IMG/VR virus record: IMGVR_UViG_2541047923_000007 | Length of the DNA: 47,041 nt | Strand: one strand, 5' to 3' | DNA from: a virus | Taxonomy: Duplodnaviria; Heunggongvirae; Uroviricota; Caudoviricetes | Part shown: positions 1 to 47,041 of the stretch, one piece after another | Layout of the letters: each line of letters opens with the position of its first letter | Position numbering within the stretch: position 1 is the stretch's first letter | Notes under the pieces: model-generated | The model's database searches: none | What the model was told of the DNA's origin: nothing | What the model saw: the letters and a program-made list of their open reading frames with translations, nothing else | Made by a program: the position numbers and the translations under genes

Positions 1-1284
1 TTACAGACTTCTGGACGGTTGCGCAGCTCTTACAACATGTGGTTGATCTTCTGCGGCGTCTTCCAGCGCACTTAAATCACGGTCTTTCACTTCTGGCATT
101 TTCAGCGCAGAGATTAAACCAATCACAGAATATGCCATGATCATAATGGCGATCGGATACCAGGATTCCGTCATGGTGCAGAAAATCCCCGCCAGGATAG
201 GACCAAAACCGGAAGCGATAAGACCACCAATTTCTTTAGAAATAGCCATTCGGGTAAAGCGGTTTTTACAGCCGAACATTTCTGCCATGGTAATGTTTTC
301 CAGAGCAAATAATCCCAGCACCGCACAGTTATGAATCACAATCAGTGCAACCATAATGGTGCTCGGGGCATAGCTTTTATCTACGATGATAGAAAGCATT
401 GGCCACGCCAGCACAATCGCAGAGGTATTCATAATAATATACGGGATCCGGCGACCAATTTTATCGGATAACCAACCAAGGAACGGAATGGTCATAAAGC
501 CGAGAATCGAACTGATCATCAATGCATCTGTTGGAATTGCTTTGTTAAACAATAACGTCTGCACTAAATAGCCTGCAAGGAAAGTCTGAATTAAACCTGA
601 GTTACCAGCCTGACCAAAACGCAGCCCTGTTGCCAGCCAGAAGGATTTGCTCTGGAACATGCTACCAGCAGGTGCAGGTTTTGCTGTCGGTTGGTTGCTG
701 TCGTTAACCTTCTCAAAGACCGGGCTTTCTTTCAGATTCATACGCAACCAGATAGCAAAGACCATCACGACAACGCTCGCCAGGAAAGGTATACGCCATC
801 CCCACGCCAGCAGTTCCTCTTTACTGAGAATGAAGAACATAAAGGCCCAGATTGCCGTTGCGCTCAAGGTTCCGCAGTTAGTTCCCATAGCCACAAATGA
901 GGAGATAATTCCGCGCTTACCTTTTGGCGCATATTCCGCCAGCATCGTACCGGCACCGGAAATTTCCGCACCTGCACCCAACCCCTGAATAATACGCAGC
1001 GTCACCAGCAAGATGGGGGCAAAAACACCAATTTGTGCATAAGTCGGTAACACACCAATTAAGGTGGTACAGATCCCCATCATGGTGATGGTAATAAAGA
1101 GCACTTTTTTACGCCCTATTCTGTCGCCCATTTTGCCGAAAATAAATGCTCCGACAATACGTGCCACATAACCTGCACCATAGGTTCCCATTGCCAGAAT
1201 TAACGCCATTGCCGTTGATGATTCAGGAAAAAATATTTCATGAAACACTAACGCTGCGCCGAGCGAATATAACTGGAAGTCCAT
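1..1284 (-). CDS. ydfJ: MFS metabolite:H+ symporter (ShiA/KgtP family), apparently lacking about 35 N-terminal residues
   Basis: 427-aa ORF with MFS motifs (GxLxDRxGRKK, 12-TM pattern); alignment to remembered ShiA starts around residue 36, consistent with interruption by the prophage. Confidence 0.7.
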   Translation of the reverse strand: MDFQLYSLGAALVFHEIFFPESSTAMALILAMGTYGAGYVARIVGAFIFGKMGDRIGRKKVLFITITMMGICTTLIGVLPTYAQIGVFAPILLVTLRIIQGLGAGAEISGAGTMLAEYAPKGKRGIISSFVAMGTNCGTLSATAIWAFMFFILSKEELLAWGWRIPFLASVVVMVFAIWLRMNLKESPVFEKVNDSNQPTAKPAPAGSMFQSKSFWLATGLRFGQAGNSGLIQTFLAGYLVQTLLFNKAIPTDALMISSILGFMTIPFLGWLSDKIGRRIPYIIMNTSAIVLAWPMLSIIVDKSYAPSTIMVALIVIHNCAVLGLFALENITMAEMFGCKNRFTRMAISKEIGGLIASGFGPILAGIFCTMTESWYPIAIMIMAYSVIGLISALKMPEVKDRDLSALEDAAEDQPHVVRAAQPSRSL

Positions 1285-1888
1285 AATTCACAGGTGTTTT
1301 TTCCCATCCTGTGGTTTCCTTGGCGTTTTCTAGGTTTTTTCAGATAGTTGCATTTTTTAAAAAGCATCCTAAGTTCGATCTCAGTGTCTATCTGGGGCCT
1401 ATTTCTGTCCCATATATGCCCCAAAAAAAACTCCCCAACAGATAAGTAGTTTTTTCATGGATTTATGCGTAAAATCAAGAACGGCTGGAAATCATTCAAT
1501 ACTCACACTATCGAAAAATTTACCAGCCAACCGCAGCACGTTCTTGCATAAGGCGTGTCTGCGGTTTTTCAACTATTCAGATACATCACTCCCATCACAT
1601 TCATTCCTCCGCATCAAAGGCATATAGGCTATATCACCTTGATATTTTTCTTTTTCAGATAAAAACTGTTATCTATGTATACTTTTAAACCCAATCCGTG
1701 TAGAGTCTCTGCATAAGATAGTTTACAGTTGCCGCTTCAGCTTGCGCCATAAACCGCCTGATTTTTGCTGCCACCTGTTAGCATTCCTGTATACCTGAAA
1801 CGACAATGTTTATCTACGAACTTTAAGAACACCCAAGATAAAAATTGTCAACTATATCATATATAACACATTACTAATTCGAGGCTAT

Positions 1889-2002
1889 ATGAACAGCATA
1901 CTGATAATCACATCTCTCCTTATCATATTCAGCATTTTTAGTCATGCCCTAATAAAATTAGGGATTGGCATATCCAATAACCCAGACAAAACCGATGTAT
2001 AA
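1889..2002 (+). CDS. Candidate small hydrophobic peptide (37 aa)
   Basis: ATG preceded by GAGG at 4-nt spacing; translation [37 protein letters not shown]; below the ORF-track size cutoff. Confidence 0.25.
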
Positions 2003-2070
2003 GTCAACATATCCTGAATCAGACATACAATATCGCAATGAAAATCAATAATATTTTAAGGAATATCTTC

Positions 2071-2304
2071 ATGAAATCAAAAGACACCCTAAAGTGGTTC
2101 CCTGCGCAGCTTCCTGAAGTAAGAATTATCCTAGGGGATGCTGTAGTGGAAGTAGCAAAACAGGGAAGACCTATCAATACCAGAACATTGCTTGATTACA
2201 TTGAAGGAAACATAAAGAAAAAATCATGGCTGGATAACAAAGAATTATTACAAACAGCGATATCAGTTCTTAAAGACAACCAAAATTTAAATGGTAAAAT
2301 GTAA
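2071..2304 (+). CDS. ydfK: Prophage cold-shock-associated protein YdfK/YnaE family
   Basis: 77-aa product MKSKDTLKWFPAQLPEVRIILGD... matches remembered K-12 YdfK; AAGGA Shine-Dalgarno 8 nt upstream. Confidence 0.8.
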   Translation: MKSKDTLKWFPAQLPEVRIILGDAVVEVAKQGRPINTRTLLDYIEGNIKKKSWLDNKELLQTAISVLKDNQNLNGKM

Positions 2305-2620
2305 TATAATAAACTTACTTTTTTATCATTTTTCCACTTTAACAACATTTTGCTCCACTTTTCCACGACCAAACAACTTGAAATCTGGTTAAAATAACAC
2401 GCAACACTATTCTTCTTCCTTGAGTCCGCCCGGAACTCGAAAAACAAACCGAGTTAAAGCCTTTTTTCACAAAATCGATTTTGGGTCTCACCAAAATTAC
2501 GGGGTTGCATACGCATTCGTTTATTTTCGAACGTGTACATACAAATATGCACAAAAATAATCATAATTATTTTCTGAGATGCATTATGATATGAACACCA
2601 ATTTCGTATAGAGTCTCACT

Positions 2621-3211
2621 ATGTCTCGAATTTTTGCTTACTGTCGGATATCAACGCTGGATCAGACCACCGAAAATCAACGCCGGGAAATCGAAAGTGC
2701 AGGTTTTAAAATCAAACCTCAGCAAATAATCGAAGAACACATTAGCGGCTCAGCAGCAACCAGTGAGCGTCCAGGTTTTAACCGGTTGCTTGCTCGCCTG
2801 AAATGTGGTGATCAATTGATTGTGACAAAACTGGATCGCCTTGGTTGTAATGCAATGGATATCAGGAAAACAGTGGAACAACTGACCGAAACAGGTATCA
2901 GAGTGCATTGCTTAGCATTGGGTGGCATTGACCTGACCAGTCCAACAGGAAAAATGATGATGCAAGTAATTTCAGCAGTCGCTGAATTTGAACGAGACCT
3001 TTTACTTGAACGCACTCATTCCGGGATAGTAAGAGCCCGCGGCGCAGGGAAACGTTTTGGTCGACCACCTGTGTTAAATGAAGAACAGAAACAGGTGGTA
3101 TTCGAACGAATTAAGTCAGGTGTAAGTATAAGTGCCATTGCCCGGGAATTCAAAACCTCGCGGCAAACCATTTTAAGAGCCAAAGCAAAACTTCAGACAC
3201 CTGACATATAA
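2621..3211 (+). CDS. pin: Serine DNA invertase (Pin/Hin/Gin family)
   Basis: 196 aa; N-terminal catalytic motif YCRISTLDQ and C-terminal HTH; sits beside tfa/stf as pinQ/pinR do. Confidence 0.9.
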
Positions 3212-3308
3212 AAAATAATCTCGGTGTGAGATGCTTTACGTCTTCCAAGCCCCCTTCCTTGCCGTAAATGGAAAGATACATCTAATTATAGAATTTATAT
3301 GTTTTACC

Positions 3309-3884
3309 CTACGGCAGTGCTGGCCATTCAATATCCTGTGCAGTTGACGTATCAACACGGTTCAGCAATACCCGATACTTTTTCCATGCTTCCAGCAACG
3401 AGATTTCTTCCTCCGTTGCAATTTCCAGATCTGCAGCATCCTGAAGCGGCGCAATATGCTCACTGGCTACCTGCATCAGGTTGTTTTTTGTTTCTTCCGC
3501 CTCCCGGATCCGGAACAGTTTTTCTGCTTCCGTATCCTTCACCCAGGCTGTGCCGTTCCACTTCTGAAACTCCCCTTCCGGCGATAACCAGGTAACATTT
3601 TCCGGTAACGGACCGAGTTCAGAAATAAATAACGCGTCGCCGGAAGCCACGTCATAAACCGTTTTACCCCGATGATCTTCAACGAGATGCCACGATGACT
3701 CATCACTGTTGAAAACAGCCACGAAGCCAGCCGGAATATCTGGCGGTGCAATATCGGTACTGTTTGCTGGCAGACCTGTATGAGGCGGAATATATGCATC
3801 ACCTTCACCAATAAATTCATTAGTTCCGGCCAGCAGATTATAAATTTTTATGGTCCGTGGTTGTTCACTCATTCTGAATGCCAT
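3309..3884 (-). CDS. tfa: Tail fiber assembly protein Tfa
   Basis: 191 aa, near-identical to remembered lambda Tfa ([24 protein letters not shown]...). Confidence 0.9.
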
Positions 3885-6800
3885 TATGCAAGCCTCACAA
3901 TATAGTTAAATGCGATGTTTTTGACGGTGTTTTCCGCGTTACCAGCAGCGTTAACGGTGATGGTGTGTCCATGTGAACCAATCGCAACGGAGTGCGTATG
4001 AGCACCAATACCGACAGTATGCGCGTGTGCACCTGCAGATGCTGCTGTGCCGGACAGTGAGTGGCTATGATTACCATCTGTACTGGTATTAGCTAACCAC
4101 CCCGTAGACATACCTACTGAGCCTTGTACACCCCAGGTATTTTGACCTGAGCTTGTATAACCATATTGATAAGTATCTTTAAAAACACTGGGGTTAAATC
4201 GACGGCCATCTCTATGGCTGTGATTACCAGCTGCATTCGTGCTGCCACTTAAACTATGGGTATGCGCACCAGTGTTATTCGTGGATTTAGTGCCGTAATC
4301 AAACGACGATGTGGTTTTCGTCCCCAAATCCGTACTGGATGCGCTGGCGCTGTGGGTATGCGATTTAATGCCGTCCTGTTCCTGAGACAATACGGCCCGA
4401 CCACTGGTAGGTTTGCCCTTAATCGTCCAGCCACGCATATCAGGGATCACGCCTGACGGATAAGCCGCTGCAAGTTTCGGGTATGCAGATTTGTCAAAAA
4501 TCTGCCCCTGCATCAGGGCATAGCCAGACGGAACGGTATCTGATGGCCACGGGATTGGTGCACCGACTGGATAAAACTCTGCAGGAGGATGAGCCGAGGT
4601 GTAAAGCTGCGCCCACGGCGACCAGTTTGCGTCGGTCGTATCCCGTCGTGAACGAATAAATGCCGGAGCATGAGCACCGCTTGTACCACTCCAGCCGATG
4701 AGTAACTCACCTTCGCCAACGGCTGTCATCCCTTTCAGGTGAATGATATTTCCATACGCTGTTGGATATCCGTTGTTATACACCTCGTATAACTCAAGAC
4801 CTGTTGCCCCCTGCGTATTGTCTGTCAGCGCGGTTACCCGACCTTTTGAAGACAGATTAACTGATGATACTGCTGTTCCACCTGACGGTAACGCCCCGAT
4901 CTCTGATGCCGTTGGCTTATTTCTGGAGTTATAGTCCCTTCGCCAGCCAGGTGAATAATCTGTTCCGTGATTAATATAGGTAAACTGGGCGTTAGTTGTT
5001 CCACCACCAGTGGAGGTGGTCGGTGTGGTAATGCGGATCGTCATCGCTGATTTTATCCCCATTACTTCAATGACAGCTCCGGCGAGATGAATATTACCGC
5101 AGTCAGTATCAGTAATGATTTTATTATTGCCATAAGACCAGGAACCCTTGCACATCCAGTAGGGATGGTTAAATGCTCCCTGAGAATCCAGCCACTCGAT
5201 AAACTGTGCAGTCGTCCAGTTTCCTGTTATTGTGCTTACTGACCCACCAAAGGCACGGCAGGCACCAATATTTTTCGTAAAGGTGTCTTTGCCAGGGATA
5301 TCCGCACCGTTCTGATCTTTCTGCAGACGTTTCTCAGCATTGTCATAGGCTGTTTTTACTGCCTTTGGTGTCGCGGCAAGCGTTTCAGACGTGCTGTTGG
5401 TCGCGCTGCTTAGCTGGATTATCCCTTTCTGTGCTGTCGTTGCATCCTGTGCGGTGTATTTCCCGTTAGCCAGGTCATACGCGGCCTTAACGGCTTTTGG
5501 TGTTGCCGCCAGTGACTCGGAAGTGCTGTTAGTCGCACTACTGAGCTGTACTATCCCCTTTTTCGTCGTGCTCGCATCCTCAAGCGCCACAGCGGATGCA
5601 ATATCCTCTGCCCGTTTTGCTGCTGTCTCGGCGCGCGTTGCTGCGGATTCTGCCGTACTCTTGCTCTGTGCTGCCGCCGTCGCACTGCCAGCAGCCTCTG
5701 TTGCCTTCGTGGATGCCGTCGTGGCGCTGCCCTTCGCTGCTGACGCTTGTCTGGTCGCCTCATCTTTTGAAGCAGACGCCGATGAGGCCGATGACGCCGC
5801 CGAACTGGCGGACGATGCGGCAGCCGTTTTTGAGGATTCTGCGCTGGTTTCCGACGCTTTCGCGTTCGTTTCGGATGTCTTCGCTGCGGAAGCTGACCTC
5901 GCTGCTGCGCTGGCCTGTTCAGTGGCTTCGCCAGCCTTCGTTGTGGCTGTTGAAGCGGATGATGCGGCGCTTTCTGCCGATTTTCCGGCGGCGATGGCAC
6001 TGGCTGAGGCCTGCCCGGCACTTGTTGACGCGGCACTGGCAGACGACGCAGCCGCTGTTTTTGAGCCTGCCGCAGCTGAGGCGCTCTGTCCCGCTGCCGT
6101 CTCAGAAGACCTGGCGTTCGTCTCGGACGTTTTTGCCGCCTTCGCGGAATTTCCTGCCGCTGTTGCCGAGGAAGCTGCGCTACTGGCGCTCGAGGATGCG
6201 TTCGTTTCTGATGATTTTGCCGCCTCTTTTGAAGCCGCCGCATCCCGGGCTGAGGTGGCAGCTTCTGACGCTTTCGTGGTCGCGGTGGATGCAGAAGTGG
6301 CTGCTGATTGTTGTGACGCTGCCGCATTCGTTTCTGACGTTTTCGCGGCACTGGCACTGGTAGCTGCCGCGCTTTTTGAGGACTCTGCAGCGGCAGCACT
6401 TTTTGATGCTTCAGTGGCCTTTGTTGATGCCGTTCCTGCGCTGGAAGACGCTGACTGAGCCGACGAAGCGGCCTGTCCGGCTGACGTGCTGGCTGCGCGT
6501 GCTGAGCCTGTAGCATCAGTCGCATGGGTTGCCGCCTCACGGGCAGATGTGCCGGCATCGCCGGCTGACTTCTTCGCGACTGCCGTGTTCTGTGCCACCA
6601 CGGACGCGTTACGCGCCACCTCTTCCACCATCAGTTCAAAACGGCGCAGTGCCTCCGGACGGGCATCATCCTCCGTCATGGCACCGAGAAAATCATTCAG
6701 CGTACCGGGTCGGGAATCTTCATACACGGTGATGGTCCCGGCATGTGACGGCGGGAATCCCTCCACCAACAGAATAACGCTGTACTGCCCGTACTCAACG

Positions 6801-6955
6801 TCCATGCTGTAACGCCCGGCTTCATCCGGATTTTCTGAGGCCAGCGTGTTCACCACCACCGTGGTACTGTTACGTTTTGCTTTCAGCTGGATTGTGCAGT
6901 TCTGTACCGGTTTTCCTGTGCCGTCTTTCAGTACACCTGAAATCTTTACTGCCAT
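3884..6955 (-). CDS. stf: Side tail fiber protein Stf with long Ala/Ser/Thr-rich repeat region and HxH-rich C-terminus
   Basis: N-terminus [26 protein letters not shown] as in lambda Stf; ATG at 6953-6955 (ORF-track start at 6961 is a GTG); repeated KTSETNA and KAVKxAYD units. Confidence 0.9.
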
Positions 6956-6964
6956 ATTCACCCC

Positions 6965-6992
6965 ACAAAAAAGCCCGCCTGAACCGGCGGGC
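6965..6992 (-). terminator. Rho-independent terminator downstream of lom
   Basis: Minus-strand hairpin GCCCGCC-ggttca-GGCGGGC followed by UUUUUU. Confidence 0.55.
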
Positions 6993-7019
6993 TGTCATAA
7001 CACTGTGTTACCTGGCTAA

Positions 7020-7619
7020 TCAGAATTTATAACCGACACCCACGATGAAACCGTCAGTGCGCCAGTCGCCACTGCCGGAACCTTCATAAGCGACATCAAT
7101 GGCCACGGACTCGGTCGGGTTAAACTGCACGCCAGCCCCCCACGCCAGAGACGTGTTGCTGTGGCGACCGTCATCACTTCCGGTTAGCACATCGTGCGTT
7201 TTCCCCTTATTGTCAGTTACGCGGAGATAATCCCCGGAGAAAGTCGACACACGGCTGTAAGCCATACCCGCCATCGCATACGCGCTGAACCATTCATTCA
7301 CGCGTACAGACGGCCCCGCCATCACGCTGAACCAGCGGTTACGCACGGAATCTTCATACCAGCGGGTATCGCTGTAACGGGTCAGCTGGCGATTCTTGTC
7401 TCCTGCATAGCTGAATGACGTCATCAGCCCCAGTGTGTCCGTAAACTCATAACGGTATTTCACGTTAATCCCGTTAAGATCATCGCTGCCGGGAACGTTC
7501 GTCGAGGCATGAAGATACCCCGCGCTCAGCGTGGACTGATGTTCAGATGCCCATGCAGGCGCACCGGATACGGCCAGACAAATGGCTGCGGAAAAAATGG
7601 CGGCATAAAGTTTACGCAT
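7020..7619 (-). CDS. lom: Outer membrane beta-barrel protein Lom (Ail/Lom family)
   Basis: 199 aa, signal peptide MRKLYAAIFSAAICLAVSGAPAWA, C-terminal ...GVGYKF; position after J as in lambda. Confidence 0.85.
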   Translation of the reverse strand: MRKLYAAIFSAAICLAVSGAPAWASEHQSTLSAGYLHASTNVPGSDDLNGINVKYRYEFTDTLGLMTSFSYAGDKNRQLTRYSDTRWYEDSVRNRWFSVMAGPSVRVNEWFSAYAMAGMAYSRVSTFSGDYLRVTDNKGKTHDVLTGSDDGRHSNTSLAWGAGVQFNPTESVAIDVAYEGSGSGDWRTDGFIVGVGYKF

Positions 7620-7642
7620 AATTACCTCTCGCTTTTCTGCAA

Positions 7643-7668
7643 TAAAAAAGGCACCATTTCTGGTGCCC
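7643..7668 (-). terminator. Rho-independent terminator between J and lom
   Basis: Minus-strand hairpin GGCACC-agaaat-GGTGCC followed by UUUUUU, then the lom RBS. Confidence 0.55.
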
Positions 7669-7963
7669 TTATATGGGTTATAACAATTTCAACGAATACT
7701 GATGCCGGAAGCGGCTTTTTTGGTCACAATCACCGTACAGTCGGTGATATTGCCTGCCCCCTGATTGCCTTTCTGGAAAATCTTAAACTCCAGAGTGACG
7801 CTACCACCACCACTAGGCATATCAATAACTGCACTGTAACTACCGGGAATGGCCCCTTTAGTTTCTCTGGATGCGATTAATACGCCGTTTTTGCGAACTT
7901 CAAAACCATAACCCGTGTATCGCGTGCCTCCTGGGTTATTTCCGCTCCCCGGATCGTCATACG

Positions 7964-11089
<3,126 letters not shown>

Positions 11090-11146
11090 TCACGCTCCAT
11101 AAACGACAAAACCGCCCGGAGGCGGTTTCACATAAAACGTTTTTCA

Positions 11147-11794
11147 TCAGCGACCAATCACCACAACCTGACCACCATCCCCTTCGTCTGCCGTGCTGAT
11201 CTCCTGAGAGACCACCCGCGACCCCACGCGCATTTCACCGTACAGAACGGGCAGAACATTGCCCTGGGCAACCATGTTATCCAGTGAGGAGAAATAGGTG
11301 TTCTGTTTGCCGTTATCTGTACTTGCTGCCGTGGGCGTCCTGGCTTTCGGTGCCAGCATCTGCGCCACTCCGCCCAGGATCATACTGGCCCCTGCCGCAT
11401 ACATGCCCGATACAGCCGCGGCACCCAGCCAGCCCACAGGGTTCCACCATGCCACCGCAATCAGCGCCGCCCCCAGCACCACCTGAAACACACCGCCACT
11501 TTTAGCTCCCGCCAGACGCGGCACGATGTGGATCACGGCACCATTTGCCAGCGGCTCATTAAGACGGGCAGACAATTCGGTTTCACCTGCATCACGCCCG
11601 GCAATGCGTACCTGGTACCAGCCGTCGCTCAGTTTCTGACGAAACGCCGGGATCTGCATGGCCAGCGCCCGGATGGCTTCGGACCCCGTTTTCACTCGAA
11701 GGTCGATGCGGCGGCCAAATCGTTGTAAATCCCCGTAAAGGCAGATGCGTGCCATGCCCGGTGACGCCAGAGGGAGTGTGTGCGTCGCTGCCAT
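11147..11794 (-). CDS. I: Tail assembly protein I
   Basis: 215 aa, lambda gpI-like; position between K and J. Confidence 0.8.
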   Translation of the reverse strand: MAATHTLPLASPGMARICLYGDLQRFGRRIDLRVKTGSEAIRALAMQIPAFRQKLSDGWYQVRIAGRDAGETELSARLNEPLANGAVIHIVPRLAGAKSGGVFQVVLGAALIAVAWWNPVGWLGAAAVSGMYAAGASMILGGVAQMLAPKARTPTAASTDNGKQNTYFSSLDNMVAQGNVLPVLYGEMRVGSRVVSQEISTADEGDGGQVVVIGR

Positions 11795-12435
11795 TTGTCG
11801 GTGTACCTCTCTCGTTTGCTCAGTTGTTCAGGAATATGGTGCAGCAGCTCGCCGTCACCACAGTAAATGGCGGCATGATTCGGCACCGATGAACCAAAAC
11901 AGCACAGCAGCACATCGCCCGGCTGCGCCGCTGACAACGGCACCTGATACAGCCCTGTAGCCTCCAGATTATCCAGATAGAGATTCTGACCGTTACGCCA
12001 CCAGTCATCCTCGCGATGAAAATCCGGCATCTCAATCCCCGCCAGATGGTAAGCATCCCGGAACAGCGTGTAACAGTCCGTCACCCCGTGCTCAAAGCGC
12101 CGCCCGGAAAGATGTGGCACACAGCGGAACTTGTGAATCGCCCCCCGGCAAACCAGCCACCACGGCAAATCACTCTGCACCTGCAGCCGCCGGTCGGTCT
12201 CACTCAGCCAGGGCAGACCACCGGGGTGACTGTGGACCAGCGCCACAATCTCACCCTGCATCTCTGCCCGCAGCCAGTCCTCCGGCGACATCCGGAAATA
12301 CTCCTCCGGCTCACCGGAGATATTCACGCAGGGAAAATATCTTTCCCCCTCCGGTGTTCTCACCACGAAGCCGCACGACTCCGCTGGCGCACATCGCCGG
12401 GCGTGCGCCAGAATCGCTGATTCTGTCTCTGTCAT
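11692..12435 (-). CDS. K: Tail assembly protein K (NlpC/P60 plus MPN-like)
   Basis: Lambda gpK-like ORF; ATG at 12433-12435 (ORF-track start 12444 is a GTG). Confidence 0.8.
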   Translation of the reverse strand: MTETESAILAHARRCAPAESCGFVVRTPEGERYFPCVNISGEPEEYFRMSPEDWLRAEMQGEIVALVHSHPGGLPWLSETDRRLQVQSDLPWWLVCRGAIHKFRCVPHLSGRRFEHGVTDCYTLFRDAYHLAGIEMPDFHREDDWWRNGQNLYLDNLEATGLYQVPLSAAQPGDVLLCCFGSSVPNHAAIYCGDGELLHHIPEQLSKRERYTDKWQRRTHSLWRHRAWHASAFTGIYNDLAAASTFE

Positions 12436-12440
12436 GGGAT

Positions 12441-13139
12441 TCACTGCGAAAGTTTGTTAATGGAAAGGAAGCCGCCAAAGTTGCCGACGTTATTGCGAAA
12501 CTTACAGCCGCTCAGGCATTTGCTGCATTTATCCTTCGTGATATCGGAGGTCGGCTGGTCATATTCATCCGCGACCGCCGGACCGTGATAACCGCACTCA
12601 TCACCGCGATAGGTCCAGGTGCAGGTATTAGCCAGCATGATGCGCCCCGGAAAAACAGCGCCGTCCGTTTCCGTCGGCGTGGACAGTACAAAAGAGGCAC
12701 TCACCGCGCTCAGTTCGCTGCACTGCTCGATGCGCCAGCGGCTGATCACCTCCTGCTCCGGATCGGCGTCACTGTTTCCGTTGACGAAGTTCACCGCATC
12801 CAGAAAACGGGCGTAAACCTTACGCCGGACCACCGTTCCTCCGACCAGACTCTGCAGGTCTTCCGCCATCCCGGTGACCATGCCGTGCAGGTTAGAAACC
12901 GTCAGTGTCGGACGGGCAGCACTGCCTTTGCCGTTCAGTTCAAATCCCGTCCCCTGAATGGGATACGCCTGATACTGTCGCCTCTGCCAAGTGACCGGCT
13001 CACCTTTATCGTTCTGCTCATTACAGAAAAAATAACGTTCTCCACCGACCACTGTCAGATCGATTTCCCAGAGCACCACCTGGGCTGACTGAGTGAGGCG
13101 TGTCGTCTCATGATGTGTTTCCTGTGGAATATCCTGCAT
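12441..13139 (-). CDS. L: Minor tail protein L
   Basis: 232 aa, same length and order as lambda gpL. Confidence 0.85.
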   Translation of the reverse strand: MQDIPQETHHETTRLTQSAQVVLWEIDLTVVGGERYFFCNEQNDKGEPVTWQRRQYQAYPIQGTGFELNGKGSAARPTLTVSNLHGMVTGMAEDLQSLVGGTVVRRKVYARFLDAVNFVNGNSDADPEQEVISRWRIEQCSELSAVSASFVLSTPTETDGAVFPGRIMLANTCTWTYRGDECGYHGPAVADEYDQPTSDITKDKCSKCLSGCKFRNNVGNFGGFLSINKLSQ

Positions 13140-13148
13140 CAGAGACTC

Positions 13149-13478
13149 CTATGCCACGACCTGTTCAAAATCTGCCGTTATGGTTACCCACAACGCCCCC
13201 ACGCTTGCCGACCATTTACGACAAACCACCCTGATCGGCTTCCAGTCATAAGGTGGCGTCCACTGAAATGCGCGGACGCCACCGTGCCGTTCCAGAAAGG
13301 CTTTTAAAGATGGGTGTTCACATTTACGAACACGTATCGTCACGCTGTAAATCGACAACTGGTTATTCAGTCCCGCCGCACGACGCTGTTCATAACCATC
13401 GCCCAGCTTCACTGTCACCACTTTCGGCTCTGATACCACATTCATATCCGGGCGCACTTTCCAGTGAAACGTCTCCAT
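13149..13478 (-). CDS. M: Minor tail protein M
   Basis: 109 aa, same length and order as lambda gpM. Confidence 0.85.
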   Translation of the reverse strand: METFHWKVRPDMNVVSEPKVVTVKLGDGYEQRRAAGLNNQLSIYSVTIRVRKCEHPSLKAFLERHGGVRAFQWTPPYDWKPIRVVCRKWSASVGALWVTITADFEQVVA

Positions 13479-23412: not shown

Positions 23413-25511
23413 AACCATCCTCCGGAAGTCAGCCAGGGGTTAACATCGTCAGTTACTGTTTTCTTCCGTTTTTGTTTTTTAACAGGCGTGGGTACCGGTT
23501 CCGGTGAGGGTGACGGTTCGGTACTGTCCGGGACACACTCCAGCCAGGTTTCCCGGCTCGCCCACTCCGGTGCATCCGGCCAGCGGATCTTTTCGTATCC
23601 ATGCAGAATGACCAGAGCCTCGGCATACACCATCAGGTCAAAAGCTTCGTTGGCACCGCGACCCGGCTTACTCCATTTCCCGTCACTGCTCCGCTCTTCA
23701 TACGTCAGTTCGTCGTAAAACCAGCTCCCCAGCCAGTCAGGGAAATGCACATAGCCGGGACCTAGCGAGTCACGCCATAACGCGTTATTCACCCGGTCTT
23801 TCAGGGCATCCGTCTGAAGAAGCCAGAGCGGCACATCACCTGCGGCCTGCGCCCGTCGGCCCGTTCGTCCGGTGTTATCAGGGAATGTACGGGTGATCAG
23901 TTTTGCTCGCCGGATGCTGTCGCCCTTAAACAGGTAAATACGTTTACCAAGGCCATCACGACGGCAACGACGCCAGAATTTATAGGCATTATCAGTGACC
24001 CCGTCTTCACCGCCGGAGTCCACCGCCATTGCCATCAGTCGCATTTGTTGAGAAGGGTCGGAGGCCAGCGGCCAGCTTTTATGAAAAACATCCGTCAGCA
24101 GGACATCCCAGTCTTCCGGATAGCTGGCCGGATCAATTCGCTGGCTCTCCCCGTCGCTGTCACCGCGCAATGACTGCGTGATGTTGTAACGATCAATAAT
24201 CCAGCGTTCGCCACGGCTGCCATAGCCCGTTACCTGAACCACAAAACGGCGATGACGTCCCGCCTGCACATCCATTGTCGCCACAAGGAAATTAACGCCA
24301 TCCGGCACACTGCGGGAAGGAACTGGCTCTGCCCGCTGCTCAAGCAATTCACTTTTTCGTTGCTCCATGCTGGCGCGGGGAAGATAAGGTAATCCCCAGT
24401 CGGTATTGATAACCGTCTTGAGTGTCTCTTCACTTCCGGTTGTCTCGTATTCCTGTTCTGCAGTAAGCAGTTTGTAAACGAGTTGCGAGAGTGTCTGATA
24501 AGCAGCTGCCGGACCCTCCATCCAGAATGACGCAATACGTGAACGCCGGGGATCACCATAACGACTGCCATCTGCATTGATGGATTCACCATCCCGTAAC
24601 CAGACCCCACGTCCGTTCAGCTCGCGTTTTTGTTCAGGCAAAATCCGTCCTGAACAGGAAGGACACTGAATATAAGCCGCCTCACTTGCCAGCACAGGAT
24701 CGGCAATATCACGGAAACCAGCAACCACATCGCCGCAGGGCTGAAAATACTCACCACAGTGTGGACAGGGCCAGTACCAGCGACGGCGATCGCCACGGTT
24801 ATAGAGCGACAGGATCCCCGTGGTTGGTGGAGCCTCATGCGGTGAAGTCCGTCGCCATTTCACATCCTTCACATCCCTGCCGGGGGAACTCTCCACCAGC
24901 GTCATACCACTGGACATAAATGTGGTGGTACGTTTTGAGGCAAGAGAGAAGGCATCCCCCTCACCATCAATATCTTCCGGAAAACGGTCATAATCCGTCA
25001 GCGCCACGCATTTATAATCTGATGAAGACATGATATTGACTGACGGCCAGCCGATTTTCAGGTAGTTGCCAGCAAGGAATGTTCTGTCATAAACGTTGTT
25101 GTCATTTTTGTTCGGACTCAGGCGACTGACCACTTCCGGGCTGACGCGAAACGTTCTGGCGAGTCGTTTTTTGGAGTGTTCGCGGGCTTTTTCCTCCGTC
25201 ATCTGAATGATCAGCATATCAGCAGGATCGCAAATCACGTTGTAAATCACCCAGCCGTCAATCAGGCCGATAGTCTTGCCGGTTCGTGCCGGGCCAACAA
25301 ATATCACTGCGTCGTATTCACGCGAGGCCAGGCAGTTCATAGGCTCAATAACATACGGTGCCACCAGCGGATCCCATGGGACTGAGTTCCCTGCCCCCAT
25401 GGGCACCCGCATATACTGAGCAACGGCATCAGCAACCCGCATTCGTCTCGGTGCGCGAAGGATATAACCTGAATCGGTTCGTGCTGCCTTTGCGGTTTCC
25501 TGATTCAGCAT
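23409..25511 (-). CDS. A: Terminase large subunit (gpA-like)
   Basis: 700 aa with an ATPase Walker A-like motif (VGPARTGKT) and C-terminal nuclease region; follows Nu1. Confidence 0.9.
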   Translation of the reverse strand: MLNQETAKAARTDSGYILRAPRRMRVADAVAQYMRVPMGAGNSVPWDPLVAPYVIEPMNCLASREYDAVIFVGPARTGKTIGLIDGWVIYNVICDPADMLIIQMTEEKAREHSKKRLARTFRVSPEVVSRLSPNKNDNNVYDRTFLAGNYLKIGWPSVNIMSSSDYKCVALTDYDRFPEDIDGEGDAFSLASKRTTTFMSSGMTLVESSPGRDVKDVKWRRTSPHEAPPTTGILSLYNRGDRRRWYWPCPHCGEYFQPCGDVVAGFRDIADPVLASEAAYIQCPSCSGRILPEQKRELNGRGVWLRDGESINADGSRYGDPRRSRIASFWMEGPAAAYQTLSQLVYKLLTAEQEYETTGSEETLKTVINTDWGLPYLPRASMEQRKSELLEQRAEPVPSRSVPDGVNFLVATMDVQAGRHRRFVVQVTGYGSRGERWIIDRYNITQSLRGDSDGESQRIDPASYPEDWDVLLTDVFHKSWPLASDPSQQMRLMAMAVDSGGEDGVTDNAYKFWRRCRRDGLGKRIYLFKGDSIRRAKLITRTFPDNTGRTGRRAQAAGDVPLWLLQTDALKDRVNNALWRDSLGPGYVHFPDWLGSWFYDELTYEERSSDGKWSKPGRGANEAFDLMVYAEALVILHGYEKIRWPDAPEWASRETWLECVPDSTEPSPSPEPVPTPVKKQKRKKTVTDDVNPWLTSGGWL

Positions 25512-26005
25512 TACTCCTCCTGCTGTAATTCCTCCTCATCATCCGCACCTGCTTCAGTCACCCGCAGGGCTACCTGATCGCGCAGATCATCAATAATGGA
25601 CTGAACACGGCTCACAGCGGCAGGCTGCAGACCGCAGTCACGTTCAAGAATATCCGGTAATGTCTCCAGCACCTGCACGACCGCTTTTGCCCAGATGGCA
25701 AACTCCCGTCTGACATCACTGGCCGGAATGAGTTGTGCCGTTTCCTGTTCGAACTTAAGACGCTCACGTTCAGACTGATACCAGGCTTTGCGCTCATGTG
25801 CGTCCATTTCGCCTTCTGCAACCGGCGGTGGTAATGCCAGAAATGCCGACACAATATCAACCACCCGATAAAGCTTGAGGTTGCTTTCATGCCCCCCTGC
25901 AACGGGTAGATTTTGCAGCCTTGCCGCAGCAGTCTGGCGATGTACACCTGACAGTGCCGCCAATTGACTGATATTCAGCGTCAGATTTTTTAACTCTCGA
26001 TCCAT
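25511..26005 (-). CDS. nu1: Terminase small subunit (Nu1-like)
   Basis: 164 aa with N-terminal winged-helix-like DNA-binding region; about 180 bp downstream of the cos-like sequence. Confidence 0.8.
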   Translation of the reverse strand: MDRELKNLTLNISQLAALSGVHRQTAAARLQNLPVAGGHESNLKLYRVVDIVSAFLALPPPVAEGEMDAHERKAWYQSERERLKFEQETAQLIPASDVRREFAIWAKAVVQVLETLPDILERDCGLQPAAVSRVQSIIDDLRDQVALRVTEAGADDEEELQQEE

Positions 26006-26174
26006 ACCCGCTCCAGAATGTTTTAAACATGCATCTTGCGAACGACTTTAGGCAAACGGTGTTAGTGATGAACAAAAAACAATCAAAATCGACACCACAA
26101 AAATAAAAATACTGTAATATCAATCTATTACAGTAGTGGTGATGACGGATGAAATTTCAAAAACTAGCCTTTTT

Positions 26175-26192
26175 CCGCGACGCTCCCGCCCC
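26175..26192 (-). other. cosN-like cohesive-end site
   Basis: Minus strand reads CCACG-GGGCGGGAGCGT-CGCGG, resembling the lambda cos junction ...ACG-GGGCGGCGACCT-CGCGG at lambda-like spacing from Nu1. Confidence 0.5.
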
Positions 26193-26557
26193 GTGGCAGG
26201 GACCCCCACTGGGAGGACCCGACAGCCTGACAACCGTGACGAGCATCTGAAACAGAGCGTTACATAATGGCATGGGGATAATTCAGAAGGACATCACAGC
26301 ATGCCCACACAAATTAGTGTGAGTGTCCTGTTTCTTACTACGCGCAGGACTGACGAGCATGAGGGGAAAATACGCGAACCGAAATGCCTTATCTTCAGAA
26401 ATGCAGCCGGCATCCGAACTGGACGATATTGTAAATTCACCTAAATACGAGGCATTGCTGTAGTTGAATTGCAGTACTGTATTAGCCTTACAGTGACAGA
26501 ATACGATATTGACTCTGTCACTTGTGAAATGGTCAGAATGGTTAGCAGTTATGGTGA

Positions 26558-26764
26558 TCAGTCAACCACCAGGGAATAATCCTTCGTATTCTTATCGTGC
26601 TTTACTAACGCGGCCTCAATTGCCCTGAATGCTTCCAGAGATACTTGATGTTCTATACATGCAATTACAACATCCGGGTAACCCATCGAAATGGTGCTAT
26701 TAAGCATAGTTTTTACACGAACCTGCTCCTGGGAGGGGGCATCAGTGTATTGATCTTTATGCAT
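26558..26764 (-). CDS. Hypothetical small prophage protein
   Basis: 68-aa ORF between cos and gnsB; no recognised motif. Confidence 0.4.
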
Positions 26765-27059
26765 TTTGTCGCTCCATTCGTTTGCTCTTCACTTGCGGCT
26801 AAAAATATAACGTCAAATCACTCAGCATGAAAGAGTGAAAGTTTCAGCGCGTTTCCCTTACATAATCTGTCGTTTGTATTCTCTTCAGGCATACCGGAAA
26901 GACTAGGTATTGTCACACAACCAATACCATCGACAATCGAGATTTATATCTATTCAGTAATGTTTAAATATAACAAAACCCCGTAAAAACGAGGTTTATG
27001 GGTAATTTGTATTGTTGAATAGCATCTGATGAGAAATTGATGCTAATACTATAAACATG

Positions 27060-27233
27060 CTAGATTAAATCAATCTTGATATCATAGCTTTCAAGACCAG
27101 TCATTTTTTCCCGTGCAGTAAACTGGATACTGGTAACTTCTTTCCCGGTCTTTTTCTTAAGCTCAATGATTTTTTTTGTTATATATTCAGAAATATCTGC
27201 TTCTGTTTTTGTTTTTAACTCTTCAATGTTCAT
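27060..27233 (-). CDS. gnsB: GnsA/GnsB family protein
   Basis: 57 aa MNIEELKTKTEADISEYITKK...FTAREKMTGLESYDIKI matches the remembered GnsB family. Confidence 0.8.
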   Translation of the reverse strand: MNIEELKTKTEADISEYITKKIIELKKKTGKEVTSIQFTAREKMTGLESYDIKIDLI

Positions 27234-27405
27234 CATTTCCTCTTTTAGTCTGTTATGACTGTCCTGGTACACAGTAGTGTCAATTATATGGAGCAAACGT
27301 ATAAAAGATAAGATGAAACATCGCAATAATCAACATACGACGGTCTAAATTTCACACAAACAGATAAAGATGATTATCATTTATTATCAATGCATTAGAA
27401 TCAAA

Positions 27406-27636
27406 TCAATTCAAGAGTCTCATTGCTGCTTCCAGAATTTCTTCTGAAGTTACATGTCGATCCGCTGCTACATAAATGACTTTATGATCTCCGGTCAGAG
27501 ATGGAAACCCTGCAGCCATTACAGTGAGGTGTGTTGTTTCGCCATTTGGATATTCACGCATGATGGTGTTAACTCCGGTCATCACTGGCACTACCATTGC
27601 TGGTTCAGAGTTAAAAAAAACTATTATTTTTTTCAT
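27406..27636 (-). CDS. Hypothetical small protein
   Basis: ORF with a GTG start at 27675 or ATG at 27636; the GTG start would overlap the cspI terminator. Confidence 0.35.
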   Translation of the reverse strand: MKKIIVFFNSEPAMVVPVMTGVNTIMREYPNGETTHLTVMAAGFPSLTGDHKVIYVAADRHVTSEEILEAAMRLLN

Positions 27637-27676
27637 AATGTTACCGTAATATGTGAGTATCCATCGACTAGACACT

Positions 27677-27700
27677 AAGCAAAAAAGCTCCCGAAGGAGC
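27677..27700 (-). terminator. Rho-independent terminator downstream of cspI
   Basis: Minus-strand GCUCC-uucg-GGAGC followed by UUUUUU. Confidence 0.6.
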
Positions 27701-27907
27701 CTTCATTTTCACTTTCTTAAATCTAACGACAGATGGCTAACATTTAAGTATTGTGAAATATTATCAAATGTAATCATCATTGATTTACAAAAGATACATT
27801 TTGCCCCGAAAGGATTTCTGTCAGAAACATCAAAAGATGATGTTCTATACTGAGAACCATGGCAACACGGGCATCTAAAGTGAATATGGTTTGTAATATT
27901 TTCTACC

Positions 27908-28120
27908 TCAAAGTGCCACTACATGAACAGCTGCAGGGCCTTTAGGTCCGTTCTCAATACCAAATTCGACTTCCTGATTCTCAGTTAACGTTTTGAAATC
28001 GTTGCTCTGAATAGCTGAGAAATGCACAAACACATCTTTGCTACCATCTTTCGGCGTGATGAAACCAAAACCTTTTTCAGGGTTAAACCATTTCACTAAA
28101 CCAGTCATTTTGTTAGACAT
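27908..28120 (-). CDS. cspI: Cold-shock protein, CspA family
   Basis: 70 aa [23 protein letters not shown]...AAVHVVAL matches remembered CspI; long upstream leader. Confidence 0.9.
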
Positions 28121-28483
28121 CATTATTACCTTTTGAAGAAGTTAGCCCTTGGGCAGAATGGTCCGAAAAAAAATATCAGAGAGAAAAACCAACAAGGAAA
28201 TCTCAAGAGGTACAAATAATAAAATTATAACAATGACTGCTTCAGATAATTTTGTAACAAACCAGAACACCATTAACGCATGATTAACCAACCATAGCAA
28301 GGATTACTTTTGTAAAGAAAAACACACGAATGAAACAATAGCTTTATTTATTAATAAAACGTGTCATTCTGTCTAATGACCTTTTATCTTACCCTTAAGA
28401 TTTCAAGGATTTTGACTCATGGAAGAGTCCTTTTTATTTAAATTTCACATTCAGCGCTAAAAATAATCCGATTTAATATTAAT

Positions 28484-29507
<1,024 letters not shown>

Positions 29508-29511
<4 letters not shown>

Positions 29512-29819
29512 AGATATTTATGATGAGGACGCTCGTGCTTATTGGCAGGATTTTCAATCTTAAAGGAGTACTGATGCTGCAGATAAGACTCAACTTTTTC
29601 TGACAATTTTTCTGCTACTTCCAGGAAGACTTGCCGGACGCTCATTCTGGCTGCTGCCTCATAAAACTCCAGCGCAGCTCCTTCAACACGGTCCATGGCG
29701 ACATCCAGGCCAAAAATTTCACCGTCAAAGCGTTCTTTGTCCTGTAAGGCTACAGTTACCGTAACTTTATTCTCAAAATTACGGACTCCTTTCACAACCA
29801 GTTCATAGTATTGAGTCAT
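29508..29819 (-). CDS. ydfR: YdfR-like protein (DUF1327) within the lysis cassette
   Basis: 103-aa ORF between holin and endolysin, as in the Qin essQ-ydfR-rrrQ arrangement. Confidence 0.6.
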
Positions 29820-29823
29820 TGGA

Positions 29824-30039
29824 TTACTCTCCTCTCGCAGCCTTACGCCTGTCTTCTTTAATCTTGAAATAAAGATTTGTCAGGTACGTCAGCAGGCCAA
29901 ATACCAGGCTACCCAGCACACCTATTGCTGCCCACTGTGAGGGCGTGACTTTATCGAGCAGCTGTAAAAACCAGTAGCCAGCACTGCCTGCGGAGGTGCC
30001 GTAGGCAATGCCTGTTGAAATTTTGTCCATGGATTTCAT
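29824..30039 (-). CDS. Holin, S21-type pinholin with dual-start motif
   Basis: [24 protein letters not shown]...[11 protein letters not shown] closely matches remembered S21; GGAGGTG Shine-Dalgarno. Confidence 0.9.
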
Positions 30040-30141
30040 AGCCTCACCTCCGCACGGAACGGATGGCATAGTTATTATGTGTAGGCTTCCAGACACATCA
30101 ATCAGAGCCTTAATTGATATATATGCTGGAGACGATGCAAT

Positions 30142-30165
30142 ATAAAAAGCTCGCCGTAGCGAGCT
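30142..30165 (-). terminator. Hairpin terminator downstream of TolA-like lipoprotein gene 1
   Basis: Minus-strand AGCUCGC-uacg-GCGAGCU followed by UUUUU. Confidence 0.5.
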
Positions 30166-30290
30166 AATAAAATGTATTTCTCTGATATTATGTTTATTTG
30201 TATTAGCTCAGACTTGACATCACAGGTTTCGTATATAGAACATCATCAAATCTGTCAGTTTGCTATGAATGAGATATAGTAATTGAAGAG

Positions 30291-30686
30291 CTAACCTCGC
30301 ATGTCAAAGCCAGATTTCTGAAAATCTCTGTAGACTTCCGGATTGTTGAAGGCCGGAAATTTGGCTTTATGAGCTGCGGACTTTATCGCTTCGCAATAGG
30401 CTTTATCACCGTTACTGGTAGATATTTTTAACGCCGTGCCATCCTGAGAGAATTCCATATGCAACCTGCATTTTTTCCCTTTCCAGTTATGCGGCTCATC
30501 AAGTTTGGCATTAATTGCAGCTCTGATTCCCCGCGCTTGCGCCCCCCATTCATCCTGATCATCCCAGCGTCCTGAACTGCAACTACCTGTAGCAGTAGTT
30601 TTGTGGCAATCTGAAGGGTGTAAAGGTGTGCATCCCGCAACAAAACCGACCCAAAAAGTCAACATAACGATTTTCTTTAATCCCAC
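30291..30686 (-). CDS. Lipoprotein with TolA domain III-like C-terminus (copy 1)
   Basis: GTG start with GAGGAG Shine-Dalgarno; lipobox FVAGC; C-terminal KKCRLHMEF...GDKAYCEAI...NNPEVYRDFQKSGFDM resembles the TolA C-terminal domain. Confidence 0.7.
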   Translation of the reverse strand: MGLKKIVMLTFWVGFVAGCTPLHPSDCHKTTATGSCSSGRWDDQDEWGAQARGIRAAINAKLDEPHNWKGKKCRLHMEFSQDGTALKISTSNGDKAYCEAIKSAAHKAKFPAFNNPEVYRDFQKSGFDMRG

Positions 30687-30836
30687 TTCTTGCTCCTCAA
30701 TCCATTAAAATCTCAGCAATAGTAGTTGTTACGTCCGCCACTGGCTCAGAGCTGACTATCCGCTAAATTTAGCTCAGTGCCGTAGTTGTGTCAGAACAAA
30801 CCTAAGCCGAAACCGTTTATTACAAAACAATAAATA

Positions 30837-31265
30837 TCAGGGTTTAAAATCCAGCACCCCATTTTGAAATACTTTATATACTTCCGGCGAAGGGGGGGCA
30901 GGTATATCAGCATTCTTTATCGCATTCATCGCTTCACGACATAAATCGAGGTCTCCACTTTCTCTTTTAACCTCCAGTAGAAGGCCATTCGGGGCCATAT
31001 GCATTCTCAGTGTACACTCTTTTCCTGAATACTTACTCGCATCCCCGAACTGTTTTTCGATGGCGCTCTTGATTTGATGGGCATACAGACGGATATCCTC
31101 ACTAACATCAGAAGTACGTTCAGATGAACTCACATACTGTGTCTCTATTGCTTTATCGGAGTAATATGATGTACGGTCATGATAATTTGTCGATACAGCA
31201 TCAGTGCACCCGATAATAATCCCACTAATAATCAACGTAAGAATTGATGCGCTACGAAAACCCAT
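30837..31265 (-). CDS. Lipoprotein with TolA domain III-like C-terminus (copy 2)
   Basis: Lipobox IIGC; C-terminal region ...YAHQIKSAIEKQFGDASKYSGKECTLRMHMAPNGLLLEVKRESGDLDLCREAMNAIKNADIPAPPSPEVYKVFQNGVLDFKP aligns closely (about half identical) with the remembered E. coli TolA C-terminus. Confidence 0.75.
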   Translation of the reverse strand: MGFRSASILTLIISGIIIGCTDAVSTNYHDRTSYYSDKAIETQYVSSSERTSDVSEDIRLYAHQIKSAIEKQFGDASKYSGKECTLRMHMAPNGLLLEVKRESGDLDLCREAMNAIKNADIPAPPSPEVYKVFQNGVLDFKP

Positions 31266-31798
31266 TTTTCCTCACATATGTCATATAGTAAAGGATTATA
31301 TATACCGTTGTTTTGGACGCTCAAACAGCGAATCAGATCAAATAAAACGCACATTTGTTAACATTTACACAAAGTCTGCGTGGGATATTCTGAAAGAATA
31401 TCCATAATGTGGAGAGAATCTATTGAAGTGCATGGTGCCGGGTGCCTCCCGGTGAATTCAGTACCAGCACCTGAATCCGCGATTATCCCATATACCTACT
31501 CGCTGATTGCCCCTCCGCACAGGGGGATTCACCATGCCAGTTTCTTTTAACAAACTCCCCGCAAACCAGAGAACAGTCAACCGCCTGAATTGTGAAGTAT
31601 TTAAAAATTTCTCCCGCTAACTGATACCCGGCTAACAGTCTGGCGTTTTCTTTTTCAGCAACGGGAAAGCAACAACCACCACACCCGCCACCAGCACACC
31701 GTCAGCCAGCACTGACATTATCCGGCTGCTGCAATGCCATTCACAAAAACAGTAAGCAATCACTTTTTACCGTAACAGGTGATAATCCAGATATGTAT

Positions 31799-32152
31799 CT
31801 ACCCCAGATGAGTAATCCGAAGTTCATCCATACCACAGGTCCTGGCTATTCTGTTGTACTCCTGAACAAGAGCAAATAATTCTGAATTAGCAACCATGAA
31901 CTCATCGCAAACCCTCTGTATAGCATCACTATTCAGAATAATAACGTCTCTTCCCGAAAGACGATCAGGAGCACAGAACAAAACTGTCAAACGGCTGAAG
32001 GCCTTTGCTCGTGCTGCATTGACTATATCAATACGCTGCCTAAGGATGAAACACCCCGACGCCTCATCAATATTCACTCTACCCACACCATATGAATGAT
32101 AAATATTTAATGCTGAAAAAACCATTAGACCGTATAACAAACACTCAATCAA
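31799..32152 (-). CDS. Hypothetical protein (weak call)
   Basis: 117-aa ORF with TTG or ATG start and no clear Shine-Dalgarno; between the cargo locus and the tRNA cluster. Confidence 0.3.
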   Translation of the reverse strand: MIECLLYGLMVFSALNIYHSYGVGRVNIDEASGCFILRQRIDIVNAARAKAFSRLTVLFCAPDRLSGRDVIILNSDAIQRVCDEFMVANSELFALVQEYNRIARTCGMDELRITHLG

Positions 32153-32262
32153 TACTTAACAGAACTTTTATTTTTGACAAACATATTATGTTTTCAACAA
32201 TATCCTGAGCCAGGTATATTCCAGTATAAGGCTCTGCCGGAAGGAATCTGGAAGAATGAATA

Positions 32263-32339
32263 TGGCGCGCTGTACTGGATTCGAACCAGTGACCGATTGC
32301 TTAGAAGGCAATTGCTCTGTCCGGCTGAGCTAACAACGC
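32263..32339 (-). tRNA. tRNA-Arg (anticodon UCU)
   Basis: Cloverleaf read by eye: acceptor GCGTTGT, anticodon loop CUUCUAA, T-loop GTTCGAATC, 3' CCA. Confidence 0.8.
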
Positions 32340-32352
32340 TGAATACCGATAA

Positions 32353-32433
32353 TGGACCGCCATCGGGGACCCGCCCCCGCACCAACAACCCTGTTATCGT
32401 GTCGTCTGCTCTTCCTGATAAGCTAATGGCGGT
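32353..32433 (-). tRNA. Degenerate tRNA-like element
   Basis: 7-bp acceptor-like stem (CCGCCAT/ATGGCGG) and 3' CCA but a non-canonical T-arm; lies between two good tRNAs. Confidence 0.25.
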
Positions 32434-32439
32434 TTGTGA

Positions 32440-32515
32440 TGGTGGCCCTTGCTGGATTTGAACCAGCGACCTGGCGATTATGAGTCGCTCGCTCTCACCA
32501 CTGAGCTAAAGGGCC
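32440..32515 (-). tRNA. tRNA-Ile2 (anticodon CAU, ileX/ileZ-like; Met-type anticodon)
   Basis: Near-identical to remembered E. coli ileX; anticodon loop CUCAUAA; 3' CCA. Confidence 0.85.
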
Positions 32516-32550
32516 GGGAGCAGAATAATAACGGTCCGTAATTAATTCCG

Positions 32551-32578
32551 CAATAAAAAACCCGCTCGGCGGCGGGTT
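32551..32578 (-). terminator. tR'-like terminator downstream of Q
   Basis: Minus-strand ACCCGC-cgccga-GCGGGU followed by UUUUUU, about 80 nt after the Q stop. Confidence 0.6.
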
Positions 32579-32619
32579 GTAGAAACTCTTCTAACGTCAG
32601 GCATAAAAAGCCCATCATT

Positions 32620-32655
32620 ATGACGAATTTACCACAGATTCCGGAAAAATCAACC
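32620..32655 (-). promoter_or_regulatory. Candidate late promoter pR'
   Basis: Minus-strand TTGATT, 16-nt spacer, extended -10 TGgTAAATT, between the Q stop and the terminator. Confidence 0.4.
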
Positions 32656-32658
32656 TTG

Positions 32659-33480
32659 TTACCTAGTTACCTTTTTTAACTGCCGCTCAGCCCATGCTTC
32701 TTCAATATCAAACCGGGTCACCAGCGCATCATAGAATTTCTTAACTGTTTTTTCCCATGACGCGCGTGTTATCTGGTTTGTCACCTCGCATATAGCATTA
32801 AATGCCTCCGTTGATGGTAGTCTTTCATAGCCACGACCACCACAACGCTGGCAGTCTCTGACAACAGGCATACCACGTTTTACCGACTCTTCACGATGAA
32901 TGGCGACACCACGCCCACGGCAATCCTTACAGGCGGTGGAAACCTCACCCTTTCCGCCACACTCCGGACAGGCAACTTTTACCACCTCCCTGACTTTTTT
33001 CCATTCTTCCCAGTAAGACGGATACACACCTTTCGTACACTTTGCCCATACCGGCGGCTTACCATCCGGATACTGGACCTTGTTTGTAAAAACTATGCTT
33101 TCAATAAATTTTTCCCCATAGCAACAAGGGCACTGCTTTTTACTCGCTGCGCTGCGGGCATAATCCTCAAAAGCGTACGAAGCCATAATGCGCATCACTA
33201 CCGGTTTTATTTCTGCCGGAAGTTTTCTCAACGCCGCCACACGATCGCACCGACTGAGTGCATAATCTGCCAGTAATTCTGTTGCCCGCGCCCTGTCATT
33301 CATACTGATGCCCATTTTCCCCAGGAACGCAGAAAAACCCATCTCAGCCCGATTCTGTGTCATGCCCTGCGCGGCCATCACATCAGTGATACTCAGCGCA
33401 TCTTTTGACGTTGAGGCCGATGCATCGGTCAGGCCAGGGGATTTTGGGGAGTAGTATTTCGGTAAATCTTCCAGTTTCAT
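32659..33480 (-). CDS. Late antiterminator Q
   Basis: 273 aa with several CxxC zinc-binding pairs; position upstream of pR' and the lysis genes. Confidence 0.8.
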   Translation of the reverse strand: MKLEDLPKYYSPKSPGLTDASASTSKDALSITDVMAAQGMTQNRAEMGFSAFLGKMGISMNDRARATELLADYALSRCDRVAALRKLPAEIKPVVMRIMASYAFEDYARSAASKKQCPCCYGEKFIESIVFTNKVQYPDGKPPVWAKCTKGVYPSYWEEWKKVREVVKVACPECGGKGEVSTACKDCRGRGVAIHREESVKRGMPVVRDCQRCGGRGYERLPSTEAFNAICEVTNQITRASWEKTVKKFYDALVTRFDIEEAWAERQLKKVTR

Positions 33481-33494
33481 TTTTTGACCTGCTC

Positions 33495-33851
33495 TTAATG
33501 CATTATGGGGTAAATCTTCACCCCCAGACGTCCGCCAGATACTGGCTGACCACGAACGATATTGATTTCATCAAACTGCTCATCGTCCATTAACACTCCC
33601 GCATGCGTCAGCGCATCCAGCGGTGCTTTCAGGATATTGTCCAGGTCGCGACGACGCTTATCCGGTGGCTCTGCAATCACCTTTATCGCCAGCCTTCCGG
33701 ACAGGCTTAATTTCAGCCGCTGCTGGCGAACAATAAGCGCCACAGCCCGGCGATAACGCTTTCCCTCCTCCGAGATAAAATATGTGCTGCCACGGCGTCG
33801 CCAGTAAGTGTTCACCGTCGGCGGGTAAGGTAAAACCAAATCTATGAGCAT
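33495..33851 (-). CDS. rusA: Holliday junction resolvase RusA
   Basis: 118 aa with the RusA motif ...DKRRRDLDNILKAPLDALT... Confidence 0.85.
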   Translation of the reverse strand: MLIDLVLPYPPTVNTYWRRRGSTYFISEEGKRYRRAVALIVRQQRLKLSLSGRLAIKVIAEPPDKRRRDLDNILKAPLDALTHAGVLMDDEQFDEINIVRGQPVSGGRLGVKIYPIMH

Positions 33852-33863
33852 CAGTCACCTCTT

Positions 33864-34952
33864 TTACCCAAGCACGCCAGTTGCAAAGGCGTGATCAAGA
33901 AAACGAAAAATTAAATCAACCTGAGAACCATGCTTTTCTTCGAACGCCAGAGGATCCGCATGAAGCTCGTTGTGATGCTCCCGACACAGCGGTAGCGTGA
34001 AAATATCGTGAGATTTTGTCCCCATTCCGCCCTGACCATGACCAATCAGGTGATGGGGATCGTCGGCTGGCTTACCACAACACGCACACGGCTGTGTCTT
34101 CACCCAGCGTTTGTATTTCTCGTTAACCCAGCGGCGACGTTTAGGTCGTTTCATGAAAGATTCCGGAGACTCAGGATCAACGGCAATGCTGACCACCGTC
34201 TTTTCCTGTGGTGGGTTCTGTTGCTGGTGGGCGTGAGGCAGCGGCGCAAGATTTTTTGTGCGCTGTTTCAGTATGCTGGTGGCGGTCTGCTCTCCCGGTA
34301 CGATGTCGCTTTCGCGGTACACCGAGCAGATTTTTTCCGCTGGTAATCCCAGCGAACGACGCGATACAGCCTCAGGTAGTGCATCCACCACCTGATTGCA
34401 GACCGCCCACCAGGATAATTCAGCCAAAGATAATTCCCGCTCCTGCGTACCGCTTATTGCGTGACGGATGACGTCAATCACCCATGCTGTCAGATTTTGT
34501 TGAGCAAGCAGCTCCAGTGATTCCGATGTCTGGTCACGCAGTTGGTTGTCGCAGTGCCAACACAACACCATTGCGCCGGTACCATAACGGTGAATGACTG
34601 TTTCAGTGTGATGGTAATCTCCATTAGGCCACTGGCAGGATGTAACATGACGTAATAGCCAGTCAGACAATGCGCCAACGCCGCCAGCAGCACGAATCAC
34701 CCGTTCGTTACTAAAAAACGGCAGCAATGTTTTGTCTTCCGCCAGCGGCTGGCCAACGGCAGGAACGACTCCGGATGGCAGATTACGCATGCTTTTTGGT
34801 TCCGGTTCCACCAGCACTCGAGGATTATGAAATATCTGTATGGATTCACGGCCCGGCTTAAGGACCACCAGCCCAAGCTCAGGCACCAGAACAGGTCTAA
34901 GTAATACCCGCACGTTACCTCCAGATCCGTTGCTGGAAAGTGCGGGACGCAC
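33864..34952 (-). CDS. DUF968 protein (YdfU-like) with HNH-like Cys/His motif
   Basis: 362 aa; C-terminal CACCGK...HHLIGHGQGGMGTKSHD...CREHHNELH; GTG start. Confidence 0.65.
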   Translation of the reverse strand: MRPALSSNGSGGNVRVLLRPVLVPELGLVVLKPGRESIQIFHNPRVLVEPEPKSMRNLPSGVVPAVGQPLAEDKTLLPFFSNERVIRAAGGVGALSDWLLRHVTSCQWPNGDYHHTETVIHRYGTGAMVLCWHCDNQLRDQTSESLELLAQQNLTAWVIDVIRHAISGTQERELSLAELSWWAVCNQVVDALPEAVSRRSLGLPAEKICSVYRESDIVPGEQTATSILKQRTKNLAPLPHAHQQQNPPQEKTVVSIAVDPESPESFMKRPKRRRWVNEKYKRWVKTQPCACCGKPADDPHHLIGHGQGGMGTKSHDIFTLPLCREHHNELHADPLAFEEKHGSQVDLIFRFLDHAFATGVLG

Positions 34953-35193
34953 GTGGTGGGCGTTCGGAGTAAGGCAATCTGACTGAGATTATCCAGTGAC
35001 GGTAGTCGAGACTAAGGGCTTTCTTAACCTCGTATCCGCGCCTGCGGTAACACTGAATTATCCATTCAGCCTGCTCTTCAGTGCATGGAGGGTGTTGGAA
35101 CCATTCAGACTTGAATGCGTGAGAATACCGCTCGTGCGTGCAGGCAAGAACGGGCGAATTATCAGAATTGTAATATTTTACGTTGCGTGCCAT
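34915..35193 (-). CDS. Rem-like small prophage protein
   Basis: 92 aa with GGAGA Shine-Dalgarno; sits between ydfU and hokD as rem does in Qin. Confidence 0.5.
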   Translation of the reverse strand: MARNVKYYNSDNSPVLACTHERYSHAFKSEWFQHPPCTEEQAEWIIQCYRRRGYEVKKALSLDYRHWIISVRLPYSERPPRASRTFQQRIWR

Positions 35194-35259
35194 CGGTTTT
35201 CTCCGGTGGCACGGTGTTACTCAGCGGGAGTTCAGCCCCGCGCAAGATTGTAGATGAGT

Positions 35260-35511
35260 TTATTCTTCTGCAAAAGCTGAAAAGCCTGCTTTTATTCCGA
35301 TCTCTTTCAGTGCCTGTAATGAAGTGACAAACTCACCTTCGCGCAAGATAAATCCGTCTGTCACTCGACCATCCACAAAATTAATTAACGCAGCCCCATT
35401 CTTTCGCAAACACATAATGCGGTAATGACTAACAAGATTTCCATTTTCAACGCACACCGCATAGAGGCCATCTTCACAAAAAATTTTACGCAGTTCTTCG
35501 ATGTTCATCAT
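35260..35511 (-). CDS. Hypothetical protein (83 aa)
   Basis: ATGATG start with AAGGA Shine-Dalgarno; downstream of the hok terminator, so its own transcription unit. Confidence 0.5.
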   Translation of the reverse strand: MMNIEELRKIFCEDGLYAVCVENGNLVSHYRIMCLRKNGAALINFVDGRVTDGFILREGEFVTSLQALKEIGIKAGFSAFAEE

Positions 35512-35640
35512 CAGAATCCTTCCGGATAATTAGCTCTCCCCTTTAAGGGACCATCCCTCTTATCCCTGCGCGCTACTTAAGTATTTTTGATTCTATTCCG
35601 GCACCGTCCAGAACTTCAAACGCGTTGAAAATAAAAACAA

Positions 35641-35665
35641 AAACCCGCCGAAGCGGGTTAAGTGC
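35641..35665 (-). terminator. Rho-independent terminator of the hok transcript
   Basis: Minus-strand AACCCGC-uucg-GCGGGUU followed by UUUUGUUUUU. Confidence 0.6.
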
Positions 35666-35727
35666 GGGTGCGTTGAGGATGCCTGCCACATCAGAGGTGG
35701 CGAGGGATTTCTCCCTCGCCGGGTCTC

Positions 35728-35883
35728 TTACTCCTCAGGTTCGTAAGCTGTGAAGACAGCGACCTCCGTCTGCCCGGTTCGGATTCGTACCTCGCAGAGG
35801 TCTTTCCTCGTTACCAGTGCCGTCACTATGACGGTTAAACAGATGACGATCAGGGCGATTAACATCGCCTTTTGCTGCTTCAT
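35728..35883 (-). CDS. hokD: Hok-family type I toxin
   Basis: 51 aa MKQQKAMLIALIVICLTVIVTALVTRKDLCEVRIRTGQTEVAVFTAYEPEE matches remembered HokD; overlapping upstream mok-like frame extends to 35940. Confidence 0.85.
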   Translation of the reverse strand: MKQQKAMLIALIVICLTVIVTALVTRKDLCEVRIRTGQTEVAVFTAYEPEE

Positions 35884-36119
35884 AGCCTGCTTCTCCTTGC
35901 CTTTCGGCACGTAAGAGGCTAACCTACATGTGTCTAGCATGAAATTGGCCTCAGATTAATGTTAAGCGTCTTGCAGGACGCGTAATGTTAACTGGGGCTT
36001 TTCTCTATCTGCCGTTGGTGTTCATGCCCGAGGCAGATAGCCTCAAGCACCCGCAGCAATTTTACTTAACTCCCGCTACCTCGCCAATATGAAATCAATA
36101 AGAAAGGTGCTCCATAAAA

Positions 36120-36806
36120 TCACTCCTTCTCTTCTTTACCGTAGTGGAGTTGACCAATTTTGATAAGAGGGCGTCCCTGAGATTTGCGGTGTAGATTGGT
36201 ATCGCGCAGAGAATACACACAGCCACAATATTCCTGCTGATAGAATTTTTCGCGCTTGCTGATTTCAATCATGCGGGACGAGCCGCCCTGCTTGCGCCAG
36301 TTATAATCCCAGTACACCATGCCCGGATAATGCGCGACGGCTCGCCGCCCACAGTCGTTAACCTGCTGCATATTTTTCCAGCGTGAAATGCCCAGTGAAC
36401 TGCTGATCACACTGAAACCATTTTCAGCAGCGTACAGCGCTGTCCGCTCAAAACGCATGTCAAAACACATGGTACAACGGATCCCCCTCTCGGGCTCCCA
36501 TTCCATTCCTTTGGCACGTTCAAACCAGTTGTCTGTGTCGTAATCAGCATCAATAAATGGCACGCCGTGTTGTTCAGCAAAGCGAATATTCTCATCCTTA
36601 CGAATTAAATACTCTTTCTGAGGATGAATGTTCGGGTTGTAGAAAAAGATGGTATAGTCGATTCCCGAGGCCTGAAGCGCCTCCATCACTTCACCGGAAC
36701 ATGGAGCACAGCAAGAGTGCAGTAGTAGTTTGTTTGCCCCGTTTGGGAGCTCCAATTTAGGCCGTTTGAAATCAGCAATAGTCATAAATATTTTTATTGG
36801 GGTCAT
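36120..36806 (-). CDS. DUF208 protein, epoxyqueuosine reductase QueH-like
   Basis: 228 aa with N-terminal [11 protein letters not shown] and C-terminal [11 protein letters not shown] cysteine motifs, as remembered for the QueH family. Confidence 0.5.
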
Positions 36807-36969
36807 GAAAATAGCACAGAGTGTAGCATCAGAGCAGGGCTATCGGGAATAGATGTCTAAATCTGGTAATATCTGCTTTTGACACAAAGCAGACAACCAC
36901 GCTAGCTCAATCCTGTGCCGTGAAAATGTCAATTCACATCTGAACTAATGCTCTTTAATCGAGTAACGT

Positions 36970-37386
36970 CTATAAATAACGAAAATTTCTCTGATAAAAT
37001 GCCAGTATGCGCTGCATAACTTCGCTCTTCCGGCACTCACAGCAAATTATGTTTTGGTGCCTGTCATAACGACGTATTTCTCCGTCAGGTAATGACCAGA
37101 TAAGGTCCGGATCAACCACAGATGGTTTCTTCACCTTTGCCCTAGATAGTTTTTTGCGGGCATTTTGCCAGTCCTTACGAGCCTGTTCAGACGGGAATAA
37201 CCCGTAGCCAGAGTTGTATACATCGCCACTGGCAACCAGCTCTCTGGCGAGAACGCTCATCAGATATCTTGTCGCACCTGTCTTGGCTTCCAGTTGCCGT
37301 AACGTCTCGCGCCCACTCCGGCGTACTAGCTCAACAACCTGTCCCTTGATTTTTTCCCGCTCTTCTTGTGTAAATACTTTTGCCAT
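36970..37386 (-). CDS. Hypothetical protein
   Basis: ATG at 37384-37386 with GGAGG Shine-Dalgarno; basic C-terminus with a CCEC motif. Confidence 0.5.
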   Translation of the reverse strand: MAKVFTQEEREKIKGQVVELVRRSGRETLRQLEAKTGATRYLMSVLARELVASGDVYNSGYGLFPSEQARKDWQNARKKLSRAKVKKPSVVDPDLIWSLPDGEIRRYDRHQNIICCECRKSEVMQRILAFYQRNFRYL

Positions 37387-37401
37387 AAGCGCCTCCGGCA
37401 A

Positions 37402-38115
37402 TCACTTTTCCGATGCAACACAGCGAGAAGAATCAGTAATCTGTCGAACAATATCCCGGTACTTGTTCAGCTCCCGCAGCGCGGCGCAGACACGCTCCCA
37501 CTTCTGGACATGATTTTTCGCCCGGCGCAGCTCACGGTTTGCCATGTGCAGCGACTGCACAATGTCCGCCACAGTTTCTGTTTTAATATCTTCCTGTGTT
37601 GCATCTTTCTGTACCGGCAACGCAACACCTGCTGGCTGAGGAAAGGCTTTAAAATCAGTTTCCGTTACCGATGCAGCTTTCGGCTCTGCTGGTAAATTAT
37701 TGCCCGGTATGCAGTAACGAAATTTACCGTTCTGATTTACGCGAATCAGGCGTCCTTTGCTGATTGCCATTGCCAGCGTTGAAGCAATTTTGCGGGATGT
37801 GGTACCGAACAGCGTAGCCAGTTCATCCGCCGTTTGTGGTCCGCGTTGTTCAATCGTCGCGGTTAAATCGCACTCTGAGATTTTCGCTACTGTTGCCGTG
37901 GTGGTTTCTTCCGGCAGTTCTGCCTGCATTGGCTGTTCCTGCTGAACGTTGTTATCAGCCACACGCCAGGTGTACGCGCTTTTATCAACGAAACCAGCTT
38001 TTTTCAGTTCCCATAGTTCGTTCAACACTTCTTCACGACTGATATCAAGTCGCGCAGCAAGTTCTATGGATGTGGCTTTTCCCATTGCTTTCAGTGCGTC
38101 AAAAACAGTCTCCAT
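37402..38115 (-). CDS. Hypothetical protein with winged-helix-like domains
   Basis: ATG at 38113-38115 with GGGAGGA Shine-Dalgarno; HTH-like segments ([29 protein letters not shown]). Confidence 0.5.
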
Positions 38116-38137
38116 TAAAATTTCCTCCCGATAAAAA

Positions 38138-38884
38138 TTACTTCGCAGTTCCTGGCTGGACGACATTTGGACGCCAGCTCTCCCAGTTAAAATTCACCCA
38201 TCGCCCGCCGTTCATGGTCATGCGATCCATAATCCGCTCGCCGAGCAATGTTTTCATGGCCTCATAGTTCAGGTTTGTCAGCATTCCCACGCTACGCATC
38301 GACGCTGTCCGTCGATCAATAATCTGGTGCAGTACCACCTGCTCGTTTTTCGTCTCGCGCTGAATGCCAATTTCATCAAGAACCAGCAGATCCACTTCGC
38401 ACAGTTCCCGCAAAAATTTTTCGCCTGACTGCCCATCGTCATAGCTGGCGTGGAGGGCACTCATAACATCAGCCACGGTAACCACAATCACTGTCTGACC
38501 GTCTTTCAGCAGGCGATTCCCGATAGCTGCTGCTAAGTGGTTCTTCCCGGTACCAGGTTTTCCGCTAAACGCGAAATTTGTGCATCCGGTAACCAGTTCG
38601 TCAGCGATAGATTTTGCCTGACTCAACGCGTATCGCTGGCCGTCGTTCTGCACCTGGTAATTCACAAACGAGCATTTACGGTGCAACGGCTGGATGCCTG
38701 AGCGATTCAGAATTTTTTCCACCCGCAACTGGCGATTCAGGCGGTTGATCTCCTCGCTACGTTTCTGGCCTTCAGCAAGTTGCCACTCGCGCCACTCCGC
38801 TACCGTTCTGAATGGGGCGGTTACATGTGGCGGGGTCAGTCGGCGGATGCGTTCCAGAACGCCGCCTGTCGCAATATTTTTCAT
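38138..38884 (-). CDS. DnaC-like replication ATPase (helicase loader, YdaV-like)
   Basis: 248 aa; Walker [12 protein letters not shown], Walker B LLVLDEIG. Confidence 0.85.
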
Positions 38885-38890
38885 GGTTCG

Positions 38891-39697
38891 TTACCCCCTG
38901 AAGCCTGGCGGGATCGCACTGTCCGGCAACGAGACGGTGTTAACCTGTCTGAGCAACGTCTCAGGCCGAACACCTTTCGGCGCGAACAAGCCCTGGTATT
39001 CATTGGCGATGCTATGTCGAATCACCTGCTCAGGGGTAAAACCCTGCTGGCGGAATTTTTCCAGCTCCCGTATCGCCCCGTTAGCGCCCTGCTCCGTTCG
39101 AATCGGTTTACGCAATGCATGGCGAAATTCAACCCACTCACGCCAAAGCGAGACAGAAATCCAGTTCGGCAAAGCAATATCCAGAGGGTCAAACTTTTTG
39201 ACACCTCGATTCCCCCGGGGGGGATTTAGGGGGGGATCTGTTTTTAGATCTTTATCTGTATCTTTATTAGTTGCCTTTGTGTTGACATCATGTTCAAACA
39301 CCACTTCAACATCTGTTTGAACACCTGTTAAATTTCTCTCTTGTTTTGTTTGAACATCTGCTTCCTTTCTGCTTCTTCTGGCCTGAACAGATGCTTTTCC
39401 TGCGGCTGATTTTTTGGTTAATTTTTCCCTGACTGATGCCAGATCTTCCTCAATCCGAAGATGCACCCATTCCTCGCCGTTATCGCAAAAAAACTCCCGC
39501 AAGGATGGTTCAACATCAGCCCATCGCTCGTTAGTCAGACGGGCAATTTTTGCCAGCCTGTTTTTGGGTATTGGCTTTCCTGTTTGCCAGTAATTGAACA
39601 TCAGCAACAAATACGCACCGTGCTCCTCTGCTGACAAATGCATGGTGTCAGCCAGGTAATCAGCTATGTACAGTTGCATGTATGGTAATGCGGCCAT
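38891..39697 (-). CDS. Replication initiation protein (YdaU-like)
   Basis: Start MAALPYMQLYIADYL... with Shine-Dalgarno; position upstream of the DnaC-like gene. Confidence 0.65.
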   Translation of the reverse strand: MAALPYMQLYIADYLADTMHLSAEEHGAYLLLMFNYWQTGKPIPKNRLAKIARLTNERWADVEPSLREFFCDNGEEWVHLRIEEDLASVREKLTKKSAAGKASVQARRSRKEADVQTKQERNLTGVQTDVEVVFEHDVNTKATNKDTDKDLKTDPPLNPPRGNRGVKKFDPLDIALPNWISVSLWREWVEFRHALRKPIRTEQGANGAIRELEKFRQQGFTPEQVIRHSIANEYQGLFAPKGVRPETLLRQVNTVSLPDSAIPPGFRG

Positions 39698-39760
39698 AAT
39701 TGCCCCGTATGATGCTGCCCGGTTGCTTAGAATAAGCACAAACAGCATGAAAACTTTTGC

Positions 39761-40183
39761 TTAATGAACAATGACAGAATCGTCGGAAGACCCGCCACCG
39801 CTGAAATATGCTTTACGGTAAACGGCCTGGACTGCATCATCATGCGCATCAATTGCCGTACTCAACGCTTCCTGCGCCGCCAGTAATGCACGGCGTTCCA
39901 GGGTATCGAAGATGCAGAGTCGGTGACGCAGCTCGCGCGGAAGAATTGCCAGAACCGCAGGGATCAGTTTCTGAATTTTTTCCCTTTGCGCTTTCGTTTC
40001 ACCTTTCAACCAACGGTGATAGATATTCTGCTGATTGTTCCAGTCCTTGCCTGGTACCAGGGGCAATTCGCCGCCCCCCTGGCGCAGATATTCTTCAGTA
40101 ATTGCGTTAGCAACCCACGCCTGCCCTTTTTCGGCTGCTAGGGCTAACAACACTGATTCGATGTGCTCATGCCTGATTTTCAT
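39761..40183 (-). CDS. YdaT-like protein
   Basis: 140 aa, same length and position as Rac ydaT downstream of the Cro-like gene; start overlaps it (ATGA). Confidence 0.55.
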   Translation of the reverse strand: MKIRHEHIESVLLALAAEKGQAWVANAITEEYLRQGGGELPLVPGKDWNNQQNIYHRWLKGETKAQREKIQKLIPAVLAILPRELRHRLCIFDTLERRALLAAQEALSTAIDAHDDAVQAVYRKAYFSGGGSSDDSVIVH

Positions 40184-40422
40184 GAATCAACCGCTCCTAT
40201 GCTGTTTTCGCTATGCTTACCGTCTGGGGGGAATACATCGTCAAGTCCACAATGAGCACCAAGCCGATTAAGGGTGGAAACAATTTTTCTGCACTCCTCT
40301 AGCCCAGGGGTACGAAAATTTGCTTCGTAATTTGCCAGTCGGCTTTGTATCCACCCTAGCTGAACAGCGAGTTGTCTTTGAGACAGACCAAGTTGTTTTC
40401 GATATGTTGAAATTTTGTTCAT
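40180..40422 (-). CDS. Cro/YdaS-like HTH regulator
   Basis: 80 aa with HTH QRQLAVQLGWIQSRLANYE; GGAGG Shine-Dalgarno; divergent from the repressor gene. Confidence 0.75.
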   Translation of the reverse strand: MNKISTYRKQLGLSQRQLAVQLGWIQSRLANYEANFRTPGLEECRKIVSTLNRLGAHCGLDDVFPPDGKHSENSIGAVDS

Positions 40423-40439
40423 TAAAAACCTCCGACGAC

Positions 40440-40510
40440 AATTTTAAACACACCTTGTGTTTTACGGTCAAGCTATTTTGTGTTTTATATAAATCACGAT
40501 TCGTGATACA
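40440..40510. promoter_or_regulatory. Divergent promoter/operator region (OR analogue)
   Basis: Palindrome AAACACA-cct-TGTGTTT at 40446-40462, a further TGTGTTT half-site, and palindrome ATCACGAtTCGTGAT around 40492-40506. Confidence 0.55.
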
Positions 40511-40518
40511 AGGACGAA

Positions 40519-40938
40519 ATGGAAAAAGAAAACGAAAAAATTGCCGCTAGTAGGCTCAATGACAAAATTGCAATGCGTCTTAAAGAGCGCAGGCAGAAGC
40601 TTGGTTTATCTCAAGGAAAACTTGCTGAAATCTGCGGATGGACGCAATCGCGTATAGGTAACTATGAGGCGGGCAGCAGAAATGTTGGAGTGCATGATGC
40701 TGTCGTCCTGGGAAAGGCGCTGGGCATATCTCCTCCTGAGCTCCTCTTTGGGGAAAAAGACTCTTCTGAATTGTGGTTAAATGAATCCCAACGAAAACTT
40801 CTTGAGTTGTTTAACCAGCTACCGGGCTCAGAACAACAACGAATGATTGAGCTATTTGAAGTCCGGCTAAAAGAAATCGACGAGTATGTAGAAAAATATT
40901 TGAGGGGCAGGCTTAAAGATACCCCCCCACCGGAGTAA
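40519..40938 (+). CDS. Prophage repressor, XRE-family HTH (DicA/RacR/CI analogue)
   Basis: 139 aa; HTH LGLSQGKLAEICGWTQSRIGNYE; AAGGA Shine-Dalgarno; divergent from the Cro-like gene. Confidence 0.8.
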   Translation: MEKENEKIAASRLNDKIAMRLKERRQKLGLSQGKLAEICGWTQSRIGNYEAGSRNVGVHDAVVLGKALGISPPELLFGEKDSSELWLNESQRKLLELFNQLPGSEQQRMIELFEVRLKEIDEYVEKYLRGRLKDTPPPE

Positions 40939-40964
40939 TGATCTTGCTATCACAGTAATATGCC

Positions 40965-40996
40965 AATCAGCCCGCTATCAGCGGGCTTTTTTTGTA
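40965..40996 (+). terminator. Rho-independent terminator after the repressor gene
   Basis: AGCCCGC-tatc-AGCGGGCT followed by TTTTTTT. Confidence 0.6.
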
Positions 40997-41024
40997 CCAT
41001 CATCATATGACACGCCACCATAAA

Positions 41025-41063
41025 AACACATTTTGTGTTGGCATGCAAAAACCCTTTGTGTTT
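41025..41063. promoter_or_regulatory. Operator-like sites upstream of the ydfA-dicB operon (OL analogue)
   Basis: AACACA-ttt-TGTGTT palindrome at 41025-41039 and a further TGTGTTT half-site, same half-site as in the 40446 operator. Confidence 0.5.
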
Positions 41064-41240
41064 AATAAGCATATCCAAACAACGCCCCACCGGAGAACGG
41101 CAGGACAATACCTCGAGTTATCCAGCCACTGAACAGGGCTAAGTAGCCAGCCTGAGGCATACGAACATGACGGCAGTTGTTGATTGATACAAAGCGCAGT
41201 AGATAAAACGTTCCGCCACCCGGCGTTAAGGGGAAAAAAG

Positions 41241-41375
41241 ATGGTGCATTACGAAGTAGTTCAGTATTTGATGGATTGTTGCGGTATCACTTACAGCCAG
41301 GCTGTGCAGGCTTTACGTAGCAACGACTGGGATCTCTGGCAAGCAGAAGCCTCTATCCGCAACAACAAGATGTGA
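41241..41375 (+). CDS. YdfA-like small protein
   Basis: ATG at 41241 with GGGGAAAAAAG upstream; first gene of the plus-strand early-left operon as ydfA is in Qin. Confidence 0.5.
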   Translation: MVHYEVVQYLMDCCGITYSQAVQALRSNDWDLWQAEASIRNNKM

Positions 41376-41385
41376 GGTGCGAAAA

Positions 41386-41541
41386 ATGCAAAAAATCGAC
41401 CTCGGCAATAACGAATCCATGGTGTGCGGCGTGTTCCCCAACCAGGATGGAACGTTCACCGCCATGACTTATACCAAAAGCAAAACATTTAAAACCGAAA
41501 CTGGTGCGCGCCGATGGTTGGAGAAGCACACAGTAAGCTAA
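41386..41541 (+). CDS. YdfB-like small protein (51 aa)
   Basis: ATG at 41386 with GAGGTG upstream; MQKIDLGNNESMVCGVFPNQDGTFTAMTYTKSKTFKTETGARRWLEKHTVS; below the ORF-track cutoff. Confidence 0.5.
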   Translation: MQKIDLGNNESMVCGVFPNQDGTFTAMTYTKSKTFKTETGARRWLEKHTVS

Positions 41542-41966
41542 CGATTAAAACGTCTACTCCTGCTGTTCCAGAATAACTTCATAAAATGGGAGTATTTTTC
41601 GGTGACGAGATAATAAGAACAGTTTGCGCTATCACTCTGATGTTGAATGATGCCCTTCCGTTCTAATTTTTTCATAACCGGGTTACGGCAAGGAGAAGTG
41701 ATAATAAGATTTCCTGTTTTAAGGAAATCTTTAAATACAGCGATTTCTTTCTCAGATAAACGAAGCAATACTCGTTGCTCTGGTAGTAATGAATAATGCT
41801 TTTGAATATGTGCTCGCAATCTTGAGAAGGAAATGGCGACCACGAAAGAAAAGGCAAAAACGATAATCTGAAAGAGCCAAGGTATTTCAGTATAAGCATT
41901 GAATGCGACAGTAAACTCTTTCGGTATCAGCCAGAGAGTGAGACCAAAAATGATAATCGTATACAT
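41538..41966 (-). CDS. Two-TM membrane protein, candidate superinfection-exclusion protein
   Basis: AT-rich ORF reading against the surrounding operon; two N-terminal hydrophobic helices then a soluble domain; ATG at 41964-41966. Confidence 0.5.
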   Translation of the reverse strand: MYTIIIFGLTLWLIPKEFTVAFNAYTEIPWLFQIIVFAFSFVVAISFSRLRAHIQKHYSLLPEQRVLLRLSEKEIAVFKDFLKTGNLIITSPCRNPVMKKLERKGIIQHQSDSANCSYYLVTEKYSHFMKLFWNSRSRRFNR

Positions 41967-42234
41967 AAGTCTTTCGATGTGGCTCGTTAGCAAAAAGTTT
42001 CAACAATGGAGTAAATACATCCAACATATCAATAACTCTCAACTGTAAGGGTATTGAAATGTTAACACAAGCTCTCGCTGTAGGGGTATAGCCGAGACCA
42101 CCGAAGCCCGGAGGTGGTGAAATAAAACTGGGCGCAACACGAAGGCGCATTTCCGATATCCATAAAGAGTCGGTCTTGTCTGTTAAATTTAAATGGTGGG
42201 AGTGCGCCTCCGGTTGTAAATAACGACATTGCTG

Positions 42235-42292
42235 TGTGTAGTCTTGGCGGCATCAGTTTTTTCTTGAAGTTCGGCTGATGTCCGCCCTTTTT
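42235..42292 (+). ncRNA. dicF: DicF-like sRNA with intrinsic terminator
   Basis: TGGCGGCATCAGTTTT...CCGCCCTTTTT resembles remembered K-12 DicF; downstream spacer AAAGTGAATTTTGTGATG matches the remembered dicF-dicB intergenic sequence. Confidence 0.5.
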
Positions 42293-42461
42293 AAAGTGAA
42301 TTTTGTGATGCGGTGAATGCGGCTGAGCGCACGCGGAACAGTTAAAACCAAAAACAGTGTTATGGGTGGATTCTCTGTATCCGGCGTTAATTGTTAACTG
42401 GTTAACGTCACCTGGAGGCACCAGGCACCGCATCACAAAATTCATTGTTGAGGACGCGATA

Positions 42462-42650
42462 ATGGAAACGTTATTACCAAACGTTAATACGTCTGAAGGT
42501 TGTTTTGAAATTGGTGTCACTATCAGTAACCCTGTATTTACTGAAGATGCCATTAACAAGAGAAAACACGAACGGAAGCTATTAAATAAAATATGCATTC
42601 TTTCAATGTTGGCCCGTTTACGTCCGATACAAAAAGGATGCTGGCAATGA
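42462..42650 (+). CDS. dicB: Cell division inhibitor DicB
   Basis: 62 aa METLLPNVNTSEGCFEIGVTISNPVFTEDAINKRK... near-identical to remembered K-12 DicB. Confidence 0.9.
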   Translation: METLLPNVNTSEGCFEIGVTISNPVFTEDAINKRKHERKLLNKICILSMLARLRPIQKGCWQ

Positions 42651-42838
42651 ATACAGCATTTGCACTTGTTCTGACAGTTTTTCTTGTTTCCGGAGAGCCA
42701 GTTGATATTGCAGTCAGTGTTCACAGGACAATGCAGGAGTGTGTGACTGCAGCAACCGAACAGAAAATTCCCGGTAACTGTTACCCGGTCGATAAAGTTA
42801 TTCACCAGGATAATAACGAAATCCCGGCAGGTCTTTAA
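42647..42838 (+). CDS. ydfD: YdfD small lytic membrane protein
   Basis: 63 aa MNTAFALVLTVFLVSGEPVDIAVSVHRTMQEC... matches remembered YdfD; start overlaps the dicB stop (ATGA). Confidence 0.85.
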   Translation: MNTAFALVLTVFLVSGEPVDIAVSVHRTMQECVTAATEQKIPGNCYPVDKVIHQDNNEIPAGL

Positions 42839-42930
42839 AACAGTTCCGTAATAAACATCCGATTTCATTCTTATATGCCAGCAATGGCAGGGATTTGTTC
42901 ACCCTTAAATCTGTAATGAGGTAAAACAAA

Positions 42931-45402
42931 ATGAGTAAAGTCTTTATTTGCGCCGCCATTCCGGACGAACAGGCAATAAAGGAAGAAGGTGCCGTCGCTG
43001 TAGCCACTGCCATTGAAGCCGGTGATGAACGTCGCGCCCGCGCAAAATTTCACTGGCAATTCCTGGAACATTATCCGGCTGCTCAGGACTGCGCTTATAA
43101 ATTTCTTGTTTGCGAGGATAAACCCGGTATACCCCGCCCTGCCCTCGATTCCTGGGATGCTGAATATATGCAGGAAAACCGCTGGGATGAGGCGTCTGCT
43201 TCCTTTGTCCCGGTCGAGACTGAATCCGATCCGATGAACGTCACTTTTGACAACCTAGCCCCTGAAGTACAGAACGCTGTCATGGTTAAGTTCGACACAT
43301 GTGAAAACATCACTGTTGATATGGTGATTAGCGCACAGGAATTGTTGCAGGAAGACATGGCAACATTCGACGGCCATATCGTTGAAGCGTTGATGAAAAT
43401 GCCAGAAGTTAACGCTATGTATCCGGAGCTTAAGCTGCATGCCATCGGGTGGGTTAAGCATAAATGTAAGCCTGGTGCCAAATGGCCCGAAATTCAGGCA
43501 GAGATGCGCATCTGGAAAAAACGTCGCGAAGGTGAACGCAAGGAAGCCGGAAAATACACGTCTGTTGTTGATCTCGCCCGCGCCAGAGCCAATCAACAGC
43601 ACACTGAAAATTCAACAGGAAAAATCAACCCGGTCATTGCTGCCATTCATCGCGAATACAAGCAGACATGGAAAACACTGGATGACGAACTGGCCTACGC
43701 TCTCTGGCCTGGTGATGTGGATGCCGGAAACATTGACGGCAGCATCCATCGCTGGGCAAAAAATGAAGTTATCGACAACGACCGCGAAGACTGGAAGCGT
43801 ATCTCGGCATCAATGCGCAAACAGCCTGATGCCCTTCGCTACGACCGCCAGACTATTTTTGGCCTTGTCCGTGAACGTCCGATCGACATTCACAAAGACC
43901 CTGTGGCACTGAACAAATACATTACTGAATACCTGACTACAAAGGGCGTGTTTGAAGATGAAGGAACAAATCAGAGCGCAACTGATACTCTCTCGTCGCC
44001 AGTACCAGAAACTGATGCAGTGGAAACGGCAATTCCAGACAACGAAAAAACCGAATGCAAAGTGGAAGTCGAACCATCTGTAGAACGTGAGGGGCCGTTC
44101 TACTTCCTCTTCACCGACAAGGATGGCGAAAAATACGGTCGCGCAAATAAACTTTCTGGTCTGGATAAGGCGCTGTCTGCTGGGGCTACTGAAATCACGA
44201 AAGAAGAATATTTCGCCCGCAAAAACGGTACATACTCAGGTTCACAACAAAATACTGGTGCATCTGACACGACCGCACAACCAGGGTCAGTAAAAGTTAC
44301 CGCTGACGAAGTAAACAAAATTATGCAGGCAGCCAATATCAGCCAGCCTGACGCCGATGAACTGCTTGCAGTATCACGTGGTGAATTTGTTGAAGGGATT
44401 AGCGACCCGAATGATCCGAAATGGATTAAGGGGATCCAGACCCGCGATTCTGTGAACCAGAACCAGCAAGAAACGGAACAGAACGACCAGAAAGCGGAAC
44501 AAAACAGCCCAAATACGCAACAAAACGAGCCAGAAACGAAACAACCTGAACCAGTAGTGCAACAGGAACCGGAAAAGATCTGCACCGCCTGCGGTCAGAG
44601 CGGTGGCGGCAACTGCCCTGATTGTGGTGCGGTGATGGGTGACGCAACATACCAGGAAATATTCGATGGAGAGAATCAGCCTGAAGTTCAGAAAAATGAT
44701 CTGGAGGAAATGGAAGGCTCTGCGCATCAGCACAAGGAGAACACTGGCAGCAATCAGCATCATGCCAGCGATAGTGAAACTGGCGAGGCGTCAGATCCCT
44801 TAATTAAGGCGAACGGTCATCATAATCTCACATCCACCAGCAGAGCGGGGATTCATCTGATGATCGACCTTGAAACCATGGGAAAAAATCCCGATGCCCC
44901 GATTATCTCAATAGGTGCAATATTTTTCGATCCGCAAACCGGAGATATGGGACCGGAATTTAGTAAGACTATCGATCTGGAAACTGCTGGCGGAGTCATT
45001 GATCGGGACACCATTAAATGGTGGCTTAAACAATCACGCGAAGCGCAATCTGCCATTATGACCGATGAAATCCCGTTAGATGATGCACTGTTACAATTGC
45101 GGGAATTTATCGACGAAAACTCCGGTGAATTTTTTGTTCATGTCTGGGGAAATGGAGCCAACTTCGACAACACGATTTTGCGCCGTTCATACGAACGGCA
45201 GGGGATCCCCTGCCCGTGGCGTTACTACAACGATCGCGATGTACGCACAATCGTTGAGCTGGGGAAAGCCATAGACTTCGATGCCAGAACGGCTATTCCA
45301 TTCGAAGGTGAGCGCCATAATGCACTTGATGACGCCCGTTACCAGGCAAAATACGTTTCAGCTATCTGGCAAAAACTGATCCCGAGTCAGGCTGATTCTT
45401 AA
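42931..45402 (+). CDS. Large early-left protein: N-terminal YdfE-like region, Gln/Glu-rich linker, zinc ribbon, C-terminal DEDDh 3'-5' exonuclease domain
   Basis: 823 aa; Exo I IDLETMG, Exo II WGNGANFD, Exo III HNALDDARY; CTACGQSGGGNCPDCG zinc ribbon; GAGGT Shine-Dalgarno. Confidence 0.65.
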   Translation: MSKVFICAAIPDEQAIKEEGAVAVATAIEAGDERRARAKFHWQFLEHYPAAQDCAYKFLVCEDKPGIPRPALDSWDAEYMQENRWDEASASFVPVETESDPMNVTFDNLAPEVQNAVMVKFDTCENITVDMVISAQELLQEDMATFDGHIVEALMKMPEVNAMYPELKLHAIGWVKHKCKPGAKWPEIQAEMRIWKKRREGERKEAGKYTSVVDLARARANQQHTENSTGKINPVIAAIHREYKQTWKTLDDELAYALWPGDVDAGNIDGSIHRWAKNEVIDNDREDWKRISASMRKQPDALRYDRQTIFGLVRERPIDIHKDPVALNKYITEYLTTKGVFEDEGTNQSATDTLSSPVPETDAVETAIPDNEKTECKVEVEPSVEREGPFYFLFTDKDGEKYGRANKLSGLDKALSAGATEITKEEYFARKNGTYSGSQQNTGASDTTAQPGSVKVTADEVNKIMQAANISQPDADELLAVSRGEFVEGISDPNDPKWIKGIQTRDSVNQNQQETEQNDQKAEQNSPNTQQNEPETKQPEPVVQQEPEKICTACGQSGGGNCPDCGAVMGDATYQEIFDGENQPEVQKNDLEEMEGSAHQHKENTGSNQHHASDSETGEASDPLIKANGHHNLTSTSRAGIHLMIDLETMGKNPDAPIISIGAIFFDPQTGDMGPEFSKTIDLETAGGVIDRDTIKWWLKQSREAQSAIMTDEIPLDDALLQLREFIDENSGEFFVHVWGNGANFDNTILRRSYERQGIPCPWRYYNDRDVRTIVELGKAIDFDARTAIPFEGERHNALDDARYQAKYVSAIWQKLIPSQADS

Positions 45403-45474
45403 TGTTCAACTGTCGCCGGTTGTGACTGGTATTCTGCAACCGGCGCTCGTCTGATGTAAGAGATAAAGAAATCG

Positions 45475-45726
45475 ATGAGCGAAGTAATCATGATTGTCTC
45501 TCCCGGCAAATGGGTATCCGAAGAGCAGTTAATTGCGCTGAAAGGAATAAAAAAAGGTACGTTAAAAAAGGCCCGGGAAAAATCGTTTATGGAAGGAAGG
45601 GAATATAAGCATGTCGCTCATGACGGTATGCCATGGGATAACAGTCCATGCTTTTACAACCTGGAAGAAATTGATCGCTGGATTGAGCGCCAGGCATCAG
45701 CAAGACCAAGACGTCATCTTACTTGA
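45475..45726 (+). CDS. xis: Excisionase (Xis-like)
   Basis: 83-aa ORF immediately upstream of the integrase. Confidence 0.6.
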   Translation: MSEVIMIVSPGKWVSEEQLIALKGIKKGTLKKAREKSFMEGREYKHVAHDGMPWDNSPCFYNLEEIDRWIERQASARPRRHLT

Positions 45727-45745
45727 CTAAAAGCCACACTAACTA

Positions 45746-47041
45746 ATGAGAGAAGTTGAAATGAAATATCCGACAGGCGTGGAAAACCATGGAGGGAAAT
45801 TACGTATCTGGTTTGTTTATAAAGGCGTAAGAGTCAGGGAAAACCTGGGGGTTCCTGACACAGCAAAAAACAGGCGCGTTGCAGGTGAGCTACGCGCCTC
45901 TGTTTGTTACGCAATAAAAACTGGTGTTTTCGACTATGCAAAACAGTTTCCCTCCTCACGCAATCTGGAAAAATTTGGTGAGGCCCGACAAGATTTAACC
46001 ATAAAAGAACTGGCTGAAAAATTTCTGGCACTGAAAGAAACTGAAGTCGCAAAAACATCACTCAACACATACCGTGCCGTCATCAAAAATATCCTGAGCA
46101 TAATCGGTGAAAAAAATCTTGCCTCATCGATTAATAAAGAAAAATTACTGGAGGTTCGTAAAGAGCTACTGACTGGATACCAGATCCCCAAAAGTAACTA
46201 TATTGTTACACAACCAGGGAGATCTGCTGTAACTGTAAATAATTACATGACAAATCTTAACGCCGTGTTCCAGTTTGGTGTTGATAACGGTTACCTGGCA
46301 GATAACCCGTTTAAGGGGATCTCGCCATTAAAGGAATCAAGAACCATTCCGGATCCTCTTTCGCGGGAGGAATTCATCCGTCTTATCGATGCGTGCAGAA
46401 ATCAGCAAGCCAAAAATTTATGGTGTGTTTCTGTTTATACTGGCGTTCGCCCTGGTGAGCTGTGTGCACTTGGATGGGAGGACATAGATCTGAAAAATGG
46501 AACAATGATGATCAGGAGAAATTTAGCAAAAGACCGTTTCACGGTACCAAAAACACAGGCGGGAACCAATCGGGTCATTCATCTTATTAAGCCAGCAATC
46601 GACGCTCTCCGGAGTCAGATGACATTAACGAGACTGAGCAAAGAGCATATCATTGATGTTTACCTCAGAGAGTATGGCAGAACAGAAAAACATAAATGCA
46701 CCTTTGTTTTTCAACCTGAAGTGTCAGCGAGAGTAAAAAATTATGGTGACCATTTTACCGTTGACTCAATAAGGCAGATGTGGGACGCAGCGATAAAACG
46801 TGCCGGACTCCGCCATCGAAAATCATATCAGTCGAGACATACTTATGCCTGCTGGTCGCTGACAGCTGGTGCTAACCCGGCATTTATAGCAAACCAGATG
46901 GGCCATGCAGATGCGCAAATGGTATTTCAGGTATACGGAAAATGGATGTCTGAAAACAATAATGCACAGGTAGCTTTGTTAAATACACAGTTAAGCGAGT
47001 TTGCCCCAACCATGCCCCATAACGAAGCAATGAAAAATTAA
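45746..47041 (+). CDS. int: Tyrosine integrase (start at 45746 or 45761)
   Basis: 431 aa; C-terminal catalytic region SRHTYACWSL...HADAQMVFQVYGKWM with R/H/R/Y signature. Confidence 0.9.
   Translation: MREVEMKYPTGVENHGGKLRIWFVYKGVRVRENLGVPDTAKNRRVAGELRASVCYAIKTGVFDYAKQFPSSRNLEKFGEARQDLTIKELAEKFLALKETEVAKTSLNTYRAVIKNILSIIGEKNLASSINKEKLLEVRKELLTGYQIPKSNYIVTQPGRSAVTVNNYMTNLNAVFQFGVDNGYLADNPFKGISPLKESRTIPDPLSREEFIRLIDACRNQQAKNLWCVSVYTGVRPGELCALGWEDIDLKNGTMMIRRNLAKDRFTVPKTQAGTNRVIHLIKPAIDALRSQMTLTRLSKEHIIDVYLREYGRTEKHKCTFVFQPEVSARVKNYGDHFTVDSIRQMWDAAIKRAGLRHRKSYQSRHTYACWSLTAGANPAFIANQMGHADAQMVFQVYGKWMSENNNAQVALLNTQLSEFAPTMPHNEAMKN

Follow-up and report, generated by a model that had tools for sequence, protein, structure and literature searches.

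Two lipoproteins ending in TolA domain III in a prophage cargo locus, possible decoys for Tol-dependent colicins and filamentous phages

Between the antiterminator gene Q and the holin gene of a lambdoid E. coli prophage, contained in a viral DNA stretch of 47,041 nucleotides (IMG/VR record IMGVR_UViG_2541047923_000007, hereafter the window), two genes encode short proteins which, according to profile, sequence and predicted fold, possess a true TolA domain III (TolAIII) as C-terminus and which are lipoprotein precursors by sequence. Their likeliest function, to which we would give close to an even chance, is to act as decoys that are tethered to the outer membrane and draw off filamentous phages and Tol-dependent colicins. 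Entry by way of TolA is common to all group A colicins and filamentous phages, and tolerance to such agents is usually explained by mutations in a receptor or in tol, which carry a cost. If the decoy function holds, a transferable copy of the target domain would open a new path to resistance at little cost.

The cargo locus between Q and the holin

The gene of the 131-aa protein is called copy 1 and that of the 142-aa protein copy 2. The features of the locus, in the direction of transcription and with their positions in the window, are as follows:

33480-32659, minus strand: antiterminator Q (PF03589, E=1.4e-54)
32578-32559, minus strand: tR'-like terminator after Q (sequence signal)
32515-32440 and 32339-32263, minus strand: two tRNAs after Q
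31763-31632, minus strand: DUF3927 small protein, 43 aa (phrog_1470, 'TciB-like'; PGAP, PHROGs)
31566-31376, minus strand: STnc100-family prophage sRNA, 5' of copy 2 (Rfam RF02076, 114 bits, gathering score 47)
31295..31324, minus strand: sigma-70 promoter-like site TTGAGC-18-TATAAT, about 30 nt 5' of the copy 2 start (10/12, consensus scan)
31265-30837, minus strand: copy 2 gene, lipoprotein precursor with TolA domain III, 142 aa (ORF, PF06519)
31206..31265, minus strand: copy 2 signal peptide and lipobox (MGFRSASILTLIISGIIIG followed by C; sequence inspection)
31107..31205, minus strand: copy 2 linker, residues 21-53 (Ser/Thr/Tyr-rich, predicted disordered)
30840..31106, minus strand: copy 2 TolAIII domain, residues 54-142 (C-terminal LDFKP as in TolA; both disulfide cysteines present)
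30766..30794, minus strand: weak promoter-like site CTGACA-17-TAAATT, 5' of copy 1 (consensus scan)
30686-30291, minus strand: copy 1 gene, lipoprotein precursor with TolA domain III, 131 aa (ORF, PF06519)
30630..30686, minus strand: copy 1 signal peptide and lipobox (MGLKKIVMLTFWVGFVAG followed by C; sequence inspection)
30555..30629, minus strand: copy 1 linker, conserved and Cys-containing (TPLHPSDCHKTTATGSCSSGRWDDQ; near-invariant from Serratia to E. coli)
30294..30554, minus strand: copy 1 TolAIII domain, residues 45-131 (C-terminal FDMRG; both disulfide cysteines present)
30165-30148, minus strand: intrinsic-terminator-like hairpin with T run, between copy 1 and the holin (sequence signal)
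29824..30039, minus strand: P21-type holin, first gene of the lysis cassette (PF04971, E=1e-35; PGAP essD)

An earlier note, made from the sequence of the window, had placed the two lipoprotein ORFs within 30291-31265, each with a lipobox and a Shine-Dalgarno sequence, and had regarded them as cargo situated after Q and the tRNAs and before the holin, where Stx phages carry stxAB. This description holds: in related prophages a copy 2 variant occupies the exact stx slot, in the order Q, tRNA-Ile, tRNA-Arg, gene, nanS-p esterase. The G+C content of the cargo is 0.39-0.46 vs about 0.50 in the flanks, and prophages that have the same Q or the same holin differ in whether they carry it. Prophages with copy 2 only, lacking copy 1, exist, and a different prophage, in strain SE11, has the pair at 97% identity, under the locus tags ECSE_RS07405 and ECSE_RS29810. 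The lysis set of the locus is complete, with holin, endolysin and Rz/Rz1. The terminator announced after copy 1 was found as the terminator-like hairpin at 30165-30148, but the region of 530 bp 5' of copy 2, described as non-coding, holds the DUF3927 ORF and the STnc100-family sRNA. The promoter-like site 5' of copy 2 is also found in a 91%-identical variant prophage, and the CTGACA block 5' of copy 1 is, together with the sequence downstream of it, common to the upstream region of the copy 1 homologues of pO157 and IncK2. Such consensus matches to promoters and terminators are compatible with a moron whose genes could be active in the lysogen, a possibility already raised in the earlier note.

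The two proteins and their families

Both ORFs are intact and preceded by a Shine-Dalgarno sequence: copy 1 starts with GTG (GAGGAG 6 nt 5' of the start) and copy 2 with ATG (GAGG 4 nt 5' of the start). By sequence inspection, the N-terminus of copy 1 reads MGLKKIVMLTFWVGFVAG up to Cys19 (lipobox VAG-C), and that of copy 2 MGFRSASILTLIISGIIIG up to Cys20 (lipobox IIG-C); in both, the lipobox pattern [LVI][ASTVI][GAS]C comes after a charged n-region and a run of hydrophobic residues (pattern check), and the +2 residue is Thr. PGAP starts copy 1 later, at M8, by which the charged n-region is lost; since the GTG start and the GAGG Shine-Dalgarno sequence are kept in the homologues of Enterobacter, Citrobacter, Serratia and plasmids, the precursor of 131 aa is the correct one. 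The lipobox is present in 109 of 120 members of the copy 1 family (among the matches listed) and likewise in full-length copy 2 variants of 65-91% identity, in the forms IVGC, LTAGC, LTTGC and LTNGC. In relatives the +2 residue is Ala, Ser, Thr or Gly, and it is non-Asp in both copies, from which, following the E. coli Lol rule, we infer sorting to the outer membrane.

Concerning the C-terminal part, both proteins match the TolA profile PF06519 well above its gathering score of 25 (Pfam; copy 1: E=1.3e-14, 54.6 bits; copy 2: E=2.4e-23, 82.6 bits), and phmmer against the TolA chains of the PDB yields 5e-9 for copy 1 and 5e-28 for copy 2. Both align without gaps to residues 334-421 of E. coli TolA, copy 2 with 52 of 88 identical residues (59%) and copy 1 with 27 of 88 (31%). 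The domain III-like C-termini, with copy 2 at about half identity and copy 1 more distant, had been proposed in the earlier note, and the motifs named there all occur in copy 2, which has QIKSAIE, GK.CTLR, IP.PPS, VY.VF and LDFKP in common with TolA. The cysteine pair (C363 and C388 of TolA) is invariant in both families and found in 95-97% of 60 representatives of short lipoproteins with this domain. Structure prediction followed by superposition, the check that had been suggested, agrees with the assignment (TM 0.93-0.94 for the two copies): both AlphaFold2 (AF2) domain models, predicted and not solved structures, have the TolAIII fold with a three-stranded sheet and flanking helices. The copy 1 domain reaches a pLDDT of about 90 or higher and, in Foldseek, a TM of 0.93 and an rmsd of 1.0 A to E. 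coli TolAIII (3qdp). The copy 2 domain, in the order helix-strand-strand-helix-helix-strand, has a pLDDT of about 90 and matches 2x9a_B of E. coli with a TM of 0.94, an rmsd of 0.6 A and 60% identity. Residues 13-53 of copy 2 have a pLDDT below 50.

Neither protein is a TolA, because the membrane anchor and the long helical domain are absent. In the 131 and 142 aa of the two proteins there is neither the inner-membrane helix nor the long helical domain II, and each consists before the domain only of 19-20 signal-peptide residues and a linker of 25-35 residues; without the TolA anchor and domain II, the proteins cannot couple to TolQR or replace TolA. Full-length TolA models are matched only at positions 265-362 of 362 or 293-386 of 387, i.e., over the C-terminal 80-97 positions. 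The cut-off of the TolA equivalog NF007065 (213 bits) is not reached by the two proteins (107.8 and 53.7 bits). For TIGR02794 (cut-off 59.45), copy 1 stays below with 47.2, whereas copy 2 lies above with 75.6, via the C-terminal 97 positions only, and therefore PGAP names copy 2 tolA. Neither gene lies in a tolQRA-tolB-pal-cpoB cluster; both are situated between the prophage Q and holin. In Pfam, nothing besides TolA and TonB_2 was found in either protein.

In RefSeq, such genes are labelled 'TolA C-terminal domain-containing protein' or 'tolA', and in PHROGs both copies belong to phrog_5772, of unknown function. In strain IMT16316, PGAP lists copy 2 as 'tolA, incomplete, missing N-terminus'; in SE11 and 2013C-3181 the same gene is a complete CDS. 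Both the name tolA and the tolA pseudogene call are misleading for copy 2. A full-text literature search retrieved no paper on stand-alone TolAIII lipoproteins, the candidate papers dealing with chromosomal tolA or matching in reference lists only. The novelty implied by the earlier note thus does not extend to the homology, which is already annotated automatically, whereas the function of short TolAIII lipoproteins appears to be unstudied.

The two copies are 29% identical to each other. They belong to different lineages, and the term paralogous, under which they had been introduced, applies to them only in a distant sense and not as a close pair. In a blastn search of 5426 complete E. coli genomes, copy 2 turned up in 898, and 959 of its 962 places are chromosomal; copy 2 and its variants occur in E. 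coli prophages only, always between Q and holin, on several prophage backbones. Copy 1 was found in 1269 of the 5426 genomes, at 826 places on chromosomes and 536 on plasmids. Its family is also carried by pO157 and by conjugative plasmids of the I-complex (IncK2/Z and others), and in Enterobacter, Citrobacter and Serratia it occupies chromosomal loci outside prophages; among the matches listed, the Enterobacter homologues occupy a fixed, non-mobile-looking chromosomal locus. The copy 1 family is older, near-invariant across genera and mostly found outside phages. That it might be a phage-specific family was rejected, one deposited phage genome standing against hundreds of plasmids and chromosomes.

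A third family of lipoproteins with TolAIII is carried by Klebsiella IncF plasmids, and altogether, at 50% identity, the short TolAIII lipoproteins fall into no fewer than 49-60 clusters. This wider family becomes visible only by exhaustive search of representatives; a word-indexed homologue search with copy 2 gave 71 candidates and no true TolA, and the 80 loci kept from IMG/VR contained identical E. coli prophage copies only. The nearest relative is a true TolA for 17 of 60 short-lipoprotein clusters, which suggests repeated capture; some of these lipoproteins appear to have been captured independently. A recent duplication of the resident tolA was considered as origin and rejected. In the blastn search in 'distant' mode copy 2 matched 898 and not all 5426 genomes, so that no similarity to the host tolA can be detected in the DNA.

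The linker of copy 1 contains the sequence SSGRW..EWG, which bears a faint likeness to the TolB box of colicins (DGSGW..PWG), with the key Asp absent.

Possible functions

That the two genes are non-functional debris, i.e., tolA fragments acquired by the phage with chance lipobox-like N-termini, is very improbable. In line with such an origin are the 'incomplete' tolA call of PGAP in IMT16316 and the truncated or frameshifted variants among the database clusters. Against it, the ORFs are intact with Shine-Dalgarno sequences and annotated as complete CDS in SE11 and 2013C-3181, the lipobox is kept in copy 2 variants down to 65% identity and in the 109 of 120 copy 1 relatives listed, the architecture recurs in the at least 49-60 clusters, and the resident tolA is not detectably similar in DNA, hence no recent fragment is involved. 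Moreover, dN/dS is well below 1 in both families: 0.08-0.15 in the copy 1 family, with 0.02-0.10 in the linker (equal to or below the value of the domain), and 0.25-0.39 in the copy 2 family (domain alone 0.09-0.34, linker 0.22-0.59). Being under purifying selection, the two genes are not fragments, and the interpretation as a pseudogene fragment was rejected on the basis of dN/dS and lipobox conservation.

Strand beta3 of TolA (D418, K420) is bound by TolB, colicin N and the N1 domain of g3p, and the binding site of colicin A on TolA is 375-LLDIKP-380 (PMC4339652; PMC7391070). In copy 2, beta3 is LDFKP, the same as in TolA, the residues Y340, I344 and I348 are unchanged, and the colicin A box reads LLEVKR vs LLDIKP. 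In copy 1, beta3 is FDMRG, with the Asp and one basic residue retained in comparison with L417-D418-F419-K420 of TolA; Gln is found at the position of Tyr340, the colicin A box is altered, and the protein does not track the host TolA sequence. In the 60 representatives of short lipoproteins, the degree of conservation of L417, D418 and F419 equals that in 50 full-length TolAs; D418 is at 72% in the former vs 34% in the latter, a conservation of beta3 that is inseparable from constraints of the fold. With 59% identity to the host TolA and both mapped binding sites kept, copy 2 is probably a broad mimic, and copy 1, with 31% identity, Gln at Tyr340 and the altered colicin A box, probably has a narrower or different range of ligands. 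Such differing ranges would explain why both copies are kept.

As a decoy, each lipoprotein would lie at the inner face of the outer membrane and carry a free TolA domain III on its linker of 25-35 residues, thus offering the beta-strand-addition surfaces of TolA just beneath the outer membrane. The ligands that bind TolA, i.e., the translocation domains of group A colicins and related bacteriocins as well as g3p N1, would be caught there first, the TolB N-terminus also, though less than colicins and g3p, and a caught ligand would be stuck on a dead-end, non-energised receptor. The carrier, be it a lysogen, a plasmid host or a chromosomal carrier, would thereby become tolerant to Tol-dependent bacteriocins and filamentous phages. 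Invaders bind TolAIII with an affinity of 1 uM vs 40 uM for TolB, i.e., about 40-fold more tightly (PMC4339652), such that a modest amount of decoy could protect without disabling Tol-Pal. The earlier note had proposed two functions, a decoy for exclusion and a perturbation of Tol-Pal at lysis, and the presence of copy 1 and the Klebsiella family outside phages shifts the balance between them: it favours a function in the living carrier cell, e.g., as decoy or in exclusion, over one as lysis accessory. PADLOC contained no matching model for either copy, which shows only their absence from catalogued defence. Speaking against a decoy, copy 2 is confined to the Q-dependent late region, a region expressed most strongly at lysis.

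Two other functions have to be weighed against this one; the biochemistry of a TolAIII decoy could serve another purpose. The lipoproteins might be accessories of lysis and release: expressed from the Q/pR' late transcript along with the lysis cassette, they would fill the periplasm at a late stage of infection, titrate the TolB N-terminus from TolA and block the mobilisation of Pal, and the resulting tol phenocopy (blebbing, leakage) would aid the spanins or the release of vesicles. The constant position of copy 2 and its variants between Q and holin on several backbones and the retention of the TolB-binding strand beta3 in both copies agree with this, as does the release of periplasmic proteins by periplasmic TolAIII, exploited in an RBP-signal-TolAIII leakage tool whose description cites the 1993 paper of Levengood-Freyermuth (PMC6195910). 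We nevertheless consider it unlikely: the copy 1 and Klebsiella families are mostly found on plasmids and chromosomes without lysis genes, holin, endolysin and Rz/Rz1 are already complete at the locus, the weak affinity of TolA for TolB (40 uM) would demand large amounts of protein, and the genes are set off as units of their own by the terminator-like hairpin and the promoter-like sites. An effect of copy 2 on lysis by its expression in the late operon may still be compatible with the spread of the copy 1 family.

Rather unlikely, too, is a role in envelope physiology, in which the tethered domain would bind TolB, CpoB or another periplasmic protein and tune Pal mobility, vesiculation or a stress response (e.g., Rcs, capsule), with protection as a by-product. 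The evidence for it concerns copy 1, whose homologues in Enterobacter (among the matches listed) sit at a fixed, non-mobile-looking locus, whose mature protein and Cys-containing linker are near-invariant (linker dN/dS 0.02-0.10), which suggests a conserved endogenous ligand and not an arms race, and which is not close to the host TolA (31%). Being invariant across genera yet so distant from TolA, copy 1 may single out one partner, e.g., the TolB N-terminus; and considering that it lacks Tyr340 and the colicin A box, does not track the host TolA and has a fixed Enterobacter locus, a partner like TolB fits it equally well as defence does. On the other hand, the copy 1 family occurs on prophages and at least two plasmid groups, as is typical of accessory competitive traits, and E. 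coli K-12, which is not known to have a second PF06519 protein, manages without one.

Beyond this locus, the decoy function can be extended to a general interpretation, for which we see a chance somewhat short of even: mobile elements of Enterobacterales would repeatedly have cut domain III from tolA and fused it to a lipoprotein anchor, creating a natural receptor decoy, and this class would be widespread and unrecognised, with tandem copies covering different sets of ligands. If true, about one in four complete E. coli genomes would carry a new class of genes for bacteriocin and phage tolerance, and an explanation would be given for an unnamed gene of pO157, of I-complex resistance plasmids, of many Klebsiella IncF plasmids and of 16-23% of complete E. 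coli genomes. It would then also matter for the ecology of colicins in the gut, for antimicrobials based on colicins or phages, and for the hosts used in phage display. The short TolAIII lipoproteins are, furthermore, natural probes of Tol-Pal.

Comparison with known systems

TolA domain III itself (residues about 330-421 of E. coli TolA; PDB 1TOL, 2X9A, 3QDP/3QDR, 1S62) is similar to both copies in its fold, its length, the alignment without gaps, the disulfide cysteines and beta3, and to copy 2 also in the colicin A box. There are, however, differences: TolA has its inner-membrane helix (SHLS motif) as well as the long helical domain II, and is encoded in the tolQRA-tolB-pal operon, whereas the copies are prophage-encoded, stand-alone domains on a lipoprotein anchor, which TolQR cannot energise.

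In the engineered forms of periplasmic TolAIII (the 1993 construct; pTA3Y of Wan and Baneyx 1998), as for the two copies, a free domain exists beside the resident TolA. Levengood-Freyermuth, Click and Webster (1993) are reported to have exported TolAIII to the periplasm of wild-type E. coli and thereby obtained tolerance to colicins E1, E2, E3 and A; an excess of periplasmic TolAIII reportedly also made the outer membrane leaky. Because of this damage to the outer membrane, a decoy would have a cost. The phenotype of the engineered domain (colicin tolerance and leakage) is the one predicted for the natural genes, but the constructs are artificial, soluble and overproduced, whereas the natural proteins are predicted to be lipid-anchored, with linkers of their own, and are presumably present at lower levels.

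Concerning small lipoproteins of mobile elements, Cor (phi80, N15, mEp167), Llp (T5) and TraT (F) are outer-membrane lipoproteins that protect their carrier at the entry step, and their genes typically lie, as accessories, on plasmids or in the late region of lambdoid phages. They block an outer-membrane receptor (FhuA, OmpA), whereas the two copies would mimic a receptor of the periplasm and titrate out the incoming agent, and no sequence relationship exists between them (Pfam: TolA and TonB_2 only).

The g3p made in the infected cell, which according to Boeke, Model and Zinder (1982) reportedly confers superinfection immunity and colicin tolerance, acts at the same step as the proposed decoy, the contact between ligand and TolAIII, and has the same expected outcome, i.e., tolerance to group A colicins and to superinfecting Ff phages. 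It constitutes the mirror image of the decoy: g3p occupies the TolA receptor, whereas the lipoproteins would occupy the ligand.

Finally, stx and the other morons between Q and holin share with the two copies the same slot, with tRNAs and an sRNA of the STnc100/PasD type nearby and with the cargo swapped among prophages; the cargo here is an envelope lipoprotein, in contrast to the secreted toxin or esterase of those morons.

Gene order between Q and the lysis genes

The window contains a complete lambdoid prophage that reads on the minus strand in the order integrase, exo, immunity, replication, Q, cargo, lysis, terminase, head and tail. The region of the two lipoprotein genes (copy 1 and copy 2) is identical in the deposited phage mEp460_ev081 and in the Qin-site prophage of E. 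coli IMT16316, and is organized as follows.

Features from Q to the lysis genes, in reading order
33480-32659, minus strand: antiterminator Q (PF03589, E 1e-54)
32578-32559, minus strand: tR'-like terminator, downstream of Q
3' of this terminator, minus strand: tRNA-Met/Ile2, then tRNA-Arg
31799-32152, minus strand: 117-codon ORF of phage family phrog_2873 (function unknown; E 2e-69), 3' of the tRNAs
31632-31763, minus strand: 43-aa DUF3927 ORF (phrog_1470), upstream of the sRNA
31566-31376, minus strand: STnc100-family sRNA (Rfam RF02076, 114 bits; gathering score 47)
31265-30837, minus strand: copy 2, 3' of the sRNA
30686-30291, minus strand: copy 1, 3' of copy 2
30165-30148, minus strand: terminator-like hairpin, 3' of copy 1
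3' of the hairpin, minus strand: P21-type holin, DUF1327 gene, lysozyme and Rz/Rz1 (lysis genes)

The DNA upstream of copy 2, described in the earlier note as 530 bp of non-coding sequence, turned out to harbour the STnc100-family sRNA (31376-31566), the core of which (31426-31537) recurs at 99% identity immediately 3' of stxB in Shigella phage 75/02 Stx; STnc100 has been linked to PasD prophage sRNAs (2026 preprint). The phrog_1470 label of the 43-aa ORF, 'TciB-like inhibition of cell division or resistance to colicin', goes back to phage P1 annotation; this putative function makes the ORF an intriguing gene to find beside two TolA mimics. The 117-codon ORF lacks a PGAP annotation in the identical region of IMT16316. 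Concerning the tRNA at 32440-32515 (minus strand), ARAGORN predicts tRNA Met with anticodon CAT and PGAP gives tRNA-Ile for the identical gene; presumably, it is of the lysidine-modified Ile2 type (cf. the ileZ-argN-argO set of Stx phages). The large terminase gene of the window is an intact 700-codon ORF (23409-25511). In the related prophage of IMT16316 (locus L002, 2913-15412), an insert of around 10 kb interrupts this gene; the insert comprises an integrase fragment, a primase, an Icd-like gene, IS1 and a second prohead protease/capsid fusion gene and looks like a satellite or a second phage.

Lipoprotein N-termini and TolA domain III

Signal peptide, lipobox and Shine-Dalgarno sequence are present in both ORFs, as had been stated from the sequence. 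The signal peptides, MGLKKIVMLTFWVGFVAG in copy 1 and MGFRSASILTLIISGIIIG in copy 2, are each followed by the lipobox Cys, and residue +2 is Thr in both. The lipobox is found in all copy 2 variants of 65-91% identity and in 109 of the 120 listed copy 1 relatives. Since the GTG start and GAGG of copy 1 are kept in its Enterobacter, Citrobacter, Serratia and plasmid homologues, the later start chosen by PGAP is probably wrong; with annotation from this internal Met, the charged start of the signal peptide is lost. The linker of copy 1 (residues 20-44; 30555-30629, minus strand; TPLHPSDCHKTTATGSCSSGRWDDQ) contains two extra cysteines and seems to be more than a tether, because it has hardly changed between Serratia and E. 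coli (dN/dS 0.02-0.10, a constraint equal to that of the domain). The TolB box of colicins is DGSGW..PWG, to which SSGRW..EWG in this linker bears a faint resemblance, the key Asp being absent. For the linker of copy 2 (residues 21-53), AlphaFold2 predicts disorder.

The earlier note had further proposed C-termini resembling TolA domain III (TolAIII), with copy 2 at roughly half identity and copy 1 more distant. A complete domain was recovered in both proteins by Pfam, phmmer, ungapped identity and Foldseek; both matched the C-terminal domain profile, both predicted folds superimpose on TolAIII, and the two identities bear out the estimate.

Similarity of the two C-terminal domains to TolAIII
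Pfam PF06519 E-value: copy 1, 1.3e-14; copy 2, 2.4e-23
phmmer against solved TolA chains: copy 1, 5e-9; copy 2, 5e-28
Ungapped identity to TolA 334-421: copy 1, 27/88 (31%); copy 2, 52/88 (59%)
Top Foldseek match to E. coli TolAIII: copy 1, 3qdp (TM 0.93, rmsd 1.0 A); copy 2, 2x9a_B (TM 0.94, rmsd 0.6 A)

The AlphaFold2 models of both domains (pLDDT around 90) show the helix/strand order of TolAIII; the two copies are 29% identical. Neither copy is TolA: full-length TolA models are matched over their C-terminal 80-97 positions only, and comparison with these models showed that both proteins lack domain II and the inner-membrane helix. For copy 2, the C-terminal domain by itself scores above the TIGR02794 cut-off, hence the RefSeq name tolA. 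RefSeq is inconsistent here, giving a truncated tolA pseudogene 'missing N-terminus' in IMT16316 (L002, 20738-20998) and, for SE11 and 2013C-3181 (loci L109, 3047-3475, and L019, 5001-5429), a complete CDS under the name tolA (cell envelope integrity protein TolA). Both labels mislead.

By the Nei-Gojobori method, copy 1 gave a dN/dS of 0.08-0.15 when compared with its homologues on plasmids and chromosomes, and copy 2 gave 0.25-0.39 in comparisons with its variants (by segment, 0.09-0.34 for the domain alone). Values below 1, the retained lipobox and a resident tolA without detectable DNA-level similarity to copy 2 (search of 5426 complete E. coli genomes) argue strongly against the genes being debris.

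Distribution of the two genes and of related lipoproteins

Of 5426 complete E. coli genomes, 898 carry copy 2, nearly always on the chromosome, and the family search retrieved its protein family from E. coli and Shigella only. All inspected loci lie between Q and the holin of lambdoid prophages, which differ in their lysis genes and have Q of either of two families. The 1.4-kb pair of copy 2 and copy 1 is found in 773 genomes, and together with the holin forms a block 97% identical to that of a different prophage in E. coli SE11. Relative to prophages with copy 2 only, copy 1 is an extra insert of around 0.7 kb; variant prophages with nanS-p-type surroundings possess copy 2 without copy 1.

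Copy 1 belongs to a lineage other than that of copy 2. Its family comprises 370 clusters at 90% identity, the listed best 120 of which share at least 78% identity with copy 1 and stem from Citrobacter, Enterobacter, Serratia, Klebsiella, Raoultella and Shigella. Among E. coli genomes, 1269 of 5426 carry it (826 chromosomal and 536 plasmid places), as does a single deposited phage genome. The homologue is situated at a fixed, non-prophage chromosomal locus in Enterobacter, near ars genes in Citrobacter, and beside nrdDG and a GmrSD/HEPN pair in Serratia marcescens; the latter surroundings, a GmrSD-type and a HEPN-domain gene (locus L007, 6001-8736), are defence-island-like. Alleles of 88% identity lie directly 3' of the relaxase gene on IncK2/Z and other I-complex plasmids of E. 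coli/Shigella (locus L017, 7001-7393) and in the leading region of pO157 (locus L016, 7001-7393), where the allele is an established gene placed between psiB-psiA-hok and toxB. The pili that serve filamentous phage If1 are made by I-complex plasmids.

A third family of TolAIII-bearing lipoproteins (144 aa, lipobox LITA-C, C-terminus ALDFRL, 43% identity to E. coli TolAIII) was found on around 310 plasmids, mostly Klebsiella IncF, and on at least 1000 contigs, e.g., directly 3' of a thioredoxin-fold gene on K. pneumoniae plasmid pMR0617ctx (locus L018, 5812-6246). The exhaustive profile search yielded 580 representatives (E up to 1e-3). Of the 150 top-scoring ones, 80 are 100-175 aa long, 49 of them with a strict lipobox pattern; a looser pattern applied to 110-175 aa gave 60, and a few short representatives have an ordinary signal peptide instead. 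Named short members (Erwinia, Klebsiella, Enterobacter, Serratia, Dryocola) bear domain-level names only. The nearest relatives of copy 1 are other short lipoproteins; beyond its own family, copy 2 is closest to E. coli TolA. Because true TolA is closest for 17 of the 60 short representatives, repeated capture of TolAIII is suggested.

Possible roles and comparison with known systems

Free TolAIII in the periplasm reportedly confers tolerance to colicins E1, E2, E3 and A (Levengood-Freyermuth et al., 1993). TolB, colicin N and g3p N1 bind TolA by strand addition at beta3 (D418, K420), and colicin A binds 375-LLDIKP-380 (PMC4339652; PMC7391070). The g3p of If1 also binds TolAIII (PDB 2X9A). Copy 2 has kept LDFKP, LLEVKR and Y340/I344/I348; copy 1 has kept the beta3 pattern (FDMRG) but differs in beta2 and carries Gln where TolA has Y340. 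Conservation of beta3 in the short lipoproteins equals that in true TolAs. In the favoured reading, a non-energised TolAIII hung from the outer membrane would intercept Tol-dependent invaders, a putative role of both copies that is about as likely as not. TolAIII exported to the periplasm renders E. coli leaky (PMC6195910); its weak affinity for TolB (40 uM, and 1 uM for colicin N; PMC4339652) would limit such self-harm. That the carrier cell expresses these genes is plausible, given a promoter-like site 30 nt upstream of copy 2 (10/12 consensus match), a weaker one upstream of copy 1 common to the plasmid alleles, the hairpin at 30165-30148, where a terminator had been noted earlier, and a G+C content below that of the flanks.

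A function tied to phage lysis is disfavoured, since copy 1 and the Klebsiella family have also reached plasmids and chromosomes; copy 2, being confined to the late region, may still contribute to lysis. Copy 1 may instead serve an endogenous partner, with which its near-invariance across genera and its conserved Cys-containing linker are consistent.

The TolA homology of both copies is already contained in automatic annotation; the architecture and likely role of stand-alone TolAIII lipoproteins are apparently undescribed in the searchable literature. In these proteins, mobile elements have put a known binding domain to new use as a free-standing lipoprotein, and interception of invaders is their predicted function, readily testable by experiment. 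The site had been likened to the stx position, and in some prophages copy 2 is indeed followed by the nanS-p esterase, DUF1378 and DUF826, the same 3' order as that after stx in Stx phages.

Follow-up and report, generated by a model that had tools for sequence, protein, structure and literature searches.

A probable lambda-type late-gene regulatory module with an ileZ-argN-argO tRNA array in a stx-free prophage of the Qin/mEp460 type

We analyzed a stretch of 47,041 nucleotides from a virus of the Caudoviricetes (IMG/VR record IMGVR_UViG_2541047923_000007), referred to below as the window. The region that runs from the Q gene through the promoter pR', the terminator tR' and a set of tRNA genes is, very probably, the late-gene regulatory module of a lambdoid prophage of the Qin/mEp460 type. 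This is an ordinary, previously described arrangement that occurs verbatim in public genomes, and the evidence gives no hint of a novel type of system. The significance lies in annotation and context, not in discovery. What is added here is the assignment of pR' and its pause element by homology with lambda, a candidate promoter that is separate for the tRNA array, the junctions of the cargo slot, and the presence of STnc100 and a DUF3927 gene in a stretch that was supposed to be non-coding.

Positions 1276 to 47041 of the window are a complete lambdoid prophage that is 99.9% colinear with Escherichia phage mEp460_ev081 (LR597641.1), the one difference being the replication/immunity segment at 36117 to 42282. 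The 3.3 kb around the Q-tRNA region match this phage at 100% identity, and the same 3.3-kb region, with at least 80% of its length covered, was found in 358 complete E. coli genomes. The gene sets for head, tail, lysis, and integration are all full. In PGAP, the neighboring genes carry the names of the Qin prophage family: rusA, together with rem, hokD, ydfU, essD, ydfR, rrrQ, rzpQ, cspI, ynfN, and gnsB, which are also the nin and lysis family of the cryptic Qin of E. coli K-12 (quuQ region). Q, pR', tR', and the tRNAs all lie on the minus strand, as does the late operon, and the region therefore reads from 32655 down to 32263. Its first part, with Q, contains the following features.

32659 to 33480, minus strand: Q late-gene antiterminator, 273 aa, lambda-Q family (PF03589, 7UBM, alignment with lambda Q)
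32626 to 32653, minus strand: candidate pR', with -35 hexamer TTGATT (32653 to 32648), a 16-nt spacer, and -10 hexamer TAAATT (32631 to 32626) preceded by TG (lambda colinearity, conservation)
32611 to 32619, minus strand: predicted +1 (about 32619) and -10-like sigma70 pause-inducing element AATGAT, followed by GGG (lambda colinearity)
32553 to 32619, minus strand: predicted short leader RNA of about 66 nt, from the predicted +1 to the terminator T tract (fold)
32553 to 32578, minus strand: intrinsic terminator tR', with a 7-bp GC-rich stem (5 GC pairs), a 6-nt loop, and T6ATT (terminator scan and fold)

The Q protein matched PF03589 in Pfam (E value, 1.4e-54) and lambda Q in the PDB (7UBM; E value, 2.8e-40). 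It is 31% identical to lambda Q from end to end except for a 68-residue insertion, which carries two further CxxCxGxG motifs of the zinc-finger type. As in a lambda-type antitermination module, the gene is located immediately upstream of the pR' candidate. In Stx2_EH1910 (LC567834.1) and in the IMG/VR locus L035, stx2 is under the control of this ydfU-rusA-Q module.

Directly past the Q stop codon, the minus strand reads TTGATT-N16-TAAATT-CGTCAT-AATGATGGG, compared to TTGACT-N17-TAAATT-TGACTC-AACGATGGG for lambda pR'. The segment AATGATGGG is colinear with lambda AACGATGGG at +1 to +9, and the -10 hexamer and its distance to AAYGATGGG are the same in both promoters. In lambda, the AACGAT at +1 to +6 is a -10-like element at which sigma70 pauses the polymerase so that Q can load. 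A pause-inducing element is likewise present by sequence in the initial transcribed region here, and pausing is predicted. The lambda-derived motif TAAATT-N6-AAYGATGGG occurred once in the window, at pR' (0.03 occurrences expected by chance), and was found directly past Q in every related locus, lambda and Stx2_EH1910 included. A simple sigma70 consensus scan did not list the pR' candidate because only 8 of its 12 hexamer positions agree with the consensus; the case for this promoter therefore rests on colinearity with lambda and on conservation. Among 22 distinct relatives, the 28-nt core from -35 to -10 had 1 variable site (pi, 0.019), compared to a pi of 0.38 in the 8 nt before it, 0.36 in the 6 nt after it, and 0.16 in the last 100 nt of Q. 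The core thus appears to be under visible constraint across the relatives, and the original prediction of a candidate pR' downstream of Q agrees with this conserved, lambda-colinear island and its predicted start. The pause hexamer varied among the relatives only as AA[C/T][G/A/T]AT, with A2 and T6 kept, the two positions that matter most to sigma region 2. The 16-nt spacer was invariant save one site across Q proteins of 89 to 100% identity. Since its sequence is unrelated to the lambda Q-binding element, it is from this invariance that the spacer is presumed to be the Q-binding element.

Between pR' and the late genes, again as in a lambda-type module, lies the hairpin AACCCGC-CGCCGA-GCGGGTT followed by T6 (32578 to 32555; stem, 32578 to 32559). 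The terminator scan and the fold agreed on it, and the stem is kept in relatives despite loop changes and one wobble change, in keeping with the strong tR'-like terminator that had been proposed. The leader that would end there has a predicted fold of -18.8 kcal/mol (z, -2.1). It is, by position, the counterpart of lambda 6S RNA and of StxS, the small RNA that Stx phages make from their terminated pR' transcript (PMC7547250), but it is homologous to neither; the homology with an Stx2a phage begins only past the terminator. Like the predicted leader, StxS is a short RNA of constitutive pR' transcription ending at tR' in lysogens; it is 258 nt long and processed to 74 nt (PMC7547250), compared to about 66 nt predicted here. 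Over the leader, Rfam matches to Trp_leader (25.6 bits) and isrK (18.1 bits) were below the gathering scores and were set aside as terminator look-alikes. A 46-aa open reading frame (32478 to 32618) that starts in the pause element was also discarded, as it reads across the terminator into the first tRNA gene.

Lambda shares with this module the homologous Q (31%), the identical TAAATT, the same distance to AAYGATGGG, and a terminated short leader. It differs in the length of the leader (194 nt, versus about 66 nt here), in the unrelated Q-binding spacer, in a Q without the zinc-finger insertion, and in having no tRNAs. By analogy with lambda, we infer that RNA polymerase would start constitutively at pR' (about 32619, minus strand) and would pause a few bases on, where sigma70 would rebind the -10-like AATGAT. 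When Q is absent, transcription would terminate at tR' and yield the leader RNA of about 66 nt. Upon induction, Q would be made, bind the conserved pR' spacer, and load onto the paused polymerase, which would become resistant to the terminator. Read-through would then proceed in order through tR', the tRNA array, the cargo slot, STnc100, and a moron with TolA-like genes and on into the lysis and structural genes. The features of the tRNA array are as follows.

32525 to 32553, minus strand: candidate tRNA-array promoter, TTGCGG (32553 to 32548)-N17-TATTAT (32530 to 32525), ending 9 nt before ileZ (conserved geometry)
32440 to 32515, minus strand: ileZ-type tRNA-Ile2 with anticodon CAU, reading AUA after lysidine modification (ARAGORN; Rfam, 72.5 bits; PGAP, tRNA-Ile)
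32353 to 32432, minus strand: degenerate argN pseudo-tRNA (alignment with intact argN(UCG), fold)
32263 to 32339, minus strand: argO-type tRNA-Arg with anticodon UCU, reading AGA (ARAGORN; Rfam, 68 bits; PGAP, tRNA-Arg)

On the 47-kb window, ARAGORN reported exactly two tRNAs, with anticodons CAU and UCU, and both good candidates thus passed the check that had been proposed for them. The Rfam E values were about 1e-15 for the CAU tRNA and about 1e-14 for tRNA-Arg(UCU) (threshold, 29 bits), and PGAP places a tRNA-Ile and a tRNA-Arg at these positions in identical genomes, in support of both of the earlier identifications. The ileZ gene starts about 40 nt past the terminator T tract, and cargo and lysis genes come next after the array. 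A Plastid-ycf2 match in Rfam, antisense to ileZ, was below the gathering score and was dismissed as a tRNA look-alike.

ARAGORN names the CAU gene tRNA-Met from its anticodon, as do several GenBank phage records, and an elongator tRNA-Met would bring no gain for AUA decoding. However, the gene is identical to K-12 ileX at 68 of 76 positions, with the differences mostly at paired, compensatory positions; C4, C5, the anticodon stem, and the T stem are common to ileX and unlike those of metT/metU; and the PGAP label is tRNA-Ile. The acceptor pairs C4-G69 and C5-G68 are those by which TilS reportedly tells tRNA-Ile2 from tRNA-Met, a piece of established knowledge attributed to Ikeuchi et al. 2005. 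We consider an elongator tRNA-Met very unlikely. The anticodon, the two acceptor pairs, and the ileX-like features all indicate tRNA-Ile2, for which lysidine at C34 is predicted.

Because tRNA genes are frequent integration targets of lambdoid phages, the cluster could also be read as the remnant of an att site or as host tRNAs captured at the prophage end, rather than as functional phage genes, and a recent preprint reads tRNA matches near prophage sRNAs as integration hot spots. The cluster, however, is internal: Q is on one side and the lysis genes are on the other, the integrase end of the prophage is about 14.5 kb away, and both the phage genome LR597641.1 and the genomes of Stx phages have it at the corresponding place. 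Its tRNAs are also unlike those of the host, with 68 of 76 positions identical to ileX and 57 of 77 identical to argU. We reject an att remnant or a capture at the prophage end on position and assign this reading a negligible probability; the tRNAs are taken here as phage genes of the late module.

The array mirrors the ileZ-argN-argO arrangement of Stx phages, as had been claimed, for which Plunkett et al. 1999 and Schmidt et al. 1997 are said to be the classical references. The ileZ gene is 100% identical to the copy in the Stx2a phage WGPS8, argO is 99% identical to that of the same phage, with one mismatch at an acceptor-stem base, and the 100 nt separating the two tRNAs align with its argN. 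This middle element keeps the acceptor stem, the D arm, and the 3' end of argN, but other sequence stands in for about 25 nt of its anticodon arm, and the GTTCGA motif of the T loop has been lost. Neither ARAGORN nor Rfam, the latter even at an E value of ≤1, accepted it as a tRNA, and it is not an intact argN(UCG). Since no predictor accepts it, "degenerate tRNA-like element" was an accurate label in the original prediction. The decayed allele was found in many loci and genomes, and the loss of argN is evidently tolerated by the phage.

The array as such was found in 3,061 of 5,426 complete E. coli genomes, with a maximum of 13 copies per genome, and at least 2,066 records from complete E. 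coli genomes carry a copy that is at least 95% identical to the version with the decayed argN. Among species representatives, the exact ileZ sequence was limited to Escherichia and Shigella save two metagenome bins. The description of the cluster as typical of Stx-phage late regions is therefore correct in that the module is homologous to that of Stx phages, but the array is not special to them, and the so-called Stx-phage tRNA arrangement is general among lambdoid prophages of Escherichia.

We compared the sequences upstream of the array in 119 loci with identical ileZ. These sequences fall into several unrelated classes, and all classes keep a TTGnnn-N17-TATTAT element that ends 9 nt upstream of ileZ, with a variable spacer. 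In relatives that carry a 1.5-kb methylase insertion past tR', the break is exactly between the T tract and the -35 hexamer of the tRNA promoter. In EHEC, a transcription start that drives the tRNAs was reported between tR' and stx2 (Sy et al., PMC7547250). Together, the conserved promoter before ileZ and the EHEC start indicate that the tRNAs are probably not dependent on Q only and that, besides Q-dependent read-through, they are probably made in lysogens too. The tRNA array is thus a separate mosaic unit with its own weak candidate promoter.

A separate tRNA promoter, an argN that has already decayed, and a nin and lysis gene content that is Qin's (rem, hokD, ydfU, rrrQ, rzpQ, cspI, and gnsB) would also be in line with a silent relic, as in the cryptic Qin of K-12, in which Q and pR' are dead and only the tRNAs are expressed from their own promoter. 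In contrast to the cryptic Qin, the prophage in the window is complete, with structural genes, full sets of head, tail, lysis, and integration genes, and 99.9% colinearity with a deposited phage genome. Its Q is intact, and the pR' core is constrained across relatives. We presume that K-12 Qin has no such tRNA array, with cspB/cspF between quuQ and essQ instead. A silent relic is highly improbable, and a working late-gene module in a complete prophage remains the preferred reading.

The original prediction had the rare-codon tRNAs supporting the expression of AT-rich late and cargo genes. The host baseline for codon usage was small (18 core genes, 4,768 codons) because two-thirds of the fetched host region is a P2-like prophage. 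Compared to this baseline, the eight genes from the tRNAs to the end of the lysis cassette were enriched in ATA (20.2 versus 3.6 per 1,000; odds ratio, 5.8; P = 6e-7) and in AGA (13.8 versus 1.5 per 1,000; odds ratio, 9.5; P = 1.5e-6), and stx2AB has the same bias. CGA and CGG, which belong to the decayed argN, were not enriched in these genes relative to the 18 host core genes. The enrichment holds for the cargo and lysis genes but not for the structural genes, as the head and tail genes (7,472 codons) were near the host level, with 4.6 ATA and 3.2 AGA per 1,000. The structural genes account for the bulk of the late transcript, so that the tRNAs would bring a local benefit at best. It is plausible that the array, by supplying tRNA-Ile2 (AUA) and tRNA-Arg(UCU) (AGA), would serve the promoter-proximal cargo and lysis genes only, in which these codons are enriched. 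The features downstream of the array are as follows.

31608 to 32249, minus strand: cargo insert of 642 bp at the stx2AB site (absent from empty-site loci)
31799 to 32125, minus strand: orphan ORF in the insert, 108 aa from ATG, or 117 aa from TTG (31799 to 32152) (phrog_2873)
31632 to 31763, minus strand: DUF3927 gene, 43 aa (PF13064, phrog_1470)
31376 to 31566, minus strand: STnc100 sRNA, a conserved backbone element and the downstream border of the slot (Rfam RF02076)
Beyond STnc100: two genes for lipoproteins with a TolA C-terminal domain, between a promoter-like site (31324 to 31295) and a strong terminator-like hairpin (30165 to 30148)

In the alignment with empty-site loci, the homology covers 32555 to 32250 and then jumps to 31607 to 31429, which defines the insert as 32249 to 31608, or 642 bp. 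In the IMG/VR locus L035, stx2AB occupies the same junctions. The STnc100 match covers the full-length model with 114 bits (gathering score, 47), and an Stx2a phage has a member of this family immediately after stx2B (158 bits). In a sample of at least 120 IMG/VR loci, in which the state of the slot was counted where STnc100 was found downstream, the site was empty, with STnc100 about 24 nt past argO, in at least 32 loci; it held stx2AB between argO and STnc100 in at least 7 and the 642-bp segment in about 19 or more. The empty site was the commonest state among the matches listed with a downstream STnc100. Judging from these alignments, the slot junctions for stx are between argO and STnc100. 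The tRNA array and STnc100 bracket a variable slot that is empty or is occupied by stx or, as here, by the 642-bp orphan cargo. This revises the earlier picture of a toxin slot filled by a 117-aa ORF, a 530-bp non-coding stretch, and TolA-like lipoproteins: the ORF is in the slot, but the slot is only 32249 to 31608, and the TolA-like genes lie beyond STnc100. The supposed non-coding stretch is not empty, as it holds the DUF3927 gene and STnc100.

A tblastn search of the whole window with Stx2A and Stx2B gave no matches, in agreement with the statement that the cluster is without stx; the array is not followed by stxAB, as it would be in an Stx-converting phage. Stx2 phages of the 933W/Sakai Sp5 type have the same order of Q, pR', tR', ileZ, argN, argO, and cargo, which there is stx2AB, and as here, STnc100 follows the cargo. 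The approximately 40 nt upstream of ileZ, tRNA promoter included, are homologous between these phages and the window. In contrast, their Q, pR', and leader are unrelated to those in the window (Q of the 933W type has 144 aa, versus 273 aa here), argN is degenerate here, and the 642-bp orphan cargo replaces stx. Stx2_EH1910 and L035 have the same ydfU-rusA-Q (273 aa), pR' motif, and leader ahead of the tRNA array, but unlike the window they carry intact argN and stx2AB, and in Stx2_EH1910 an inserted DNA methylase separates tR' from the tRNAs, which is not the case here. A stx-free phage with the same Q module therefore exists, in which the conserved flanks could allow a toxin cassette to be exchanged by recombination; this bears on the origin of new Stx phages.

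These comparisons can be extended to a joint reading of three parts that we regard, taken together, as rather unlikely. First, the tRNA array with its own promoter and STnc100 would be conserved recombination anchors around a hot site of cassette exchange in Escherichia lambdoid phages, which holds stx, the 642-bp cargo, other inserts, or nothing. Second, the constitutive pR' leader of about 66 nt would be an StxS-like trans-acting sRNA in lysogens. Third, the decayed argN would perhaps be kept as a processing spacer and not be pure debris; a decayed argN with intact acceptor stem and D arm was found in at least a third of complete E. coli genomes.

The orphan ORF in the insert belongs to phrog_2873, whose function label in PHROGs is unknown. 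A large protein search with it returned close relatives from Escherichia/Shigella only, none of them with a domain or a name, and PGAP never calls it. Among only 9 distinct sequences, 5 distinct substitutions were found, 2 synonymous and 3 non-synonymous. The PHROG of the DUF3927 gene is described as TciB-like. The two TolA-like genes, bracketed as they are by the promoter-like and terminator-like sites, form a separate moron.

The ileZ gene that heads the tRNA array (ileZ, a decayed argN and argO) also stands first, with an identical sequence, in other versions of the array, including IMG/VR loci L008, L040, L054 and L082 and others. One of these versions, ileZ-Lys(UUU)-Thr(UGU)-Gly(UCC), was present in 15 of the 121 IMG/VR loci among the matches listed. 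Hybrid arrays were also found, such as that of locus L123, which combines an intact T arm with the replaced anticodon arm. These alternative ileZ-headed versions and hybrids indicate recombination within the tRNA array.

The start of the cargo segment, the insert in the slot where stx2AB sits in Stx phages, carries promoter-like sites on both strands, in opposite directions and identified by consensus match only. The features from this point through the TolA-like lipoprotein genes are as follows.

Features of the cargo segment and the adjoining genes
Within 32170..32201, plus strand: promoter-like TTGACA-N16-AACAAT, pointing back into argO
Within 32170..32201, minus strand: promoter-like TTGAAA-N16-AAAAAT, upstream of the orphan ORF
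31632..31763, minus strand: DUF3927 membrane peptide of 43 aa
31376..31566, minus strand: STnc100, a prophage sRNA family, full-length match (114 bits)
31324..31295, minus strand: promoter-like site, one flank of the TolA-like pair
30837..31265, minus strand: small lipoprotein 1, TolA C-terminal domain, lipobox IIGC
30291..30686, minus strand: small lipoprotein 2, TolA C-terminal domain, lipobox VAGC
30165..30148, minus strand: strong terminator-like hairpin, other flank of the pair

The two TolA-like lipoproteins are small paralogues in which the TolA C-terminal domain makes up nearly the whole protein. Bracketed by a promoter-like site and a terminator-like hairpin, the pair looks like a self-contained moron. 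A literature search found no description of the function of such lipoproteins; they could act as decoys, with TolA-dependent colicins or filamentous phages as the targets. PHROGs assigns the DUF3927 peptide to a family with the description [quoted passage not shown] and because its gene adjoins the TolA-like genes, they may share a common colicin or phage-exclusion theme.

The STnc100 copy in the window has an internal deletion compared to the Stx2a-phage copy, which scored 158 bits. STnc100 is linked in a 2026 preprint with the PasD sRNAs, and these adjoin PF03589 Q genes. Further Rfam matches in the window, each above its own gathering score, were the following.

3343..3541, minus strand: IS009 (221 bits)
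27862..28278, minus strand: 5' UTR of the cspA thermoregulator type, preceding cspI (110 bits)
35878..36052, minus strand: hokD-locus sok antitoxin RNA (115 bits)

In the otherwise near-identical prophage of strain IMT16316 (locus L126), the terminase large-subunit gene is interrupted by an insertion of ~10 kb (L126 ~22529..32914; corresponding window position, ~24513..24525). This insertion is absent from the window. Its gene content, an integrase fragment, IS1, a primase, an SSB and a protease/capsid fusion gene, makes it look like a satellite or the remnant of a second phage.

The nin region encodes one further feature.

36120..36806, minus strand: homologue of the epoxyqueuosine reductase QueH (PF02677; E value, 2e-65)

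QueH is a tRNA modification enzyme, and its homologue is encoded here by a phage that has tRNA genes too.

Follow-up and report, generated by a model that had tools for sequence, protein, structure and literature searches.

The window (the whole stretch of 47,041 nucleotides that was analysed, IMG/VR record IMGVR_UViG_2541047923_000007) is a complete-looking lambdoid prophage of E. coli which carries, upstream of hok/sok, a gene for a QueH-type epoxyqueuosine reductase. The reading that we prefer, and to which we assign a probability of roughly 60%, is that queH would constitute autonomous cargo and would provide lysogens with a cobalamin-independent conversion of epoxyqueuosine (oQ) to queuosine (Q). 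The enzyme family and the reaction that it catalyses are already public, as is the annotation of the protein, and neither a new enzyme nor a new mechanism is revealed; it is the phage vehicle only that is unusual. A literature search for QueH in a phage or prophage returned no paper, and Hutinet et al. (2019) reported no homologues of QueA, QueG or QueH in the viruses that they analysed (PMC6884629).

Family membership and coding sequence of the phage-borne queH

The ORF listing gives an ATG-initiated ORF of 228 aa on the minus strand (36120..36806), the product of which contains the motifs HSCCAPCS (aa 30-37), RCTMC (aa 110-114) and YQQEYCGC (aa 189-196), the first and last of these being the cysteine motifs that the initial annotation had correctly read near the two ends of the protein. 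The similarity to QueH (DUF208) proposed there was borne out by a profile search, in which the ORF matched PF02677 (Pfam QueH, formerly DUF208) with 220.6 bits (cutoff 23.5; E 1.9e-65) and covered profile positions 1-174 of 175, i.e. its full length; this identity is backed additionally by the similarity to T. maritima QueH (TmQueH) and by a predicted fold that best matches QueH entries of the PDB. A phmmer search against PDB sequences retrieved T. maritima QueH entries only (7lc5, E 5e-22, residues 27-203). No domain other than QueH was identified in the 221-aa protein by the Pfam scan, and homology of the QueG or reductive-dehalogenase type was rejected, since QueH is the sole Pfam match and queG is a separate core gene. 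The NCBIfam scan of the protein matched no model; PGAP nevertheless names it QueH, presumably by another rule.

With regard to its length, the 228 aa given initially are those of the ORF, while the true start probably lies further inside it. In chromosomal homologues, both the ORFs and the PGAP models start at the codon corresponding to M8, the PGAP models of queH in NCTC9022, 042 and REL606 measure 666 nt, and the copies of Enterobacter, Scandinavium and Kluyvera have no ATG at M1 (alignment A1). Since the M1 ATG is unconserved and the homologues start at M8, the product most likely comprises 221 aa, and M8 (position 36785) is probably the true start (Table 1). The exact 221-aa sequence belongs to the cluster 'MULTISPECIES: epoxyqueuosine reductase QueH [Enterobacteriaceae]'.

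Table 1. Features of the queH locus and its immediate surroundings, in positions of the window
Feature	Position	Strand	Evidence
queH CDS from the conserved start M8, probably 221 aa	36120..36785	-	PF02677; PGAP; starts of homologues
Seven extra N-terminal codons M1-F7, probably 5' UTR and not coding	36786..36806	-	alignment A1
HSCCAPCS, N-terminal metal-ligand cysteines C32, C33, C36	36696..36719	-	invariant in A2 and A3
RCTMC (R110, C111, C114), central CxxC	36465..36479	-	R and both C invariant in A3
YQQEYCGC (C194, G195, C196), C-terminal CGC	36219..36242	-	Q, C, G and C invariant in A3
TGCTACACT, extended -10-like element (putative queH promoter)	36820..36828	-	conserved in A1
Stem-loop between DUF977 gene and queH, 10-13 bp stem	36865..36898	-	RNA fold
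DUF977 (Ren-like) gene, last of the replication module, upstream neighbour	36970..37401	-	PF06163, E 1.1e-29
hok/sok regulatory region between queH and hokD	35878..36052	-	Rfam sok RF01794, 115.3 bits, E 6e-27
hokD toxin gene, 51 aa, downstream neighbour	35728..35883	-	ORF and translation

Conservation of the active site was assessed in a family alignment of the query, TmQueH and 86 diverse full-length representatives taken from a 50%-identity library, and in alignments of close (A2) and distant (A3) homologues. In the family alignment the query retains C32, C33, C36, N57, N59, R110, C111, C114, R118, Q191, C194, G195 and C196, and in an alignment of 30 sequences with identities as low as 35% none of these 13 positions varies. 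All seven metal-ligand cysteines (C32, C33, C36, C111, C114, C194 and C196) are thereby kept. The HSCCAPCS cysteines align to C9, C10 and D13 of TmQueH and YQQEYCGC to its YCGC, while the arginine and both cysteines of RCTMC are found in 83-86 of the 87 other aligned sequences (the 86 representatives and TmQueH). At the position of C36, where TmQueH has Asp13, a cysteine is present in 70 of 76 non-gap sequences; judging from this column, Cys36 is the family norm and not peculiar to the phage copy, Asp13 of TmQueH being the exception. Mutant entries of TmQueH in the PDB include C9S and D13N. QueH reportedly carries a [4Fe-4S] cluster and an adjacent iron held by cysteines (ascribed to Li et al. 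2021), and by homology these would be bound here by the cysteines of the CCxxC, CxxC and CxC motifs. That the ORF encodes a QueH family member with an intact active site is, in our estimation, very nearly certain.

An AlphaFold2 model built from 29 homologues was of moderate confidence (pLDDT 75.8, pTM 0.78). In a Foldseek comparison of this model with the PDB, the five best matches were TmQueH entries (E 3.5e-11 to 1.3e-9, target-normalised TM 0.80-0.83), whereas the next-best matches, to other adenine-nucleotide-alpha-hydrolase folds such as TtuA and LarE, were weaker by about six orders of magnitude (best E 5e-5). The phage protein and T. maritima QueH (7LC5/7LC7/9DEU) consequently resemble each other in possessing the same full-length domain, a matching predicted fold (TM ~0.8) and the same positions of the CC, CxxC and CxC cysteines, and the reaction (oQ to Q on tRNA, without cobalamin) is presumably shared. 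In contrast to this, their sequence identity is merely ~28-30%, the phage QueH bears a C-terminal extension of ~25 residues that is kept across the Enterobacterales, and queH of T. maritima is chromosomal while that studied here is phage-encoded.

The prophage locus and its variable slot

The window holds tail, head and terminase ORFs together with lysis genes, as well as two tRNA genes (Arg-UCU and one with a CAU anticodon), neither of which is for a Q-tRNA. The gene order around queH runs antiterminator Q, RusA, DUF968, rem, hokD and queH, continues beyond it with DUF977, DUF1627, an IstB/DnaC-like ATPase, DUF1376 (YdaU-like) and a YdaT-like protein, and is followed by an HTH repressor, SieB, an exonuclease and the integrase. 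This places queH in the nin-equivalent region, with the replication genes on one side and the antiterminator gene on the other, and in the orientation of the early rightward genes. This order confirms the placement of the gene in the nin region directly upstream of hokD by the initial annotation, and the accompanying claim that the gene sits where K-12 Qin has relBE agrees with NC_000913.3, where the order is rem-hokD-relE-relB and relBE lies upstream of hokD-rem-ydfU-ydfT. Relative to hokD-rem-ydfU-Q, relBE of K-12 Qin and queH occupy the same place; however, the K-12 cargo is a type II toxin-antitoxin system while that of the present prophage is a tRNA-modification enzyme, and the hok locus in this window keeps its sok region. 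The distance from the queH stop to the hokD start is 236 nt, and the sok match, for which the Rfam gathering score is 59, lies in between, such that the hok/sok locus is complete; in matching genomes PGAP annotates hokD as 'type I toxin-antitoxin system toxin HokD'. A promoter-like site was called by the consensus scan at 36087..36059, just upstream of the sok region. A PADLOC search yielded no family at E <= 0.01 for QueH or its small neighbours.

The content of the slot was compared across 80 IMG/VR loci. The upstream DUF977 gene is separated from queH by 164-167 nt in 76 of these, and in 57 the distance from the queH match downstream to the start of hokD is 228-239 nt. A hokD match is missing from 22 loci, 20 of which extend for at least 800 nt downstream of queH, and in these 20 the first ~173 nt downstream are kept and hokD is absent. 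In one of them (L027), a C5-cytosine methyltransferase and a restriction enzyme of the NgoMIV family replace hokD and rem. Furthermore, a Kiwa system (KwaA/KwaB) is situated between queH and hokD in strain Ec-U9-2, a methyltransferase remnant lies between DUF977 and queH in E. coli B and in phage HannyBb, and the same interval contains an IS5-type transposase in one locus and an insertion of similar size in a second. The DUF977-queH-hok module itself is found in Qin-type (NCTC9022, REL606) and Rac-type (042) prophages as well as in HannyBb. Occupants of the slot such as relBE, Kiwa and restriction-modification (R-M) systems are of the kind that acts in lysogens.

Origin, leader, constraint and distribution

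Homologues named QueH by NCBI are widespread in the Enterobacterales at 78-93% identity, the nearest outside Escherichia/Shigella (91-93% at the aa level) being those of Enterobacter hormaechei, Scandinavium sp. and Kluyvera ascorbata. Among 80 species-representative loci, the phage neighbours are shared by E. albertii and Shigella flexneri only. The flanks examined consist of ordinary chromosomal genes: queH has purL on one side and a sensor kinase on the other in an Erwinia, is near tmcA and purC in Providencia, and adjoins a lone integrase-family gene and budR-budAB-like (bud-operon-like) genes in E. hormaechei. The chromosomal proteins of E. hormaechei, Scandinavium and Kluyvera are equal to the phage QueH in length and start, and their genes have the sequence TGCTACA(C/A)T at the same upstream distance, whereas their flanks, unlike those of the phage gene, are of non-phage nature. 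Nucleotide similarity to the phage locus amounts to 85% in Scandinavium, 84% in E. hormaechei and 83% in Kluyvera, and it begins at most ~30-65 nt before the start codon and ends 4-7 nt after the stop codon. As the homology ends near the edges of the ORF, it follows that hardly anything beyond the ORF and its leader was taken up by the phage. The GC content of queH (~46-52%) does not differ from that of its surroundings, and there is therefore no compositional signature of a recent import. The dS values of 0.9-1.9 relative to the chromosomal copies, which are nearly saturated, indicate that the capture was not very recent.

Counted from the M8 ATG, the first base of TGCTACACT is found 43 nt upstream, and at 43-44 nt across the copies of alignment A1, in which TGCTACA.T is invariant among phage, Enterobacter, Scandinavium and Kluyvera sequences. 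This nonamer can be read as an extended -10 element, i.e. TGn followed by TACACT or TACAAT. A strict -10-like pattern is present 40-52 nt upstream of the gene in 25 of 81 copies, with the relatives TACACT, TAAACT or TATAGT in others; hexamers resembling a -10 box thus recur at comparable distances in more distant homologues. A scan for simple sigma-70 consensus promoters and terminators identified nothing upstream of queH on the coding strand, TGCTACACT having been missed because it is not accompanied by a recognisable -35 element. Since the motif is common to phage and chromosomal copies, and thus judging from its conservation, queH probably arrived with its own promoter. Additionally, the region 36840-36975 of the minus strand is predicted to fold with a minimum free energy of -35.6 kcal/mol (z = -2.8 relative to shuffled sequences); the stem-loop within it has no clear U-run and was not called by the terminator scan, and may possibly serve as a weak terminator or insulator. 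These leader features, as read from the sequence, would fit an autonomous transcription unit, albeit short of proof.

Selection was estimated by the method of Nei and Gojobori. Prophage copies, which are separated by one or two amino-acid changes, yielded dN/dS values of 0.017-0.041 at a dS of ~0.09-0.11, and comparison with the nearest chromosomal copies gave dN/dS values of 0.023-0.037. Because these values are similar, the constraint on queH is equally strong on phages and on chromosomes, and the gene shows no hint of relaxation or of a change of function.

The queH nucleotide sequence was detected in 995 of 5426 complete E. coli genomes (~18%), near full length in 985 of these, and the PGAP feature 'epoxyqueuosine reductase QueH' covers it in every match listed; 741 genomes contain a single match to at least 80% of a 1.4-kb DUF977-queH-hokD query. 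With respect to the variable presence and site that characterise a moron, queH is absent from K-12 Qin, is carried by the above fraction of genomes and is accompanied by varying cargo. In contrast, queG was found in all 5426 genomes, including every carrier of queH, rendering QueG (YjeS) a core and QueH an accessory enzyme. The two are not homologous, although both are Fe-S enzymes with the same predicted substrate and product. A prophage-borne QueH-like enzyme had been considered unexpected, E. coli normally using QueG: the redundancy stands, whereas the surprise is lessened by carriage in ~18% of genomes and by the label that PGAP already applies. Common non-K-12 strains, E. coli B among them, thus probably have two oQ reductases. 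Carriers include enteroaggregative (EAEC) strain 042, in which queH is 100% identical and resides in a Rac-type prophage with intR, ralR, recET, kilR and ydaTUV, NCTC9022 with its Qin-type prophage, at least one O157:H7 genome, and B-StaR and REL606 as representatives of E. coli B. The Qin prophage of REL606 is decayed (frameshifted integrase, IS3 insertions and truncated genes) and its queH is intact.

Beyond complete genomes, the isolated Escherichia phage HannyBb encodes a protein with 95.6% aa identity, and 189 viral contigs of IMG/VR encode a near-identical QueH. A family-wide scan of IMG/VR with a degenerate pattern confirmed 216 stretches as against the 189 of E. coli type; other phage-borne QueH proteins therefore look rare, and phage carriage appears to be almost confined to the lambdoid group of E. 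coli and Shigella. Weaker tblastn matches in GenBank were set aside: those in gut 'Bacteriophage sp.' fragments are unannotated and not reliable proof of phage carriage, and the 330-380 kb 'Acinetobacter phage MD-2021a' records were likewise not taken as such.

Proposed role and rival explanations

According to the preferred reading, lambdoid (Rac/Qin-type) phages would have captured queH from an Enterobacter-like enterobacterial chromosome as essentially the ORF and a short leader with an extended -10 promoter, and the gene would have become self-contained cargo (a 'moron') in the accessory slot between the replication module and hok/sok. Its product would be a small cobalamin-independent metalloenzyme of the adenine-nucleotide-alpha-hydrolase fold, catalysing the two-electron reduction of the epoxide of oQ34 to the cyclopentene of Q34 in tRNA-Asp, -Asn, -His and -Tyr. 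Such an activity is suggested by the 91-93% identity to chromosomal QueH and by purifying selection, and the cobalamin independence expected of the phage enzyme is a property of the family known from the literature. If expressed from the prophage, the gene would give the lysogen a second, B12-independent route from oQ to Q beside the B12-dependent QueG. As E. coli does not synthesise cobalamin de novo, queH would keep Q-tRNA complete under cobalamin scarcity. We know of no phenotype that distinguishes oQ-tRNA from Q-tRNA, and any fitness benefit of queH is thus conjecture.

The literature provides a framework for such a role. The last step of Q synthesis, in which QueG converts oQ to Q, is cobalamin dependent according to PMC4646009, which cites Frey (1988), and QueG requires cobalamin and two [4Fe-4S] clusters (PMC4646009, PMC5175355). 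QueH is iron dependent and is redundant with QueG where both occur (PMC9508795, PMC13443448); Staphylococcus aureus possesses both enzymes and expresses them differently, which has been read as reflecting the availability of their cofactors (PMC13443448). A wider interpretation, which we offer tentatively and hold to be distinctly less probable than its converse, would regard queH as an auxiliary tRNA-modification gene of temperate phages that makes the maturation of host Q-tRNA independent of B12, such that about one in five E. coli strains, the B lineage of REL606 among them, would deviate from K-12 in the manner and timing with which Q instead of oQ is present on their tRNAs. In an exotic variant of this interpretation, the switch between oQ and Q would be exploited by phage or host in their conflicts, toxins that target anticodons being one conceivable opponent.

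Since queH points in the direction of the early rightward operon, it might just as well serve the phage itself as an early gene: transcription from pR in the lytic cycle would let it top up Q34 on host tRNAs irrespective of the B12 status of the host, for optimal decoding of phage mRNAs at NAU/NAC codons. Its position between the replication genes and the nin/Q genes, its presence in the viable isolate HannyBb and the purifying selection among phage copies, which fits a function at the level of the phage as well as that of the host, are all compatible with this explanation. However, prophages that are decayed and non-inducible, REL606 Qin for instance, still have an intact queH, the putative promoter element seen in the chromosomal copies has been kept, and the slot is one that is also filled by cargo that acts in lysogens (toxin-antitoxin, Kiwa and R-M modules). 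Moreover, the tRNAs of the prophage itself (Arg(UCU) and that with the CAU anticodon) are not Q-tRNAs, and a short lytic cycle leaves little time for remodelling a stable tRNA pool; we therefore regard a lytic role as unlikely. It is more doubtful still that queH, whether active or inactive, is a redundant passenger that hitch-hiked into the slot and is of no measurable advantage, the reaction being already performed by QueG. While the universality of queG in E. coli, the restriction of queH to 18% of genomes and the lack of a known oQ-versus-Q phenotype would be expected of such a passenger, a gene free of selection is difficult to reconcile with a dN/dS of ~0.02-0.04 at a dS of ~0.1 among prophage copies, with the near-complete length of 985 of 995 copies, with catalytic motifs that are all intact, or with its retention where neighbouring prophage genes decay.

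The initial annotation had also raised the possibility of a deazaguanine-type modification, and a QueH acting elsewhere than on oQ of tRNA could be imagined to modify a 7-deazaguanine base in phage DNA or to participate in defence or counter-defence, given that phages use 7-deazaguanine DNA modifications (PMC6884629) and that the hotspot elsewhere carries Kiwa, R-M and toxin-antitoxin modules. This suggestion found no support here: neither DpdA/TGT nor preQ0-synthesis genes were present among the early-region ORFs or in the annotation of related prophages and HannyBb, and QueC/D/E and QueA-like genes are likewise absent from the prophage and its annotated relatives. As a DpdA/TGT partner is lacking, a role in DNA modification is unlikely. 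The preQ0/archaeosine (DpdA) clusters of phages resemble the present case in bringing queuosine/deazaguanine-pathway genes onto a phage genome; they combine early-pathway enzymes with a DNA transglycosylase and modify phage DNA, whereas the window contains a lone late-pathway, tRNA-specific enzyme without DpdA. Additionally, PADLOC returned no match, and the 91-93% identity to chromosomal QueH under equal constraint gives no sign of neofunctionalisation. To our knowledge, oQ occurs as a substrate on tRNA only, and a function on another substrate is in our view very improbable.

Should the phage QueH be active, as the preferred reading of lysogen-acting cargo supposes, E. coli strains would differ in a housekeeping pathway that is supposedly uniform: K-12 relies on imported cobalamin to finish queuosine, a dependence from which ~18% of sequenced strains would be free, among them EAEC 042, E. 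coli B (REL606) and at least one O157:H7 genome. The interpretation of queG mutants, of B12-limitation experiments and of tRNA-modification profiles in non-K-12 backgrounds would then need to be adapted. It would furthermore represent a clean case of a phage with a late, tRNA-specific queuosine gene, a class that was absent from the virus survey of 2019. An active enzyme would also supply a function for PHROG 3217, the family (phrog_3217) to which the protein belongs and which phage annotation pipelines label 'unknown function'; its profile begins at residue 41 and omits the CCAPC motif, and the HannyBb protein is annotated as 'hypothetical protein' only.

A variable cargo site between DUF977 and rem/DUF968

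In Rac/Qin-type prophages, the interval from the DUF977 gene to rem/DUF968 is a variable cargo site, occupied by relBE in K-12, by queH and hok/sok in the window, and by queH, Kiwa KwaAB and hokD in E. coli strain Ec-U9-2. The IMG/VR locus L027 carries queH together with a C5-methyltransferase/NgoMIV-type restriction enzyme in place of hokD-rem; hokD is similarly missing from 20 of the 80 IMG/VR loci, this particular replacement having been seen in L027. Additionally, an IS5 insertion is present at the site in L028 (a further IMG/VR locus), and a methyltransferase remnant in E. coli B and the isolated Escherichia phage HannyBb.

The hok/sok-type locus of the window is complete, the Rfam sok model being covered in full (115 bits), while a mok-like ORF of 70 aa overlaps hokD and a promoter-like site accompanies the locus. 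In contrast to this, the gap between relE and hokD in K-12 measures just 71 nt. Directly downstream of hokD, a weak match to isrK (25.7 bits, below the Rfam gathering score of 50) overlaps the only terminator-like hairpin of the region, and may represent the 3' end of the hok mRNA or a terminator, and nothing more. A stable stem-loop follows the DUF977 stop codon and precedes the putative promoter of queH; it lacks a U-tract, and a weak terminator, an insulator or a protein site are possible roles for it.

Positions of the features discussed (window coordinates unless another record is named)
Feature	Position	Strand	Remarks
Cargo site	35941-36969		equivalent slot in compared loci L006, L027, L028, L169, L170 and L172
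hok/sok-type locus	35878-36052, 35728-35940	-	
Promoter-like site	36087..36059		
isrK-like match	35638-35719	-	
Terminator-like hairpin	35642-35659		
Stem-loop	36865-36898	-	UAUCUGCUUU...AAAGCAGAUA
Codon of QueH C36	36699-36701		
queH, REL606 (L173)	NC_012967.1 1620376-1621041		
queH, B-StaR			locus L170
queH, Enterobacter hormaechei	L090 4181-4885		
SieB gene and adjoining ORF	41538-41993, 42062-42868	-	immunity-left region
tRNA-Arg(UCU) and CAU-anticodon tRNA genes	32263-32339, 32440-32515	-	downstream of Q antiterminator

QueH residue C36 and phage annotation

C36 of QueH is the equivalent of Asp13 in the crystallised T. maritima enzyme, a residue which is changed to Asn in PDB entry 9DCO. 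Since Cys occupies this column in 70 of the 76 non-gap sequences, as it does in the window protein, the structurally studied T. maritima QueH is atypical at position 13. The window protein (ORF at 36120-36806) belongs to phrog_3217, a PHROG family labelled 'unknown function', whose profile of 188 positions starts at ORF residue 41 and thus misses the N-terminal CCAPC motif. The queH gene of HannyBb is likewise annotated as hypothetical, and these labels represent a gap in annotation which could be closed.

Distribution of queH and other genes of the window

An intact queH was identified inside the decayed Qin prophage of the E. coli B lineage, of which REL606 and B-StaR were examined; these strains probably possess two epoxyqueuosine reductases, in which they would differ from K-12. 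The nearest chromosomal queH, that of Enterobacter hormaechei, is directly preceded by a lone tyrosine-recombinase gene (Phage_integrase family), which hints that in Enterobacter queH itself belongs to a small mobile unit. The GenBank records CAKLQH020000001.1 and CAKLQF020000001.1 ('Acinetobacter phage MD-2021a', 328-379 kb) encode a QueH that shares 78% identity with the protein of the E. coli prophage; given their very large size and Enterobacterales-like sequence, these records may be something other than true genomes of Acinetobacter phages.

Elsewhere in the window, an ORF of 268 aa without a Pfam match adjoins the gene for the superinfection-exclusion protein SieB (Pfam E 1e-31). Neither of the two prophage tRNA genes specifies a queuosine-bearing tRNA; the CAU-anticodon tRNA is assigned to Met by ARAGORN, and the homologous gene in a related prophage to tRNA-Ile by PGAP.

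Follow-up and report, generated by a model that had tools for sequence, protein, structure and literature searches.

The window, by which we mean the whole 47,041-nucleotide stretch of the Caudoviricetes record IMGVR_UViG_2541047923_000007, carries an ORF of 142 aa on its minus strand, antisense to the early-left operon and beside the immunity region. The ORF and its neighbors are as follows.

40519-40938, plus strand: DicA/cI-like repressor of the immunity region (NCBIfam HTH and DicA-subfamily matches).
40969-40987: terminator-like hairpin after the repressor, from a terminator scan.
41241-41375, plus strand: ydaG-like gene, 44 aa; a hypothetical protein is annotated at the equivalent place in K56-43-un.
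41386-41541, plus strand: ydaF/ydfA-family gene (DUF1391), 51 aa (Pfam PF07151, E 4e-28).
41538-41966, minus strand: the 142-aa ORF, equal to SieB residues 21-162, with TM1, TM2 and a winged-helix-like cytoplasmic domain.
41538-42027, minus strand: Rac-type sieB, +1 frameshifted, 490 nt, delimited by alignment to K-12 b1353.
41978: inserted base (A on the coding strand, CCAC[A]TCG), with the frame shifted after codon 17.
42233-42287, plus strand: DicF-like sRNA of the Rac (KilS) type (Rfam DicF, 41.1 bits, E 4e-7; gathering score 48).
42462-42650, plus strand: dicB, 62 aa, of the Qin type (NCBIfam and Pfam DicB).

The ORF is present as the first-pass annotation of this DNA had described it, on the minus strand and AT-rich, with a G+C content of 37% for the gene compared with 50% for the window and 43-46% for the flanks. 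The stop of the ORF overlaps that of the convergent plus-strand gene at 41386-41541 by 4 nt, also as described, but the partner, which had been called ydfB, is a member of the DUF1391 family (ydaF/ydfA). An upstream TTG at 41993 lies in the same open frame and would permit a product of 151 aa. The ydaG-like 44-aa protein on the other strand shows a weak UBA-like match (PF14555, E 5e-5) that is barely above the cut-off.

The early-left strand on which these neighbors lie has two sources. The segment at 42233-42287 is nearly identical to the kilS region of K-12 Rac and diverged from Qin dicF, and the "dicF" of the earlier reading is thus a Rac-type KilS/DicF-like copy that scores below the Rfam gathering threshold. 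In a three-way alignment the sequence is of Rac type up to ~42290-42320 and of Qin type onward, the switch falling inside a segment common to both prophages, and the matches to Rac-like genomes stop at 42446. Judged by its sequence, the region is a Rac/Qin mosaic with a recombination joint at ~42290-42320. The exact combination of the Rac genes ydaG, ydaF, sieB and kilS with the Qin dicB leader and dicB was found in none of the complete E. coli genomes. The ORF had been placed in a Qin ydfA-dicF-dicB operon; its early-left position and reverse orientation hold, but the operon is this Rac/Qin mosaic. Similarly, the ORF occupies the slot of Qin ydfC by position only. Indeed, ydfC lies after the DUF1391-type small genes and ahead of dicF/dicB, but it encodes 72 aa on the operon strand, whereas the sieB gene of the window is antisense, and the exact counterpart of the latter is sieB of K-12 Rac.

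Beyond dicB lie a DUF1482 gene and then the gene for an 823-aa protein (42931-45402, plus strand), which takes the slot of Rac recE. The N-terminal part of this protein is long, acidic and of low complexity, while its C terminus harbors an Rv2179c-like 3'-5' exoribonuclease domain (Pfam E 7e-67), and related genomes name it "3'-5' exonuclease". The dicB leader (42285-42494, plus strand) gives a sub-threshold match to STnc100 (40 bits versus 47), a full copy of which is located elsewhere in the window (31376-31566, minus strand). The other Rfam matches, all on the minus strand (3343-3541, 27862-28278, 32266-32515 and 35878-36052), are to IS009, the cspA thermoregulator, two tRNAs and the sok antitoxin RNA; such IS009, cspA, tRNA and hok/sok-type matches are typical lambdoid-prophage cargo.

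The profile search proposed in the first-pass annotation identified the ORF as a member of the SieB family. Pfam PF14163 (Super-infection exclusion protein B) matches with E 9.3e-32 and 110.1 bits against a cut-off of 26, the alignment placing ORF residues 1-140 on positions 1-142 of the 147-position model, and PHROG 6399 (SieB superinfection exclusion) matches with E 2.4e-58. When the neighborhood was compared by megablast with 5,426 complete E. coli genomes, thousands of records matched, and the PGAP name for the matched feature is "sieB: superinfection exclusion B family protein". The suggestion that the ORF belongs to a SieB-like exclusion or abortive-infection class was therefore borne out, by full-length Pfam and PHROG matches as well as by nucleotide identity with Rac sieB, while the soluble domain said to lack a recognizable motif falls within the Pfam SieB domain. 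The ORF region belongs to the SieB family on the grounds of sequence, architecture and place in the genome, and it is essentially the K-12 Rac gene. The ORF had been presented as an unrecognized protein, but the gene has a name and already appears in the annotation of over a thousand complete E. coli genomes; no new kind of gene is involved. The sieB family was described in P22 and lambda between the 1970s and the 1990s.

Scans of the ORF against NCBIfam and PADLOC matched no family; because neither library models SieB, these blanks are not evidence against the assignment. When the family profile was searched against PDB sequences, no relative of solved structure was found. A tblastn search of a phage collection with Rac SieB returned only three near-identical phages, the lambda and P22 proteins being too diverged for tblastn, and the lambda and P22 loci were brought in by accession. 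Other identities that were considered and rejected are a holin, a YdfC replacement of unknown type and a chance AT-rich ORF, the last in view of the Pfam SieB score.

Two N-terminal transmembrane helices had been predicted for the ORF, and the topology check agrees. Hydropathy analysis shows two hydrophobic segments (ORF residues 1-15 and 28-47) followed by a K/R-rich stretch, a pattern that is consistent with a two-pass topology with both termini inside. An AlphaFold2 model of the ORF, computed with 45 SieB family members as input, has helices at both hydrophobic segments and a compact C-terminal domain (mean pLDDT 77). The ORF thus has the SieB family arrangement, in which two transmembrane helices at the N terminus precede a cytoplasmic C-terminal domain.

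Comparison with K-12 reveals that this ORF is only part of a longer gene. Over 641 nt, covering the gene and its upstream region, the window is identical to sieB of the MG1655 Rac prophage (b1353, SIEB_ECOLI, 162 aa) with the exception of one extra base. At this position the coding strand reads CCAC-TCG in K-12 and CCACATCG in the window, and in silico removal of base 41978 yields the exact 162-aa K-12 SieB. Translation from the ATG at 42027-42025 gives 17 native residues, then 29 out-of-frame residues and a stop at 41887-41889 (46 codons); no intact frame runs from the SieB start codon in the window copy. The 142-aa ORF corresponds to the 3' 87% of the 162-codon sieB, the true gene extending 61 nt further upstream. 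Because deletion of 41978 restores K-12 SieB exactly, we conclude that the ORF is a frameshift remnant and not, as had been supposed, an intact 142-aa protein: it has lost the SieB start and the first 20 codons to the +1 frameshift. The window copy is a SieB family member by descent that has been disrupted, and it is probably disabled. The identical 490-nt feature is annotated by PGAP as "sieB, frameshifted" in the three records inspected (K56-43-un, 13P484A and RM9513). There is a practical lesson here, as the boundaries of the ORF hide the pseudogene.

Since the difference from K-12 is a single base in otherwise identical sequence, it could reflect a sequencing or assembly error in an intact gene. 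We regard this as extremely improbable, as the site is not a homopolymer run and the same insertion recurs across three backgrounds in no fewer than 21 independent complete genomes and is also seen in a Logan contig. To count alleles we used 34-35-nt probes, each seeding on one allele only; identity bands from a 61-nt probe were unreliable, as insertion alleles with an extra SNP share a band with intact alleles. In this short-probe count, 1,308 complete E. coli genomes have the intact junction, 5 have the insertion with a window-type or RM9513-type flank, and 16 further genomes have the insertion together with a nearby AAC>AAA change. The insertion is thus present in at least 21 of ~1,350 carriers (~1.6%), while ~97% of carriers keep the intact frame. 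It occurs in at least three sequence backgrounds, in which the downstream ORF is still open. The closest genomes to the window, K56-43-un and N1420 (99.7% over 36000-42446), both contain the insertion allele.

A compensated derivative also argues against an error. The protein variant P0040, present on 62 contigs, reads ...AKEPHRKLMY..., with EPHRKL in place of EPLERL, and from this protein sequence we infer that a −1 a few bases after the +1 insertion has restored the frame. P0040 suggests that the full-length frame is worth restoring and is under selection. The frame state of sieB codons 14-19 (window 41970-41985) is polymorphic, with intact EPLERL, +1 and restored EPHRKL forms (L009, L133 and L134; P0040 and P0050).

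Upstream of the broken frame, the regulatory region of the gene is represented by the following features.

42036-42064, minus strand: predicted sieB promoter and leader, by homology, with a −10 element TAACAT at 42064-42059 and a start near 42052.
42043-42133, plus strand (early-left): sas-like antisense block, from a match to the published P22 sas RNA sequence.
42043-42052 and 42074-42088, plus strand: the sas-block motifs CTGTAAGGGT and CTCGCTGTAGGGGTA, respectively.
42097-42102 and 42113-42118, plus strand: stem S1, ACCACC and GGTGGT.
42106-42111 and 42128-42133, plus strand: stem S2, GCCCGG and CTGGGC.

The promoter was placed purely by homology, through alignment to lambda and to the P22 sieB promoter and RNA start in BK000583. 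A generic σ70 scan did not flag the sieB promoter, and the sites that it found were no more numerous than in shuffled sequence. In P22, the sas RNA starts opposite the SieB start codon and crosses the leader and promoter (PMC13397905). The plus strand of the window at 42043-42133 aligns with this P22 sas sequence and keeps the conserved motifs and the paired stems, and the frameshift at 41978 is outside the sas-complementary part. The sas-like block is conserved in lambda, P22, Yersinia, Hafnia and IMG/VR contigs. Indeed, in comparisons among lambda, P22, Rac and Yersinia, conservation of the sieB upstream DNA far exceeds that of the proteins. Because the promoter and sas block, both predicted, are conserved, the window appears to retain the whole known SieB/Esc/sas module apart from the broken frame.

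Whether the frameshift matters depends on whether the long frame is the real gene. The ORF preserves both transmembrane helices and the entire C-terminal domain, the Pfam SieB model begins at the Met of the ORF, the promoter is intact by homology, and public data include 565 contigs on which the 142-aa sequence has been called as a protein. These features are what would be expected if the 142-aa ORF were a working SieB, with the 20 upstream codons dispensable, the frameshift harmless and the prophage still able to exclude. We find this reading very doubtful. The N-terminal 20 residues (MLDVFTPLLKLFANEPLERL and variants) are kept in Citrobacter, Yersinia and metagenome homologues at 67-73% identity, and lambda SieB has the N-terminal motif NEPLER-x-MY in common with the Rac type, so that the N terminus is partly conserved even there. 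Between K-12 and Yersinia sieB, 11 of codons 1-21 differ, 7 of them synonymously and 4 with an amino acid change, and in the same comparison the other two frames over these codons contain stops. Because of this excess of synonymous differences and the stops in the other frames, the first 20 sieB codons have the pattern expected of a segment that is translated and under constraint. A GAGAG Shine-Dalgarno sequence (42040-42036) is positioned 8 nt ahead of the ATG at 42027. This purifying selection on the first 20 codons across genera, the maintenance of the long frame in 97% of the complete genomes with the gene and the apparently frame-restoring second-site allele P0040 all weigh against a working 142-aa SieB. 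In addition, PGAP treats the +1 allele as a pseudogene, and in P22 it is the inhibitor Esc, rather than the exclusion factor, that lacks the N-terminal 24 residues (BK000583; PMC3224144).

The P22 and lambda systems indicate what the disrupted allele would do. Prophage SieB aborts the lytic growth of superinfecting heteroimmune phages, with RNA, DNA and protein synthesis halted in midcycle (PMC7380047; P22 and lambda). The sieB ORF also yields Esc, a shorter in-frame product that inhibits SieB (PMC3224144), and the sas antisense RNA toggles translation between SieB and Esc (PMC12197685; bioRxiv 787010). In the P22 record (GenBank BK000583; source cited as Ranade & Poteete 1993), sieB is at 29758-30336 (192 aa) and esc at 29830-30336, starting from Met25, and the sieB promoter and RNA start are annotated. 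Rac (M21), lambda (M24/M26) and P22 (M25, the annotated esc start) share a methionine at the N-terminal edge of TM1. The 142-aa ORF of the window starts at the Esc-equivalent position; the predicted equivalence is positional, to within ~2 alignment columns at ~20% identity. For Rac SieB itself, the literature searched yielded no experimental test.

Intact Rac-type SieB (162 aa) starts with a short segment in the cytoplasm, crosses the membrane with two helices and ends in a cytoplasmic C-terminal domain of winged-helix type. Its gene occupies the canonical sieB position of a Rac-like lambdoid prophage, antisense within the early-left operon and beside the immunity region, and by analogy with P22 and lambda it would be expressed from its own promoter. 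On infection, sas from the incoming phage would switch translation from SieB to Esc, as in the P22/lambda scheme. The insertion at 41978 falls downstream of the SieB start (42027) and upstream of the Esc-equivalent start (41966). Because it separates both starts, full-length SieB cannot be made from this allele, and the 142-aa ORF would be an Esc-equivalent remnant. Our preferred interpretation, which we hold with considerable confidence, is that the Rac-like sieB is broken by 41978 and the allele is SieB-minus, the 142-aa ORF being the Esc-equivalent remnant. Exclusion would be lost in the window allele, which would provide at most an Esc-like, nonkilling product; possibly, the genotype is SieB-minus with Esc retained. 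We further infer that killing requires the N-terminal ~20 residues. Esc could act by joining SieB oligomers in the membrane, in the manner of dual-start holin/antiholin pairs. Against our interpretation, a functional short form may be made from the 142-aa ORF, given the 565 contigs on which it is called and the start of the Pfam model at its Met.

Whether the remnant yields a product bears on a second reading, that of a maintained Esc-only variant in which the short product neutralizes the Rac-type SieB of coresident or incoming prophages and so serves as an antiexclusion factor. The frameshift lies exactly between the two starts, at least three backgrounds combine the insertion with an open downstream ORF, and P22 Esc acts in trans (PMC12197685). 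However, the allele is rare, at ~1.6% of the complete genomes with the gene, and no clear ribosome-binding site precedes the internal ATG at 41966. Ribosomes on the out-of-frame upstream reading would also cross this ATG; the 46-codon read-through may suppress initiation there, such that nothing is made. The spread across backgrounds is explicable by recombination of a neutral pseudogene. We therefore consider a maintained Esc-only variant unlikely. A further proposal, that the +1 at codons 17-19 is, rather than simple decay, one state of a recurring off/on polymorphism (LER, +1 and HRK) whose off state leaves an Esc-equivalent antidote, strikes us as distinctly unlikely. If true, a prophage defense gene would have been turned into an antidote that disarms the SieB of related prophages.

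On the preferred reading of a SieB-minus allele, the frameshift cleanly separates the SieB and Esc-equivalent starts and thereby provides a natural SieB-minus, Esc-candidate allele. Together, the naturally occurring intact, +1 and compensated alleles can be used to ask if the SieB/Esc logic of P22 holds for the Rac type.

Comparison with the known loci shows the same antisense placement in Rac, P22, lambda, Yersinia, Klebsiella, Hafnia and one metagenome contig. The Rac locus of K-12, besides its nucleotide identity over the gene and upstream region, has the equal 4-nt convergent overlap with ydaF (DUF1391) and the KilS/DicF-like sRNA beyond the sieB 5' end. Further on along the early-left strand the two differ, as the window continues into the Qin-type dicB whereas K-12 Rac continues into kilR. 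The P22 sieB/esc/sas locus has the Pfam family, the antisense position and the conserved promoter and antisense-RNA block in common with the window. In contrast, P22 SieB is only ~19% identical to the Rac-type protein, its gene adjoins gene 24 (the N homologue), where the neighbors in the window are ydaG and ydaF, and the SieB frame of the window is broken. Lambda sieB (git, 34482-35036) likewise belongs to the family and has the same orientation, the NEPLER-x-MY motif and an almost identical promoter/sas block, but its product is 23% identical to the Rac type and longer (184 aa), and the gene is directly beside N. More distant parallels are lambda RexAB and the dual-start holin/antiholin S105/S107, prophage membrane proteins that stop infected cells and that would be functional analogs. 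S105 and S107 are two products of one ORF that differ only N-terminally, one of which inhibits the other; S/S' and SieB/Esc are both listed as such pairs (PMC3224144), and no homology with SieB was found or is claimed.

The 3' part of the sas-like block (window 42074-42133) has an additional feature. After the 15-mer CTCGCTGTAGGGGTA, stems S1 and S2 interleave, with an A-rich third loop, and this appears to be an H-type pseudoknot arrangement in the 3' part of the sas-like RNA. The stems are conserved in lambda (L004), P22 (L006), Rac, Yersinia and Hafnia (also L007, L011 and L012) and in dozens of IMG/VR contigs (L013 onward). Compensatory variants are seen across phages in both stems: GCCTG:CAGGC, GCCCGG:CCGGGC and GCCGGG:CCCGGC for S2, and ACCAC:GTGGT, TCACG:CGTGA and AAGCACT:GGTGTTT for S1. 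The stems were scored sequence by sequence, as MAFFT had put the second stem of the Rac type one column off register, and the observed stem score was 29.6 compared with 7 in shuffled controls. Because G·U pairs form on the early-left strand only, these data suggest that the early-left transcript contains an RNA element. The interleaved-stem block matches no Rfam family.

A search of genome contigs with the family alignment found no related loci, and a scan of viral contigs with the 15-mer was used instead. In IMG/VR, 73 motif-bearing contigs fit the pseudoknot pattern, and in 52 of the 73 an antisense SieB gene is beside the block. In ~17 of the 73, however, the sieB slot holds a different protein of ~165 aa, PHROG 1244 (unknown function), encoded 5' of the 15-mer on the opposite strand (examples are L106, L118, L099, L119 and L050). 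The N-terminal half of this protein is coiled-coil-like, its C-terminal part has a CxxC...CxxC motif, and no Pfam family matches it. This arrangement suggests a conserved regulatory head with alternative cargo genes, of which the PHROG 1244 protein is possibly another exclusion factor.
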